Shown: positions 1-64,000 of the stretch, one piece after another | Numbering within the stretch: position 1 is the first letter of the stretch | How the letters are laid out: the number at the start of each line of letters is the position of its first letter | Source of the DNA: Octopus vulgaris | Lineage: Eukaryota | Reading direction: 5' to 3' | NCBI GenBank assembly: GCA_951406725.2 | Contig: OX597836.1 | Coordinates: 21,700,001-21,764,000, forward strand | DNA: 64,000 bases | Translations under genes and position numbers: made by a program | Notes under the pieces: generated by a model | Seen by the model: the letters and a program-made list of their open reading frames with translations, nothing else | Told to the model about the DNA's origin: nothing | Database searches by the model: none

Positions 1-49
1 ATGTGTGTGTGTGTGTGAAGTGAAGTGGTTTATTTCCACATTGGAAAGA

Positions 50-465
50 ATATAGGAGACTTGGTTTGGAGTTTGAAAACGCACTTAAGGCTCAAAATGA
101 GTTGTAGTTTTAAATTTCATTGACAAATTTACTGAAATATCATACCGGTTTCAACAATCTCTTATTTTTCTTTTTCTTTTTTTTTGAAAGGTTCAAGAGA
201 AGTTTTCTGTTTTTCTATTACAGTGAAATTTATTGGATATTGAAATTTGTTTGAATGTTTGATTTTTTAAAGTATGTTTTATCGAATTTTACTCTTGTAA
301 TTCCAGTTTCTCTTAACCCCCTTTTTTTATTACTATTTACCACTGAAAAGCAAAAACATTATTAAAACCGGTATGGTATTTTAATAAACTTGTCAAACAA
401 TTTGAAACTACAATTCGTTTTAAGACTTGGATGTATTTTCGACCTGAAACCAACTTCTCATACAC
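50..465. mobile_element. Degraded MITE-like element with ~100 bp imperfect terminal inverted repeats
   Basis: 91-151 (ctcaaaatgagttgtagttttaaa...cataccggttt) is an imperfect reverse complement of 366-424 (aaaccggtatg...aaactacaattcgttttaag); weaker similarity extends outward. No TSD resolved. Confidence 0.55.
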
Positions 466-469
466 ATAT

Positions 470-1912
<1,443 letters not shown>

Positions 1913-2252
1913 GTAATGCAATGATTTAGGAACAGCGACATTTCTTACACCATGTAATAAACTCCTCGGTTCCAACGCACGGTTTCAGACCAAATCATTT
2001 ACCAGACATGTAAGTACGACTCTGAAAAGTGCAGACATTATGGCGTGGTTCTGTGGTTAAGTAGCTCGCTTTAGAACTACGTTGTCTTCAGTTCAATCTC
2101 ACCGCGCGTTATCTTAGGCCAATGTCTTCTACTATAGCTCCGAACCAACCAATGACTTCTAAGGGAATTTAGTAGACAGGAACTTTATGGAAGCTCATTG
2201 TTTACATACATGCTTATGTGTGTGTATGTGTGTGTGTGTGTGAGTGTGTGTA

Positions 2253-2482
2253 GGCGGCGAGCTGGCAGAAACGTTAGCACGCCGGGCGAGATGCTTAGCG
2301 GTATTTCGTCTGCGTTACGTTGTGAGTTCAAATTCCGCCGAGGTCGATTTTGCCTTTCATCCTTTCAGGGTCGATAAATTAAGTACCAGTTACGCACTGG
2401 GGTCGATGTAATCGACTTAATACCTATGTCTGTCCTTGTTCGTCCGCTCTGTGTTTAGCCCCTTGTGGGTAATAAAGAAATA
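2253..2482 (+). mobile_element. SINE family A (~230 bp; head ggcggcgagctggcagaaacg, tail gccccttgtgggtaataaagaaata), full length
   Basis: Near-identical copies recur throughout the window; B-box-like gagttcaaattcc; resembles octopus SINEs (recall). Confidence 0.9.
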
Positions 2483-3186
2483 GGTATGTGTGTATGTGTG
2501 TGTGTGTGTGTATGTGTATGTGTGTGTGAGTGTGTGTGTGTGTGTGTGAGTGTGTGTAAGTGTGCATGCATGTACTTTCAGCCGAACTTCACATTGCGTT
2601 TCATTTTATTGAAACTTAGCTTCATCTCATCCATTATTCAAAACCGGTTATAACAGCAATGCAAGAAATTCTTATTGAGTTACATGCTGTGAAAGTGTGT
2701 ACGCATGTATGTTTGTATGACAACTGATGTTGGCCTCTTCACTTCACTGTAAGCGAAACCGAGAGAATAAGTATCACACTTATTAAATTAGCTCTGCCGT
2801 TTATAGAGTTTTCTCAGCACATTCAAGTAAAGTTGGACGTACGAATTAATATTCGTTACAAAAACTGCTTCCGTCGCTAATTGCTAGTTTACACACAGCC
2901 TGTCAGCTCTTTGCGATACTACTGGCTGTTTAGTCAGTGTTAAGCTGTATCGGTTTGACGAGGTTTCGTCCTTACATTCCTAGTTTCGGTGTCTATTACT
3001 AACGACGCAAAAACACACTGAAATCACGTGATACAATACTCCCACCACTGGTGCCGACGAAATTCGTCTGTCAATTTAATCTGTTTTTTTTTTTGTTTTT
3101 TTTAAGCACTATATGTCTATTCGAGATAATTTTTTAGTAGTGTGGCGTTTTCCCACCGTATCGAAGTTAAGTTGGTTGTACAAATT

Positions 3187-3272
<86 letters not shown>

Positions 3273-3277
<5 letters not shown>

Positions 3278-3672
3278 GTAAAAAAATATACAAATTGGGA
3301 CAAGAACATGAAACATTTAGAAGACGACACAAAAAACACGGACGGGACATTCGAAGCCCTCAATCATCAGTCAAGAACCGGATCATCTTCACAATTTCGG
3401 CTGATTAATCTTGAAATTGCTCCGATCTGGGCAGCCCACAAGGGAAATCTATGCCAAGCGCATTAGATTCCTTGGAAGAAAGCCTCGAATGTATACAACA
3501 CAGGGACGGAAAACGATGTTACACGAATAAAAATACAAAAATACGTAAAAACAATAATGATAGCACGAATAAGAATACAAAATACGTAAAAACAATAATG
3601 GTAAGGATAACAACAAAACCAGGACGTCAGGACAAGCGTCTTTTCGACAGGACGAGTTAAGTTTTGAGCTGG
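3273..3672. mobile_element. Unclassified dispersed repeat between dinucleotide tracts (gggacaagaac...tttcggctgat family)
   Basis: Related copies at ~4355-4516 (opposite strand), ~6864-7030, ~10955-11000, ~50881-51280 and ~60877-61018. Confidence 0.65.
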
Positions 3673-3771
<99 letters not shown>

Positions 3772-3903
3772 TAATTAATATTATCAAAGGGTAATCGGAA
3801 ATATTAGAAATTTCCATTACCGTTGGCCTAGCATGTAGAAATTTAGTCAATAGACTATATGTTATTCATATAAATACAGTGTACATTTAAACACATTTAA
3901 ACA

Positions 3904-3999
<96 letters not shown>

Positions 4000-4510
4000 T
4001 GTATGTATATTGCAAACAACTTGTCGGTGCAAGTGCTACATGTTCAAAGCTTCAAATACCGGATGTTAGCAAGCTTGTGGGGACATCATTATTGCGCACC
4101 GACCACCATCACTGCTCGCTAGATCATCTGCTTACTATGTTTCGCTCAGTTTTCTTCTAGCCATTGCACATCGTCTCTTTTTAACCAAATCCAGTGGCTT
4201 ACTTTCTCCACTGTAGCCTGGATATCACTCATGATGGTATTTGCTTTTACGATGATTTAGGCCTAGTGACAACAACAATTGCCCCACACTGTGGTCAATG
4301 AATCCTCTACATCCATCATCGATTGGGTAATGTTCTATATGTATGTATGCATATATCAGCCGAAATTGCAAAGATAATCTGGAACTCGACTGAGGATAGA
4401 AAACTCCGAATGATCCGTCCTTGTCTTCCTTGTATCGTCTGTCTGGATACTTTCTTTTCCTATTTCTTGTTTCACCTGTCTGGATGTTTTCTGTTCTTGT
4501 CCCATTTTTG

Positions 4511-4569
<59 letters not shown>

Positions 4570-5100
4570 TTTATACATAAATGTGTTTTGACAGAAATCT
4601 GGTTTAACTAACCCATAAATCTTTTCAGAATTTTCAGAAATCGTTTGTGAGTTTGTGTTCTAGACTGAGGAATTCATACGATTATGCAAAAAGATGAAAA
4701 ATCTTTTGTATGTAATTCAAGGGAGATTTAGCTATTGTTCTTAGCACATCCCACAACCATCTGATACCTTCGTTTCTCTGTCACTCTGACGTGTATTAAT
4801 GTTTTAACATATTTTTCTCCCTATAAATGCATTTAATGGAATGATGATGCGCCCGGGGAGTTATTAAACCCTGATTTTTTAAGGAAATTCGAGAAAGAGT
4901 GGAAATTTTAGGAGCCATGGGTAGTGAAGGAATGTTAACATTTTTTTAAAATTAATTTTTTTTTATAATCGTAACAATTCCCGCGTATAGAATACAAATT
5001 CGCAAAAAATTTTTGAAAACTCCAAAAGATGATAAAGTTATGAGGAGTTTTATGGGGTGCTAAAACCAGAATTTTGCCTGTGTTTTTATATGGAATTATA

Positions 5101-5498
5101 ATCCTTTCTACTACAGGAACAGGGCCTGGATTTTTGATGGGGGAGATAGTCGAGCACATCGACCCCAGTACTTGACTGGTTCTTAATTTTTCGACCCAGG
5201 AAAGGATGGAAGACAAAGTCAACCTCGGCGGAATTTGAACTCACAACGTAGCGACGAGCGAAATACCCATTTCTTTACTACCCACAAGGGGCTAAACACA
5301 GAGGGGACAAACAAGGACAGACAAACGGATTAAGTCGATGATATCGACCCCAGTGTGTAATTGGTATTTATTTAATCGACTCCGAAATGATGAAAGGCAA
5401 AGTCGACCTCGGCGGAATTTGAACTCAGAACGTAACGGCAGACGAAACACCGCTAAGCATTTCGCCCGGCGTGCTAACGTCTCTGACAGCTCGCCGCC
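5101..5498 (-). mobile_element. Composite SINE family A: full copy 5269-5498 joined to a variant partial copy 5101-5268
   Basis: Two tandem central domains (cgaccc...gaaaggatg...ggaatttgaactc); whole unit flanked by the direct repeat ttatatgga(a/g)ttataat. Confidence 0.85.
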
Positions 5499-5860
5499 TT
5501 ATATGGAGTTATAATAAAAACCATTTAACATTAAACAGAAGAATGATTCAATACTTCTTGTAGTGTATATATTTAGTGGATATACAGAGACTTCGAAGTT
5601 AGAGGCTAGTAGGCTGAAACTTCGAAGTCGGTATCATTACTGTTTTGTAGAAGTGTAATTAATACGCACGCGCATGAGTGTGTAGAAGGGTGCACAACCT
5701 CCCGTTCAAGCGGTTGTTAGCACAAACAGATCGCATGCAACTCTACAAGATGTATGCTGACATTAAGAATGGAATTCGGTGGATTGTTTTATAAATAATG
5801 AGAAAAACTGGGTTGGTTCTACGGCCACATACACACATACATACATGCATACATACATAC

Positions 5861-5891
<31 letters not shown>

Positions 5892-6243
5892 CATACATAC
5901 ATACATACATACATACATACATACATACATACATACATACATACATACATACATACATACATACATACATGCATGCATACATACATACATACATACCTAC
6001 ATACATAGAAACAGTATGTACATATGTACATACATACATACATACAAACATACATACATATACACACGTACTCCACTGATGTGATATACTCATGTAGATG
6101 CACATACAAACACACACTCATAGTTATGTGTACTTACACACACACACATTTATATATATATTACAACATTCTGCTTTCATTGGTTTTTACCTACTGGTGG
6201 GATGATCAAACGTATGATAATACTCATATACTCATATATATAT

Positions 6244-6473
6244 ATTTCTTTACTACCCACAAGGGGCTAAACACAGAGGGGACAAACAAGGACAGACAAA
6301 AGGATTAAGTCGATTACATCGACCCCAGTGCGTAACTGGTACTTAATTTATCGACCCCGAAAGGATGAAAGGCAAAGTTGCCCTCGGCGGAGTTTGAACT
6401 CGGAACGTAACGACAGACGAAATACCGCTAAGCATTTCGCCCGGAACGCTAACGTTTCTGCCAGCTCGCCGCC
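6244..6473 (-). mobile_element. SINE family A, full length
   Basis: Reverse complement of 2253-2482; TSD-like taatactca at ~6218 and 6474. Confidence 0.9.
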
Positions 6474-6557
6474 TAATACTCAGATATATATGTGATATAC
6501 ACACAGGCGTGTGTGTGTTTGCGTGTATGTGTGTATGCTGCTTCCGCATGCACCTAA

Positions 6558-6638
<81 letters not shown>

Positions 6639-6640
6639 AC

Positions 6641-6674
<34 letters not shown>

Positions 6675-6777
6675 CGTTTGTGTGTGTGTATGTGTGTGTG
6701 TGTATAATAATACAGATGGGTTATCCCCGATCTACTTTGGGGACACTGTTATTGAAATACCTTCATTCTATTCGACG

Positions 6778-6865
<88 letters not shown>

Positions 6866-7067
6866 GGAATAAAAACGCAATAGAGGACAATAAAACAACA
6901 TTCGGACAGACAGGCGATACAAATGCGGACAGGAGAAACAACAATTAGAAGGACAGGAAAAAAGAAACAGAGACGGGTCACTCATGGCATTCTTTCCTCA
7001 GTCTAGTTTAACAGAAGTCTTTACTGTTTCGATAATAATAAAATTAATAATATTAATAATAATAATG

Positions 7068-7131
<64 letters not shown>

Positions 7132-7186
7132 GTCACAACAAAAGAATGAGATTTCGATATTAGAGAAATACAGGATCATTTATATA

Positions 7187-7300
7187 TGTTATAATTCAGA
7201 ACAAACAGTAAAAGGTGGTCATTATAGTACTCAGAGTTTCAAATTTGAAACTCTGAGTACTATAACGACAACCTTTTACCGTTTGTTCTAAATTATAACA
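7187..7300. repeat. Near-perfect 114 bp palindrome
   Basis: tgttataattcagaacaaac...tactcagagtttcaaa|tttgaaactctgagta...gtttgttctaaattataaca; no loop, about 4 mismatched pairs. Confidence 0.93.
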
Positions 7301-7454
7301 CACACACCTATTTTTATCACCTTCATAGTTAATATATTTGTGCGAGTGTACGGTTTTTTTGCTTGTGTGCGCGTGTGTGTATATATGTGCGTGAGAATAT
7401 TTTTGTATATATGCTTATTCATGTGTGTGTTTGAATATTATCTGCAGATATACG

Positions 7455-7510
<56 letters not shown>

Positions 7511-7613
7511 CCAATGAGAGAGAGAGCGAGTGCATGATTGTGATTGTGCATGTGTGTGTGTGTATGTGTTATGCATGAATATATACCTAGATGCATATAG
7601 ACATATATGCATA

Positions 7614-7645
<32 letters not shown>

Positions 7646-7653
7646 CATATATG

Positions 7654-7744
<91 letters not shown>

Positions 7745-7799
7745 TGTGTGTATGTATATATATATATGCTGTTAAATACTGTTGTATACATACATATAT

Positions 7800-7854
<55 letters not shown>

Positions 7855-7885
7855 CATATATACACATATATACATATATATATAT

Positions 7886-7944
<59 letters not shown>

Positions 7945-8321
7945 TGAGTGTATATATATATATATATATATATATACTGCTAAATACTGCTGTTATTGAA
8001 ATTCCCAGCTGCGACATTAAACATACAAATTTTATGCATCTACTGTATGAAGTGTTACTTAATTATTGACGCAGGTTTATCTTCAAATGTATTCTGTTTC
8101 ACACTCTGTGATATATACACAATCTTATCCATGCAGATTGTTTTTTTTTTTTGTTTTTTTTTTTTTCATCTCTTCATATTACTTGTCAATTCAAGGAGAA
8201 AAACCTTGACGAGTCTTTGATTGTTGATGTTGAGGAGATCTGAAAAGATTGAAAATATGAAACACCAGTTTCTATGCACTTTAATACTTACCATCCTCTC
8301 TCTCTCTCTCTCTCTCTCTCT

Positions 8322-8448
<127 letters not shown>

Positions 8449-9007
8449 CCTCTCTCACATTCTCACCACTCTCTAATTCTCTCTCAGTTTCTTCGTTCTG
8501 CATCCTTCACTAACTTTCGGTTTTTCACCTGATCTCTTTCACGCTTAATTCTTCATTGCAATTCTTGCATTTTTTCTTAGCATCACACATTTTCTCTCTT
8601 TCTTTCCTTTTCCATTCCTTACATACCCCCCTCTCTCTTTCTCTCCGATTTTCTCTGCTATTTTTTCTTTAGTTTTTCTCATTGCAGTTATGATTCACTT
8701 TTTTTGCACAGAATTAAAATTTCAAGATGATGAATATTAAAACGTAGTGACATATTCATATGACTGTGTATACTAGGACACATATACATGTATATATGTA
8801 TGTGTGCATATATATATATATATAATTAGAGGTAGTGTATATATGTATATCTGATTTTTCTATGTATATATAGCCATTCTCTGTTATGTAAAAATATACA
8901 TACGAACCCACAACATACCTACCTACATATATATACATATGTATATAAAAATATATATATACTTAGTGGTTGTGTATGTATATATACATATATAATTATA
9001 TATACAT

Positions 9008-9074
<67 letters not shown>

Positions 9075-10102
9075 TATATTATCTTTCTATATATAATTTG
9101 TGTGTTTGTACTTTCAGTATAGCATAAATTGGCAATTGTCACAATAAATTTGATGAGATATAAAAATATTTTTCCTTTTACATTTATTTTTGTGACATTT
9201 CTTTTTGGAATTCTCTTCCTTCAGAAAATATTGTTTTTTTTACTTTAAAGAAAATTTTTACAAAATTGCAGCAAACTACATTAGGGCGTAAGAGGGAAGT
9301 GATTTTTACGACAGACCTAGATACTTAGCTTAATCTACATTAAACAATACAAATGTGTAGGAAAAGGAAAATAATCCATCGCATAGTTTAAATGTATCCA
9401 CGTATGTTGCTAGGTGTTTTCCAACAGTTAGCACACATACTAACGAAAATAATTAATGAAAAATTCTATTAAAGCTATCAATAGTTTTATGGGAAAACGA
9501 GCGGAAACATACGAACGTAAATCTTTTGCAGCAATTAAAAATCTATTTAAAAAAAACATACAATGAACCCAACCTGAATGCAGTTACAGAAATATTATCT
9601 AACTAGTTGGATTTAAATCACCTGCCAAAAGAAATATTGTACAAAGATGGCGTAGATATCAATAGACTGCACTTTAAAGAGGTACATTGTGTTAACGGAG
9701 AATACGTTTAATGCCAGATACAACCAATTGTTTAGATCCGTTATATGAATTGCCTCTCGGCTTTCAAAACACATACGGTCTTCAAAAGACAAAGAAGGAA
9801 GCATTTCCATGCAATACTCCATTTTATAATGGAATATTGTGAGGAGACTTGTGACATAGGTAATGCCAAACAACACGGCGGTTACTATTATTATTATTAT
9901 TGATAATATAATTCACTGCCTGATAGTGAACTGCAGTTTCTGCGGAATTACTCGTGGCACACGTGGGTGATTGAGGATGAATGCGAGATCTCATTCGTCT
10001 GTTTGAATTCGGAAGTACTGGTTTTTGGATATATGCTATTCGATGGCGCTTGGTCGAGTACGTATGTTAATTATCAGGGTTCTCAAATTTAAAACTTGAA
10101 AT

Positions 10103-10186
10103 ACTATACTGAGGAAGGGAATAAGTGGGTAGAAATATGATTTAACATCTTCTTACATCTCTTTAATACCGAAACGCGTATACAGT
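10103..10186 (+). ncRNA. Type I hammerhead-ribozyme-like motif (Penelope-like element type), long stem II
   Basis: actata-CTGAGGA-...-GAAA-cgcg-TA-tacagt: intact core boxes, palindromic stem III, stem I with one mismatch. Confidence 0.55.
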
Positions 10187-10366
10187 TAATCAAAGCAGGG
10201 TGGATTCGTTATTTTTTTTTCTTTACCTGTATGAGTTGTAGAGTATTGCTGTCTGGAAGGTATCTTATGGCAGTAGAATAGTATTTTAACTGCTATTTCT
10301 AAATTTCGGTATGTCGTGAAGCAAATTTTTCTGAACCCTAATTATAATTATGCTCATAATTATAGA

Positions 10367-10695
<329 letters not shown>

Positions 10696-10782
10696 GTATG
10701 AGTTTACGAAAAAACAAAAGACGAAGACAGGTGGTGTACAAAACAAACAGATGTATTAGTATAACGCTCAGGAATAGAAACT

Positions 10783-10818
10783 CTTTTACGTTTCGAGCCT
10801 ACGCTCTTCTACAGAAAG
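10783..10818 (-). ncRNA. Minimal type I hammerhead-ribozyme-like motif
   Basis: Minus strand cttt-CTGTAGA-a-gagc-gtag-gctc-GAAA-cg-TA-aaag; stems I and II perfect; core has one deviation from CUGANGA. Confidence 0.6.
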
Positions 10819-10903
10819 GGACACTGAAAAAAAAAAAAAACAAGGAGAGAAAAAAATGTGTGTAGTGGCTAACGATACATACATACATACATACATACAT
10901 ACA

Positions 10904-10955
<52 letters not shown>

Positions 10956-11075
10956 AAATACAAAATGGGACAAGAACGTAAAACATATAATAGTATTTTA
11001 CTGATTTAATATAAAGAATAACTGATTTCACCGATTCAGTAGCGGAAATTCTTTGCTAAAACATTAACTCTGTAA

Positions 11076-11134
<59 letters not shown>

Positions 11135-11176
11135 ACACACACACATAACGATAGATTGATAGGTAGATAGATAAAC

Positions 11177-11216
<40 letters not shown>

Positions 11217-11270
11217 GGATATATATATATAGATAGATAGATATATAGATGGATATATATATATATATAT

Positions 11271-11408
<138 letters not shown>

Positions 11409-11922
11409 GGATAGATAGATAGTTAGGCAGGTACAGATGTGTATAGATGTATGCATATATTGTACCTATGTGTGTGTTGTGCATTTCTGTGTGGGTGTGT
11501 ATATATGGCTGTGTTAGCTTGCAGTACCAGTGTTTACATCGGTGAACAATAACAGTTAAATGTCGAACATCGATGCGAAATGTCAAAGTTTCCCAGTAAA
11601 GCGCCAACATTTCTGCCTACCCACACACAAACGTACTTACCCATAATACACACATACATACATACATGCCACGAACGCATATACACATACAATCACATGT
11701 ACGGCTACGCCTACGTATGAATATAGGTACATACACATATACGCATACACCTACATATACGTATATACACACACACTCGCACACACATATCCAACGCACA
11801 AATGTCTTGTACCGTTCTCTCTCTCTCGCTGACATCTCACCGTTGGTAAAAAAAAAAAATGCTTCAGAAAACAATGAAGGAGCAAACTTGAAGAAGTTGA
11901 AGGAGACTGGGTGGTATGCGGT

Positions 11923-12006
<84 letters not shown>

Positions 12007-12024
12007 TACACAAACACACACACG

Positions 12025-12068
<44 letters not shown>

Positions 12069-12110
12069 TACACACACGCATACACACACACACAAATAGA
12101 TATAATGGTG

Positions 12111-12228
<118 letters not shown>

Positions 12229-12382
12229 ACACGCACACACACACACACGCATACACACACACAAATGGATATAATGGATATATAAATATACATGGTTATA
12301 TGTGTTTTTCTGCGTGTTTACATGTATATACACACACACATATATATATTTGTACACATATATATCTATATATATAATTATT

Positions 12383-12446
<64 letters not shown>

Positions 12447-12673
12447 GATAGATATATATATATATAAAGGAGTAAGTGGGCAAACGAAAGAAAAAGGCAC
12501 TCAAAGCATTTAGTAGGAGTTACATATACTATTACTTAAAACAGTTTGATCCAGCCCCCATGCAACTCGAAACTTTAAACCAACCTCGTACAGGTTTAGC
12601 TAACTAGGTTTCTGTAACGAGGCCCGCAAAGCTTTAAGTAGTGTGAAGCCGAATCAAACTGCTTTAAATTAGT

Positions 12674-13695
12674 TACGCGGGGGTACCGAAAAGAAACCGG
12701 AATTTTGTAATATTATTTTATTCACTTAATTTTACATGTTTACACTTTTATCGCCTTCAAAGTATTCTCCATGTGAAGCAGTGCATCTCCATCCGCGTTT
12801 TCCACTATTCGAAGTTGTACTGGAACTCTTGCGAAGTGATGCCTTTTAATGCCTATTTCTTTACTACCCACAAGGGGCTAAACACAGAGGGGACAAACAA
12901 GGACAGACAAACGGATTAAGTCGGTTACATTGACCCCAGTGCGTAACTGGTACTTAATTTATCGACCCCGAAAGGATGAAAGGCAAAGTCGACCTCGGCG
13001 GAATTTGAACTCAGAAAGTAACGCCAGACAAAATACCGCTAAGTATTTCGTCCGGCGTGCTAACGTTTCTGCCAGCTCACCGCCTTCGTTTCTGCCAGCT
13101 CACCGCCTTCGTTTCTGCCAGCTCACCGCCTTCGTTTCTGCCAGCTCACCGCCTTCGTTTCTGCCAGGTCGCCGCCTAGATGCCTTTTAATACCTCCATC
13201 TTTTTTTTATTTTTCTTCACCTCTTCCACATCTGCCAATTTCGTAGCACCAGCTTTCGTCACCAGATGATCTTCCAAAAAAGATCCGGATTAACTTCCAA
13301 CTGTTCTTTCAGTTCACGGCACGCATTCAGTCGTGACTGCTTCTGATCTTCTGTGAGCAAGGAGGCACAACTTTTGCAGCAACTCTCCTCATATGCAATT
13401 CGTTGCCCCAAATTCGTTGGCAGGAGCTTCAGGACACACCAGTCATATCAACAAGTTCGTCTGTTTTTCGGCGACGGTCTTCCAAGATCAGCTCATGGAT
13501 TTTCGTAATGTTTTCATTTGTTCGGGAGGTCGACTATTCCTAAAGTGTGGGAACTTGTGTCTTGCTCACAGCAGCGTCCTTGTAGGCTGTTTTAGGCATG
13601 ACAACTGTGTTTCGGCCGGCGTTTTCTCCAGAAGAAAACAGAATTTCACAGAAGCGCGCTGTTCCTTTGTTTCAGCCATCGCAAAAATCGATGAA
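12674..13695 (-). mobile_element. Degraded, internally deleted mariner (Tc1/mariner) transposon
   Basis: Minus-strand translation: MAETKEQRASVKFCFLLEKT (ATG at 13679), MRRVAAK..LLTEDQKQSR, GDESWCY and C-terminal HGEYFEGD; TA-cgcgggg end at 12674; stops and frameshifts; interrupted by a SINE. Confidence 0.85.
12854..13177 (-). mobile_element. SINE family A inserted in the mariner, 5' end amplified as 5 x 23 bp
   Basis: TSD gatgccttttaat(g/a)cct on both sides; unit cgtttctgccagctcaccgcctt starts at 13064, 13087, 13110, 13133, 13156. Confidence 0.92.
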
Positions 13696-13895
13696 CAGTG
13701 TCCCTATTGTGACTTCATAGCGAAATCCATGCCTGGACTCAAATCACATTCACGCATCCATCGAAAATAGGTGCAGCTTTTTTTATTTAAATTTTTTTCT
13801 TCACCCCTTTTTTTAAAAAAGTCTTCTCCCTCAAACACTCATACGTTGAAATCGACGGGAGTGACATTATCATCATCATCATCATCATCATCATT
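13696..13895 (+). mobile_element. 3' end of an RTE-like LINE
   Basis: QCPYCDFIAKSMPGLKSHSRIHRK* resembles the C-terminal C2H2-like motif of RTE ORFs; short 3' UTR ending gacgggagtgaca then an (ATC)n tail. Confidence 0.6.
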
Positions 13896-13918
13896 ATTAT
13901 CATTATTATTATTATTAT

Positions 13919-14341
13919 TCTATGTTTGACTTTTGCTTTATGTCTGTACAAGTTGGCTCCAAGTCTCACCCAGAGACCTCAAGAGACAACAGGTTGGAAG
14001 TTCTGTGCCATATATTTGGGGGGGGGGCTGTTGTACTAGTGAGTGTCTAATACATAAAAATAAAAAAAAATAAATAAAAAATGAAAAATAAAAAAAAGTT
14101 TGTTTTAAACCTTGGGATTACATAGAGAGTATTTTGCGTAGGATATGAGCAGTTCCCATGAGCACTATCTTTTGAATTTCTGCCATTTTGGGGTTTCCTG
14201 GTATCTGAGTTAGGTAGCAATCAGTCCCTTTCGCTATCATTCCCAGGGCACCTATGACAACAGGTATTGTTTTAGTCTTCAGCTTCCACATTTTGCTGAT
14301 TTCTATTTCAAGATCTTTATATTTGCTCAGTTTTTGGTAAA
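13919..14341 (-). mobile_element. 5'-truncated R4/Dong-like non-LTR retrotransposon (RLE C-terminus plus 3' UTR)
   Basis: KLSKYKDLEIEISKMWKLKTKTIPVVIGALG...IQKIVLMGTAHILRKILSM*; (AAT)n on both sides when read on the sense strand. Confidence 0.85.
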
Positions 14342-14342
14342 G

Positions 14343-14398
<56 letters not shown>

Positions 14399-14410
14399 GT
14401 TCTTTTTCAG

Positions 14411-14491
14411 ACGAATTTTGCGAACCGCACAATATGTTTCCTTCAAAAGAGGAATTGATTGATAATCCAGAGATCGATGTGCAATTAATTG
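14411..14491 (+). CDS. Internal coding exon of a PMP22/EMP/claudin-superfamily tetraspan protein (end of extracellular loop 1)
   Basis: tctttttcag acceptor, gtgagt donor, 81 nt, phase 1-1; reads xEFCEPHNMFPSKEELIDNPEIDVQLI and joins in frame (G|AT) to the exon at 25720. Confidence 0.8.
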
Positions 14492-14764
14492 GTGAGTAGT
14501 TTTATTTCTTCAATATCGTTTGTGTTATTAGAAGTATATCTAACAGAAAAGAAATTATATAGAGAGCCTCTCAATGACGTGAAACTGAACAAATAAATAC
14601 CGTTAGAATGCTTGTCTGTGATGGTCTTCCTGTCAAACTGCTAAAGGCTGAAAGTAAAAAGTAACACATGTAGAATTTGAAGTCATCGCCAAGAGCTGGA
14701 CTGGTACCCCAAAAGAATAGAGTGATGGCATTTTAGTGCTTTTGTTCAAGGGTAAAGAAGAAAA

Positions 14765-15684
14765 TACATACACATATGCATACATACATACATACATACA
14801 TACATACATACATACATACATACATGCATGCATGCATACATACATACATACATACATACATACAAACATACATATATACATACATACATACATATATACA
14901 TGCATACATACAAACATACATACATACATACATACATACATGCATGCATACATACATACATACATACATACATACACATATACATACATACATACATATA
15001 TACATACATACATACATACATACATACATACATACATACAAACATACATACATACATACATACATATATACATGCATACATACAAACATACATACATACA
15101 TACATACATACATACATACAAACATACATATATACATACATACATACATATATACATGCATGCATACATACATACATACATACATACATACATACATACA
15201 TACATACATACATACATACATACATACATACATACATACATACATACATGCATACATACAAACATGCATACATACATACATACATACATACATGCATACA
15301 TACATACATACATACATGCATGCATACATACATACATACATATGCATACATACATACATACATACATACATACATACATACATACATACATACATACATA
15401 CATACATACATACATACATACATACATACATACATGCATACATATGCATACATACATACATACATGCATGCATGCATGCATACATACATACATACATGCA
15501 TGCATGCATACATACATACATACATACATACATACATACATACATACATACATACATACATACATACATACATACATACATGCATGCATACATACATACA
15601 TACATACATACATACATACATACATACATACATACATACATACATACATACATACATACATACATACATACATACATACATACA

Positions 15685-15718
<34 letters not shown>

Positions 15719-15732
15719 CATACATACATACC

Positions 15733-15766
<34 letters not shown>

Positions 15767-16008
15767 CATACATACATACATACATACATACATACATACA
15801 TACATACATACATACATACATACATACATACATACATACATACATACATACATACATACATACATACATACATACATACATACATACATACATACATACA
15901 TACATACATACATACATACATGTATACATACATACATACATACATACATACATACATACATACATACATACATACATACATACATGCATACATACATACA
16001 TACATACA

Positions 16009-16040
<32 letters not shown>

Positions 16041-16068
16041 CACATGCATACATACATCATACATACAT
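14765..16068. repeat. ~1.3 kb (TACA)n microsatellite with TGCA/TATA/AACA variants
   Basis: Direct reading; source of the 330-500 aa YIHT/MYVC pseudo-ORFs. Confidence 0.97.
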
Positions 16069-16397
16069 GTGTGCAGTGGAAACGAAAAGTAAATGCTATG
16101 TTTGCCAACACAAGCCGGACATAAATGCAGGTTGGCACCGTTGGAGGGAACGATAATGTCGCAACCTATTCAATATCTTTGAGTTCCGCAGTTAACAGCT
16201 GAGATAAGGAATACTCCGCATGTATGTATATATTTACGTGTGCACATCTATACGGTATACAGCAGAATCTCATATCATATATGCATACACGTATGTAATT
16301 ATTTATATATAACTATAAATCAAGTAATATAAATAGATACATAATAGAGGAATAGATAGACAGACAGAAAGACAGACAGACAAACAGATGAACAAAC

Positions 16398-16504
<107 letters not shown>

Positions 16505-16868
16505 TGAACAAACAGATCGATTGATAGATAGTTAGATAGTTAGATAGATGGATAGATCGATCGATCGATCGATAGACAGATAAAGCTTGGTACTCAATAT
16601 CTACCGACGTACATATCAGTTTATTTAATGAACAATATCTACCATAATGAAAATAGTGGCGACCCAATTATTAATGTATAAATTTCCATAAACGAGTAAT
16701 AATAAGCAAAAAAATAACAACAAAATCGTAAATGAAAAACTGCAGCCATTTATAAAGCTATACTCCGGAGTGAGTATATGGAGCTTTCGGTATCCGAATG
16801 AAACATTCTCCTACTGCAGAAAGTAAATTATATTAACGACCTTTCTCATACCTTCATCAGTGAGATGT

Positions 16869-17250
16869 GGAGGCGCAATGGCCCAGTGGTTAGGGCAGCG
16901 GACTGGCGGTCATAGGATCGCGGTTTCGATTCCCAGACCGGGCGTTGTGAGTGTTTATTGAGCGAAAACACCTAAAAGCTCCACGAGGCTCCGGCAGGGG
17001 ATGGTGGTGATCCCTGCTGTACTCTTTCACCACAACTTTCTCTCACTCTTACTTCCTGTTTCTGTTGTACCTGTATTTCAAGGGGCCGGCCTTGTCACTC
17101 TCTGTGTCACGCTGAATATCCCCGAGAACTACCTTAAGGGTGCACGTGTCTGTGGAGTGCTCAGCCACTTACACGTTAATATCACGAGCAGGCTGTTCTG
17201 TTGATTCGGATCAACCGGAACCCTCGTCGTCGTAACCGACGGAGTGCTCC
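16869..17250 (+). mobile_element. tRNA-derived SINE group C (head ggaggcgcaatggcccagtggttagg), tail type 1
   Basis: A box tggcccagtgg, B box gtttcgattcc; TSD catcagtgaga at 16855 and 17261. Confidence 0.9.
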
Positions 17251-17816
17251 CCCCCACCCCCATCAGTGAGAAACAGTGAGCTATTGAAATAATTCGGTCT
17301 TTTGGGGGTTTTCAGATAAATTTAATCGTTTTAGTTCTACTTGTCACTCCACCGTCATAAGTTTGAAAAGCAGTAAAAATTTTTCAAATTTCGAAAACGA
17401 TGAACGAAATTTGTCCTGGAAGAATAGAGTTAGGCCGGTGTATAAGAGGCACCTTTTTGTAAATTCTTTTATTCTTAAATGTATTCTTAAATGTAACAAA
17501 AAATTGCTATGCATTTAATGCGACTGATGTATAAGTGAATGACGGAACGCTAACTTTTTTTCGCAAAAAGTATTTACTCCGGAAATACAGAAAAATAGAA
17601 AAATATAAAACACTTCGATAAAAGTATATTTTTTGTGTTAATTAAAATAATATTGGAAAGGATTAAAGTAAATGGAAAGAAAAACTGGAACAAATCTAAC
17701 AACCTAATATATAAAATTGTACTACATTATTCTACTGACATCATTCTAATTACATCATTCTACTGAGCATAAAAATAATAATAATAATAATAATTATAAT
17801 AATTATTATTATTATT

Positions 17817-18242
17817 ATTTGCTTGTCAGTTGTTTGACCTTAACCAGTTGAGCATGTCCCTTAGTGGCTGACGATATGTGCATCTCTGATCACGAGCAGA
17901 AGTAGTGGGGGAGCATCATAGCCATGTGTTGAGAGGGATTCTATGGGGTTTGAATAATTCACCTCTGGAAAATGGGTGGTTCTTTCAACATCCTTAAACA
18001 ACCCTTATTCAGGGACCTTTTGAGCGAGATGGGCTACTCGACCTGAAGAAAATTCTAACCGGGCCCCACTTGCAAGGTCATGCGCTGTTTATCTTGATAT
18101 GAGATCACCATGTCGCGCACATATGGTTGTGATGCATGTGCCTGGTGTACCCTTATCAGACGGGTAGTCATGATGGGTATATTGGGCTTCGTATATTTTA
18201 CCCCAGTGTCACTTTGATGGCATGAACTGCTCTCTCTCACTC
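17817..18242 (+). mobile_element. 5'-truncated copy of the ~560 bp (AAT)n-embedded element
   Basis: Highly similar to the 3' part of 35395-35953 and 41922-42477; ends ctctcactc-(AAT)n. Confidence 0.9.
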
Positions 18243-18275
<33 letters not shown>

Positions 18276-18281
18276 TAATAA

Positions 18282-18805
18282 TTTTTTTTCTTTATCGGCC
18301 AAAAGGGCCGCACATAAAACAAAGGACAATACAACCATGGGAATTTACGTGTAGTACGTGTGAATAGTAAAAAAATAATTACAATTGATAAAAATTCCAA
18401 ACAAGAAAATTCTCCAATCGGAGGGAAACTCCACTCAGGGGCAAACAAGAGACCCCACTCACCCTTGACACTCCGAACAGCAAAGGCACTTCGGGCGAGA
18501 ACCCTGTGCATCATTAGGCACATCATGCCCAGCACCCAGTGCAGCGACTGCTGACGGTAATCGTCGAAGCAGAAGGTGAGATCTACCCTAGTCCCCAAGC
18601 CACCGCGCGCTCCTTCCATTTCAGCAAAGTGCTGCTCAAATTCCGCACACATCTGCTTGGATTCGAGCAGCAAGAGTCCGTCCTGGCCCGCCAAAGATCG
18701 AATTGTGGCTTTGATTCCACGTTGCACATCCACCACACTGGCTCACCGAACGGATTTTATTTTTTCGTGTCTTAGAGCATGCACCCTGGCTCTGACGAAT
18801 TATTT
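18282..18805 (-). mobile_element. Deleted Tx1/L1-like LINE fragment with 3' end
   Basis: VRARVHALRHEK..QRGIKATIRSLAGQDG..MCAEFEQHF resembles the endonuclease-RT linker of L1/Tx1 ORF2; tail ggcccttttggccgataaagaaaaa then (ATT)n. Confidence 0.55.
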
Positions 18806-19121
18806 CTAATTTAAGCTCAAGGCCAGACATTTAAGAGGCGGTTAGTTAGTCGTTTACATCATCTCCATCCCCAGGCCTAGAACAATGAATGTTCATCTCT
18901 CAAGCGTTTTGTTTTACAGCGCACCTAGTGTGAAGAAAACCTGTGAACATATTTTACTGTTTGCGCCTACACCTCCTATTGTAAATATTCCATGTTGAAA
19001 TAAAACCATCAACACAGGGTGAAAAGATATTTATTTAATGGTTTAAAAAACTGAAAAAGAATCTTGCGTACGTCAATTATGTGGTGAAAGAAAACATAAT
19101 AGGAATTTAGGAATGATGATG

Positions 19122-19239
<118 letters not shown>

Positions 19240-19266
19240 CAATAATAATAATAATAATAAAATAAA

Positions 19267-19304
<38 letters not shown>

Positions 19305-19305
19305 C

Positions 19306-19343
<38 letters not shown>

Positions 19344-19529
19344 CCGTGTTTCATTCGATGTTGTACTTGCTTGGCAGGTGACTTGTTCTTGTGGCACTCA
19401 GTTCCGTTTTTCTACCTGCAGCTTTAGAATTGTGTGTGTACGTCTGTGTGTGTAAACTCACAAGCATTTATATAGAATGTATACACAAATATATATATAT
19501 ATATATATTTTTATTTATATATAAGCAAT

Positions 19530-19711
19530 AATAAATCTCTGAGCGAGGTATAAACAATAGCTGCACGACATCGTGAAGTATATTTGCCGCTTAAATGTGG
19601 CTAACCCTTAAGGGTGAATGCTACTGTAACTTGTAGCCCTCCTGGGGTACAAGCTACAGTAGCATCCACCCTTAAGGGTTAGCTACATTTAAGTGGCAAA
19701 TATACTTCATG

Positions 19712-19713
<2 letters not shown>
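19530..19713. mobile_element. Fold-back element within (TA)n, ~65 bp inverted arms
   Basis: 19571-19636 is the reverse complement of 19648-19712 with few mismatches around a gccctcctgggg centre. Confidence 0.85.
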
Positions 19714-19775
<62 letters not shown>

Positions 19776-19801
19776 GAGTGAAACATGTAAAAGATATATA
19801 T

Positions 19802-20192
19802 CTTTTACATGTTTCAGTCATTAGACTGCGGTCATGCTGGGGTACCGATTTGAAGAAATTTAATCGAATGTATCGACCCCAGTACTTGTTTTTAAAAGCC
19901 TGATACTTATTCTATCGGTGTCTTTAGCCGAACCGCTAACTTACAGGGAGGTGAACACATTAGCACCGGTTGTCAATAAGTTACGGCGGGGTACAAAGAC
20001 AGATATAAAATCGCGCACGCACGCACGCACACACACACACGACGGGCGTTTTTCACTTTCCGTTTTCCAAATCTACTCACAAGGCTTCGGTCGGCCCAAG
20101 GCTATAGTAGAAGACACTTGCTCAAGATACCACGCAGTGAAACTGAACCCGGAACCATGTGGTTGGGAAGCAACTTCTTACCACTTAGCCAC
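19802..20192 (-). mobile_element. SINE family B (internal microsatellite), diverged copy
   Basis: Reverse-complement similarity to 22438-22878. Confidence 0.8.
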
Positions 20193-20245
20193 GTCTGTCT
20201 GCGTAAACATATATATGTCTATGTACGTATATGTTTGTATATGTA

Positions 20246-20295
<50 letters not shown>

Positions 20296-20297
20296 AG

Positions 20298-20349
<52 letters not shown>

Positions 20350-20628
20350 TATATATATAATCAAAATAAGTAACAGGATATCAAGTATTAGTGCAATACG
20401 CCCGTTTTAAGCGGCTCCATTTAATTGAGCAATGCAAGCATTACATCAGTTTAAATATAGTGCTATCTTCAGTTGCAGCAAACATGGATTTTCAATAGAC
20501 AAGATATATTAATGTAATTTTTCTCAAGCATTTTGCCACAGCTTGAGGATGAAAGTATTTCATGCTGTCGCTATTGCAGTAAGACTATTCTGAGAGAAGA
20601 ACTACAATTTTGGAGTTGCATGTGTATC

Positions 20629-20663
<35 letters not shown>

Positions 20664-22437
20664 ATACACACACACATATTCATATACACAAATAGATACA
20701 GATGATGCTAATACACTTATTTATCAGTTTCAATCGTTTCTATAGCTTGTGGAAATATTACATCAATCAACCTGTTAGATTATTCAAAATTAAGAATTAC
20801 CTAAGCCATATAATATTCAATGAAAATTTCCGCCAAGCGTCTCGTCTGACTAGACGTAGATGCAATGTGAACTTACATTTTGAAAGAATAAATAAAATGA
20901 GAAAAGGCGGGGCTTATTCTGTCATAGTAATAAATCAAATAACAAGCTGTCACACAATCAGAGAAAACATTTAAGAGCAGTGTTATTAAGTTGCAGACCA
21001 TGTGTTTCGAGTTCGAAGCCATTCTTACTTCAACTCTCAACAAATTAAAGTACCAGTCAAGGTTGTACATATGCTTAAGTATCTGTGACGTATATATATA
21101 CCGTATATACTCGGCTATAAGTCGCACTTTTTTCCCTGTAGTGGGAAACAAACAGAGATACAAAGATACACACACACAAACAAATAAACACGCCAAAGAA
21201 AACGGGTACGATTTAATCGATTAACCGTTACCTGAAGCCTCTCGTCTTGTGTCTTTATCGCAAACAAATATTTACAAGCAAATGGCATTCAACCTGGAAA
21301 GCAAAACGATTAAATTGTTAAACCGTCCGTAACGTCAGGAATCCCATATCTGTTTTAAGAAAGCTTTGACGCCATCAAACCGAAATGTTTTGAAACAAAG
21401 TGTTGTGCAACCTCACCCACGTCACACATTCTTCTCGCCCGTGGTTTACTTCATACATTCCGGGTCCCTACTTGTTGTTCAAGAACAAACTATATATTCG
21501 AATGGTTCAGATAAAAGCGGTCGATATTAATAACTCATTACACGGAGATAGAGATGGCGACGGGGATGAAAACAGAGGCGCCATTTTGTTTAGCTTGGTA
21601 TTGCTGTTATCTTTCAGGTAGAAAATAGAGGATAACTTCCGGATAGGAAGCCATATCTTGTTGGTGTGATAAGAGGAACTTTTCCGTAAGAGCAGCAATT
21701 GTTTGCTACCAGGTTAATTGGGAGTGATAAGATTATTGCACAGGCGATGTTGTGTGTGTGTGTGTATATGTGTATGTGTGTATGTACTCTTACATGTGTG
21801 GGGAAGTTCGTGTTCTCATGTATATGTGTGGATGTGTGTGTGTTTGTGTAATTACCTGTGAGTGGACGTTCGTGTTTTTGTGCATGTGTATATTTTCGTG
21901 TGCGCGAGTGTTCTTGTCTGTGGGTGTATGTTCGTTTATATGTATATACACTCCCATGCATGTTTGTGTGCGTGTGAATACTTATAGAAGCATTCTAAAA
22001 ATAACTGTCACAAAATATTCACACGCATACAATTGCATACAGACACACATACACACGCAACCACATACGTTCACTCATACACGCATACGAGCACATATAT
22101 ACACTTATATATGTGTGTATAGCAATATACAGCTGTATACTTTAGTCAGTATACGTATAAAAAGATATATAATTATTCATAAATTGCGCATACATACACA
22201 CAGAGGCAGGTATGTATATACATGCCTGTGTATGTATGTGTGTATGTATATGTGTGTGTGTATCCATGTAACTATATATGTACGTATGACGTGTATATTT
22301 ACTAATATTCCGCGACTAATATCGTTTTATATTGTTTTAGATTGTTTTTTCTCACCTCATAATTACTTCTAATTAAGGGTTTTTAAATGTATCCTGTATT
22401 ATCGTGTCTTCAGGCATTCATGTCGACATTGTATATA

Positions 22438-22602
22438 GGCGCAGGAGTGGCTGTGTGGTAAGTAGCTTGCTAACCAACCACATGGTTCCGGGTTCAGTCC
22501 CACTGCGTGGCATCTTGGGGAAGTGTCTTCTGCTATAGCCTCGGGCCGACCAATGCCTTGTTAGTGGATTTGGTAGACGGAAACTCAAAGAAGCCTGTCG
22601 TA

Positions 22603-22669
<67 letters not shown>

Positions 22670-22878
22670 TTGTGTGTCTGTGTTTGTCCCCCTGGCATTG
22701 CTTGACAATCGATGCTGGTGTGATTACGTCCCCGTAACTTAGCGGTTCGGCAAAATAGACCGATAGAATAAGTACTGGGCTTACAAAGAATAAGTCCCGG
22801 GGTCGATTTGCTCGACTAAAGGCGGTGCTCCAGCATGACCGCAGTCAAATGACTAAAACAAGTAAAAGAGTAAAAGAG
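22438..22878 (+). mobile_element. SINE family B, full length (head ggcgcaggagtggctgtgtggtaag, internal (TA)n(TG)n, tail gactgaaacaagtaaaagag)
   Basis: A/B-box-like tggctgtgtgg and ggttcagtccc; CORE-like cttgggcaagtgtctt; many copies in the window. Confidence 0.9.
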
Positions 22879-23266
22879 AGTGAGCATTAGTGTAAGCATT
22901 CAAACACCGTCACTACCTTTCCAGCCCCTGCTGCACTTCACATGAAACTTTTGTCCTCCAAAGTTGTCTTGGATTTATTAGTGAACCTACCTTTATTTTA
23001 TGTAAATTTTGGTCTGAAAAACTCAACTCGTATGCCGGAAAATACTATAAATACGAACCCGAAACCAAATGGCTGCAAAGTGAGCTTCTTAACCTCACCG
23101 CCAAGCCATTGCCTATGCATACGTTACGAAATATTCCGGGGAGTAAATCGGGTATCATGGGATCAGCTGGTTTGACCATCGAACAAACGATCCAGTAGCG
23201 GAGGAAAGTGAAGCAGAAAGAAAACTATCAACTTACTTGGAGCCCATTTGACTTGCGTCTGTCCAG

Positions 23267-23334
<68 letters not shown>

Positions 23335-23415
23335 GGATGGATGGATGGATGGATGGATGGATGGATGGATGGATGGATGGATGGATGGATGGATGGATGG
23401 ATGGATGGATGGATG

Positions 23416-23489
<74 letters not shown>

Positions 23490-23676
23490 CGCATATATAT
23501 ATATATATGTATGTATATAGTCAAATAAATACATATATATATGCACATATAAATACACAGGCATACATATATACACATACATATACATACATATATATTA
23601 TATATATGTATGCATGAATATATGCATGTATGACTGTGTGTGTGTTTGCATATATGTATGCGTGAATGTATGTATG

Positions 23677-23707
<31 letters not shown>

Positions 23708-24075
23708 GTATGTATGTATGTATGTATCCTGGTCTCTCATCCAGACATTACAATGAAACACGAATGCAGGCAACGAAGTAGTGGAACAGCGGAATAGCGG
23801 AATAATCAATCACCAGATTGTCTGTCTGTTGGCGGTAATCCTCACAGTGTGTGATATGACCATATTACACGGGAGTGGCGATGTCTGTTGTCACTAATGA
23901 CGATGTGAAAGTGGATTAGTCGATTGGATTAATGAAGATTAGTGAAGATGGAGAAAGATCGATGTGCACCACAGAACAGTCGAGAACAACTTTGCGACTT
24001 GATGCAAATTATTGGCTTATTTCGTGTCTCTGCCTTTATATGCCCGTGTGTGAGTGTGTGCATGTGCGTGCCTGC

Positions 24076-24141
<66 letters not shown>

Positions 24142-24287
24142 CTGTGTAGGTATGTATAGGTGTATGTGTGTATGTGTTCGTGTGTGTGTGTGTGTATGTG
24201 TGACAATTGTCTTTGCGCTGGCGGCATTTCAGTCTGTCTATCTATCTATCTATCTATCTATCCATCTATCCATCTATCCATCTATCC

Positions 24288-24344
<57 letters not shown>

Positions 24345-24353
24345 CCAACCTAC

Positions 24354-24414
<61 letters not shown>

Positions 24415-24421
24415 AACCTAC

Positions 24422-24497
<76 letters not shown>

Positions 24498-25235
24498 ATG
24501 AATATATGTATGTGCGTTTGTATATATATATATATATACTTACATGTATTTATGCGTTTATGTTTAAATATGTGTTTGTGTATATGTATGTGTGTGTGTG
24601 TTTATGTTTAAATATGTGTTTGTGTATATGTATGTGTGTGTGTATGTGTGTGTACACAGTAACTTGGTTACGTCAACTTTTCTGGTTAAATGTCAGGGTA
24701 GGTTGTATTTTTACTGTGATGTGGTTTTTATTGTGATTCCGATTTTGATCTTCAGGCAACAGCTTATGAGAGAGAACAGTTTCCATATTATTCTCTTGTC
24801 CTGTGCCTTTTATCTGCTGTCTGGACTTCAGTCATTTTATAGAATTAATTAATTCATATACTGTAAGTTGTCGGAGCAGTGTGGCCGAATGGTTTAAAAG
24901 TTTTTTCATTGCAACCATGAGATCATAATTTCAATCTCAGAGTGTGACATCACGCGAAAATGGAATTTTCTAACGTCTCAGGTGGATCCAAATCTTGCGA
25001 GTAAAAATGGGTTGACGGAGACAGTAAACAAAGCCCACCAAGGGGGCTGAATCTGCAATTCAAAAGTCCAACCTTGTCTCATACTGTGTCACGCTGATTC
25101 TGCCAGGGAATTACATTTATGTTACGCGTCTCTGTGGAATATTCAACCACTTACATGTTAATTCGGGGGCAGGTAATTCAGTTAGTGAAACAACTGAATC
25201 CTCATTGTTGAACGACGGAGAGCCACCATTCTGTA

Positions 25236-25523
25236 GTTCCTTCTCGAGCCATACCTGGCTCATAAGGGCCGGTTTCCCGGTTTCCTTGGCGTATAGATTC
25301 CCCACCTGGACGGGACGCCGGTCCGTCGCAGGTGAGCTGCAAGATGCAGGAGGAAAGAGTGAGAGAAAGTTGTGGCGAAAGAGTCAGCAGAAGTTCGCCA
25401 TTACCTTCTGCCGGAGCCGCGTGGAGCTTAGGTGTTTCGCTCATAAACACACACATCGCCCGGTCTGAGATTCGAACCCGCGATCCCTCGACCGCGAGTC
25501 CGCTGCTCTAACCACTAGGCCAT
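25236..25523 (-). mobile_element. tRNA-derived SINE group C, tail type 2, next to an older SINE remnant (~24875-25228)
   Basis: Minus-strand head tggcctagtggttagagcagcggactcgcggtcg; TSD ccattctgtag at ~25225 and ~25520. Confidence 0.88.
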
Positions 25524-25719
25524 TCTGTAGGGAGTACGGCGTAATTTTTATCACACCTTTATTGCCGACAACGGTTAACTTAAATACATACTTTATTCCA
25601 GACCAGACCATGAATTATGCTTTGAAGAATATATTATTTTACTTTTTTACTTGTTTCACTCATTAGACTGCGGCCTTGCTGGAGCACGTTATTATTCATT
25701 TGTTTTTCATTTCTTCCAG

Positions 25720-25857
25720 ATTATATGAGAACCCAATCTGCCTTCAGTATCATATCGATATTCCTTATGTTCCTGGCTCACGTATTTGCCTTCTACTCTT
25801 TCAAGAGACCCAGGTATATTATAAAGCGGCTTACAGCACTTCTACATATGATGACTG
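25720..25857 (+). CDS. Internal coding exon of the claudin-superfamily gene (TM2 to start of TM3)
   Basis: ttcttccag acceptor, gtaaga donor, 138 nt, phase 1-1; DYMRTQSAFSIISIFLMFLAHVFAFYSFKRPRYIIKRLTALLHMMT. Confidence 0.88.
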
Positions 25858-25872
25858 GTAAGATCTTTTTTT

Positions 25873-26852
25873 CTTTCGGATATATGCAAGTGTTTCCGTA
25901 TCGTAAATAATGACTGCAAATGTGTTTAATAATGAAATAAGATTACGATATAGAAAATTTTGCTTTCTTTTAAATGCCTTTAATACTTAATAATAGACGT
26001 CGTATTAAAAATCTTTCGGTTATATGCAAGTGTTTCCGTATCGTCAATAATGACTGCAAATGTGTTTAATAATGAAATAAGATTACGATATAGAAAATTT
26101 TGCTTTCTTTTAAATGCCTTTAATACTTAATAATAGACGTCGTATTAAAAATCTTTCGGTTATATGCAAGTGTTTCCGTATCGTCAATAATGACTGCAAA
26201 TGTGTTTAATAATGAAATAAGATTACGATATAGAAAATTTTGCTTTCTTTTAAATGCCTTTAATACTTAATAATAGACGTCGTATTAAAAATCTTTCGGT
26301 TATATGCAAGTGTTTCCGTATCGTCAATAATGACTGCAAATCTGTTTAACAATGAAATAAGATTACGATATAGAAAATTTTGCTTTCTTTTAAATGCCTT
26401 TAATACTTAATAATAGACGTCGTATTAAAAATCTTTCGGTTATATGCAAGTGTTTCCGTATCGTCAATAATGACTGCAAATGTGTTTAATAATGAAATAA
26501 GATTACGATATAGAAAATTTTGCTTTCTTTTAAATGCCTTTAATACTTAATAATAGACGTCGTATTAAAAATCTTTCGGTTATATGCAAGTGTTTCCGTA
26601 TCGTCAATAATGACTGCAAATGTGTTTAATAATGAAATAAGATTACGATATAGAAAATTTTGCTTTCTTTTAAATGCCTTTAATACTTAATAATAGACGT
26701 CGTATTAAAAATCTTTCGGTTATATGCAAGTGTTTCCGTATCGTCAATAATGACTGCAAATGTGTTTAATAATGAAATAAGATTACGATATAGATAACTT
26801 TGTTTTCTCTTAAATGCCTTTAATACCTTTGTAATAGACGTCGTATTAAAAA
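25873..26852. repeat. Intronic tandem array, 7 x 140 bp, near-identical units
   Basis: tatatgcaag recurs at 25881, 26021, 26161, 26301, 26441, 26581, 26721. Confidence 0.97.
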
Positions 26853-27128
26853 TTTTGATTAAAATGATAACTTTTTTCGATTCAATATTTGGTTTAGAAG
26901 TATATAAACCAGTATAGTAAATATATAAATATAGTAAATATATAATAGTATAGTAAATATATAAGCCAGTATAGTAAATAAAGGAGATAACATGAGGTGG
27001 CTGAGATGACCGAGCATCGAACTTAATATATTTCAATTGCTGTACAACAACTACCAGGAAAACGTTAAGGTTAAACTCAACGACAGAAGACACAGTAGCA
27101 AAGCAGCAATAATAACAGCAACAACAGT

Positions 27129-27520
27129 GGAGGCGCAATGGCCCAGTGGTTAGGGCAGCGGACTCGCGGTCGGAGGATCGCGGTTTCGATTCCCAGACCG
27201 GGCGTTGTGTGTGTTTATTGAGCGAAAACACCTAAAGCTCTACGAGGCTCCGGCAGGGGTGGGGGTGGGGGTGACGACCCCTGTTGTACTCTTTCGCTTC
27301 AACTTTCTCTCACTCTTTCTTCCTGTTTCTTGTTCCCGACTTCCTATGCAACCGCTGAGCCTGGATGCGCATTCATCCATCCGTCGATGCTCTCGGTGTC
27401 GGGGGTTGACCTGCTTTCTCTTCTACGGGTCTTACGAATAGCAAAGGACCACGTTTCGGACTTCTCCCACTACAGAGGCGCGATCTTGCGAGCTCTGGGA
27501 CGAAGACCGCTTCGCTCAAC
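27129..27520 (+). mobile_element. tRNA-derived SINE group C, tail type 3, inside a (CAA)-rich tract
   Basis: Head and body match 16869 for ~200 bp, then an unrelated 3' part ending gaccgcttcgctcaac. Confidence 0.85.
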
Positions 27521-28088
27521 AAAGAAACAAACAAACAAACAGCAACAGTAACAACTAAAGCAACAATAACAACAAAAAGAGTAACAAAGCATTAAGAAGA
27601 ACAACAACAGCAACAATAGCAACTGCAACAACAACGGCACTAACAGTAGAAACGACATTAACAACAACTGTAACTGCAGCAGTAACAACAACAACTACAA
27701 CAACAATAACAACACCAAGATCAGTAACTGCAATAACATCCAATAGCAACAATAACGACATTCACCTTATACGACTAACCCATCGTCTCTATAGAAACCG
27801 CTCTTGTTCCTATGTACAAGAACCTCCTAACAAGCCTGTCAAACCTCATACGAAACTTCGCTTCCAAATCAACACCTAAAACCACAACAAAGCTTTGTAA
27901 TAAACATCGTATTAAAAATCTTGATTAAAATAACTTTTTCGATTCAATATTTGTTGTACAGCAATTGAAATATATTAAGTATACTGGTTTATATACTTCT
28001 ATGCTAGAACTATTTTATCAGTTTCTTTTAATTTCTTCTCTCCTCACTTAAGTCTAATAGTTTTCATTTTGTTTCTAATTTGTTGTTG

Positions 28089-28156
<68 letters not shown>

Positions 28157-28185
28157 ATTATTATTATTATTCATATATTTTCCAG

Positions 28186-28442
28186 CCGCCTGTTTGTTGG
28201 TACTCAACGAAGTGTATATAAAGTCAGTCGACCACGGTATAGACCACATCCCGGCAAGACATCCGAAGATTGCTACCTACCGTTATGGATTCTCTTTCAT
28301 TTTATCTTGGATTAGCTTCGTCATTTACTTCTTGGCCGGTTGCGTTTTCCTATTCGCATCGCACAAACAGAAGACCGAAATGGCTGACGAGGAAGACGAA
28401 CTAGCGGAACAAGATGAGCCAATGCATCTAGGCCGTATATAA
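28186..28442 (+). CDS. Terminal coding exon of the claudin-superfamily gene (TM3 end, loop 2, TM4, acidic tail)
   Basis: ttttccag acceptor; G|CC joins in frame; AACLLVLNEVYIKSV...YRYGFSFILSWISFVIYFLAGCVFLFASHKQK...EPMHLGRI*; YGxSFxLxW is typical of PMP22/EMP/claudin TM4. Confidence 0.9.
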
Positions 28443-28880
28443 AGAGATACAGTCACCTGTTTACAATGGTGAAAGCCTTTCTCTGTCTATTTTTCTTATG
28501 GACGATTATACGATTGGACGATTGGAACGTAATTTTTATTCTTGTCCTTTTGGACGAGTGGACGTTTGGACGTAACTTTTTTGTCGTTTTGGACGATTGA
28601 ACGTTTTGCGGGGTTTGCGTGTAAAAGCAATAGGGCCTGGTGTTAACACTTTTCTTTATTAAGCTGTTATATCAAAACATAGGTTACGAGATTGTTTTGG
28701 GTTTGTTTGTTTTTTTTTGTTAAGAGAAAAGAGAGCGAAAAGAAAGAAAATAATGAGAAATAATAACGTGAAATGAAACGGAAGAAAAGTTAAAGAAGAA
28801 AGATAAAAAAATTTTTTTAAAGTGTAGATAGAAATGAATCAAGAAGAAAGTCAATCAAAGCGATAATAATAATAATAATG

Positions 28881-28936
<56 letters not shown>

Positions 28937-29510
28937 TAGAAGAAGAAGAAGAAACCCAAAAATATAAATAAGAAGACAGCTAAATAAAGATAAGTGAAGG
29001 AGAACTGATTTAATGACAGAGGCAAACGAGAAATGAGAAAGAAAATGAAGGAAATTAATACGTTATTATAAAGGGAGATAATTGGATGTGAAACTTCCTG
29101 CCAATGTTAATTTTTTACGTGTTTTTTATACCCCACCCCGTCCCTACCACTACTACCACCAACACCACCACCACCACCATTGGCTTTTTGAATTGAATAC
29201 GCACACATATACATAAGCACACACAAACACACATACACGCAGATTTACGGATACATATACGTTCAGGCTGCTTATCATAAACACAAACATATACACACAA
29301 GCACACACACACATACACACACACACACATTTACATAAGCAAGCATGCGCGCACGCACATCGATACGTTGAAACCATCTTGAAGTTGGAGCATGATATAT
29401 TAAAAAAATTAATATCTTTAGAAAAAATCCAAACACTACAAGAATAAAAGATGATGACGTCAATGAGTAAAATAAAATAAAACCAATAAAGACAGACAGA
29501 TAGATACAGA

Positions 29511-29560
<50 letters not shown>

Positions 29561-30260
29561 GGACTAGGAAATGACAAGAATACGGAATTCAAAGGTAATT
29601 GACAGTAATGTTTCTTGGTAACAATGGCAATATATTGCGAAAGAGTTTATATCTATCAAAAAGTGTGATTGCCGTGAGGGGTAAGAAAAAAACCGACGTT
29701 TCGGACATTCGTCATTTTTCTAAAACTCGCGACGAACTTTTTACTCCATGCGACAATCATACCTATTAACAGTTATAAACTCTTTTGAAATATATTGAAA
29801 ATGTAATATACTGAGTTGAATGACATATTTAAAAACCAATAACAACAACCCCCAAAGCCATGGAAACGAAATAAAGCACAAAATAAAAGCAAATGGATAT
29901 TTATTTATTTAGAATCATGGACATGAATAAATATGAAAATATGTCTTTTTTTATAAAAACAGGCAACATGTTCGAGATATATATTTTTAGAAGAAAAAAG
30001 ATATCGCGTGTGTGTGTAATGTGTATATGTGAGCGTGTATATTTTATAGACGTATATCTATACACATGTATATGTAATATATACATGCATATATACATAT
30101 ATAGGCGTGTGTATACATAAGAATACATATGTACCCACACACGTATGCATGCATACACACATATATGTGGTTTTATTTACATGCGTATGTCTATGTGTGT
30201 ATGAATGCATATATATATATGCATATATATATATGTGTGTGTTTGTATGTATGTATATTC

Positions 30261-30298
<38 letters not shown>

Positions 30299-30299
30299 G

Positions 30300-30369
<70 letters not shown>

Positions 30370-30924
30370 GGTATTTCATAACGAGGAGAAATGAACTCAA
30401 TTCCAGGAGAGTGCGTAATGGCAGTTGTATTTTGACTGCGTTATGCCGTGTGGTCGTCAACAAAGGAAAGGGTGAGATTCCGGTGCCATCTTAGACTAAG
30501 TTACTACATTTGTTTTTACAATCACAGATTGATAATTCCAGTTGGGATAAAGTGACCATCTTTAAGGAATTAACTGTAATCGCATAACGCATTAGCTGTG
30601 TATGTGTATGTGTGTACTTACATAGCGGTGATCTCGAACCCAATCACCTGAAGACATGCAGCTACACAGGTACTGTTGAATCATATTAATGTAATATTGC
30701 GTAAACTATGTGAAATACTCAGCGATTACCAGCTGGTACTAATGCGCGGAAACAATTGTAGTGATTTGGATAAAAGCCTTTCCATTCCATCTTCTTGTAA
30801 TATAATTATTTTATATATGCATACATACACACGCACACTCGCACACACACACACGCAAACACACACACATATATTATAATGTGTGTGTGTTTATATATGT
30901 ATGGTGTATACTTATACATGATGT

Positions 30925-30956
<32 letters not shown>

Positions 30957-31206
30957 GTAACATATATGTAACACACGTACATATGAATATATATATATAT
31001 ATATGTAACATATATGTAACACACGTACATATGAATATATATATATATATGTAACATATATGTAATATACGTACATATGAATATATATATATATATATAC
31101 ACAACTCAAACATATATATAGATATACAAATACATGAACACATATATGCATGCATACATATGCATATATACGCACAACACATACACAAATTTGCACAAAT
31201 ACACAT

Positions 31207-31239
<33 letters not shown>

Positions 31240-31559
31240 CATATAAACACACGCCCGCACGGACACATAAATACACACATGCTGAAATCGTTGCTTGGTC
31301 GAAATGTTAACCTGAATCCTACCAAACATAATATTTATTTCGATATGACTAAAGAGAAAGAGAGAGAGAGAGAGAGGGAGAGAGAACGGGAGAAAGAGAA
31401 CAAAAAGAAAAAAAAACAAAACAAAAGAAATACCAAAAAATAACAACAAAAATATTTTTTAAGCTATTTATTATTAAAATGATGTGAAACGAGAAAAAAA
31501 AATTAAACCAAAAAATTGTGTTGTTTTTTTTTTGTTTTTGTGTTGTAATATCAATTTTT

Positions 31560-31614
31560 TGATGATGACAATGATGCTGATTGATAATGATGACGATATT
31601 GATAATGATGATAG

Positions 31615-31670
<56 letters not shown>

Positions 31671-31738
31671 ATGATGGTGATGATGATGATGATGATGTGA
31701 TGATGATGGTGGTGATGATTATGATGATGATGATGATC

Positions 31739-31772
<34 letters not shown>

Positions 31773-32009
31773 GCTGATGATGATGTTGATGATGTGATGA
31801 TGATGATGGTGGTGATGGTGAGGATGCTAATGAGTATGATGATGATGATGATCATCATCATCGTCGTAATCATCAGCATCATCATCATCGCCGTCGTGGT
31901 TGTCATCTTCATCATCACAATCACCAACATTTTCGTCGACGTCATCATCATCGAGTTGTCACAATTATCATCATCATCATCGTCATCATCATCATCTTCA
32001 TCATCATCG

Positions 32010-32053
<44 letters not shown>

Positions 32054-32125
32054 GTCGTCGTCGTCATCGTCGTCGTCGTTGTCGTCGGCGTTGTCATCAG
32101 CGTCATCATCATGAACGTCATCATC
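31560..32125. repeat. (GAT)n tract switching to its complement (ATC)n near 31850
   Basis: Direct reading. Confidence 0.9.
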
Positions 32126-32199
32126 ACCAATATAATCATGGTTTCTAAATAAGTCAAAAGACTGAAATTTTAACGAGAGAGAGAGTTAGTTGAGGCTCT

Positions 32200-32710
32200 C
32201 GTCCTCTAGCATGTAATTAGTACTTTACTTTATCAACTCCAAATGGATGAAAGTTGACTTCGGCGAAATTTGAACCTAAAACGGAAAGAGTTGAACAGTA
32301 AAAAGTTACATTCAGTCAATCCACTACCTTTATGATAATAATGATTATAATGTTTTCAATTTTGAGTACAAGGCCAGCGGTTGTAAGTGAGCAGGGAATT
32401 GAGTACATCAACCCCACTACTTCACTGGCACTTATTTTCGCGAGCCCCAAAGGATAAAAGTCGTAAGTCGACCTAGGCAGCATTTGAACTCAGAACGTAA
32501 GGTGCTACGAAAAATAGTGGTTTAAAAATGTTGGCACAAGACCAGTACTTTCGGGAGAGGAAGAAGTCAATTACATCAACCCCAATACTGAGCTAGTATC
32601 TATTTTATCCATCCTGAAAAGGATAAAAGGCAAAGTCGATCCCAGCGAAATTTCAGCTCAGAACGTACGGACGAAATGCTCAGCAGTATTTCGTCCAGCG
32701 TACTTTCGTC
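32200..32710 (-). mobile_element. Three tandem degraded SINE family A-related copies
   Basis: Repeated ggat(g/a)aaa...gtcgacc...tttgaactcagaacg cores at ~32245, ~32452, ~32621. Confidence 0.65.
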
Positions 32711-32800
32711 CCCCACACTTTATGCCTGTCTTTGTATTTTTCCCCTCATCCTTCGACCTTGTGGCCAATGAAAGAATTTATCCTCCTCCTCATCATCATC

Positions 32801-32886
<86 letters not shown>

Positions 32887-32911
32887 AGCAGTGAATTGCC
32901 AACTCGCTGCT

Positions 32912-32975
<64 letters not shown>

Positions 32976-33088
32976 TGATGATGAGGAGGAGGAGAGAGGA
33001 GGAGAGGAGGATGAGGATAAATTCTTTCATTGGCCACAAGGTCGAAGGATGAGGGGGAAAAGACAAAGACAGGCATAAAGTGTGGGGG
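32711..33088. repeat. ~380 bp hairpin: inverted copy of a LINE 3' end plus microsatellite, loop about 10-15 nt
   Basis: 32711-32783 is the reverse complement of 33015-33088; (ATT)n faces (AAT)n; centre aaagcag-tgaattgccaactcg-ctgcttt. Confidence 0.93.
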
Positions 33089-33774
33089 GTTTACACAATG
33101 GAATGATAAAAAAAAAACGGGAAAGAAAGTAAGTGTACACGGTATACACTGAAAAAGAAGGGACGTATGCATAGCATACAAAGGTTAAAAAAGGGTGGCG
33201 GAGCGGGTGATAGAGATGTGGCCCTCCTGATACATGAAGGCCTCTATGGGTAATCGAGGAAACCCATTGTCCGGGATTTATCTGAAACCCCATGTGCAAT
33301 GTTCTCTCCAATTCGTTCGTGCCGTCTCACAGGTCAACACTTAGAGATGTACCATCCACTCTTGCCATTTTCGCAGCTTTCATTCACCTTTCAATAAACT
33401 CACTGGAAGACAGCACTTCCCTCTCCACTCTCACTTTCCTTCATTGATTTCCATAAAGAAGTCAATGAGAGCTCTACCAAAGAGAAACGTATCTGTCCTC
33501 ATGCCTTACAGCCTTGTCCATCAAACAACCCATTTGGCCACAGCCACCAGGCGAAGGAAAATTGCCTTGCCTGTCCGATTGAAGGAGGGCGGCGGTGCAA
33601 TCGTCATTACAGACTCGCCCGACAGACGGATCCGTCGCACACGCGACAGCAGCTGTTCGACATAACCCCACAAGTCAGCAATGCCCGCACACTGAACAAG
33701 GGTGTGCAGAACGGGTTCGTCACTCTGCGCGCACCTCGGCCCGTCTGACAGCACATTTGTGTCTGTAGAGTTTA
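33018..33774 (-). mobile_element. 5'-truncated Tx1/L1-like LINE (ORF2 C-terminal zinc knuckle plus 3' UTR), degraded
   Basis: PRCAQSDEPVLHTLVQC (degenerate CCHC), then RKVRVEREVLSS...MARVDGTSLSVDL* (stop at 33327); 3' tail gaccttgtggccaatgaaagaattt. Confidence 0.75.
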
Positions 33775-33791
33775 TGATAATAATAATAATG

Positions 33792-33864
<73 letters not shown>

Positions 33865-33866
<2 letters not shown>

Positions 33867-34620
33867 GTCGGCATTATAAAATCAAAACCGCTGACAAATG
33901 GTATAAACACCATCCTGAAGCTGTGACTGAGGGAGAAATTGTGTCGATTCTATGGGACTTCCCCGTACAGACCGACAAAACTACAAAAGCTTATAAACCG
34001 GATATTATTATAAAAGATCAGACAAAAAATATGTGTTTATTAATTGACATGAGTATTCCTTGCGATCACAATATAGCGGCGAAAGAATTTGACAAGATTA
34101 GTAAATATAAAGACTTGCTAATAGAAATTGAAAAAATGTGGCATCTCAAGGCGACTACAGTACCAGTGATTGTAGGATCTCTAGGAATGATAAAAAAAGG
34201 TACTGAAACCTATTTGAAAATGATTCCAGGCTTACCATCCATACAGGAAGTGCAAAAAATCGTGTTAACTGGAACGGCTCATGTACTTAGAAGAGCATTA
34301 TCGCTGTGAAAACAACATCCATCCATGAATTTATTAATTTATTAATTTTTAAATACATATTTTATCTGTGAATTTGCGTGTGTAATCTGGGAATGCATAC
34401 AATGAGCTTCTCTACCCTAGGTGTATGGAAAACACTCGGCGAAAAACGGAAGATAATCGCTGTGAAAACAACATCCATCCATGAATTTATTAATTTATTA
34501 ATTCTTGAATACATATTTTATCTGTGAATTTGGGCGTGTAATCTGGGAATGCATACAATGAGCTTCTCTACCCTAGGTGTATGGAAAACACTCGGCGAGA
34601 AACGGAAGAAAATTTGAAAA
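33865..34620 (+). mobile_element. 5'-truncated R4/Dong-like retrotransposon, family 1, with duplicated 3' UTR
   Basis: WYKHHPE...ILWDFPVQTD...KPDIII...LLIDMSIP...KISKYKDL (PD-(D/E)xK RLE); ORF open to 34309; (AAT)n on both sides. Confidence 0.9.
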
Positions 34621-34648
34621 TAATAATAATAACAATAATAACAATGAT

Positions 34649-34721
<73 letters not shown>

Positions 34722-34731
34722 GTAATAATAA

Positions 34732-35320
34732 TATATTCACAGACATGACAGAGTTGGAACCTACATACATTGGAAGCTATGCCAACATTATGGAATAACA
34801 ACAGAAAAAAGATGGTATAGGCACACACCAGAAAAGGTCACAGAAAACGAGAAAGTAACCATACTCTGGGATATGCCGATACACACAGATAGAGAAATTA
34901 AGGCCAACAGACCAGATATAGTTGTCAGAGATCATGAAGAAAAAAAATGCTTTCTAATTGATGTATCAATACCGGCAGATGACAACGTGTCTCTAAAAGA
35001 AATAGAGAAACTCTCAAAATACAAAGACCTGGAAATAGAGGTAACTAGAATGTGGAATCTGAAAACAGAAACAATTCCTATCATAGTAGGTGCATTAGGC
35101 ACGATAAAAAAATATTCAGACAAATACATAACAAAAACACCAGGACTTACAAACACATATAACATACAGAAAATTGCACTACTAGGCACTGCACACATCC
35201 TACGCAGAACACTTTCCATACAATAACCATCAGAGCATCACAACAAATCACAGCACATACCCAAGGCACACAGAGCTGCGCTCGGTAGTGAAGTGAAAGC
35301 ACGCTATGAAAATAAAACTA

Positions 35321-35323
<3 letters not shown>
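34732..35323 (+). mobile_element. 5'-truncated R4/Dong-like retrotransposon, family 2
   Basis: YIHRHDRVGTYIHWKLCQHYG...ILWDMPIHTD...RPDIVV...LIDVSIP...KLSKYKDL; RHD and PD..D..K motifs, no stops to 35226; (AAT)n on both sides. Confidence 0.92.
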
Positions 35324-35394
<71 letters not shown>

Positions 35395-35396
<2 letters not shown>

Positions 35397-35953
35397 GCCC
35401 TGATGCAGTGCCAGGCAGCGGCTCTCGTGGCTTCTGATCTTAACTGATTGGAAGTGTTATCATGTACATTGTTTTGTCTTGGTATAAAAGATGGGCTACA
35501 GTAAATATCCTGCTCAATACCACAGATTTGCTTGTCAGTTGTTTGACCTTAACCAGTTGACCATGTCCCTTAGTGGCTGGCGATATGTGCATCTCTGATC
35601 ACGCGCAGAAGTAGTTGGGGAGCACCATAGCCATGTGTTAAGAAGCATTCTTTGGGGTTTGAATAATTCACCTCTGGAAACATGGGTGTTTCGTTCAACA
35701 TCCTTAAACAACCCTTATTCAGAGACCTTTTGAGCGGCATGGGTTACTCAACCAGAAGAAAATTCTAATTGGGCCCCACCTGCGAGGTTATGTGCTGTTT
35801 ATCTTGATATGAGATCACCATGTCGCGCGCATATGGTTGTGATGCATGTGCCCAGTGTACCCTTATCAGACGGGTAGTCATGATGGGTATATTGGGCTTC
35901 GTATATTTGTACACCCCACTGTCACTTTGATGGCATACACTGCTCTCTCACTC
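35395..35953 (+). mobile_element. ~560 bp non-coding (AAT)n-embedded element, full length
   Basis: Starts atgccctgatgcag, ends ctctcactc; same ends as 41922-42477; strand assigned by analogy with Dong polarity. Confidence 0.88.
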
Positions 35954-36244
35954 AATAATAATAATAATAATAATAATGCTTTCAAATTTTCGCATAAGGC
36001 CAGCAATTGTAAGGGGGGCAGAAGTCGATTACATCACTCCCCCCTATACTTGGCTAGTACTTATTTTATCGACCCTGAAAGGATGAAAGTCAAAGTTGAC
36101 CTTGGCAGCATTTGAACTTAAAACGTTAGAATGTAATGAGTTGCAAGAACGTTAATGACCATTAATTTGAGGGGAGGGGCAAGACAATTGCACACATCCA
36201 GAACTTGACAGGTACTTTACTTTTTTAAAAAATATATGTGCCCT

Positions 36245-36485
36245 ATGTAAAGCCTAGCCTGGCTCATGGGCCCGGTTTCCCGGTTTCTATGATGTATGCG
36301 TTCCCCAGCTGGACGGGATGCCAGTCCATCACAGCATTACTCATTTTTGCCAGCTGAGTGGACTGGAGTAACGTGAAATGAAGTGTTTTGCTCAAGAACA
36401 CAACGCACTGCCCGGTCCAGGAATCGAAAGCACAATCTTACGATCATGAGGCTGACACCCTAACCACTAAGCCACGCGCCTCCAC
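36245..36485 (-). mobile_element. tRNA-derived CORE-like SINE with the tail type seen at 25236
   Basis: Minus head tggaggcgcgtggcttagtggttagggtg; body gttcttgagcaaaacactt; tail gatggactggcatcccgtccag...gaaaccgggaaaccggg. Confidence 0.8.
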
Positions 36486-37528
36486 TGGTGCTTTATTTTA
36501 GGAACTTTAAAAAGATGAAAGTCAGCCTCAGCGGAATTTGAACTCAGGCATTTTGTCCGGCACAGTAACGGTTCTTCCAGCTGGCCATGTTTCAAAAACA
36601 AACTTCCAATTTTGGCACTAGGCCAGCAATTTTGTGCTCAACCCGAGTGCTCAACTGACACTTATTTTATCGGCCCTGAAAGGATCAAAACGAAGTTGAT
36701 CTCAGCAGAATTTGAACTAAGAGTGTCAAGAGTTTGAAGAAATAATAACGTGGGAGAGAAGGAACAAATGAGGGAACCTTTAGGTGCCCTTTCGAATTTC
36801 AAGAAATAACAGCCAATTATACGTCAGATCCAAGGCAGTTTTAGAGCACACTCTCTAAATATTATGAAAGACAATATTAAAGAAGATACTATGGCGGCAA
36901 GCTTTCAGAACCGTTTGCACACCGGGCAAAATGCTTAGCGACATTTCGTCTGTCTTTACGTGCCACCGAGGTCAACTTTGCTTTTCATCCTTTCAGGGTC
37001 GATAAAATAAGTACCAATTGAACACTGAGGTCGTTGCAATCGAATTACGAAATTGCTGGCCTCTCCCGAAATTGCTGGCCTTGTGCCAAAATTTGAAATC
37101 AATATTTAAAAAGACACTTGCTTAAGGTGCTCTACAACGGGGTCGAACTGGTAAACACAGGATTACAAAATGAAATGGTTAACCCTGACTGCCATTGCTT
37201 TCTCTCAAATACTAAATTCAATTCCATTCAACTCCAGACATTCCTGCAGTTTCTGCAGTTCACATTAGATTTGTTCCACTTGCTATAATAAGATTTGTCG
37301 GAATATTTCGAGGAAAATTCTTGGATTCTCGAAAATCACCAACCAAATCTATTTCGTTTTGTTTTTTGTTTTGTTTTATTTGTTTTTAATTTTGTCTTGT
37401 TTTACCTCAGATAATGATAATTGACATAACATCCTTAAAATACTGTCTCCTCCACCTCCTCCTCGTTATTATTATTATTATTATTATTATTATTGTTATT
37501 ATTATTATTGTTATTTTTATTATTATTA

Positions 37529-37601
<73 letters not shown>

Positions 37602-38811
37602 GTTGCTGTTTATAATTATTTGTCTATTGTTGATGCTGTTGTGTTTTGTTCATCTCCTCGCTCCCTCTCTCTGTGTCTCTGTTTGTTTGTCTCTCTATCT
37701 ATCTCTATTTATTTCTGACACCCCCTTCTTTCTCTCTCTCTCTCTCTCTTTTCATCTCTCTCTCTCTCTCTCCCTCTCTCTCTGCTGTGACGTACATAAC
37801 CCTATACCATCGCCTTTATTTGCCAAAATAACGCTGTTGCATTGGTCGCGGTAGATTTCGCATCTATATATATATATATACTTCTTTTGCAAAGGTGTAC
37901 GGCAGGGCGCGGTGTTGTTTCATCACAGCTTGAAAATATACACATCAAAGAAATGAAACTAACATCAAAGGACCAGAAATAAAACAACAACAACAACAAC
38001 AACGCAACAACAACAACAACAACATAACAACATCAACAACATTCACGCAGAACAAAATAACGGCACCTACAATGTCGACGACGACGACGACGATGATGAT
38101 GATGACGATGATGGCGTCATTAACAAAAGCAACAACAATTGTTTATACGAGAGAGATCTTTTACAGAGTCATTAAAAATGCTAGAAATTGCAACCAAATC
38201 ACAATGGACTGTCTTAGAAATTAGAACACAACAGATTGGACAATCCTGGGTTTCCCCTCTACCTCCACCTCTCTTTCTTCATGTGCTCCATCCCTGTTTT
38301 ACTGGCATCAGCAACACAGACCTTCACACCAAAGACTGAAGATTCCTAATCTTTCTTAAAGAAGACAACAGTGGTTCTCCGTTGTCTATTGCCAGTTTAT
38401 CATCAGATTACTCTGGTCATATCCCGATACTCTTCTGAGATTACCCTCGAGGATCTGAGCCTATTTAATCCTTAAACAGAGTGGTTGGTCTCACCTGATA
38501 CCTAGATATGGCATGTATACATATCCATAGAATCTGTGTGACACATGTCTTGGAGTCAGTCTTCCTCCGAGTCTTGTATGTCATAGCCACAGAGCTATTT
38601 TCTGCTATTTGATGCATACCTGGGGGAAGGAAGGCTTTGGCAATAGCTACCACTTCGGACAAGAGCAGGTATGGAAGTAGCGATGACTAAGGGTTATCTT
38701 GCATAGTCCGACCCTCCTCAATTCATGAACTCTTGAGCAGGAATTTTACCAGCGAATGCAATTCAATGTTTTGCCAGAATCTTTGTCTAACAACAAAGAA
38801 AATATTAAATA

Positions 38812-39113
38812 CTAGCAGTATCGCCCGGCGTTGCTCGGGTTTGTAAGGGAAATAACTATATAAGCATTTTTAGAGTGTTACTTCCCTTATATAATAGCAA
38901 AAAACTGCATTAAAAATGGGAAAAAAATGATGGTAATTATTTTTTTTAAAATCGTAGACTCATCGTAGACGCGCGCTAATACCCAGAAGGGCTCGATATG
39001 AATCACGACTATAAGATACCCGCTTTTGGTTAAACTGCACCGCAAAATGTGGGAGTAGTTAGGAATCTAAATCGTAGGAGACAGACACACAACTTCACTT
39101 TTATATATAAAGA
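38812..39113 (-). mobile_element. Non-autonomous Helitron-like element
   Basis: Minus strand starts TC after A, ends with hairpin cccgagcaacgccggg then CTAG before T; no TSD; second copy at 61089. Confidence 0.8.
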
Positions 39114-39707
39114 TTAAAAGTAAACCCTCCTTAACGCACACGACCATAATGATCCATGCACATAGCTGGTAGCCCTACCATAAAAATTTGCAGTCTGACG
39201 AGGCTGATAAGCAGTAAAACTTCGAATTCATTAAACGTACGCCACTTCACGTGCGATGAGTTTTTTTTTTTTTAGTTCCTTAGTTTATGTTCTTTGCTTT
39301 TATGTTTATCAAAAAAACCCTCCTTTCTCGATCAAATTTGTTGATTACATTTGTCACAATGTACAGTGAAAGTTATAAACTTCATAACTCCATCTATTAT
39401 ATTGCCCATACTTGTGCAACACCTTGTCTTAGGATCACCATGCTTTTATAACAAGGAACAATAGCAACAAATACATATTACACTACACACCATAAAATAA
39501 AGCAAGATAGAAAAATACTTGTAGATAATACACCCATACTGTATAAAATTCTTTACCAAAATAGAAGCTTAATCATAGAAGCAAAACTTATACCGCCACA
39601 CAAAGCTAAAATAATCTCACAAACAACACACATCTGAAAATCAACGTGTCACTACTGACGTAGAAGTCTAACCGTGAAAATCCTAGAATGGTAAAGCCTA
39701 CTAAGTT

Positions 39708-40318
<611 letters not shown>

Positions 40319-40406
40319 AAGCACTATCGGTTATGCAGTATACCTTATGTTACCCTCCTCAGTTTCGTACATGATGTTGTCAGGCGACAATATTGAAACA
40401 CTACTT

Positions 40407-40592
40407 CGGCCGTATTTCGTCTGCCGTTACGTTCTGAGTTCAAATTCCGCCGAGGTCGACTTTGCCTTTCATCCTTTCGGGTCGATAAATTAAGTACCAG
40501 TTACGCACTGAGGTCGATGCAATCGACTTAATCCGTTTGGCTGTCCTTGTTTGTCCCATCTGTGTTTAGCCCCTTGTGGGTAGTAAAGAAAT
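40407..40592 (+). mobile_element. SINE family A, 5'-truncated
   Basis: Matches ~2300-2482; TSD-like atattgaaacact at ~40390 and ~40595. Confidence 0.88.
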
Positions 40593-41164
40593 ATATATTG
40601 AAACACTTCAGATATGCAAGCCGGAATTGCATAGCCTTTTTTATGCTGCAAACGCATGAACTTCAACTCATTTCGGTGATGATAAAAAGTGGAAAAATAA
40701 TTTTCTTCCGGAGAATAGTTATTCCTCGTGGATTAACCAAGGGTGAAGCGTGTAAGCTGTGTGGGTATATTTCTGATAAAAAAAAAAAAAGAAAAACCGG
40801 ATATCACCACGTCACCATGCATCGCCAATGAATAACATCTATCGACAGGAAGTAACTCTTTTATTTCTTCGGAAAATATTTTTGCCGCATTTTGCCACCT
40901 TCGATCCAAACTAGAATCTATGTACTTCTGTTATAACAGAATATATGCACTTCAGACCGGTTTGTCTGAACAGTGGTCAATATTGTCTAGTGACAATATT
41001 TGGTACGAAGCCAACGCTAAAATTCTGGCCAATTAAGTGCCACTATTAGTAAGATATTCGTTGAAGATGTAAAAAAAAAATGTATAACCGATTTGTTACT
41101 TATATTGGGTATGTATTTTTTCTTGAATTATTGACAACTAACATAAGTTCTATCTATCTATCTG

Positions 41165-41210
<46 letters not shown>

Positions 41211-41211
<1 letters not shown>

Positions 41212-41458
41212 GTCTCGAACTGTCTGAGGTGACCTTGGTCTTTTTTGTAGGTTTTTCTTTCCAGGGCTACACCTAAACTGTGAACTTTATTTATATATAT
41301 ATATTATATTTTTATACACCACACAACCCACAGATCCTTATTGGTCGAACGTTTCTTTTTCTTTGTGTCCCACCCATCCCACCTCGAAAAGAAAAAACTC
41401 TATATTGTATTTCGTCCATTTTTATTGTGTTTAGCCCTGTGTGGCCACAATAAAGAGT
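41211..41458 (+). mobile_element. Putative Tx1-like 3' UTR fragment embedded in (TATC/TGTC)n
   Basis: Tail tgtgtttagccctgtgtggccacaataaagagtta resembles the tails at 18282 and 33018; tetranucleotide repeat on both sides. Confidence 0.5.
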
Positions 41459-41554
41459 TATCTGTCTGTCTGTCTGTCTATCCGTCTGTCTGTCTGTCTA
41501 TCCATCCATCCATCCATCCATCCATCCATCCATCTATCTATCTATCTATCTATA

Positions 41555-41589
<35 letters not shown>

Positions 41590-41872
41590 TTGTGTGTCTG
41601 TTTCCCTATAATTTTTTTTTTTAATGTGTGAGGGAGAGTGTATATATCTATATATAACCATGCCAAAGATCTATAATCTTTTAAGGGATGTTTGCATCCT
41701 AGTTCTCCTGTTCAGTGAAAACTAAATGCTTAAATTTTGCATTGGTATTTAAAATATTTATGAATAAGAAAAGGAAGAAAGAGAAATTGACGTGATAAAC
41801 TCATGTCTATACGTCAATTTCTTTATTTTCTTCTTTTTCTCATTCATTCATTCATATATAATAATAATAATG

Positions 41873-41921
<49 letters not shown>

Positions 41922-41923
<2 letters not shown>

Positions 41924-42477
41924 GCCCTGATGCAGTACCAGGCAGTGGCTCTCATGGCTTCTGATCTTAACTGATTGGAAGTGTTATCATGTACATTGTT
42001 TTGTCTTTGTATAAAAGATGGGCTACAGCAAATATTCTGCTCAATACCACATATTTGCTTGTCAGTTGTTTGACCTTAACCAGTTGAGCATGTCCCTTAG
42101 TGGCTGACGATATGTGCATCTCTGATCACGAGCAGAAGTAGTGGGGGAGCACCATAGCCATGTGTTGAGAGGGATTCTTTGGGGTTTGAATAATTCACCT
42201 CTGGAAACATGGGTGGTTCTTTCAACATCCTTAAACAACCCTTATTCAGGGACCTTTTGAGCGGGATGGGCTACTCAACCTGAAGAAAATTCTAACTGGG
42301 CCCCACCTGCAAGGTCATGTGCTGTTTATCTTGATATGAGATCACCATGTCGCGCACATATGGTTGTGATGCATGTGCCTGGTGTACCCTTATCAGACGG
42401 GTAGTCATGATGGGTATATTGGGCTTCGTATATTTTACCCCAGTGTCGCTTTAATGGCATGAACTGCTCTCTCACTC
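41922..42477 (+). mobile_element. ~560 bp non-coding (AAT)n-embedded element, full length
   Basis: Highly similar to 35395-35953; (AAT)n on both sides. Confidence 0.9.
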
Positions 42478-42804
42478 AATAATAATAATAATAATAATAG
42501 TAATCAAATATTACATATATGTGTGTGTGTGTGTGCGTGTGTTCATGTGTATACACACACACATACACACACTTAAAAGGAGGAACACTATCGCCTGTAT
42601 TTTATGTGTGTGCATTTTTGTTTATCGCTTCTTTGCTTTTTTTTTTTAAAGGAAAATGTTTTACGATCCAGACAAATCACTTCTCCAATTAAGTTTAAAG
42701 AATCAAATTATGATTGCAATTACCTTTGATCGATCGTTATACGATGTGCTGTAGCCATTGTTTTGTGTTTTTTGTATCATTGTTTCTATTATTAATGAAA
42801 ACGG

Positions 42805-42927
42805 AGATGATGACGACGACGACCATGACGACGACGACGATGATGATGATGATGATGATGGTGACGATGACGATGACGATGATGATGATGATGATAATGG
42901 TGATGATGATGATGATGATGAGGGTGG

Positions 42928-42988
<61 letters not shown>

Positions 42989-43848
42989 GATGATGATGAT
43001 GGTGGTGATGATAATGATGGTAATGATGATGATGAGGGTGGTGATGGTGGTGACTGAGCAACAGAGTAACAGAGGAACAACGATATATGTAAGACGATGT
43101 GGTAGAGGAGGAGGAGGAAGAAAGTAAGAAAGAAAGAAAGAGAGAAAGAACAATACATGTACGAGAAGGAGGAGGAGCGAGAGGAGGATGAAGGACAACA
43201 ACTGCATGAAGAAGAAGAAGAAGAAGAAGAAGAAGAAGAAGAAGAAGAAGAAGAAGAAGAAGAAGAAGAAGAAGAAGAAGAAGAAAAAGAAGAAGATGAA
43301 GAAAAAGAAGAAGAAGAAGAAGAAGAATGAGAAGAAGAAGAAGAAGAAGAAGAAGAAGAAGAGAAGAAGAAGAAGAAGAAGAAGAAGGAGAAGAAGAAGA
43401 AGAAGAAGAAGAAGAAGAAGAAGAATGAGAAGAAGAAGAAGAAGAAGAAGAAGAAGAAGAAGAAGATGATGATGAAGAAGAAGAAGAAGAAGAAGAAGAA
43501 GAAGAAGAAGAAGAAGAAGAAGAAGGAGAAGAAGAAGAAGAAGAAGAAGAAGAAGAAGAAGAAGAAGAAGAAGAAGAAGAAGAAGAAGAAGAAGATGATG
43601 ATGAAGAAGAAGAAGAAGAAGAAGAAGAAGAAGAAGGAGAAGAAGAAGAAGAAGAAGGAGAAGAAGAAGAAGAAGAAGAAGAAGAAGAAGAAGAAGAAGA
43701 AGAAGAAGAAGAAGAAGAAGAAGAAGAAGAAGAAGAAGAAGAAGAAGAAGAAGAAGAAGAAGAAGAAGAAGGAGAAGAAGAAGAAGAAGAAGAAGAAGAA
43801 GAAGAAGAAGAAGAAGAAGAAGAAGAAGAAGAAGAAGACGAAGAAGAA
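42805..43848. repeat. (GAT)n tract followed by a ~640 bp (GAA)n polypurine tract (43205-43848)
   Basis: Direct reading; source of poly-S/K/R/D pseudo-ORFs. Confidence 0.96.
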
Positions 43849-44188
43849 TTGGTAAATAACCTTTTTCCTAAATCTAAAATAAAAGCCTTGCTTCCAACCT
43901 CAACCGCCGCCCATTCCGAAATCGGCCAAGAAAAAAGTGAAGAGAGAAAGGAAGAAAGGAAGAAAGGAAGACAGGACAGGCGGAAAATAATTGAAGTTAG
44001 ACAACAGCAACAATTTAAAATAAACAAAGAGAAAATTGTGATTTCAGCTAAAAATATATATATTTATCTTGGAACAACTGGAATATCAGTGCGTTAGTAC
44101 GACTTTTATTAATCTAAATTTCTTGTAATGAACTTCTGTTATCTGCTTGCCTTCTTCATTCTCTGTTTGTATGTCTGTCTGTGTGTAT

Positions 44189-44274
<86 letters not shown>

Positions 44275-44334
44275 TCCTCTTTCTCTTTCTCTATCTTTAT
44301 GTTTCTCTTCCCATGTTATCTGCTCGCTTTCTTC

Positions 44335-44401
<67 letters not shown>

Positions 44402-44558
44402 CTCCCTCTCTCTCTTCCCTCCTCTCTCTCTCTCTCTTTCTTTGGTTCCTTCACTGCCTCCCACCCTTACCCCACTAGTAATGTCCCTTTTTTCTTTGTT
44501 CTCTTTCTTTCTTTGCTTTCTGTATGTCTCTGCATTTTAATCATCTCTTCTTTTTTCC

Positions 44559-44603
<45 letters not shown>

Positions 44604-44682
44604 GCTCCTCCTCTTCCTTTTCCTCCTTCCTCTTCTCCATTGTTTTCATCTACTGTCTCACTATTATCTTTCTTCTCTCGTT

Positions 44683-44741
<59 letters not shown>

Positions 44742-44744
<3 letters not shown>

Positions 44745-46380
44745 TGTTTCCCCGAAAATAAGACCTACTCCGGAAATATGCCCTACCATGATTTTTCAGG
44801 ATGTTTTTAATATAAGCCCTACCCTGAAAATAAGACCTAGTCAAAAATGCATCAGCTTGTTAGCAAGGCTATGTGATGTTTGCAAAATAAATCAACTACC
44901 GCAGCTTGGCTAAAGTCTGCACTAAGTGCGCATGCGCGGAGTTGACTCTCTTGGCTTGATTTCCTTGTCCCCCAGAAAAGATGAGTGCAAACAGAAAGAG
45001 ATATACCGTGGAGTACAAGAAAGGAATTGTGGAAGAGTCCCATAACAAGAATCTTATAGCTTTCTCTAAGAAAGTGGATCCCCGAAAGGTTCAAAAATGA
45101 CAAGAAGAGTACAATAATCTCAGCAGATAGGTGGATGAGGGATGTGCTAAGAAGTGCAAGTATGGACCAGGTCGACAATTGTTATTTTTGGAGCTGGAAG
45201 ATATCACCCCGGGATGGATTACTGACAGAAGAACGAAGGCTTGATATTCAAGAATTTGCTCTTGCAATGATACCACAGTTGGATATACCCCCAGAGATAT
45301 TCAAAGCATCCCCTCATTGGTTGGATAACTTCCTTCAGCGATATGAGCTCTCTCTAAGAAGATCGACAACACTGTTCAAGCTGGAAGATGCTGAAGTGAT
45401 TCAACGCGCACTTGAATTCATGTAACTTCGTTGATGGCATCGACTTTTCTAAATACAATCTCTCCAATATATTTGCTACGGATGAGACTGCAGTGTTTAT
45501 GGGTCAAGAATCTAAAACGACAATTGAACAGACCGGTCCCTCGTCAATCTACGTTGCCTCAACGGGTTACGAAAGTGCAAGAGTTACTTGTATTTTAGCA
45601 ATTCGTCTTGATGGAACAAAAGTCTCGCCGCTTATCACAATGAGCAAAAGAGGGAAAACAACGAGTTTCGGGCATTTATGTCCTTCAAACGGAAAAGGCT
45701 TGGTGCACACAAGCTCTTATAAGAAAAGGGGTTGCTTTAAATATGCCACTTGTTTTACGTGGTTCTCAAAGAGGTCTTTTAGCCTGGGATTCGGCCAGTA
45801 CTCATTGCGTAAAAGATATGAAAACCTTCCTTTCTGAAAGAAGAATTGACCACATAATGATGCTCGCGGGAATGACTTCATATCTACTAACATTAGATCT
45901 TGTAATAAACAAGCCCTTCAAGGATTATTTGCGGATGGAACTGAATGAATATATCGAACATTGAATGGAGAGAAATCAGCGAGGAAACTTTGTCAAAGCC
46001 AACCTCCAAGAGGTCGTGAATTATGTGAAGAATCCATGGAATAAAATTACCAACAGTTGCGTTGTCAAGGCACTACGAGCAGGGTACTTCGCTTAAGGAA
46101 AGTCATATTGCAAAACATGCGAGACTGGGGTCCATGATTCTACAGGAAATGGATTTGCAAGAAATTCAGTCTGAAGTTCGGGGTTTCGATGATTTATAAC
46201 GATGTTCCAGAAGAGGACGAAATGTTTGTGCTTGACTAAAAACAAGAAGCAAATAAATAAACTTTTGATAACTAAAAACATGAGTTTCCTTTTTGCAATT
46301 TTTTCCTTTTACACGAAGACATAAGACTCTTTTTTTTGTCTTCCTTGGATTTTTTTCCGCAAAAGTATAAGACATCTCTT
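44742..46380 (+). mobile_element. Degraded pogo/Tc2-type DNA transposon; transposase pseudogene 44981-46239
   Basis: Left end tgtttccccgaaaataagacc with subterminal repeats; MSANRKRYTVEYKK, FKASPHWLDNFLQRYELSLRRST (CENP-B HTH), DETAV, WDSASTH, LDLVINKPFKDYLR (DDE_1); stops and frameshifts; right TIR not seen. Confidence 0.88.
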
Positions 46381-46514
46381 AAAACCTTCACTCAACGTCA
46401 TAACAAAGAACATCATTTCATTAGAAAATTCGGACCAAATTTAAACACCCTGGGCCAGGAACATTAAAAACATATATTGGTTATCCAAAAAGAAAAAAAA
46501 AGAATTCTACAACC

Positions 46515-46925
<411 letters not shown>

Positions 46926-47243
46926 GCTTTCACGACTACAGCCAATGATTCATACTTCTACTGCTGTCACTTCAACTTCTTAGTCAACGCACAAGACAGC
47001 CATTATGTTCCCACGCTTAAAACGCTACCACGTGGACTCTGTTGAAACTGGCAAGAAATAATTCTGACCTTTACTTTTATTACAGCTTAACTTTTAAAAA
47101 TATATATTTTTGATAAGGTTCGTTTTTTTTTTTCAAGAAGAACCGAAACATGTAAAATCTCTCAGAAAATTAAAATTTATCTTATATAGTGGCGTTTTCA
47201 AACTTCTTTTTTATAAATATATACCCATTCGTATGTCACCTAC

Positions 47244-47300
<57 letters not shown>

Positions 47301-47302
<2 letters not shown>

Positions 47303-47680
47303 CGCAGGAGTGGCTGTGTGGTAAGTAGCTTGCTAACCAACCACATGGTTCCGGGTTCAGTCCCACTGCGTGGCACCTTGGGCAAGTGTCTTCTGCTATA
47401 GCCCCGAGCCGACCAATGCCTTGTGAGTGGATTTGGTACACGGAAACTGAAAGAAGCCTGTATATATGTATATATATATATATAAGTGTGTGTGTATATG
47501 TTTGTGTGTCTGTGTTTGTCCCCCTAGCATTGCTTGACAACCAATGCTGCTGTATTTACGTCCCCGTAGTCTAGCGGTTCGGCAAAAGAGACCGATAGAA
47601 TAAGTACTGGGGTCGATTTGCTCGACTAAAGGCGGTGCTCCAGCATGGCCGCAGTCAAATGACTGAAACAAGTAAAAGAG
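47301..47680 (+). mobile_element. SINE family B within (TA)n
   Basis: Matches 22438-22878 with a short internal deletion. Confidence 0.9.
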
Positions 47681-48488
47681 TATATATATATATAATGCAC
47701 AGAAGATTTTAGTCCTCTCTCTATCACACCTCCACCGCCAATTCCATCAACTGCACCTAGCTCACTCACAAACCCAACCCCAAACCCAAGCCAGATATGC
47801 ATTGAGATAAGTTCACCTACAACAGAAAACCTTGTTTTCAGCCAAGTGGAGCAACGAAGTAATTGCTTGAACTCAACACGTAACTATTCCGCTTTCTATT
47901 TCTTTTTTTTTTTCCTTTTTCTTTTGCCTTATTCAAAACACCAACCCGACCCTTACCAAATTACCAGATGTATAACTAACTGAGTGATGAAATACGATGC
48001 TAGTATTATAAATATATATTGTGATATATAAATAATATGTTAAGAGCACCAGAAAACAACCGATCTGGCTCTTGATTGGTTCACCGCCTCATAAGGTGCT
48101 TAGTGTTTTGGGGATGACGCTTGACGCTTGACGCTAGGCGCTGCAAGGTGCTGCATGACGCTTATGGAAGTCACAGATGAAAAGCGATATTCACTCCCAC
48201 GGCGATGATGTCTATCGACTTACTTACTTATCGATATGCATATCTATATGCATATATATGTGTGCGTGCGCGCGCGTGCACGTGTGTGTGTGTGTGTGTG
48301 TGCGTGCGTTTATGTGGGCTTGTGAATACACTATATCTATATACGTATGCGCACGCACACACGCACACAAATTATATGTGTGGATGTGTAAGTGTGTTGA
48401 AACACACAAGTACAAGCATTCTAAGCTGACAGTATTTCACTCTGTTTAAGGCTACCATGTGGTATGGCGTCTGCAGGACGGCTTTATA

Positions 48489-48544
<56 letters not shown>

Positions 48545-48592
48545 CTTCACCTTGAGCGACCAGTCCGTCAGGTGTCCATTTGACGCCTGACG

Positions 48593-48651
<59 letters not shown>

Positions 48652-48660
48652 TACATATAT

Positions 48661-48704
<44 letters not shown>

Positions 48705-48812
48705 ATATATATATATATATATCTATGTATGTGTGTGTGTGTTTGTAGGTATATGTATATATGTTATATGTACACACACACATAATTATAAGCACGAATG
48801 TTTCTCTATGTT

Positions 48813-48862
<50 letters not shown>

Positions 48863-49570
48863 TATATGTATGTATGTATGCATATATGTGTATCTATATG
48901 TATAGATATATAAGCAAATACACAGAGACACGCACTTGCCTGCGTGTATGTGTCTTTCATGTTTTTGTGTTCAAAAATAGAGGAAGGATTGTAAAAGAAT
49001 GGGTTTTTGCGTGTATGTATATATGTACATTGTGTATGTGTGCATCTTAATGCACCTGTGTGTGCGTGTGTGTATGTGCGTGTGCATGCTTGCATGTGTG
49101 TGTATGCTCATACATTTTAAGTACAAACATATGTGTAAGTGGGGTGGAAAATAGATTCTGCAGATGCCGAAATAATACGCGTGTCAAATACCAAGGGTAC
49201 AATGACACTTGCACACACACACACACACATACACACACACGCTCGTATACTCATAGGTATGTATGACATATGCATAAGTCATAAGTATATACGCACACAC
49301 ACACATTATATATGGATGTGTGTGCTTGTATCTTCATATTTATGTAGTTACATTTACGTATGTCTATGCCTATGTTGTGTGTTTGTAGTCACATTTTTGT
49401 ATTTATGATGAATTTGTTAAGTAGTTATTCTTGTCTTATTACATTGGTTTCCACCTACGCTCTGTGCACTTGTTTATATATATATGTGTGTGTGTGTGTA
49501 TATATGTATATATGCGCCTGTATGAATGTATGTATGTATGTATGTATGCATATATGTGCCTGTATGTATG

Positions 49571-49616
<46 letters not shown>

Positions 49617-49617
49617 T

Positions 49618-49656
<39 letters not shown>

Positions 49657-49701
49657 ATAAATGTATATATGTATATATATATGTATATATATATATATAT
49701 G

Positions 49702-49930
49702 TTTCTTTATTGCCCACAAGGGGCTAAACATAGAGGGGACAAACAAGGACAAACAAACGGATTAAGTCGATTACATCGACCCCAGTGCGTAACTGGTACT
49801 TAATTTATCGACCCCGAAAGGATGAAAGGCAAAGTCGACCTCGGCGGAATTTGAACTCAGAACGCAACGACAGACGCAATACCGCTAAGCATTTCGCCCG
49901 GTGTGCTAACGTTTCTGCCAGCTCGCCGCC
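49702..49930 (-). mobile_element. SINE family A, full length
   Basis: Reverse complement of 2253-2482. Confidence 0.9.
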
Positions 49931-49984
49931 TTTTGTATATATATATATATACATATGTATATATATATAGTCTCTGTGCACCTG

Positions 49985-50038
<54 letters not shown>

Positions 50039-50137
50039 TAATCCAAACAAGAAAGCACAAAAAAAAAAACAACAACGCGAGGACGTGGAACAAATATAGT
50101 ATTATTGGACGCTCGGGAAAGAAGGGAAGAAGGAGGG

Positions 50138-50170
50138 TTTAACGTTTCGAGCGCAGCTCTTCGTCGGAAA
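50138..50170 (-). ncRNA. Minimal hammerhead-like motif, degenerate, same architecture as 10783-10818
   Basis: Minus strand ttt-CCGACGA-a-gagc-tgc-gctc-GAAA-cg-TT-aaa. Confidence 0.5.
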
Positions 50171-50377
50171 CATAGGAGAAGGAAAGATCCTGAGAAGGGA
50201 AGACAGAGGGAAAAAAACGGTACACACGAGGTCGCGCCTGTATGTGTGTATGCATATATAGTATATATATATATGTATACATTCCTATGTACATACATAC
50301 ATATATATATATATATATTCCGAATGAGATAAAAAACCCCAAGGCTGTGAAGATTTTAAAACATTTATAAATAGAAG

Positions 50378-50425
50378 GTCATACAGCTGTTTCTGGGATA
50401 TTCATTATATCCCCTCATCGGAGAC
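50378..50425 (-). ncRNA. Type I hammerhead-like motif with 7 bp stem II and palindromic stem III
   Basis: Minus strand gtct-CCGATGA-g-gggatat-aatga-atatccc-a-GAAA-cagctg-TA-tgac; one core deviation (U4 to C). Confidence 0.6.
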
Positions 50426-50601
50426 GGTGTGAGAAAATGGTTAAGCAATAGTTAATTTAGATAAGATATGAAATAGAGAGTGAAGTGGAGGAATGAAAAT
50501 AGACGTGAGATATGCAGGGATATTGCATTTGTAGATCCATTTTTTTAGGCAGTATGGTATACATATAAGATTCCAATACCTTGTGTTATTACATAGATAC
50601 T

Positions 50602-50654
<53 letters not shown>

Positions 50655-50660
50655 GTATAT

Positions 50661-50822
50661 ACGACGAGCTTCTTTCAGTCTCCGTTTACCAAATCCACTC
50701 ACAAGGCTTTGGTCGACCCAGGGCTATAATAGAAGACACTTGCCCAAGGTGCCACGCAGTGGGAATGAACCTGGAACCATGTGGTTGGCAAGTAAGTTAT
50801 TTACCACACAGCCACTCCTACG

Positions 50823-50824
<2 letters not shown>
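50661..50824 (-). mobile_element. SINE family B, 5' half, between (TA)n tracts
   Basis: Reverse complement of ~22438-22600. Confidence 0.85.
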
Positions 50825-50885
<61 letters not shown>

Positions 50886-51418
50886 CAAAACGGGACAAGA
50901 ACGCAAAACATCCAGACAACTAGGTGATACAAAAAGGGACAACAAAACATCCAGATAGACGATACAAAGAAAACTAGGACCAGATTATATATACATACAG
51001 ATTATCAAGCACCAGATTATCCTCGCAATTTCGGCTGATATTTCTTGAGATTGCTCCAATCTGGCCAGCCCCAAGGAAAAATTAAGCTAAGAGCATTAGA
51101 TTCTTTGGAAGAACGCAGCGAATATATACAAAAACAAGGACGGAAAAAACGGACAATGTTACACAAATACAAATGCAATAAAAATACAATAAAGATAATA
51201 ACAGGACATAACAACAGGTGTCTTTCGACTAAGGACGAATTGAATTAAGCTGGCGCATGTCGAAATGAAACCTTACGGCAGAGATACAAAAGTTTTCACA
51301 AAAGCGTAAAAGGGCTGATAGAAATAGAGTCGTACAGGATTTTGAAAAATGTGTACTTACATTTAAGATAACAAAGAACGCAAAATATTCGGACAACTAG
51401 GTGATAGAAAAGGATACT

Positions 51419-51890
51419 AGTGGGAATTAAAATCCCAGAACCTAAATCAGTGCGTGAACTGGGTATTAACATGAATGATGATACCTGCTTTCAAGTGCAC
51501 ATTACGAAGATGGTGACAAAGTGCAGAAAGCTGGCTTGCTGGGTCCGGCGAACCTTCAGAACCAGAGAGAAGGAAACCATGATGGTGCTCTGGAGGACAT
51601 TCGTCCTCAGCCGCCTGGATGACTGCACTCAACTATTGTCACCCCACAGTGTAACATTTACAGCGGACCCTGAGGCAATCCAGCAAAGCTACACAAAGAA
51701 GATTGTCTCAGTGTAGTTCAGCTACTGGAAAAGGCTGAAATAGTCAAGGCTCTACTTTCTGGAGCGAAGTCGGGAGAGATATGCAGTAATATATATCTGG
51801 AAGATCCTGGAAAGGATTGTACCAAATTTTGGCATTGAAAGCTACACAAATATCAGAACGGGTCGCCACTGCACAGTGCCAAAGACCCCC
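51419..51890 (+). mobile_element. CR1-group LINE fragment (C-terminal to the RT core), degraded
   Basis: SVRELGINMNDD..F..HI..WVRRTFRTR..LWRTFVLSRLDDCTQLLSPH, then SYWKRLK and RERYAVIYIWKIL with stops. Confidence 0.8.
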
Positions 51891-52574
51891 AACTGAAATA
51901 AAAGTATGCACTCATGGCTTTGATTTTGAAAATAACTCAAGAATTATTCAACCGAATTTCGATGCTGTGATAAGAATCTCACCGCCCCGAGCAATAACCA
52001 GTTCCATTTGGAAACGAACTAATATCACTAGTACTCATTCTGCGCATTAAAAAAACATTTCTTAAATTTCCAGACATCTCACCATTCCACACACTTTTCG
52101 TATGTTTACCATAAATATATATGTTATTAAAAAAAAACTGATAAAAAATCGTCTCTTGTAATAAAAAAAATCATTCTGATAATAAAAGTAAACATCTCTT
52201 GTTTATTGTTTTTGCGTATATGTTTGTATATCTCTAGTGTCCAGAAATTCGCTCGGTTTTGCTGTATCTGTCAGTATCGTTGTTAACCATTCTGCCATAT
52301 CTTGGATAACCGAAAAGGAAATTCCTTAGCATCAGATGTTTGTCCCCCATCCATAGCCATCACTACTGTCTCCGTTAGACACTGGCGTTTGTTTGCTTAC
52401 GTCCCCGTAACAGTGGTTCGTTTAAAAATATGATCACTCGTTAAAAATAATATTTTAAAAATTAAATAAGCTCTGGAGCTTGATTTGTTCGACTAAATCT
52501 TACAAGGCGATGCCCCAGCATGGCCACAGTCATTGTCTGAAACAAGAATGAAATGAAAAAATAAAAGAATAGAC

Positions 52575-52716
52575 CAGTAGTTCCCAACCTGTTGTCCGCC
52601 GCCCCCTGCTCATCTGCAAAGGTCGTACTGGGGGTAGGTGAACTAAATTCAAAATTTTATATATATATGTAAAATTTATTTATATATAAATTATATATAT
52701 ATAATTTATATATATA

Positions 52717-52780
<64 letters not shown>

Positions 52781-52858
52781 AGCAAATTTAAAGGGGTCCG
52801 TGGGAAAACTCATTTAAATAAAAGGGGTCCTTGGTAGTGAAAAGGTTGGGAACCACTG
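52575..52858. mobile_element. hAT (Charlie-like) MITE
   Basis: TIRs cagtagttcccaacct / aggttgggaaccactg; 8 bp TSD gaatagac / aaatagac. Confidence 0.9.
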
Positions 52859-52994
52859 AAATAGACGATCACCACCACCCCAAAAACACAGGTGCGTGGT
52901 GGAGTTACTGCCGTGTCACAGTATATTCATTCAAGTAAATCTTTAGTCATTTTACGTTCAGAAGCCTTTACTCAACTGTACGGCCGAAATCTAG

Positions 52995-53340
52995 TGTGGC
53001 ACCTTGGGCAAATGACTTTTTCTATAGCCTCGGGCCGACTAAAGCCTAGTGAGTGGATTTGGTAGTCGGAAACTGAAAAGAAGCCCGTCGTATATATGTA
53101 TATGTATATATATACATATATGTGTGTGTGCGCGCGTTTGTGCGTGTGTGTTTGTCCCCCCAACATCCCTTGACAACCGGTGTGTTTACGTCCTCGTAAC
53201 TTAGCGGTTCGGCAAAAGACAATGATAGAATAAGTACTAGGCTTGCAAAGAATAAGTCCTGGGGTCGATTTGCTCGACTAAAGGCGGTGCTCCAGCATGG
53301 CCGCAGTTAAATGACTGAAACAAGTAAAAAAGTAAAAGAG
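52995..53340 (+). mobile_element. SINE family B, 5'-truncated
   Basis: Matches ~22505-22878. Confidence 0.87.
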
Positions 53341-53371
<31 letters not shown>

Positions 53372-54282
53372 ACGTGTGCGTGTGTGTGTATGGTATGTAT
53401 ATATTTATATGTATATGTACCTGTGTACATACGCACATGTGTGTGTGTGCGCGCGCGAGTACACCTCCTCTGAATATGCATGTGAACGAAAACAGAATTA
53501 CACTGGATTTCGACTGATAATAAGAAGAGCAGCGACATCAGCACAAATGTCAGCTACAATATCTCCACCCCAAAAAAACTGGCGCGACTCTTTCTGAGAA
53601 TAGATAATACCCTCCTTATAAAAACTGAAAGTTATTACCTTAGGTCACAAACATCAAAAAAAAAAAAAAAAACACAAACCGTATTTGGTAAGATGACATA
53701 AATCGTTGAAGCTGAAATCAGAAAAAAATAACAAAAAAGAAAACGAGAACTTTTGCCGCAGAACTCATAAATGTATTTAGTAAAACCGTTTTCTTTACAA
53801 AAAACTCGAGGTAACATGTGACTGTTTGTTTCTTCTTGTTTCATTCTATCCTTTTCAGTTTCGTTATATATATATATATGTTTGTATATATATATATATG
53901 TTTGTATATATATATATATATGTTTGTATAACATATGTCAACCTCACATTAAGAATGTGTATACCAATATATTTTCAGTTGAACTATAATACGAAAAGAT
54001 TTATTCTCTGAAAACGGACGAATATACTTTGCTTTTCATAGATTTAAACGCATAAAATAGATTTATTCTCCACTCATGTTAAAAAGTTTAAGCTTGCTTT
54101 AACTACACCAAAATATATGCCCATAAAAAAGGAAATTTTCAAAACTTCCTTTTTTTATGGACATATATTTTCGACTTTTCCTCAGAATGTTTTGTATATA
54201 TATATATACATATAGATATACACATACATATATATGTATGTATATATGCATATACAAAAATATTTGTATATATGTGTGTATA

Positions 54283-54318
<36 letters not shown>

Positions 54319-54503
54319 TGTATGTATGTATGTATGTATGTATGTATGTATGTGTGTGTGTGTACGTGCGTTTAGTATTGAAACTAAACATCTATTTCGC
54401 AACTCAAATTCCATGTGACCTCGAGTATGTGGTTGTAATGTGTGTGTGTGTATCTAATGTATATTTGTATATATGTATACATACATACATACATACATAC
54501 ATA

Positions 54504-55557
54504 CAGTAATCATTCGGCATATCGCGGTTTACCTATCGTGCCCTCAATACATCGCGGATTTTCTGGCTAATATATGTACATTTATATCGCGGACTCCTCA
54601 GTATATCGCGGGTTTCTGCAGCCGATAAGTATCTATATTTTTTTAAGATTTTCTTTCCTTCTGTGGTAAGATAAGAATTTATACGACTAAAAATTAATAA
54701 ATAAAAATACAGTACAGTACTGCATTGTATAAAACATTAATTAAAATATATTAAAATAAAATGCGTAGTGTACTGTAGATGAGTAAACAAAGAACCGTAC
54801 ATATTGTATGGAAAACGAAACTCAGAAGGTGAGTGTGTGGTGTTGTTTTGCATTTGTGAGTAAAATTGTGAATTTATTTCAAACCCTATGATGTCACCCA
54901 AACGTTCTGCACCTGCTAAGGCTTCTGTTAGTGAACCCAAACGCCAGAGGAAGATGCTAACTACAGCAGGGAAGGTAAGACTCCTCGAGATGCTTAAGGA
55001 ACGTGACGCTCTGAGTTCGAATTCCGCCGAGGTCGACTTTGCCTTTCATCATTTCGGGGTAGATAAATTAAGTACCAGTTACGCACTGGAGTCGATGTAA
55101 TCGACTTAATCCCTTTGTCTGTCCTTGTTTGTCCCCTCAGTGTTTAGCCCCTTGTGGGTAGTAAAGAAATAGGTGTGCGGATGTAGGCTGCCAAAAGAAT
55201 TTCAGAGAATGGCGGAAGATCGGAACCCTCAGATGCTTCGTGGGTTGCATGTCTAGAAATGCAATGGACAAGCCATGGAAGTTTATAAAGTCATCCTTAC
55301 ACAGAAGAAAAGGCCCATCACAAAACTGCCCATCACTATGTCCCCCAAACGCAAAAAAAAAAAAAAAGATATGGATACTTCTAAGAGTGTGGGGAGAGTT
55401 TATAAAAGCTTGAATATATAAAAATAATAAAATAAATGTATACAAATTATAAAAATAATTTAAAAATATACAGTACAGTCCTGTTTCTACTTCGCGGATT
55501 TTCGCCTACCGCGGGGAGTTTTGGAACGCAACACCCGTGATAGTCAAGGGATTACTG
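54504..55557 (+). mobile_element. Internally deleted Tigger/pogo-like transposon with a nested SINE family A fragment (55002-55171)
   Basis: TA-cagtaatc ... gattactg-TA ends; residual N-terminus MSPKRSAPAKASVSEPKRQRKMLTTAGKVRLLEMLKE. Confidence 0.85.
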
Positions 55558-55716
55558 TATACACACACACACATTAAATTATATATATACATACATACAG
55601 ACATATAAATACGCCTGCGCACTAAATATTCACATATATGTATGTATATATGCATTCATATATGCATAAACACACAAAAACACGCACACGCACACACACA
55701 CACACATACAGACATA

Positions 55717-55915
55717 TCTTTTAGCTGTTTCAGTCATTAGACTGCAGCCATGCTGGGGCACCGCCTTGAATTTTTAGTCGAATGAATCGAAACCAGTACT
55801 TATTTTTTAAGCCCGATACTTATTCTAGCAGTATCTTTTGCCGGACCGCTAAGTTACGGTGAAGTAAACTCACCAACACCGGTTATCAAGTAGTGATGAG
55901 GGACAAACACAGACA
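55717..55915 (-). mobile_element. SINE family B, 3' half, diverged
   Basis: Matches ~19802-20000. Confidence 0.75.
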
Positions 55916-55957
55916 CACACTCATAGATACATATGCAGTCACACACACACACATACA

Positions 55958-56014
<57 letters not shown>

Positions 56015-56886
56015 GCGCACATACATACGCATTCTAAGATATATCTATGGTTGTTCATTTTCTAGTTCATTTTGATAATTCATCCCACATTGACGATGAT
56101 CTATTCATATAAGACTAAAATGTTTCCGGGTCGCTGGCTGCAATACACTAATAGTACAAAAATAAGTGTGCGCTGGAGGGGTTTAGTTTTTCCAACATAA
56201 TACGGATATAATGGAGAAGTGAGGAAATCTATATGGATTGTGTTCCAACGTTATCTACAAGATTAGATAACGCTTCATACCGTTAAAGAAGCAGATAAAG
56301 AAAGTGATAGCTTTTACATGTTTGTACTAAAAAGAGGTCTTCCTGTTCATTGAGAAGCTGGAAGCAGTAAAGCGTTTTACTGATATTGTAATCCACCTTA
56401 ACGCAATTTCTTTCAGAAACGCCATATCAATCGTAGGGAAATGGTTATAAATAATATTTGGGGAAACCCTAGCAACATTCCAACCTACATTTAAAATATA
56501 AGGAGGATTGCTTCATATGAACATTCCATCTCGTGTATTTCACCGTTTATGAATATTAAATGCTGTTCGTATTTCATGTATTGTAGTTTTGAAGCCACTG
56601 TATTTAATGATTCGCTGTGACAACGAGCATGATGGTTAAAAGATTTCTCATCACACGATAACCAACGTGTTAGTTTATTAATATTATTAACGTTTCGTTT
56701 TTTAAAAGATAATTGGAGGATGGTTAGAATTGTATTAAAACTTTATCTGGCGTATCAAAACACAATCCGAGTAAAATGGAAGCATACAACATTATCCACT
56801 AAAACACACCCCTCCTTATGAATGACTTGCGAATGAAAAATGCACTGGAAACATAGGATTATTAAAAGCAAGAGACAACCGCAATA

Positions 56887-56964
56887 GTGTCTTCTACTAT
56901 AGCCGCGGGCCGACCAAAGCCTTGTGAGTGGATTTGGTAGACGGAAACTGAAAGAAGCCCGTCG

Positions 56965-57048
<84 letters not shown>

Positions 57049-57247
57049 TGTGTATCTGTGTTTGTCCCCTAGTATTGCTTGACAACCGATGCTGGTGTGT
57101 TTATATCCCCGTCACCTAGCGGTTCGGCAAAGTACACCGATAGAATAAGTACTAGGCTTACAAAGAATAAGTCCTGGGGTCGATTTGCTCGACTAAAGGC
57201 GGTGCTCCAGCATGGCCAAAGTCAAATGATTGAAACAAGTAAAAGAG
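56887..57247 (+). mobile_element. SINE family B, 5'-truncated
   Basis: Matches ~22523-22870. Confidence 0.87.
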
Positions 57248-57808
57248 TCTCCTTCGATTTAACTGTTTAAAGTTTTTCTTCTATCTACTCTGCGTTGTAT
57301 GATGTAGAGTTGTCCGTTAAGTTAGAAGCAAACGATCTCCATTTCAAGTTTTGATTGGATAATCACTTATAGTCCACCATCACTTCAAGAAAAAGTCGAA
57401 GGTTGTTCATAGTAAGGTGGGGGAGCTCGATTCCACATTTTTAGTATACATGACAGATGCTCTATTGTTGGACCAAAGTAATCCTTCGAATTTCTCTGAA
57501 CATTTTTGAACCTTCGCTCTTACGACCGAGAATTCTATGTAGTTGACATCATAAGAACTTAGAAACTTCGAGAGAACGAGAAACACTTTTTCTTCTTGGA
57601 GCAGTAAAAGTCGAAGTAGTTGTGATGTGGTGTGATGTAGTGTCGTGTGCTGTGAGTTGCTGTTGGTGGTGGAGGAGGTTGTAATAGTAGTGGTGGTGGG
57701 GATGGTAGTGATGGTGGTGGTCATGGTAATGTTTTGGCGAGGATTTGGCTCAGTTTGATATAGTGTGGTGTGGTGCTGTACGACGCTGTATCTCTGACAC
57801 TAATTAAC

Positions 57809-57831
57809 ATGGCGGAAATATCCGGCGCCAA
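57809..57831 (+). CDS. Candidate first coding exon (MAEISGA + AA, phase 2) of an unidentified gene
   Basis: aacATGGCG start context followed by a consensus AA|gtaagt donor in non-repetitive sequence; no partner exon found. Confidence 0.35.
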
Positions 57832-58005
57832 GTAAGTGAATTTCATCAACACAATCGGAAAGGTTAATAAACTATTTCTGATGTATCTACATGTACAGAC
57901 ATGCGCATGCCTGCATTGTATATACAATAACCAAATGTGCGTATATATGTATATATGAGTGTGTGTGTGTGTGTATGCATGTGTGTATATATATATGTTT
58001 TTATG

Positions 58006-58050
<45 letters not shown>

Positions 58051-58071
58051 GTATATATATATACAGTGTAC

Positions 58072-58108
<37 letters not shown>

Positions 58109-58668
58109 CATACGTACATATATATATACACATATACGTGAGAACGCACACACACACACATATACACAGGCCTATGTGTAACTCTCTGGATCTCTGTGCA
58201 CCTGTGTATATGCTTTCATGAAGTTGTGTGTATTTGTGTATATGTATGTGTGCAATTGCGTATGCGCATGTGCACGCAAAGAAAAATATGCGTGCTTGAG
58301 CGTTTCTGTGTGTTTATATGCGTGCTTGTGTGCGTGTGTGTGTGTGTGTGTGTGCACGCATATAAATACGCGTGCTTATGTGTACCTGTATAAATATGAG
58401 TTTTTTTTTTTTTTCTAATTAGCTTTGTGTTGAGGATCTGTGTGTGGGCGTATGTGTTTGCGCAAGTAAATGGATGAGCATATAAATATGTTTGAGTGCC
58501 AAGTATAATGTGTATGTGCTTGTGTGTGTGTGTGTGTGTGTGTTGTGTGTGTATGTGAGAGTGAGAGGGGGGGGAGAAATTGCGTGGGATTGTGAGTGTG
58601 TGTGTGTAAGAGAGAGAGTTGGAAAGATAAAGAGATTGTGCATAACTCTGTGTGTGTGTATGAGTGTT

Positions 58669-58739
<71 letters not shown>

Positions 58740-59534
58740 GCGCGTGAAAAATTATAAACGTCTGTGAAACTGTGTGCGTACACTTGTATGTATGTGTATG
58801 TATGTACGTATGTATGTGTGCGTATGTACGTGTGTATATGTGTGTGTGTGCTAGTACACATGCACGTGTGTGCTTGTATACATGTACGAGTGTGCTAGTA
58901 CACATGCACCTGTGTGCTTGTAAAGAAGTGTGTACAAATTGTTGAATGAAGACATACAAGGTCAAACACCTTTCCATCCTCGTCTTCTTCCAAAGCCACG
59001 AGAAGCACGTCTAAACTATTTCCTTTTGGTATAATCTCTCCAAATTATGCTAATCCATTAATCCATTTTCTGGATCATGGATACAACATTGACTAACAAC
59101 AACACGCATCTTACTGTTATGGCGAAATCCTGACACCCCTGTGGGATAGAAAGTGAACTGTCCTAAACCTTATGAAGGCGCATGCGTACTGACAATGCGA
59201 GGTACAGTGCAGTGTGTTAATCCTTAGAATGAAGAATTGGTAGAATGTGGTGTGTGCAGTCGCATTTGGGAAGGCAGTCGTAGAAGTTGTTGAGGAGAGA
59301 TGCAAGTTTGCTACGTGTTTGTTACTGGTTTAGTTTTTGTGTTATAACACTATTACAGTGTAGTCTATATCCAAACTCAAGGATGTAATTGCTGACAGCT
59401 CCCTCTTTTCTTTCTGCCCTTTTTTTGCTAATCTCGTGAAAGCGTTACCGACGGGCTAAGTAACGCAATGTAAAACAGAATTATTATAGGATTAGTAGTG
59501 ATAGTAGTAGTAGAAGTAGTAGTAGTAGTAGAAG

Positions 59535-59588
59535 GGATTATTATTATTATTGTTATTATTATTATTATTATTATTATTGTTATTGTTA

Positions 59589-59646
<58 letters not shown>

Positions 59647-59648
59647 CA

Positions 59649-59724
<76 letters not shown>

Positions 59725-59747
59725 TATTATCATTATCATCATCATCA

Positions 59748-59796
<49 letters not shown>

Positions 59797-59831
59797 CATT
59801 ATCATCATCATCATCATCATCATTATTATTA

Positions 59832-59895
<64 letters not shown>

Positions 59896-59900
59896 CATTA
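59535..59900. repeat. Compound (ATT)n/(ATC)n microsatellite
   Basis: Direct reading. Confidence 0.95.
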
Positions 59901-60774
59901 ACGACTTCGGTTTGATAAATACATCAATAGCTTCGTATCATTATTAAGAGGTATATCTATGACCACCCAGAACCTTCTCGAATGTGTGCCACGTTATTTA
60001 CACACCTAATTACTGTTTTCCATCCATCCTGTTCCACCCGCTCATTATATCCACTCTCTCCAAACCAATACTTTTTCTTACACAGCCACCCACAAAAGAT
60101 GCCAAAAATAAATAAATAAATAAATAAACACAAACCAGGTTAAAAATGTCAAAACTTTTAGTTAGATAAGTATCTCTATTGAAGTTTCATGTTAAGCCAT
60201 AGAAAAAACAGACGATCAGTGAAAAGGAGGAGGTGGCAGAGGAAGCAAGTAGGAGAATGAAGGGGAGTGTGCGGGAAAGAGAGGGGGTAGAGAGTGAGAG
60301 AGAAAGGGAGTACGTGAGAGGGGAAATGTTAGAGAGATGGAAGGAATGTGTAAGAGAGGGAAAGATTGGGAGAGAGGAGGGAGAATCTCATAACTGACGC
60401 CACCTTATAAACAGATAACAGAAGTGATGGGTTAGCTGTTGTTGTTGTTGGTGGTGGCGGTGGTTGTGGCATTAATGGTGGTGGTAGTGTGTGGTGGTGA
60501 TGATAGTGGTGGTTGTGGTGGTTGTGGTGGTAATGCTTTGTTTCAATTTTGTAATCTTTGGAGGTGGATGGTAAGATTTCATTGGGTGTTGCATCATTTC
60601 GAAGTTTGAGGAGAGAAAGGGAGAGTGAGAGAGAGAGAGTGAGAAAGAGAAAGAAAGAGGAAGAGAGGAGAAAGAGAGAGATAGAATAGAATAAGGAATG
60701 GTTAACAAGTTTGTAGTCATACCGTCAATACATATACATACATACACACAGGCAGTGAAAGAGAGAAAGGCTGC

Positions 60775-60826
<52 letters not shown>

Positions 60827-60837
60827 CATATATATAT

Positions 60838-60875
<38 letters not shown>

Positions 60876-61022
60876 GTAAACGTTAAAAAAAACACAAACT
60901 GGGACAAGAACGTGAAACATTTTGAAGACGACAAAAAAACACACAGACGGGACTTTCGAAGCTCTCAGTCATCAGTCAAGAACCAGATCATCTTCGCAAT
61001 TTCGGCTGATTAATCTTGTATG

Positions 61023-61088
<66 letters not shown>

Positions 61089-61600
61089 CTAGCAGTATCG
61101 CCCGGTGTTGCTCGGGTTTGTAAGGGAAATAACTATATAAGCATTTTTAGAGAGTTACTTCCCTTATAGATGCCAATTCGGGCTTTCTTAGCCATTTCTG
61201 TTTTGGTGTCTTCAAGCCATGAAGTCGTTGTTCTAAAAGAACGCTGGTCTCCTTGACAACGCTTTACGACGTTGATTTCCTTACCCTCCCTTCCCCACAG
61301 CTTCACGAGGGAGGGAAGAAGGGGGAGAAGCAAACACAGGTGCAGGTGTTTGAGCGTGGACGCCAACTCCGCCGCCATCGACACACGAAAAATTATGCAT
61401 TAAAATGGAATAAAAAATGATGTTAAATTATTTTTAAATCGTAGACTCATCGTAGACGCGCGCTAATAGCCAGACGGGCTTGATATTAATCACGACTATA
61501 AGATACCCGAATTTGGTTAAACTGCACCGCAAAATTGGGAGTAGTTAAGAATCTAAATCGTAGGAGACAGACACTCACACAACTACAGTTTTATATATAT
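61089..61600 (-). mobile_element. Non-autonomous Helitron-like element, longer variant
   Basis: Same 3' end and body as 38812-39113 plus ~220 bp extra (about 61170-61390); 5' end merges into (TA)n. Confidence 0.8.
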
Positions 61601-61994
61601 ATATATATATATATATGGTGGTTGTTTATTCCTTATGCAGAGTTTGACTACCTCCTGTACTTACACCATAGCACCATCATGGCTTCTGATGTGGCTTTTT
61701 AAACAAGACACCCACGTATATTGCCCTTCCGATTTGGACCACCAAAAGCTGCAGATAAGTTCTGCTCTTTGTGGATTCGTTGGATTTGCAAACCTACTGG
61801 CATACACTACGTTCAAAGGTGTGCACAGACATATAGGCAGAATAAGTTGGTGGAGCTTCGTTTTCCATGGGTTCCGCAGATGAGATTTTAGGCCAGCAAA
61901 AGACAGGCATGGTCTGTCACTGTGCACACAAAAGGGTCGTTGTCATTCACCTTCTCAATCGTTACATTTTTTCTTAGATCTCTTTTGAGTCTTA

Positions 61995-62172
61995 CAGAGT
62001 GTGACAAGCCTGGCTCTTTGAAATACTGGTATAACTTATTTTTGTCAGCTGAGTGGACTGGAGCAATGTGAAATAAAGTGTCTTGCTCAAGGACACAACG
62101 CGTCGCCAGGAATTGAACTCACGTCCTTGCAATCGTGAGCCAAATACCCCAACCACCAACCCACGCGCCTTC
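61995..62172 (-). mobile_element. tRNA-derived CORE-like SINE, diverged
   Basis: Head and body match ~36345-36485; tail ggcttgtcacactctg resembles ~17090. Confidence 0.75.
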
Positions 62173-62175
62173 ATG

Positions 62176-62241
<66 letters not shown>

Positions 62242-62812
62242 TTCAGATATATGCACTTACAGACATACATACGCACAACGCACACACACGCTTTACACTC
62301 TTTGTATTCATATATATATATGTATATATGGAGGGAGGGAGAGAGAGAGAGAAAGTAAAAGAGGGAAAGAGAGAGTGAGAGAGAGAAAGAGAGAGAGAGG
62401 GCGAAGATTGGATGAAAGGATGAAAGAGATTGGAGAAACCGAAGAAAGATAAACAGAAGAGATAATTAAAAATTAAGCCACGAACCGCCAGATCAAGCGA
62501 GAGAAAGGAGGGGGGAGGGTAAATAGTAAAGGAGAGAGAGAAAGAGAGTGAGAGCAGGAGGGGGACGAATGGGTAAACATACCGACAAACTGATACGCAG
62601 ACATACAAGGCAGAAGATTTAAGAAGAAAATGAATAAATAATATATAAACCTTTCCAGTAGCTAGGAAGGTTTAGTAATGAGAAGCTGGTGAAGACAGAG
62701 ATCAGACATGAGTTGAAACAACAGCACCATTGTTAGTGAGGTGGGTTTATTTTCTTCGTTTTTTTTTTTTTGCTGGGGCATTTACTGGTTGTTGCGATTT
62801 TCTATTTTTCCA

Positions 62813-63591
62813 GTTTGGTCGTCTGCTTAATTGAGGGAGAAAGTTCGGTCATTATTGTCCTTAATTGAGGGAGAAAGTTTGGTCGTCTGCTTAATTGAGG
62901 GAGAAAGTTTGGTCGTCTGCTCAATTGAGGGAGAAAGTTTGGTCGTCTGCTTAATTGAAGGAGAAAGTTTGGTCGTCTGCTCAATTGAGGGAGGAAGTTT
63001 GGTCGTCTGCTTAATTGAGGGAGAAAGTTTGGTCGTCTGCTTAATTGAGGGAGAAAGTTTGGTCGTCTGCTTAATTGAGGGAGGAAGTTTGGTCGTCTGC
63101 TCAATTGAGGGAGAAAGTTTGGTCGTCTGCTTAATTGAAGGAGAAAGTTTGGTCGTCTGCTTAATTGAGGGAGAAAGTTTGGTCGTCTGCTTAATTGAGG
63201 GAGAAAGTTTGGTCGTCTGCTTAATTGAGGGAGGAAGTTTGGTCGTCTGCTTAATTGAGGGAGAAAGTTTGGTCGCCTGCTTAATTGAGGGAGGAAGTTT
63301 GGTCGTCTGCTTAATTGAGGGAGGAAGTTTGGTCGTCTGATTAATTGAGGGAGAATGTTTGGTCGTCTGATTAATTGAGGGAGAAAGTTTGGTCGTCTGC
63401 TTAATTGAGGGAGAAAGTTTGGTCGTCTGCTTAATTGAAGGAGGAAGTTTGGTCGTCTGCTTAATTGAGGGAGAAAGTTTGGTCGTCTGCTTAATTGAGG
63501 GAGAAAGTTTGGTCGTCTGCTTAATTGAGGGAGAAAGTTTGGTCGTCTGCTTAATTGAGGGAGGAAGTTTGGTCGTCTGCTTAATTGAGGG
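62813..63591. repeat. Minisatellite, ~26 x 30 bp (gtttggtcgtctgcttaattgagggagaaa)
   Basis: Exact 30 bp period from 62877; one 34 bp variant unit near 62843. Confidence 0.97.
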
Positions 63592-63723
63592 ATCGGAAGT
63601 GGGGATAAAACGGGAAAAGAAATTCAAGAGAGGGAAAAAGATAAAGTGAGAGAAATGAGAAGAGGGAGCAGCGAGGGAGAAGGTGTGGATAGAGGAAATG
63701 AGGTGTATACATATATATATATA

Positions 63724-63952
63724 TTTCTTTACTACCCACAAGGGGCTAAACACAGAGGGGACAAACAAGGACAGACAAACGGATCAAGTCGATTGCATCG
63801 ACCCCAGTGCGTAACTGGTACTTAATTTATCGACCCCGAAAGGATGAAAGGCAAAGTCGACCTCGTCGGAATTTGAACTCAGAACGTAACGGCAGACGAA
63901 ATACGGCTATGCATTTCGCCCGGCGCGCTAACGTTTCTGCCGGCTCGCCGCC
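63724..63952 (-). mobile_element. SINE family A, full length
   Basis: TSD-like aatgaggt..atacatatatat at ~63697 and ~63955. Confidence 0.9.
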
Positions 63953-64000
63953 CTAATGAGGTTCATACATATATATTTGTGCGCAGGAGTAGCTGTGTGG

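Follow-up and report, generated by a model that had tools for sequence, protein, structure and literature searches.

A stack of retroelement fragments separated by (AAT)n

The window considered here is a 64-kb stretch of DNA (OX597836.1, positions 21,700,001-21,764,000) from a 2.8-Gb genome comprising 227 contigs; about 9.2 kb of it is pure short repeat, of which the AAT share is 1.3 kb. Four retroelement fragments of differing age, with (AAT)n between them, form a real stack in this window. The components of the stack, and the related sites found elsewhere in the window, are listed below (coordinates are those of the window; identities are to the best other copies in the genome; RLE, restriction-like endonuclease).

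32526-32710, minus strand: body of an abundant SINE, its head cut off by a fold-back and continuing at 32900-32913 (blastn to many window copies)
32711-32900, plus strand: local fold-back, inverted, repeating the Tx1-like 3' end together with its (ATT)n tail and the start of the SINE head
32914-33017: ATT-type tail belonging to the Tx1-like element, here (AAT)20 that degenerates to GAT/GAG units
33018-33770, minus strand: 5'-truncated 3' end of a Tx1/L1-like LINE, 79-83% identity, the oldest element
33776-33865: (AAT)n spacer
33866-34618, plus strand: Dong-like family 1, 5'-truncated RLE C-terminus and 3' UTR, 95-97% identity
34619-34729: (AAT)n spacer containing occasional AAC/GAT units
34730-35323, plus strand: Dong-like family 2, 5'-truncated RLE C-terminus and 3' UTR, 98-99% identity, the youngest element
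35324-35392: (AAT)23 spacer
35393-35953, plus strand: 561-bp non-coding element with a fixed 3' end and Dong polarity, 94-95% identity
35954-35977: (AAT)8, doubling as the ATT tail of the right-hand SINE
35978-36140, minus strand: 3' part of the abundant SINE (blastn)
13920-14343, minus strand: 3' end of Dong-like family 3, with (AAT)n on both sides
17774-18805: small cluster made of an AAT/ATT run, a 5'-truncated 561-bp element (plus strand, 17817-18242), (AAT)11 and a Tx1-like piece (minus strand, 18283-18805)
41920-42477, plus strand: another copy (the third) of the 561-bp element, full-length and flanked by (AAT)n at either end

The initial annotation had proposed the series Tx1-like (minus), Dong-like 1 (plus), Dong-like 2 (plus) and a 560-bp element with (AAT)n between them, and all of its parts were found in place, families 1 and 2 sharing the plus polarity that had been claimed for the RLE elements. 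Likewise, the Dong-like end reported at 13919-14341 turned out to be the 3' end of family 3. The smaller cluster placed at 17775-18805 is present too, with a 561-bp element and a Tx1-like piece in it and no Dong LINE; similarly, the three or more RLE families claimed for the stack are matched by three in the window, only two of which lie inside the stack, the third being that at 13920-14343. These families are divergent, as the RLE peptides share 53% identity between families 1 and 2 (146 aa) and 63% between families 3 and 2 (72 aa). In the window copy of family 1 the ORF remnant ends at 34309, and the 3' end has undergone a private local tandem duplication (156-nt, 96% alike). The abundant SINE that closes the stack at both ends, each time on the minus strand, is one that I take to be 'OK-type'.

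The beginning of the interval first delimited, at 32711, does not belong to the series of inserts: positions 32711-32900 repeat 32902-33088 in inverted orientation, by local duplication and not as a separate insertion. Its arms (32710-32794 and 33004-33088) comprise 85 nt of non-repeat sequence that are 95% alike, and the SINE resumes at 32710. A contig from a different sample (X4 record 17) reads across the left junction, its shorter side covering 65 letters, and an assembly artefact, considered as the source of the fold-back, is therefore unlikely; two further samples cross the same junction with 29 and 26 letters, below the 31-letter rule. A second fold-back beside an AAT array, consisting of two opposed family-2 tails, was seen elsewhere in the genome (L188:1309-1523), the one described here extending over 32710-33088 and being centred on the SINE head. 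Two other tandem arrangements occur in the window, namely the 23-nt head of the abundant SINE repeated five times (13064-13177), a 5' duplication of the type described below for Dong-like copies in an unrelated element, and a 140-bp unit in seven tandem copies, 98% alike (25872-26853).

(AAT)n as a target of Dong-like LINEs and of the 561-bp element

First-look candidates in the genome, 40 of which were scored for each family, number at least 4128 for family 1, 607 for family 2, 1461 for family 3, 8830 for the 561-bp element and 4556 for the Tx1-like element. Junctions were tabulated for the 30 best copies per family, the window copy included, the 5' junction being located against a natural long copy and scored for (AAT)3 at <=30 nt upstream. 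Such a repeat precedes 21/30 copies of family 1, 22/28 of family 2 and 16/19 of family 3, adding up to 59/77 Dong-like copies, as well as 26/30 copies of the 561-bp element, against a background of 0.6%; the 5' junctions of two family-2 and 11 family-3 copies lay beyond the flank retrieved or beyond the reference and were left unscored. On the 3' side, (AAT)3 was found in 25/30 copies of family 1 and in 30/30 each of families 2 and 3 and of the 561-bp element (Dong-like, 85/90). Five of the six family-2 copies that miss the 5' repeat have a short self-duplication of their first bases or other filler between themselves and an AAT run, and five of the 30 family-1 copies have no AAT run within 45 nt upstream. 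On the sense strand the upstream repeat is AAT in every case, with or without a further element on that side, and the truncation points lie anywhere between base 1 and about base 3400 of the reference; being spread over the whole element, they indicate that the upstream repeat belongs to the target and not to the element. For several divergent RLE families and for the 561-bp element, (AAT)n serves as target and not just as tail. The proposal of an (AAT)n target common to at least three divergent RLE families is thereby borne out for families 1, 2 and 3, all in one polarity, the tabulation of flanks and orientation placing (AAT)n on both sides instead of at the 3' end only.

A weaker result, against this reading, came from an evenly spaced sample of 120 stretches of 10 kb (1.2 Mb): the 5' (AAT)3 was present in just 21/53 scoreable Dong-like fragments, 30 of them being without a triplet run, and in 16/26 copies of the 561-bp element; the sample figure is lowered by old or internal fragments and by partial references drawn from the same sample, while the best-match sets favour young copies. 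At five loci (L081, L087, L058, L165, L241), (AAG)n stands in place of (AAT)n directly upstream, and is either a second tolerated target or the outcome of a later replacement of the repeat unit.

Long copies of family 2 measure about 4 kb, and one of them (L127) has a 1070-aa open frame in which RVT_1 (E 1.2e-31) is followed by a CCHC knuckle and a PD-(D/E)xK nuclease (PD..D). Against the PDB, this frame matches R2 structures best (E 7e-36, CCHC and PD..D aligned), five R2-type sequences being its only relatives there at E<=0.01. A Pfam search with the three RLE peptides of the window gave nothing above cut-off, and neither a C2H2/CCHC motif nor a Pfam match was found in the N-terminal frames of the near-full-length copies L125 and L255. 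The N-terminal model is a four-helix domain (pLDDT 89) that appears to resemble Myb/SANT folds weakly: its best fold matches belong for the most part to DNA binders of the Myb/SANT type (Sap1 Z 6.0, Zeste Z 5.8, ISWI SANT Z 5.0, TRF1 Z 4.8) with winged-helix proteins mixed in, such Z possibly meaning just a shared helical arrangement, and Foldseek returned nothing for the domain model at E<=0.001. No named Dong or R4 protein is found among the best 120 of 913 homologues listed, and membership of the R4/Dong clade therefore rests on domain layout and target. The homologues listed include a Pediculus RT at 46%, and family 1 stands at 43% to Pediculus RT P0120; a Pediculus Dong-like element is included in the available part of PMC7998251.

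At the 5' junctions, the first 15-75 bases are often repeated in tandem, about 8-11 times at most in near-full-length family-2 copies, with a unit length that differs from copy to copy (family-2 5' ends L121, L125, L255 and L210; also L124, L034, L033, L025, L086 and L088), which suggests that the RT re-primes repeatedly on reaching the template end. A strict home-made descriptor, the sensitivity of which is uncalibrated, found no convincing fold of an HDV-like ribozyme at the 5' end of one copy each of family 1, family 2 and the 561-bp element. At the other end, (AAT)n runs on for about 1.5 kb beyond one young family-2 copy (L031-L060 set).

As to the 561-bp element, 67 matches end within its last 20 nt and their starts are spread along its length, in keeping with a fixed 3' end and 5' truncation. 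By blastn it has no match to, and no common 3' end with, 11 Dong-like references, most of which are partial, and other families may exist. No Dong ORF homology was detected by HMM in 30 copies, and a search of 32300-37200 against Rfam gave nine weak matches, all far below gathering scores, and no family for the element. Its derivation from a decayed piece of RT was considered on account of a lone tblastn match (E 5e-4 at best, to 1/142 proteins), and was dismissed as the match was lost with an HMM of 61 relatives, doing no better than reversed controls. The element combines Dong-like flanks and polarity with the absence, in these comparisons, of the homology to a partner LINE at the 3' end or at both ends that is expected of a SINE or an internally deleted Dong derivative. 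The shared target, polarity and truncation pattern point to a borrowed Dong enzyme. The family is very abundant in four other runs (X2, X4, X6, X17) bearing four different organism codes and, being abundant in all four, either predates their split or has spread among them.

The Tx1-like family carries an ATT/ATC-type tail in 29/30 genomic copies. On its upstream side (ATT)3 is present in 5/27 (19%) and a looser run in five more (10/27 loose, 37%), with none in 17/27, the backgrounds being 0.6% (strict) and 1.6% (loose); the criterion for a target preference in the available text of PMC4494074 is >20% of flanks. I regard this family as one that chiefly makes tails, its target preference being partial at most. 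The earlier claim that every insert is bounded by the same triplet is right for the stack; among genomic copies it describes most of the Dong-like and 561-bp ones and a minority of the Tx1-like ones. The RT piece of a longer Tx1-like copy (L138) matches LINE-1 ORF2p best (E 1.8e-5, 136 aa) and R2 slightly worse (E 1.4e-4, 66 aa), both matches being weak, and no APE domain was recovered for the family.

Other tail makers include a CR1-like family, which has an (ATT)3 tail in 11/11 copies, and SINEs, the tails of which end in (ATT)3 in 7/31 and 10/52 matches with two probes and in 0/95 with a third; the names CR1-like and SINE are assumed here from motifs. New arrays are likely supplied by the Tx1-like, CR1-like and SINE tails. 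A further repeat with an internal (AAT/AAC)n run of its own (L230:7680-7900, L224, L215) hosts Dong-like copies and makes up 9/116 of the 3' neighbours in the best-match sets; besides that run, it presumably has a tRNA-like head and a hammerhead-like body.

Abundance, age order and renewal

The 1.2-Mb sample contains 172 (AAT)n arrays, 73 of which touch a Dong-like or 561-bp element, and 5904 of their 12058 bases adjoin one. The 80 copies in it (54 Dong-like, with about eight or more distinct 3' ends, and 26 of the 561-bp element) fall into 53 chains, 44 copies being in chains of >=2: there are 36 single copies, 11 pairs, three triples, two chains of four and one of five, the latter owing to local duplication. 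Adjacent pairs number 27 (23 without one local duplication), against about two expected under uniform placement, and without local duplication 20 are on the same strand vs three on opposite strands (p 5e-4). Extrapolated from five chains of >=3 in 1.2 Mb, about 12,000 such chains would be present genome-wide (95% range 3,800-27,000). Moreover, a Dong-like or 561-bp neighbour of the same polarity lies across the 3' array in 39/116 best-match copies, and one of opposite polarity in a single copy; 10/29 Tx1-like copies have such a neighbour, always on the other strand. The stack described here is ordinary for this genome, in which such stacks are common.

The youngest element of the stack, family 2, is internal, and the sample shows other families on the upstream as well as the downstream side of family 2; arrays therefore fill at any spacer, without an order of end growth. 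The suggestion of an ordered array reminiscent of telomeric ones had to be abandoned, as the elements show no age order; the contig is 50.6 Mb long, and the locus is found at 21.7 Mb.

In 23 young family-2 copies, the median lengths of the two repeat flanks are 57 and 75 nt, vs 48 nt in 99 free arrays. Since both halves are as long as free arrays, both remain targets and the site is re-used. The sum of the two flanks has a median of 126 nt in the same copies, vs a length-weighted 93 nt for free arrays, which is suggestive, not decisive, of a net gain of repeat per insertion. When empty arrays are counted, chain sizes follow a geometric law better than a Poisson law (log-likelihood -120.4 vs -128.7), and for occupied sites alone the two fits are alike (-40.4 vs -39.4); uneven target quality thus explains chain sizes as well as a rich-get-richer process does. 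The self-renewing landing pad of the initial annotation accordingly stands in so far as (AAT)n is left on both sides and the site is re-used, and an accelerating renewal is not supported beyond what uneven target quality would give.

A wider scenario, which I put forward only tentatively and hold to be somewhat doubtful, is that of a community sharing one target, whereby the ATT tails of SINE, Tx1-like and CR1-like elements would be colonised from the opposite strand by at least eight Dong lineages, together with a non-coding passenger, net gain of repeat driving a rich-get-richer growth towards about 12,000 stacks. If so, the stacks would be a datable record of insertions and would take up about half of the AAT microsatellite.

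Origin of the stack and comparison with known systems

The explanation that I consider very probable is that the fragments arrived by separate insertions, in which Dong-type (R4-like) enzymes cut inside (AAT)n, copied their RNA in and left usable repeat on both sides. Among contigs of four other runs compared with 35393-37420, where repeat copies dominated the matches, no empty allele was seen. Nick-and-prime reverse transcription is the established chemistry of RLE elements; at this site, the restriction-like nuclease would nick the ATT strand and reverse transcription would be primed there. The array may have been founded by an ATT tail, either that of the SINE beside it or that of the Tx1-like LINE, the candidate being (AAT)8 at 35954-35977, and the elements would have come in the order Tx1-like, 561-bp element, family 1 and lastly family 2, as separate events, the 561-bp element presumably riding on a Dong enzyme. 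A later local repair event or template switch might account for the fold-back at the left end.

Should the repeat be a 3' tail only, with elements piling up passively in AT-rich tolerant DNA, each 5' flank would be the tail of a neighbour. This fits the tails of the Tx1-like family and the 17/27 copies of it with no ATT-type run upstream, all the CR1-like copies, and old Dong-like fragments without a 5' repeat, yet as a general account it is very unlikely: Dong-like and 561-bp copies have the 5' repeat in about three quarters or more of cases vs a 0.6% background, with or without a neighbour upstream, and insertion exactly behind the tail of a neighbour itself amounts to targeting. For the young Dong-like families, the tail-only reading is largely refuted.

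Equally hard to credit is the formation of stacks in single events, either through an RT that finishes one RNA and jumps to the (AAU)n tail of a second, or from read-through transcripts of several elements. That the RT re-primes is shown by the frequent 5' tandem duplications of an element's own first bases, and neighbours of the same family do occur (L123, L131), but the neighbours in this stack are of unequal age (identity to the best copies about 81, 96, 99 and 94%), most chains of the sample mix families, and the 156-nt duplication of family 1 is present at this locus only, among 35 loci with a match. Growth by recombination or slippage between (AAT)n arrays is more improbable still; it may be recognised where a 48-nt element tail with its (AAT)n is repeated three times (L225) and where duplicates are adjacent (L163/L164), and makes a minor contribution (1/17 multi-element chains), but recombination repeats one piece and does not bring in different families, truncation points and ages. 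Each of these processes accounts for a minority of cases, and separate insertion into (AAT)n is the explanation retained here.

Part of this picture is already in print. TAA repeats are given as the target of Dong in silkworm, mosquito and snail in the available text of PMC3812793, and (TAA)n as that of Dong in most insects, molluscs and cnidarians in the portion available of PMC7998251; for octopus, the accessible part of PMC13282606 reports five recently active Dong-R4 families with 1129 insertions, and further accounts of octopus Dong are PMC9115989 and PMC8967140, as far as their available text goes. In these same portions of the three octopus papers, the (AAT)n target, the polarity and the stacking are not described. 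A search by title or start of abstract listed no report of multi-family Dong stacks, and does not establish their absence from print. With target and clade already known, the locus may be seen as a textbook consequence of repeat targeting. Its practical bearing is that AAT microsatellites are here often retroelement junctions, which matters for marker design and affects the calling of new Dong insertions from short reads, and that stacks offer a means of ordering the activity of families.

The closest likeness is to Dong of Bombyx mori, DongAg, the snail DongBg, the ostracod Dong and the R4 clade, which, according to the available parts of PMC7998251 and PMC3812793, have one ORF encoding RT, a CCHC motif and a restriction-like nuclease, lack zinc fingers at the N-terminus, carry a predicted Myb/SANT-like domain there and target (TAA)n. 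The difference is that about eight or more distinct 3' ends use one target in one genome here, and stack; moreover, Bombyx Dong carries a 5' HDV-like ribozyme (available text of PMC3774820), none being detected here with the strict descriptor. Kibi, Koshi and the crocodilian Tx1 elements exemplify the preference of the Tx1 clade for microsatellites, as described in the accessible portion of PMC4494074; in the Tx1-like family here the unit is ATT/ATC and any preference is partial (5 strict, 10 loose, of 27). The same portion describes SINEU-3, tandem copies of which arise by sequential insertion into a regenerated target.

A further likeness is to the telomere-repeat arrays of SART/TRAS and HeT-A/TART, in which several families share one short repeat, with a polarity fixed per family. 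The arrays of the present genome differ from them in occurring dispersed, by the thousand, in having no known host function and in showing no age order.

What the first reader, a model, noticed from the sequence alone, without database searches (positions are those of the whole stretch)
35395..35953. A ~560 bp non-coding element with fixed ends found only inside (AAT)n: candidate non-autonomous partner of Dong-like elements
Seen: three copies (17817-18242 truncated, 35395-35953, 41922-42477). The two full copies start at the same base (atgccctgatgcag), all end ctctcactc-(AAT)n, and none shows a long ORF, TIRs or an obvious tRNA head. Inference: a sequence-specific SINE-like or retrozyme-like RNA mobilised in trans by RLE machinery. 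A precise 5' end without a Pol III head would need another source, such as a self-cleaving RNA. Non-autonomous partners of RLE elements are rarely described.
Basis: partly seen in the sequence, partly recalled or inferred. Interest (0 to 1): 0.8.

Follow-up and report, generated by a model that had tools for sequence, protein, structure and literature searches.

The report
AAT-targeting passenger of Dong-like retrotransposons
A 556-base non-coding repeat with about 15,000 copies sits almost always inside AAT microsatellites and bears the same insertion scars as this genome's Dong-type jumping genes, which likely copy it, although it shares no detectable sequence with the ones examined and shows no recognisable promoter or self-cutting RNA.

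Summary
The element is real. Its terminal 21-mer has 15,646 exact genome hits and its 5' 22-mer has 6,143. In 100 copies not chosen for length, 98 end at the same place, 47 start at nt 1-3, 45 are 5'-truncated, and none runs into an ORF. 93 are followed by a trinucleotide array (88 AAT), so 'only AAT' is slightly too strong. It is not a LINE 3' UTR. Three young Dong/R4-like LINE families (D2, D4, D1b) use the same arrays on the same strand (44 vs 2 of 100 loci). D2 and D4 show the same discrete 5' ends with tandem duplication of the first bases. So copying in trans by their RT and endonuclease is likely (0.8), though untested. No shared 5' or 3' sequence was found. I found no HDV-like fold, hammerhead core, 5S head, B box, Rfam hit or covariation, so the ribozyme idea is unsupported. 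An own start at (A)ATGCCC is likelier. An older MITE carries nt 103-272. Precedents are Entamoeba SINE-like/R4 pairs and R2 SIDEs. Look-ups in this scan's earlier findings returned no note on this element. Verdict: new variant of a known kind.

The parts
35395..35953 (+). Full-length copy of the element (559 bp; about 95% identical to the family majority sequence)
41922..42477 (+). Second full-length copy (556 bp)
17817..18242 (+). 5'-truncated copy (starts at element nt 132); its left flank is an inverted (ATT)6 run after (AAT)7
35324..35394 (+). (AAT)23 array, the inferred target, between the D2 LINE 3' end and the element
35954..35977 (+). (AAT)8 array at the fixed 3' junction
35497..35666 (+). 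Element nt 103-272, also carried inside a 489-bp TA-flanked MITE family
35850..35897 (+). Predicted 3' hairpin (element nt about 456-503); the best-folding of 13 windows of 80 nt (z -2.5), no covariation; candidate RT-recognition site (inferred)
34732..35323 (+). 5'-truncated 3' end of RLE LINE family D2 (endonuclease domain plus 3' UTR); candidate partner
33869..34618 (+). 5'-truncated 3' end of a second RLE LINE family (D1) with a tandemly duplicated 3' UTR, in the same array cluster
13920..14345 (-). 5'-truncated 3' end of RLE LINE family D4, AAT-flanked on its own strand

Best explanation
This is a high-copy non-coding repeat with a fixed 3' end and frequent 5' truncation, lying in AAT arrays on the same strand as Dong/R4-like LINEs, and it is likely an RNA that those LINEs' proteins copy into AAT repeats by target-primed reverse transcription. 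Shown: copy number, end polarity, target preference, no protein-coding extension, intact young LINE families in the same arrays, and shared 5'-junction scars. Inferred steps: (1) the element is transcribed from its own start at (A)ATGCCC by an unidentified internal promoter; (2) a D2, D4 or D1b protein binds the RNA near its 3' end without tail homology, either by shape or because recognition is relaxed; (3) the endonuclease nicks the (ATT)n strand and the RT copies from the element's last base; (4) the RT reaches the RNA 5' end in about half of cases, sometimes recopying the first 14-68 nt several times, or stops early.
For: Polarity: 98 of 100 copies end at nt 553-556, 47 start at nt 1-3 and 45 are truncated further in. 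Exact motif counts fall from 3' to 5': 15,646, 13,650 and 6,143. Pre-existing target: 34 of 45 truncated copies also have an AAT or ATT array at the 5' break, and L059 sits in (GAA)n on both sides. Strand: 44 of 100 copies have an RLE ORF fragment on the same strand in the locus, 2 on the opposite strand. Partners exist and are young: D2 has a 1,242-aa ORF with RT (Pfam RVT_1, E 2e-32), a CCHC knuckle and a PD..D..K motif, and its only PDB relatives are R2 proteins. D4 and D1b have ORFs of about 1,315 and 1,235 aa, with 150 of 150 scored hits at 100% and 99-100% identity. Shared scars: tandem repeats of the first bases in the element (L199 about 15 units of 66-68 nt; L024, L030, L186), at its truncation points (L032, L050), in D2 (up to about 10 units of 19-21 nt) and in D4 (4-5 units). 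5' inversions occur in L098 and L315. Own 5' end: most duplicated units restart at AATGCCC with no array between them, and copies in (GAA)n carry no AAT at the 5' junction. Sequences ending at (AAT)4+ arrays in about 0.6 Mb of element-enriched loci clustered into the element, RLE LINE tails and the head end of an oppositely oriented SINE; no RTE or Penelope tail cluster was recognised. Dong targets (TAA)n in molluscs and insects (PMC7998251, PMC3812793, passages).
Against: No shared tail: the last 110 nt match none of six RLE 3' UTRs (shuffle p 0.31-0.99), and none of 100 hits of the terminal motif led into a LINE. No match to the 5' ends of D2, D4 or D1b (p 0.2-0.9). Known SINE-like/RLE pairs do share a tail. 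No promoter motif was identified, and three T4 runs (nt 78, 334, 512) sit badly with Pol III. Direct fusions of element and RLE pieces exist (L038, L106, L254), but fusions to non-RLE DNA are at least as common, so they do not single out the partner. No expression or transposition data. Older RLE families were seen only as 3' ends.
Confidence: 0.8

Rival explanations
1. Promoterless passenger (differs only in how the 5' end forms). The element is transcribed by read-through from upstream LINEs or genes, and its 5' boundary is fixed because cDNA made from the upstream (AAU)n anneals to the target array.
For: Full-length copies have an RLE 3' end directly upstream more often than truncated ones: 20 of 61 vs 5 of 41, Fisher p 0.02 (post hoc). 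No promoter was found. R2 elements get uniform 5' junctions from target sequence left on the RNA (partly recalled; the upstream cleavage is described in PMC3774820 passages). In L030 the duplicated units include 1-2 AAT-like pieces.
Against: Divergence of the upstream LINE piece and of the element do not correlate (rho 0.08, n 18; 4 of 18 within 1%). Most duplicated units restart at AATGCCC without an array. Copies in (GAA)n carry no AAT upstream, but only two independent loci show this.
Confidence: 0.22
2. [quoted passage not shown]
For: Silkmoth Dong self-cleaves at its 5' junction with an HDV-like ribozyme (PMC3774820, passages). The element's 5' end is sharp and lacks the extra G seen in some D2/D4 junctions (weak).
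Against: A strict HDV-topology descriptor finds nothing in the element on either strand. It recovers 20 of 20 synthetic test folds and hits 3-5 of 40 shuffles; no natural ribozyme was available as a control. Rfam gives no ribozyme at E<=10. Hammerhead-type CUGANGA occurs only at nt 183 and 359, far from the end. The first 80 nt fold no better than shuffles (z -0.5). The covariation term is -1.1 of -57 kcal/mol over 34 copies, and no pair has more than one compensated sequence. The RNA appears to start with A, not G.
Confidence: 0.1
3. Internally deleted derivative (SIDE-like) or UTR of an autonomous RLE family that is rare, extinct or not sampled here, now possibly carried by related LINEs.
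For: R2 SIDEs and bipartite non-autonomous LINEs exist (PMC3414825, PMC5786205, passages). The family is old (copies down to 82-87% identity), so a parent could have decayed. Only three RLE families were seen full length.
Against: None of 30 loci picked by the 5' motif extends upstream into coding sequence or is a LINE 5' UTR. None of 100 terminal-motif hits is a LINE tail. A profile search of 1.15 Mb of LINE-rich loci found only element pieces and the MITE. The simple version (3' UTR of an abundant LINE with random truncation) is refuted by the pile-up at nt 1.
Confidence: 0.15
4. Moved by a different RT, for example a Penelope-like element (retrozyme style) or an APE-type LINE with an AAT tail.
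For: The genome has Penelope-type hammerhead repeats (motif seen by eye in L027; earlier AI notes, not tested). No tail homology ties the element to an RLE family.
Against: No hammerhead, no habitual tandem or greater-than-unit-length structure, arrays on both sides including truncation points, and 44:2 strand agreement with RLE LINEs.
Confidence: 0.06

Closest known systems
Entamoeba SINE-like elements: EhSINE1/EhLSINE1 with EhLINE1 (EhRLE1); EdSINE1 and R4-N1_ED with R4-1_ED (PMC2996970 passages; PMC3747384 part of Table 1)
   Same: About 500-600 bp, non-coding, no identified small-RNA head, promoter listed as unknown, partner is an R4/RLE LINE.
   Different: EhSINE1 shares about 70 bp of 3' end with its LINE, inserts at T-rich sites without a fixed target and has target-site duplications. 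This element shares no tail with the LINEs tested, targets a microsatellite and has over 15,000 motif hits in an animal-sized genome.
R2 SIDEs and R2/R1 hybrid SIDEs of Drosophila (PMC3414825, passages)
   Same: Non-autonomous, target-specific, copied by a site-specific LINE, not tRNA-headed.
   Different: SIDEs keep the LINE's 5' HDV-like ribozyme and 3' UTR and are confined to rDNA. Neither homology nor ribozyme was found here.
Dong elements of the R4 clade (PMC7998251, PMC3812793, PMC3774820, passages)
   Same: (TAA)n target, same strand, 5' truncation. The neighbouring D2, D4 and D1b have the RT, CCHC and RLE layout described for R4/Dong.
   Different: The element is non-coding. Silkmoth Dong has a 5' HDV-like ribozyme that was not detected in D2, D4, D1b or the element.
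Pol III SINEs with tRNA, 5S, 7SL or snRNA heads (PMC5786205, PMC11481361, passages)
   Same: Length, copy number, subfamily structure, fixed 3' end, dependence on a LINE.
   Different: No head, B box or LINE-derived tail was detected; three internal T4 runs; target specificity.
Animal non-LTR retrozymes (10.64898/2026.07.22.740005, abstract only)
   Same: Short non-coding retroelements of animals.
   Different: Retrozymes carry hammerheads, are tandemly organised and are linked to Penelope-like elements; none of these applies here.

Membership tests
Non-autonomous non-LTR retroposon (TPRT) | Fixed 3' end with variable 5' truncation | tested here: met
   98/100 end at nt 553-556; 45/100 are 5'-truncated beyond nt 9
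Non-autonomous non-LTR retroposon (TPRT) | No coding capacity, no LTRs or TIRs | tested here: met
   Longest frame 59-61 aa; no terminal repeats; no extension into an ORF
Non-autonomous non-LTR retroposon (TPRT) | Mobilised in trans by a named LINE | not testable with these tools
   Indirect only: target, strand and junction scars
SINE in the strict sense | Head derived from tRNA, 5S, 7SL or snRNA with Pol III boxes | tested here: not met
   5S alignment no better than shuffles; no B-box match; ARAGORN and Rfam empty. A very degenerate tRNA head was not tested against the genome's tRNA set
SINE in the strict sense | Transcribed by Pol III | not testable with these tools
   Three T4 runs weigh against it
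Stringent SINE/LINE pair (EhSINE1 type) | 3' tail homologous to the partner LINE | tested here: not met
   Six RLE 3' UTRs, p 0.31-0.99; no LINE among 100 terminal-motif hits; the genome's full RLE set was not sampled
SIDE (internally deleted LINE) | 5' and 3' ends homologous to an autonomous LINE | tested here: not met
   Both ends of D2, D4 and D1b tested; older families at the 3' end only
HDV-like ribozyme-headed element | Nested double-pseudoknot topology starting at the 5' end | tested here: not met
   Descriptor and Rfam; descriptor motifs are recalled and were checked on synthetic folds only
HDV-like ribozyme-headed element | Self-cleavage in vitro | not testable with these tools
   Needs a bench assay
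Non-LTR retrozyme | Hammerhead ribozyme and tandem or greater-than-unit-length copies | tested here: not met
R4/Dong clade (for neighbours D2, D4, D1b) | Single ORF with RT, CCHC knuckle and restriction-like endonuclease; (TAA)n target | tested here: met
   the motif patterns are recalled
R4/Dong clade (for neighbours D2, D4, D1b) | Phylogenetic placement with named Dong/R4 elements | not tested
   No named reference was available; hits were unnamed or uncharacterised arthropod proteins at about 50% identity

The most novel reading that the evidence does not exclude
A mass-amplified, target-specific animal retroposon that uses Dong/R4 machinery with no LINE-derived tail, no small-RNA head and no known ribozyme. 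The RLE reverse transcriptases of this lineage would then recognise cargo RNA by shape or in a relaxed way, unlike stringent R2. The element would be a natural 556-nt cargo, in over 15,000 copies, defining what such an enzyme needs to write foreign RNA into AAT repeats, with a promoter or 5'-processing signal of an undescribed type in its first 100 nt.
Probability: 0.4. Interest if true: 0.72.

Novelty: new variant of a known kind. Interest (0 to 1): 0.55.

Why it matters
R2-like (RLE) retrotransposon proteins are studied as RNA-templated gene writers and are thought to need their own 3' UTR. The few known passengers of RLE LINEs keep a piece of the LINE. A passenger with over 15,000 copies, the same target and scars, but no shared sequence makes one question directly testable: what does a Dong-type RT recognise in an RNA? 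Three intact candidate enzymes and many natural template variants are at hand. The element is also a long-lived resident of this genome's AAT arrays and has shared sequence with a MITE.

Tried and rejected
5S-derived head (suggested by eye): alignment to the genome's own 5S scored 16-21, reached by 251-703 of 1,000 shuffles; rejected. U2-like head (by eye, recalled): no Rfam hit, and no snRNA genes in the 5S loci to compare; not pursued. Minus-strand reading: rejected, because truncations, duplications and LINE strand all fit plus-strand RNA. Head-dimer subfamily as a test against a ribozyme: the junction has only 3 genome hits, all copies of one duplicated locus, so it is uninformative. Co-insertion with upstream LINE pieces: ages do not correlate. 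Covariation: none convincing; most differences among copies are probably post-insertion decay, so the test is weak. A loose HDV descriptor hits 39-40 of 40 shuffles and is uninformative. Expression: no RNA holder listed; the two guessed-RNA runs laid are contigs and show neither strand nor ends. Direction of transfer between MITE and element: 28 of 30 MITE copies picked by a motif outside the segment still carry all or part of it; no MITE form without it was established; my diagnostic-position check there was mis-indexed for three of five sites and is not used. An alignment query of the genome for older RLE families was not possible; one old family (F6) was searched singly and proved decayed (apart from the query and one 88% hit, mostly 65-81% identity, many stops). 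Literature: 8 searches listed no paper describing this element or a non-autonomous partner of Dong. Repbase, Dfam, SINEBase and the repeat library behind PMC13282606 could not be searched, and that paper's supplement was listed but not read, so the sequence may already be catalogued as an unclassified SINE or unknown repeat.

Full report
OBSERVATION. The three copies are as described. A profile search finds no others in the window. Two cover the whole 556-nt unit and one starts at nt 132. The longest stop-free frame is 59-61 aa. There are no terminal inverted repeats, no tRNA and no credible Rfam match in 751 or 216 nt at E<=10. The window comes from a 2.8-Gb, 227-contig genome, G000. The organism is not given. 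My impression that it is octopod-like is recalled and echoed by earlier AI notes; I did not test it.

COPY NUMBER AND ENDS. Exact short motifs give 15,646 hits near the 3' end, 13,650 at nt 475-496 and 6,143 at the 5' end; the reversed controls give 0. These are lower bounds. I examined 100 copies from loci covering the first 100 hits, all on one contig and including a few segmental duplicates. 98 end at nt 553-556. 47 start at nt 1-3, 8 at nt 4-9, and 45 are spread over nt 18-464. Median identity to the majority sequence is 97%, and a wider set of 107 full copies reaches down to 82-87%. The 3' flank is AAT in 88, AAG in 3, AAC in 2 and other in 7. The 5' flank is a trinucleotide array in 47 of 55 full copies and 34 of 45 truncated ones. 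Arrays at random truncation points show that the array is a target, not only a tail. None of these copies, nor 30 picked by the 5' motif, extends into coding sequence upstream. Contigs of four DNA runs from four other coded organisms (B-E) cover the element with tens of thousands of pieces each.

THE CANDIDATE PARTNERS. Immediately upstream in the window lie 3' ends of two RLE LINE families, and a third lies at 13920-14345 on the minus strand. Three families are young and intact genome-wide. D2 is about 4 kb with a 1,242-aa ORF. D4 has about 1,315 aa, with 150 of 150 scored hits identical over 207 aa. D1b has about 1,235 aa. D2 matches Pfam RVT_1 and only R2 proteins in the PDB. All three have YMDD, CCHC and PD..D..K motifs (patterns recalled). 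This fits R4/Dong as described in PMC7998251 (passages), which gives (TAA)n as the target in most insects, molluscs and cnidarians. I did not build a tree with named Dong elements. At least one older family (F6) is decayed.

EVIDENCE FOR SHARED MACHINERY. (1) Same arrays, same strand: 44 of the 100 copies have an RLE ORF fragment on the same strand within the locus and 2 on the opposite strand. (2) Same 5' scars: full-length D2 and D4 have discrete 5' ends whose first 19-21 nt are often repeated in tandem. The element does the same: about 15 repeats of its first 66-68 nt in L199 and shorter ones in L024, L030 and L186. Repeats also occur at truncation points (L032, L050); in all, 3 of the 100 copies showed such repeats. 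5' inversions occur (L098, L315). (3) A census of what precedes (AAT)4+ arrays in about 0.6 Mb of element-enriched loci gave the element, RLE tails and the head end of an oppositely oriented SINE as the large clusters. (4) Three insertions join element and RLE pieces with no array between: L038 (two D2 pieces, then element nt 241-556), L106 (element nt 1-285, then pieces of two RLE families) and L254. These resemble template jumps, as reported for R2 (PMC3414825, passages). Fusions to non-RLE DNA are at least as frequent, so I give them little weight.

EVIDENCE AGAINST A SIMPLE PAIR. The last 110 nt match none of six RLE 3' UTRs (p 0.31-0.99), and the first 60 nt match none of the three 5' ends (p 0.2-0.9). 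The same test does detect the D4/D1b 5' similarity (0 of 2,000 shuffles). Of the first 100 hits of the terminal motif, 78 lay at the expected distance from known element hits (checked by eye from coordinates). The other 22 were examined and all were element copies, one reduced to nt 520-554. A profile search of 1.15 Mb of loci found only element pieces and the MITE. So there is no abundant LINE with the same tail; a rare or extinct one is not excluded.

WHAT MAKES THE 5' END. But a strict HDV-topology descriptor finds nothing in the element, D2, D4 or D1b. It recovers 20 of 20 synthetic folds; no natural control was available. Rfam is also empty for the D2 and D4 5' ends. There is no hammerhead core near the end, the first 80 nt fold like shuffles (z -0.5), the whole unit folds like shuffles (z -1.2), and 34 copies give a covariation term of -1.1 of -57 kcal/mol. 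A 5S head was rejected with the genome's own 5S. No B box was found, and three T4 runs are present. Of 123 junctions, the commonest is (AAT)n-AAATGCCC (47), and most duplicated units restart at AATGCCC with no array. I therefore read the RNA as starting at (A)ATGCCC and favour an unidentified internal promoter (about 0.55) over read-through with target annealing (about 0.2) or a new ribozyme (about 0.1). One result favours read-through: RLE 3' ends lie directly upstream of 20 of 61 full copies but 5 of 41 truncated ones (p 0.02, post hoc; 21 copies without an upstream array were left out). Yet the ages of the paired pieces do not correlate (rho 0.08, n 18), so this stays unexplained.

THE MITE. 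Recurrent loose ends led to a 489-bp repeat with about 120-nt imperfect inverted ends and TA flanks (295 exact hits of one motif; copies about 91% identical to their majority). It carries element nt 103-272, and the two majority sequences differ at about five positions there. Its copies are not AAT-flanked, so the middle segment alone does not direct targeting. Capture by the MITE from an older element copy is my guess; the direction is not shown.

COMPARISON AND NOVELTY. It works like the Entamoeba SINE-like elements: 500-600 bp, unknown promoter, R4/RLE partner (PMC2996970, passages; PMC3747384, part of Table 1). It also works like R2 SIDEs (PMC3414825, passages). It fails their defining homology tests, and it fails the head test for SINEs proper. 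Kojima lists only RTE, Ingi, Vingi and R2 as sources of bipartite non-autonomous LINEs (PMC5786205, passages). Octopus repeat papers report abundant or active Dong-R4 and many unclassified SINEs but, in what I saw, do not describe such an element (PMC8967140 passages; PMC13282606 first third of the text plus passages, supplement not read; PMC9115989 passages). PMC11481361 (passages) has no occurrence of Dong or RLE in its main text. Eight literature searches listed no description. Repeat databases could not be searched, so prior cataloguing is possible. Look-ups of this scan's findings by sequence, words and relatives returned nothing; the genome-wide look-up showed 8 of 757 notes, none on this element.

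VERDICT. A real, abundant, long-lived non-autonomous retroposon, likely carried by Dong/R4-like LINEs into AAT arrays (0.8). It is a new variant of a known kind. The ribozyme reading is unsupported. Interest 0.55, mainly because partner recognition without a shared tail is unexpected and directly testable.

Noticed in passing
L201-L230, L272-L301 (e.g. L205:1115-1617): A 489-bp MITE with about 120-nt imperfect inverted ends and TA flanks, at least 295 copies, that carries element nt 103-272 at about 97% between majority sequences; direction of transfer unsettled.
   Followed up: partly
L081, L088-L100 (D2); L242-L249 (D4); L332-L335 (D1b): Three young, intact RLE LINE families with discrete 5' ends and no detectable HDV-like ribozyme, unlike silkmoth Dong. 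D4 and D1b have long AT-rich 5' UTRs (about 0.9 kb and over 1 kb) and share a short motif near the 5' end; some D2/D4 5' junctions carry extra G, which may reflect a cap.
   Followed up: partly
L199:800-1830 (minus strand): About 15 tandem copies of the element's first 66-68 nt in front of a full copy: a minisatellite born at a retroposon 5' junction.
   Followed up: partly
L038:230-1005 and L106 (minus strand, 1499-2480 of the reverse complement): Single AAT-flanked insertions made of three pieces from different RNAs (element and RLE families), consistent with multiple template jumps or with deletions.
   Followed up: partly
window 35972-36129 and many loci: A very common SINE, tRNA-headed by eye, lies in the same arrays in the opposite orientation, with (ATT)n on its sense strand. 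One RLE-like 3' end (L079:2771 onward) runs into similar sequence.
   Followed up: no
window 33749-35953: Cluster of four head-to-tail insertions in one array system: D1 end with a duplicated 160-bp 3' UTR (34297-34613), D2 end, the element, then the opposite-strand SINE.
   Followed up: partly
loci: Full-length copies have an RLE 3' end directly upstream more often than truncated ones (20/61 vs 5/41, p 0.02), without matching ages; unexplained.
   Followed up: partly
window 25872-26856 and 62812-63600: Two young tandem arrays: about 140-bp units at 93-98% identity, and 30-bp units open in three frames.
   Followed up: no
L231-L233: An old copy with its first 138 nt duplicated, present three times through duplication of the locus; the same joint appears in contigs of three runs.
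   Followed up: yes
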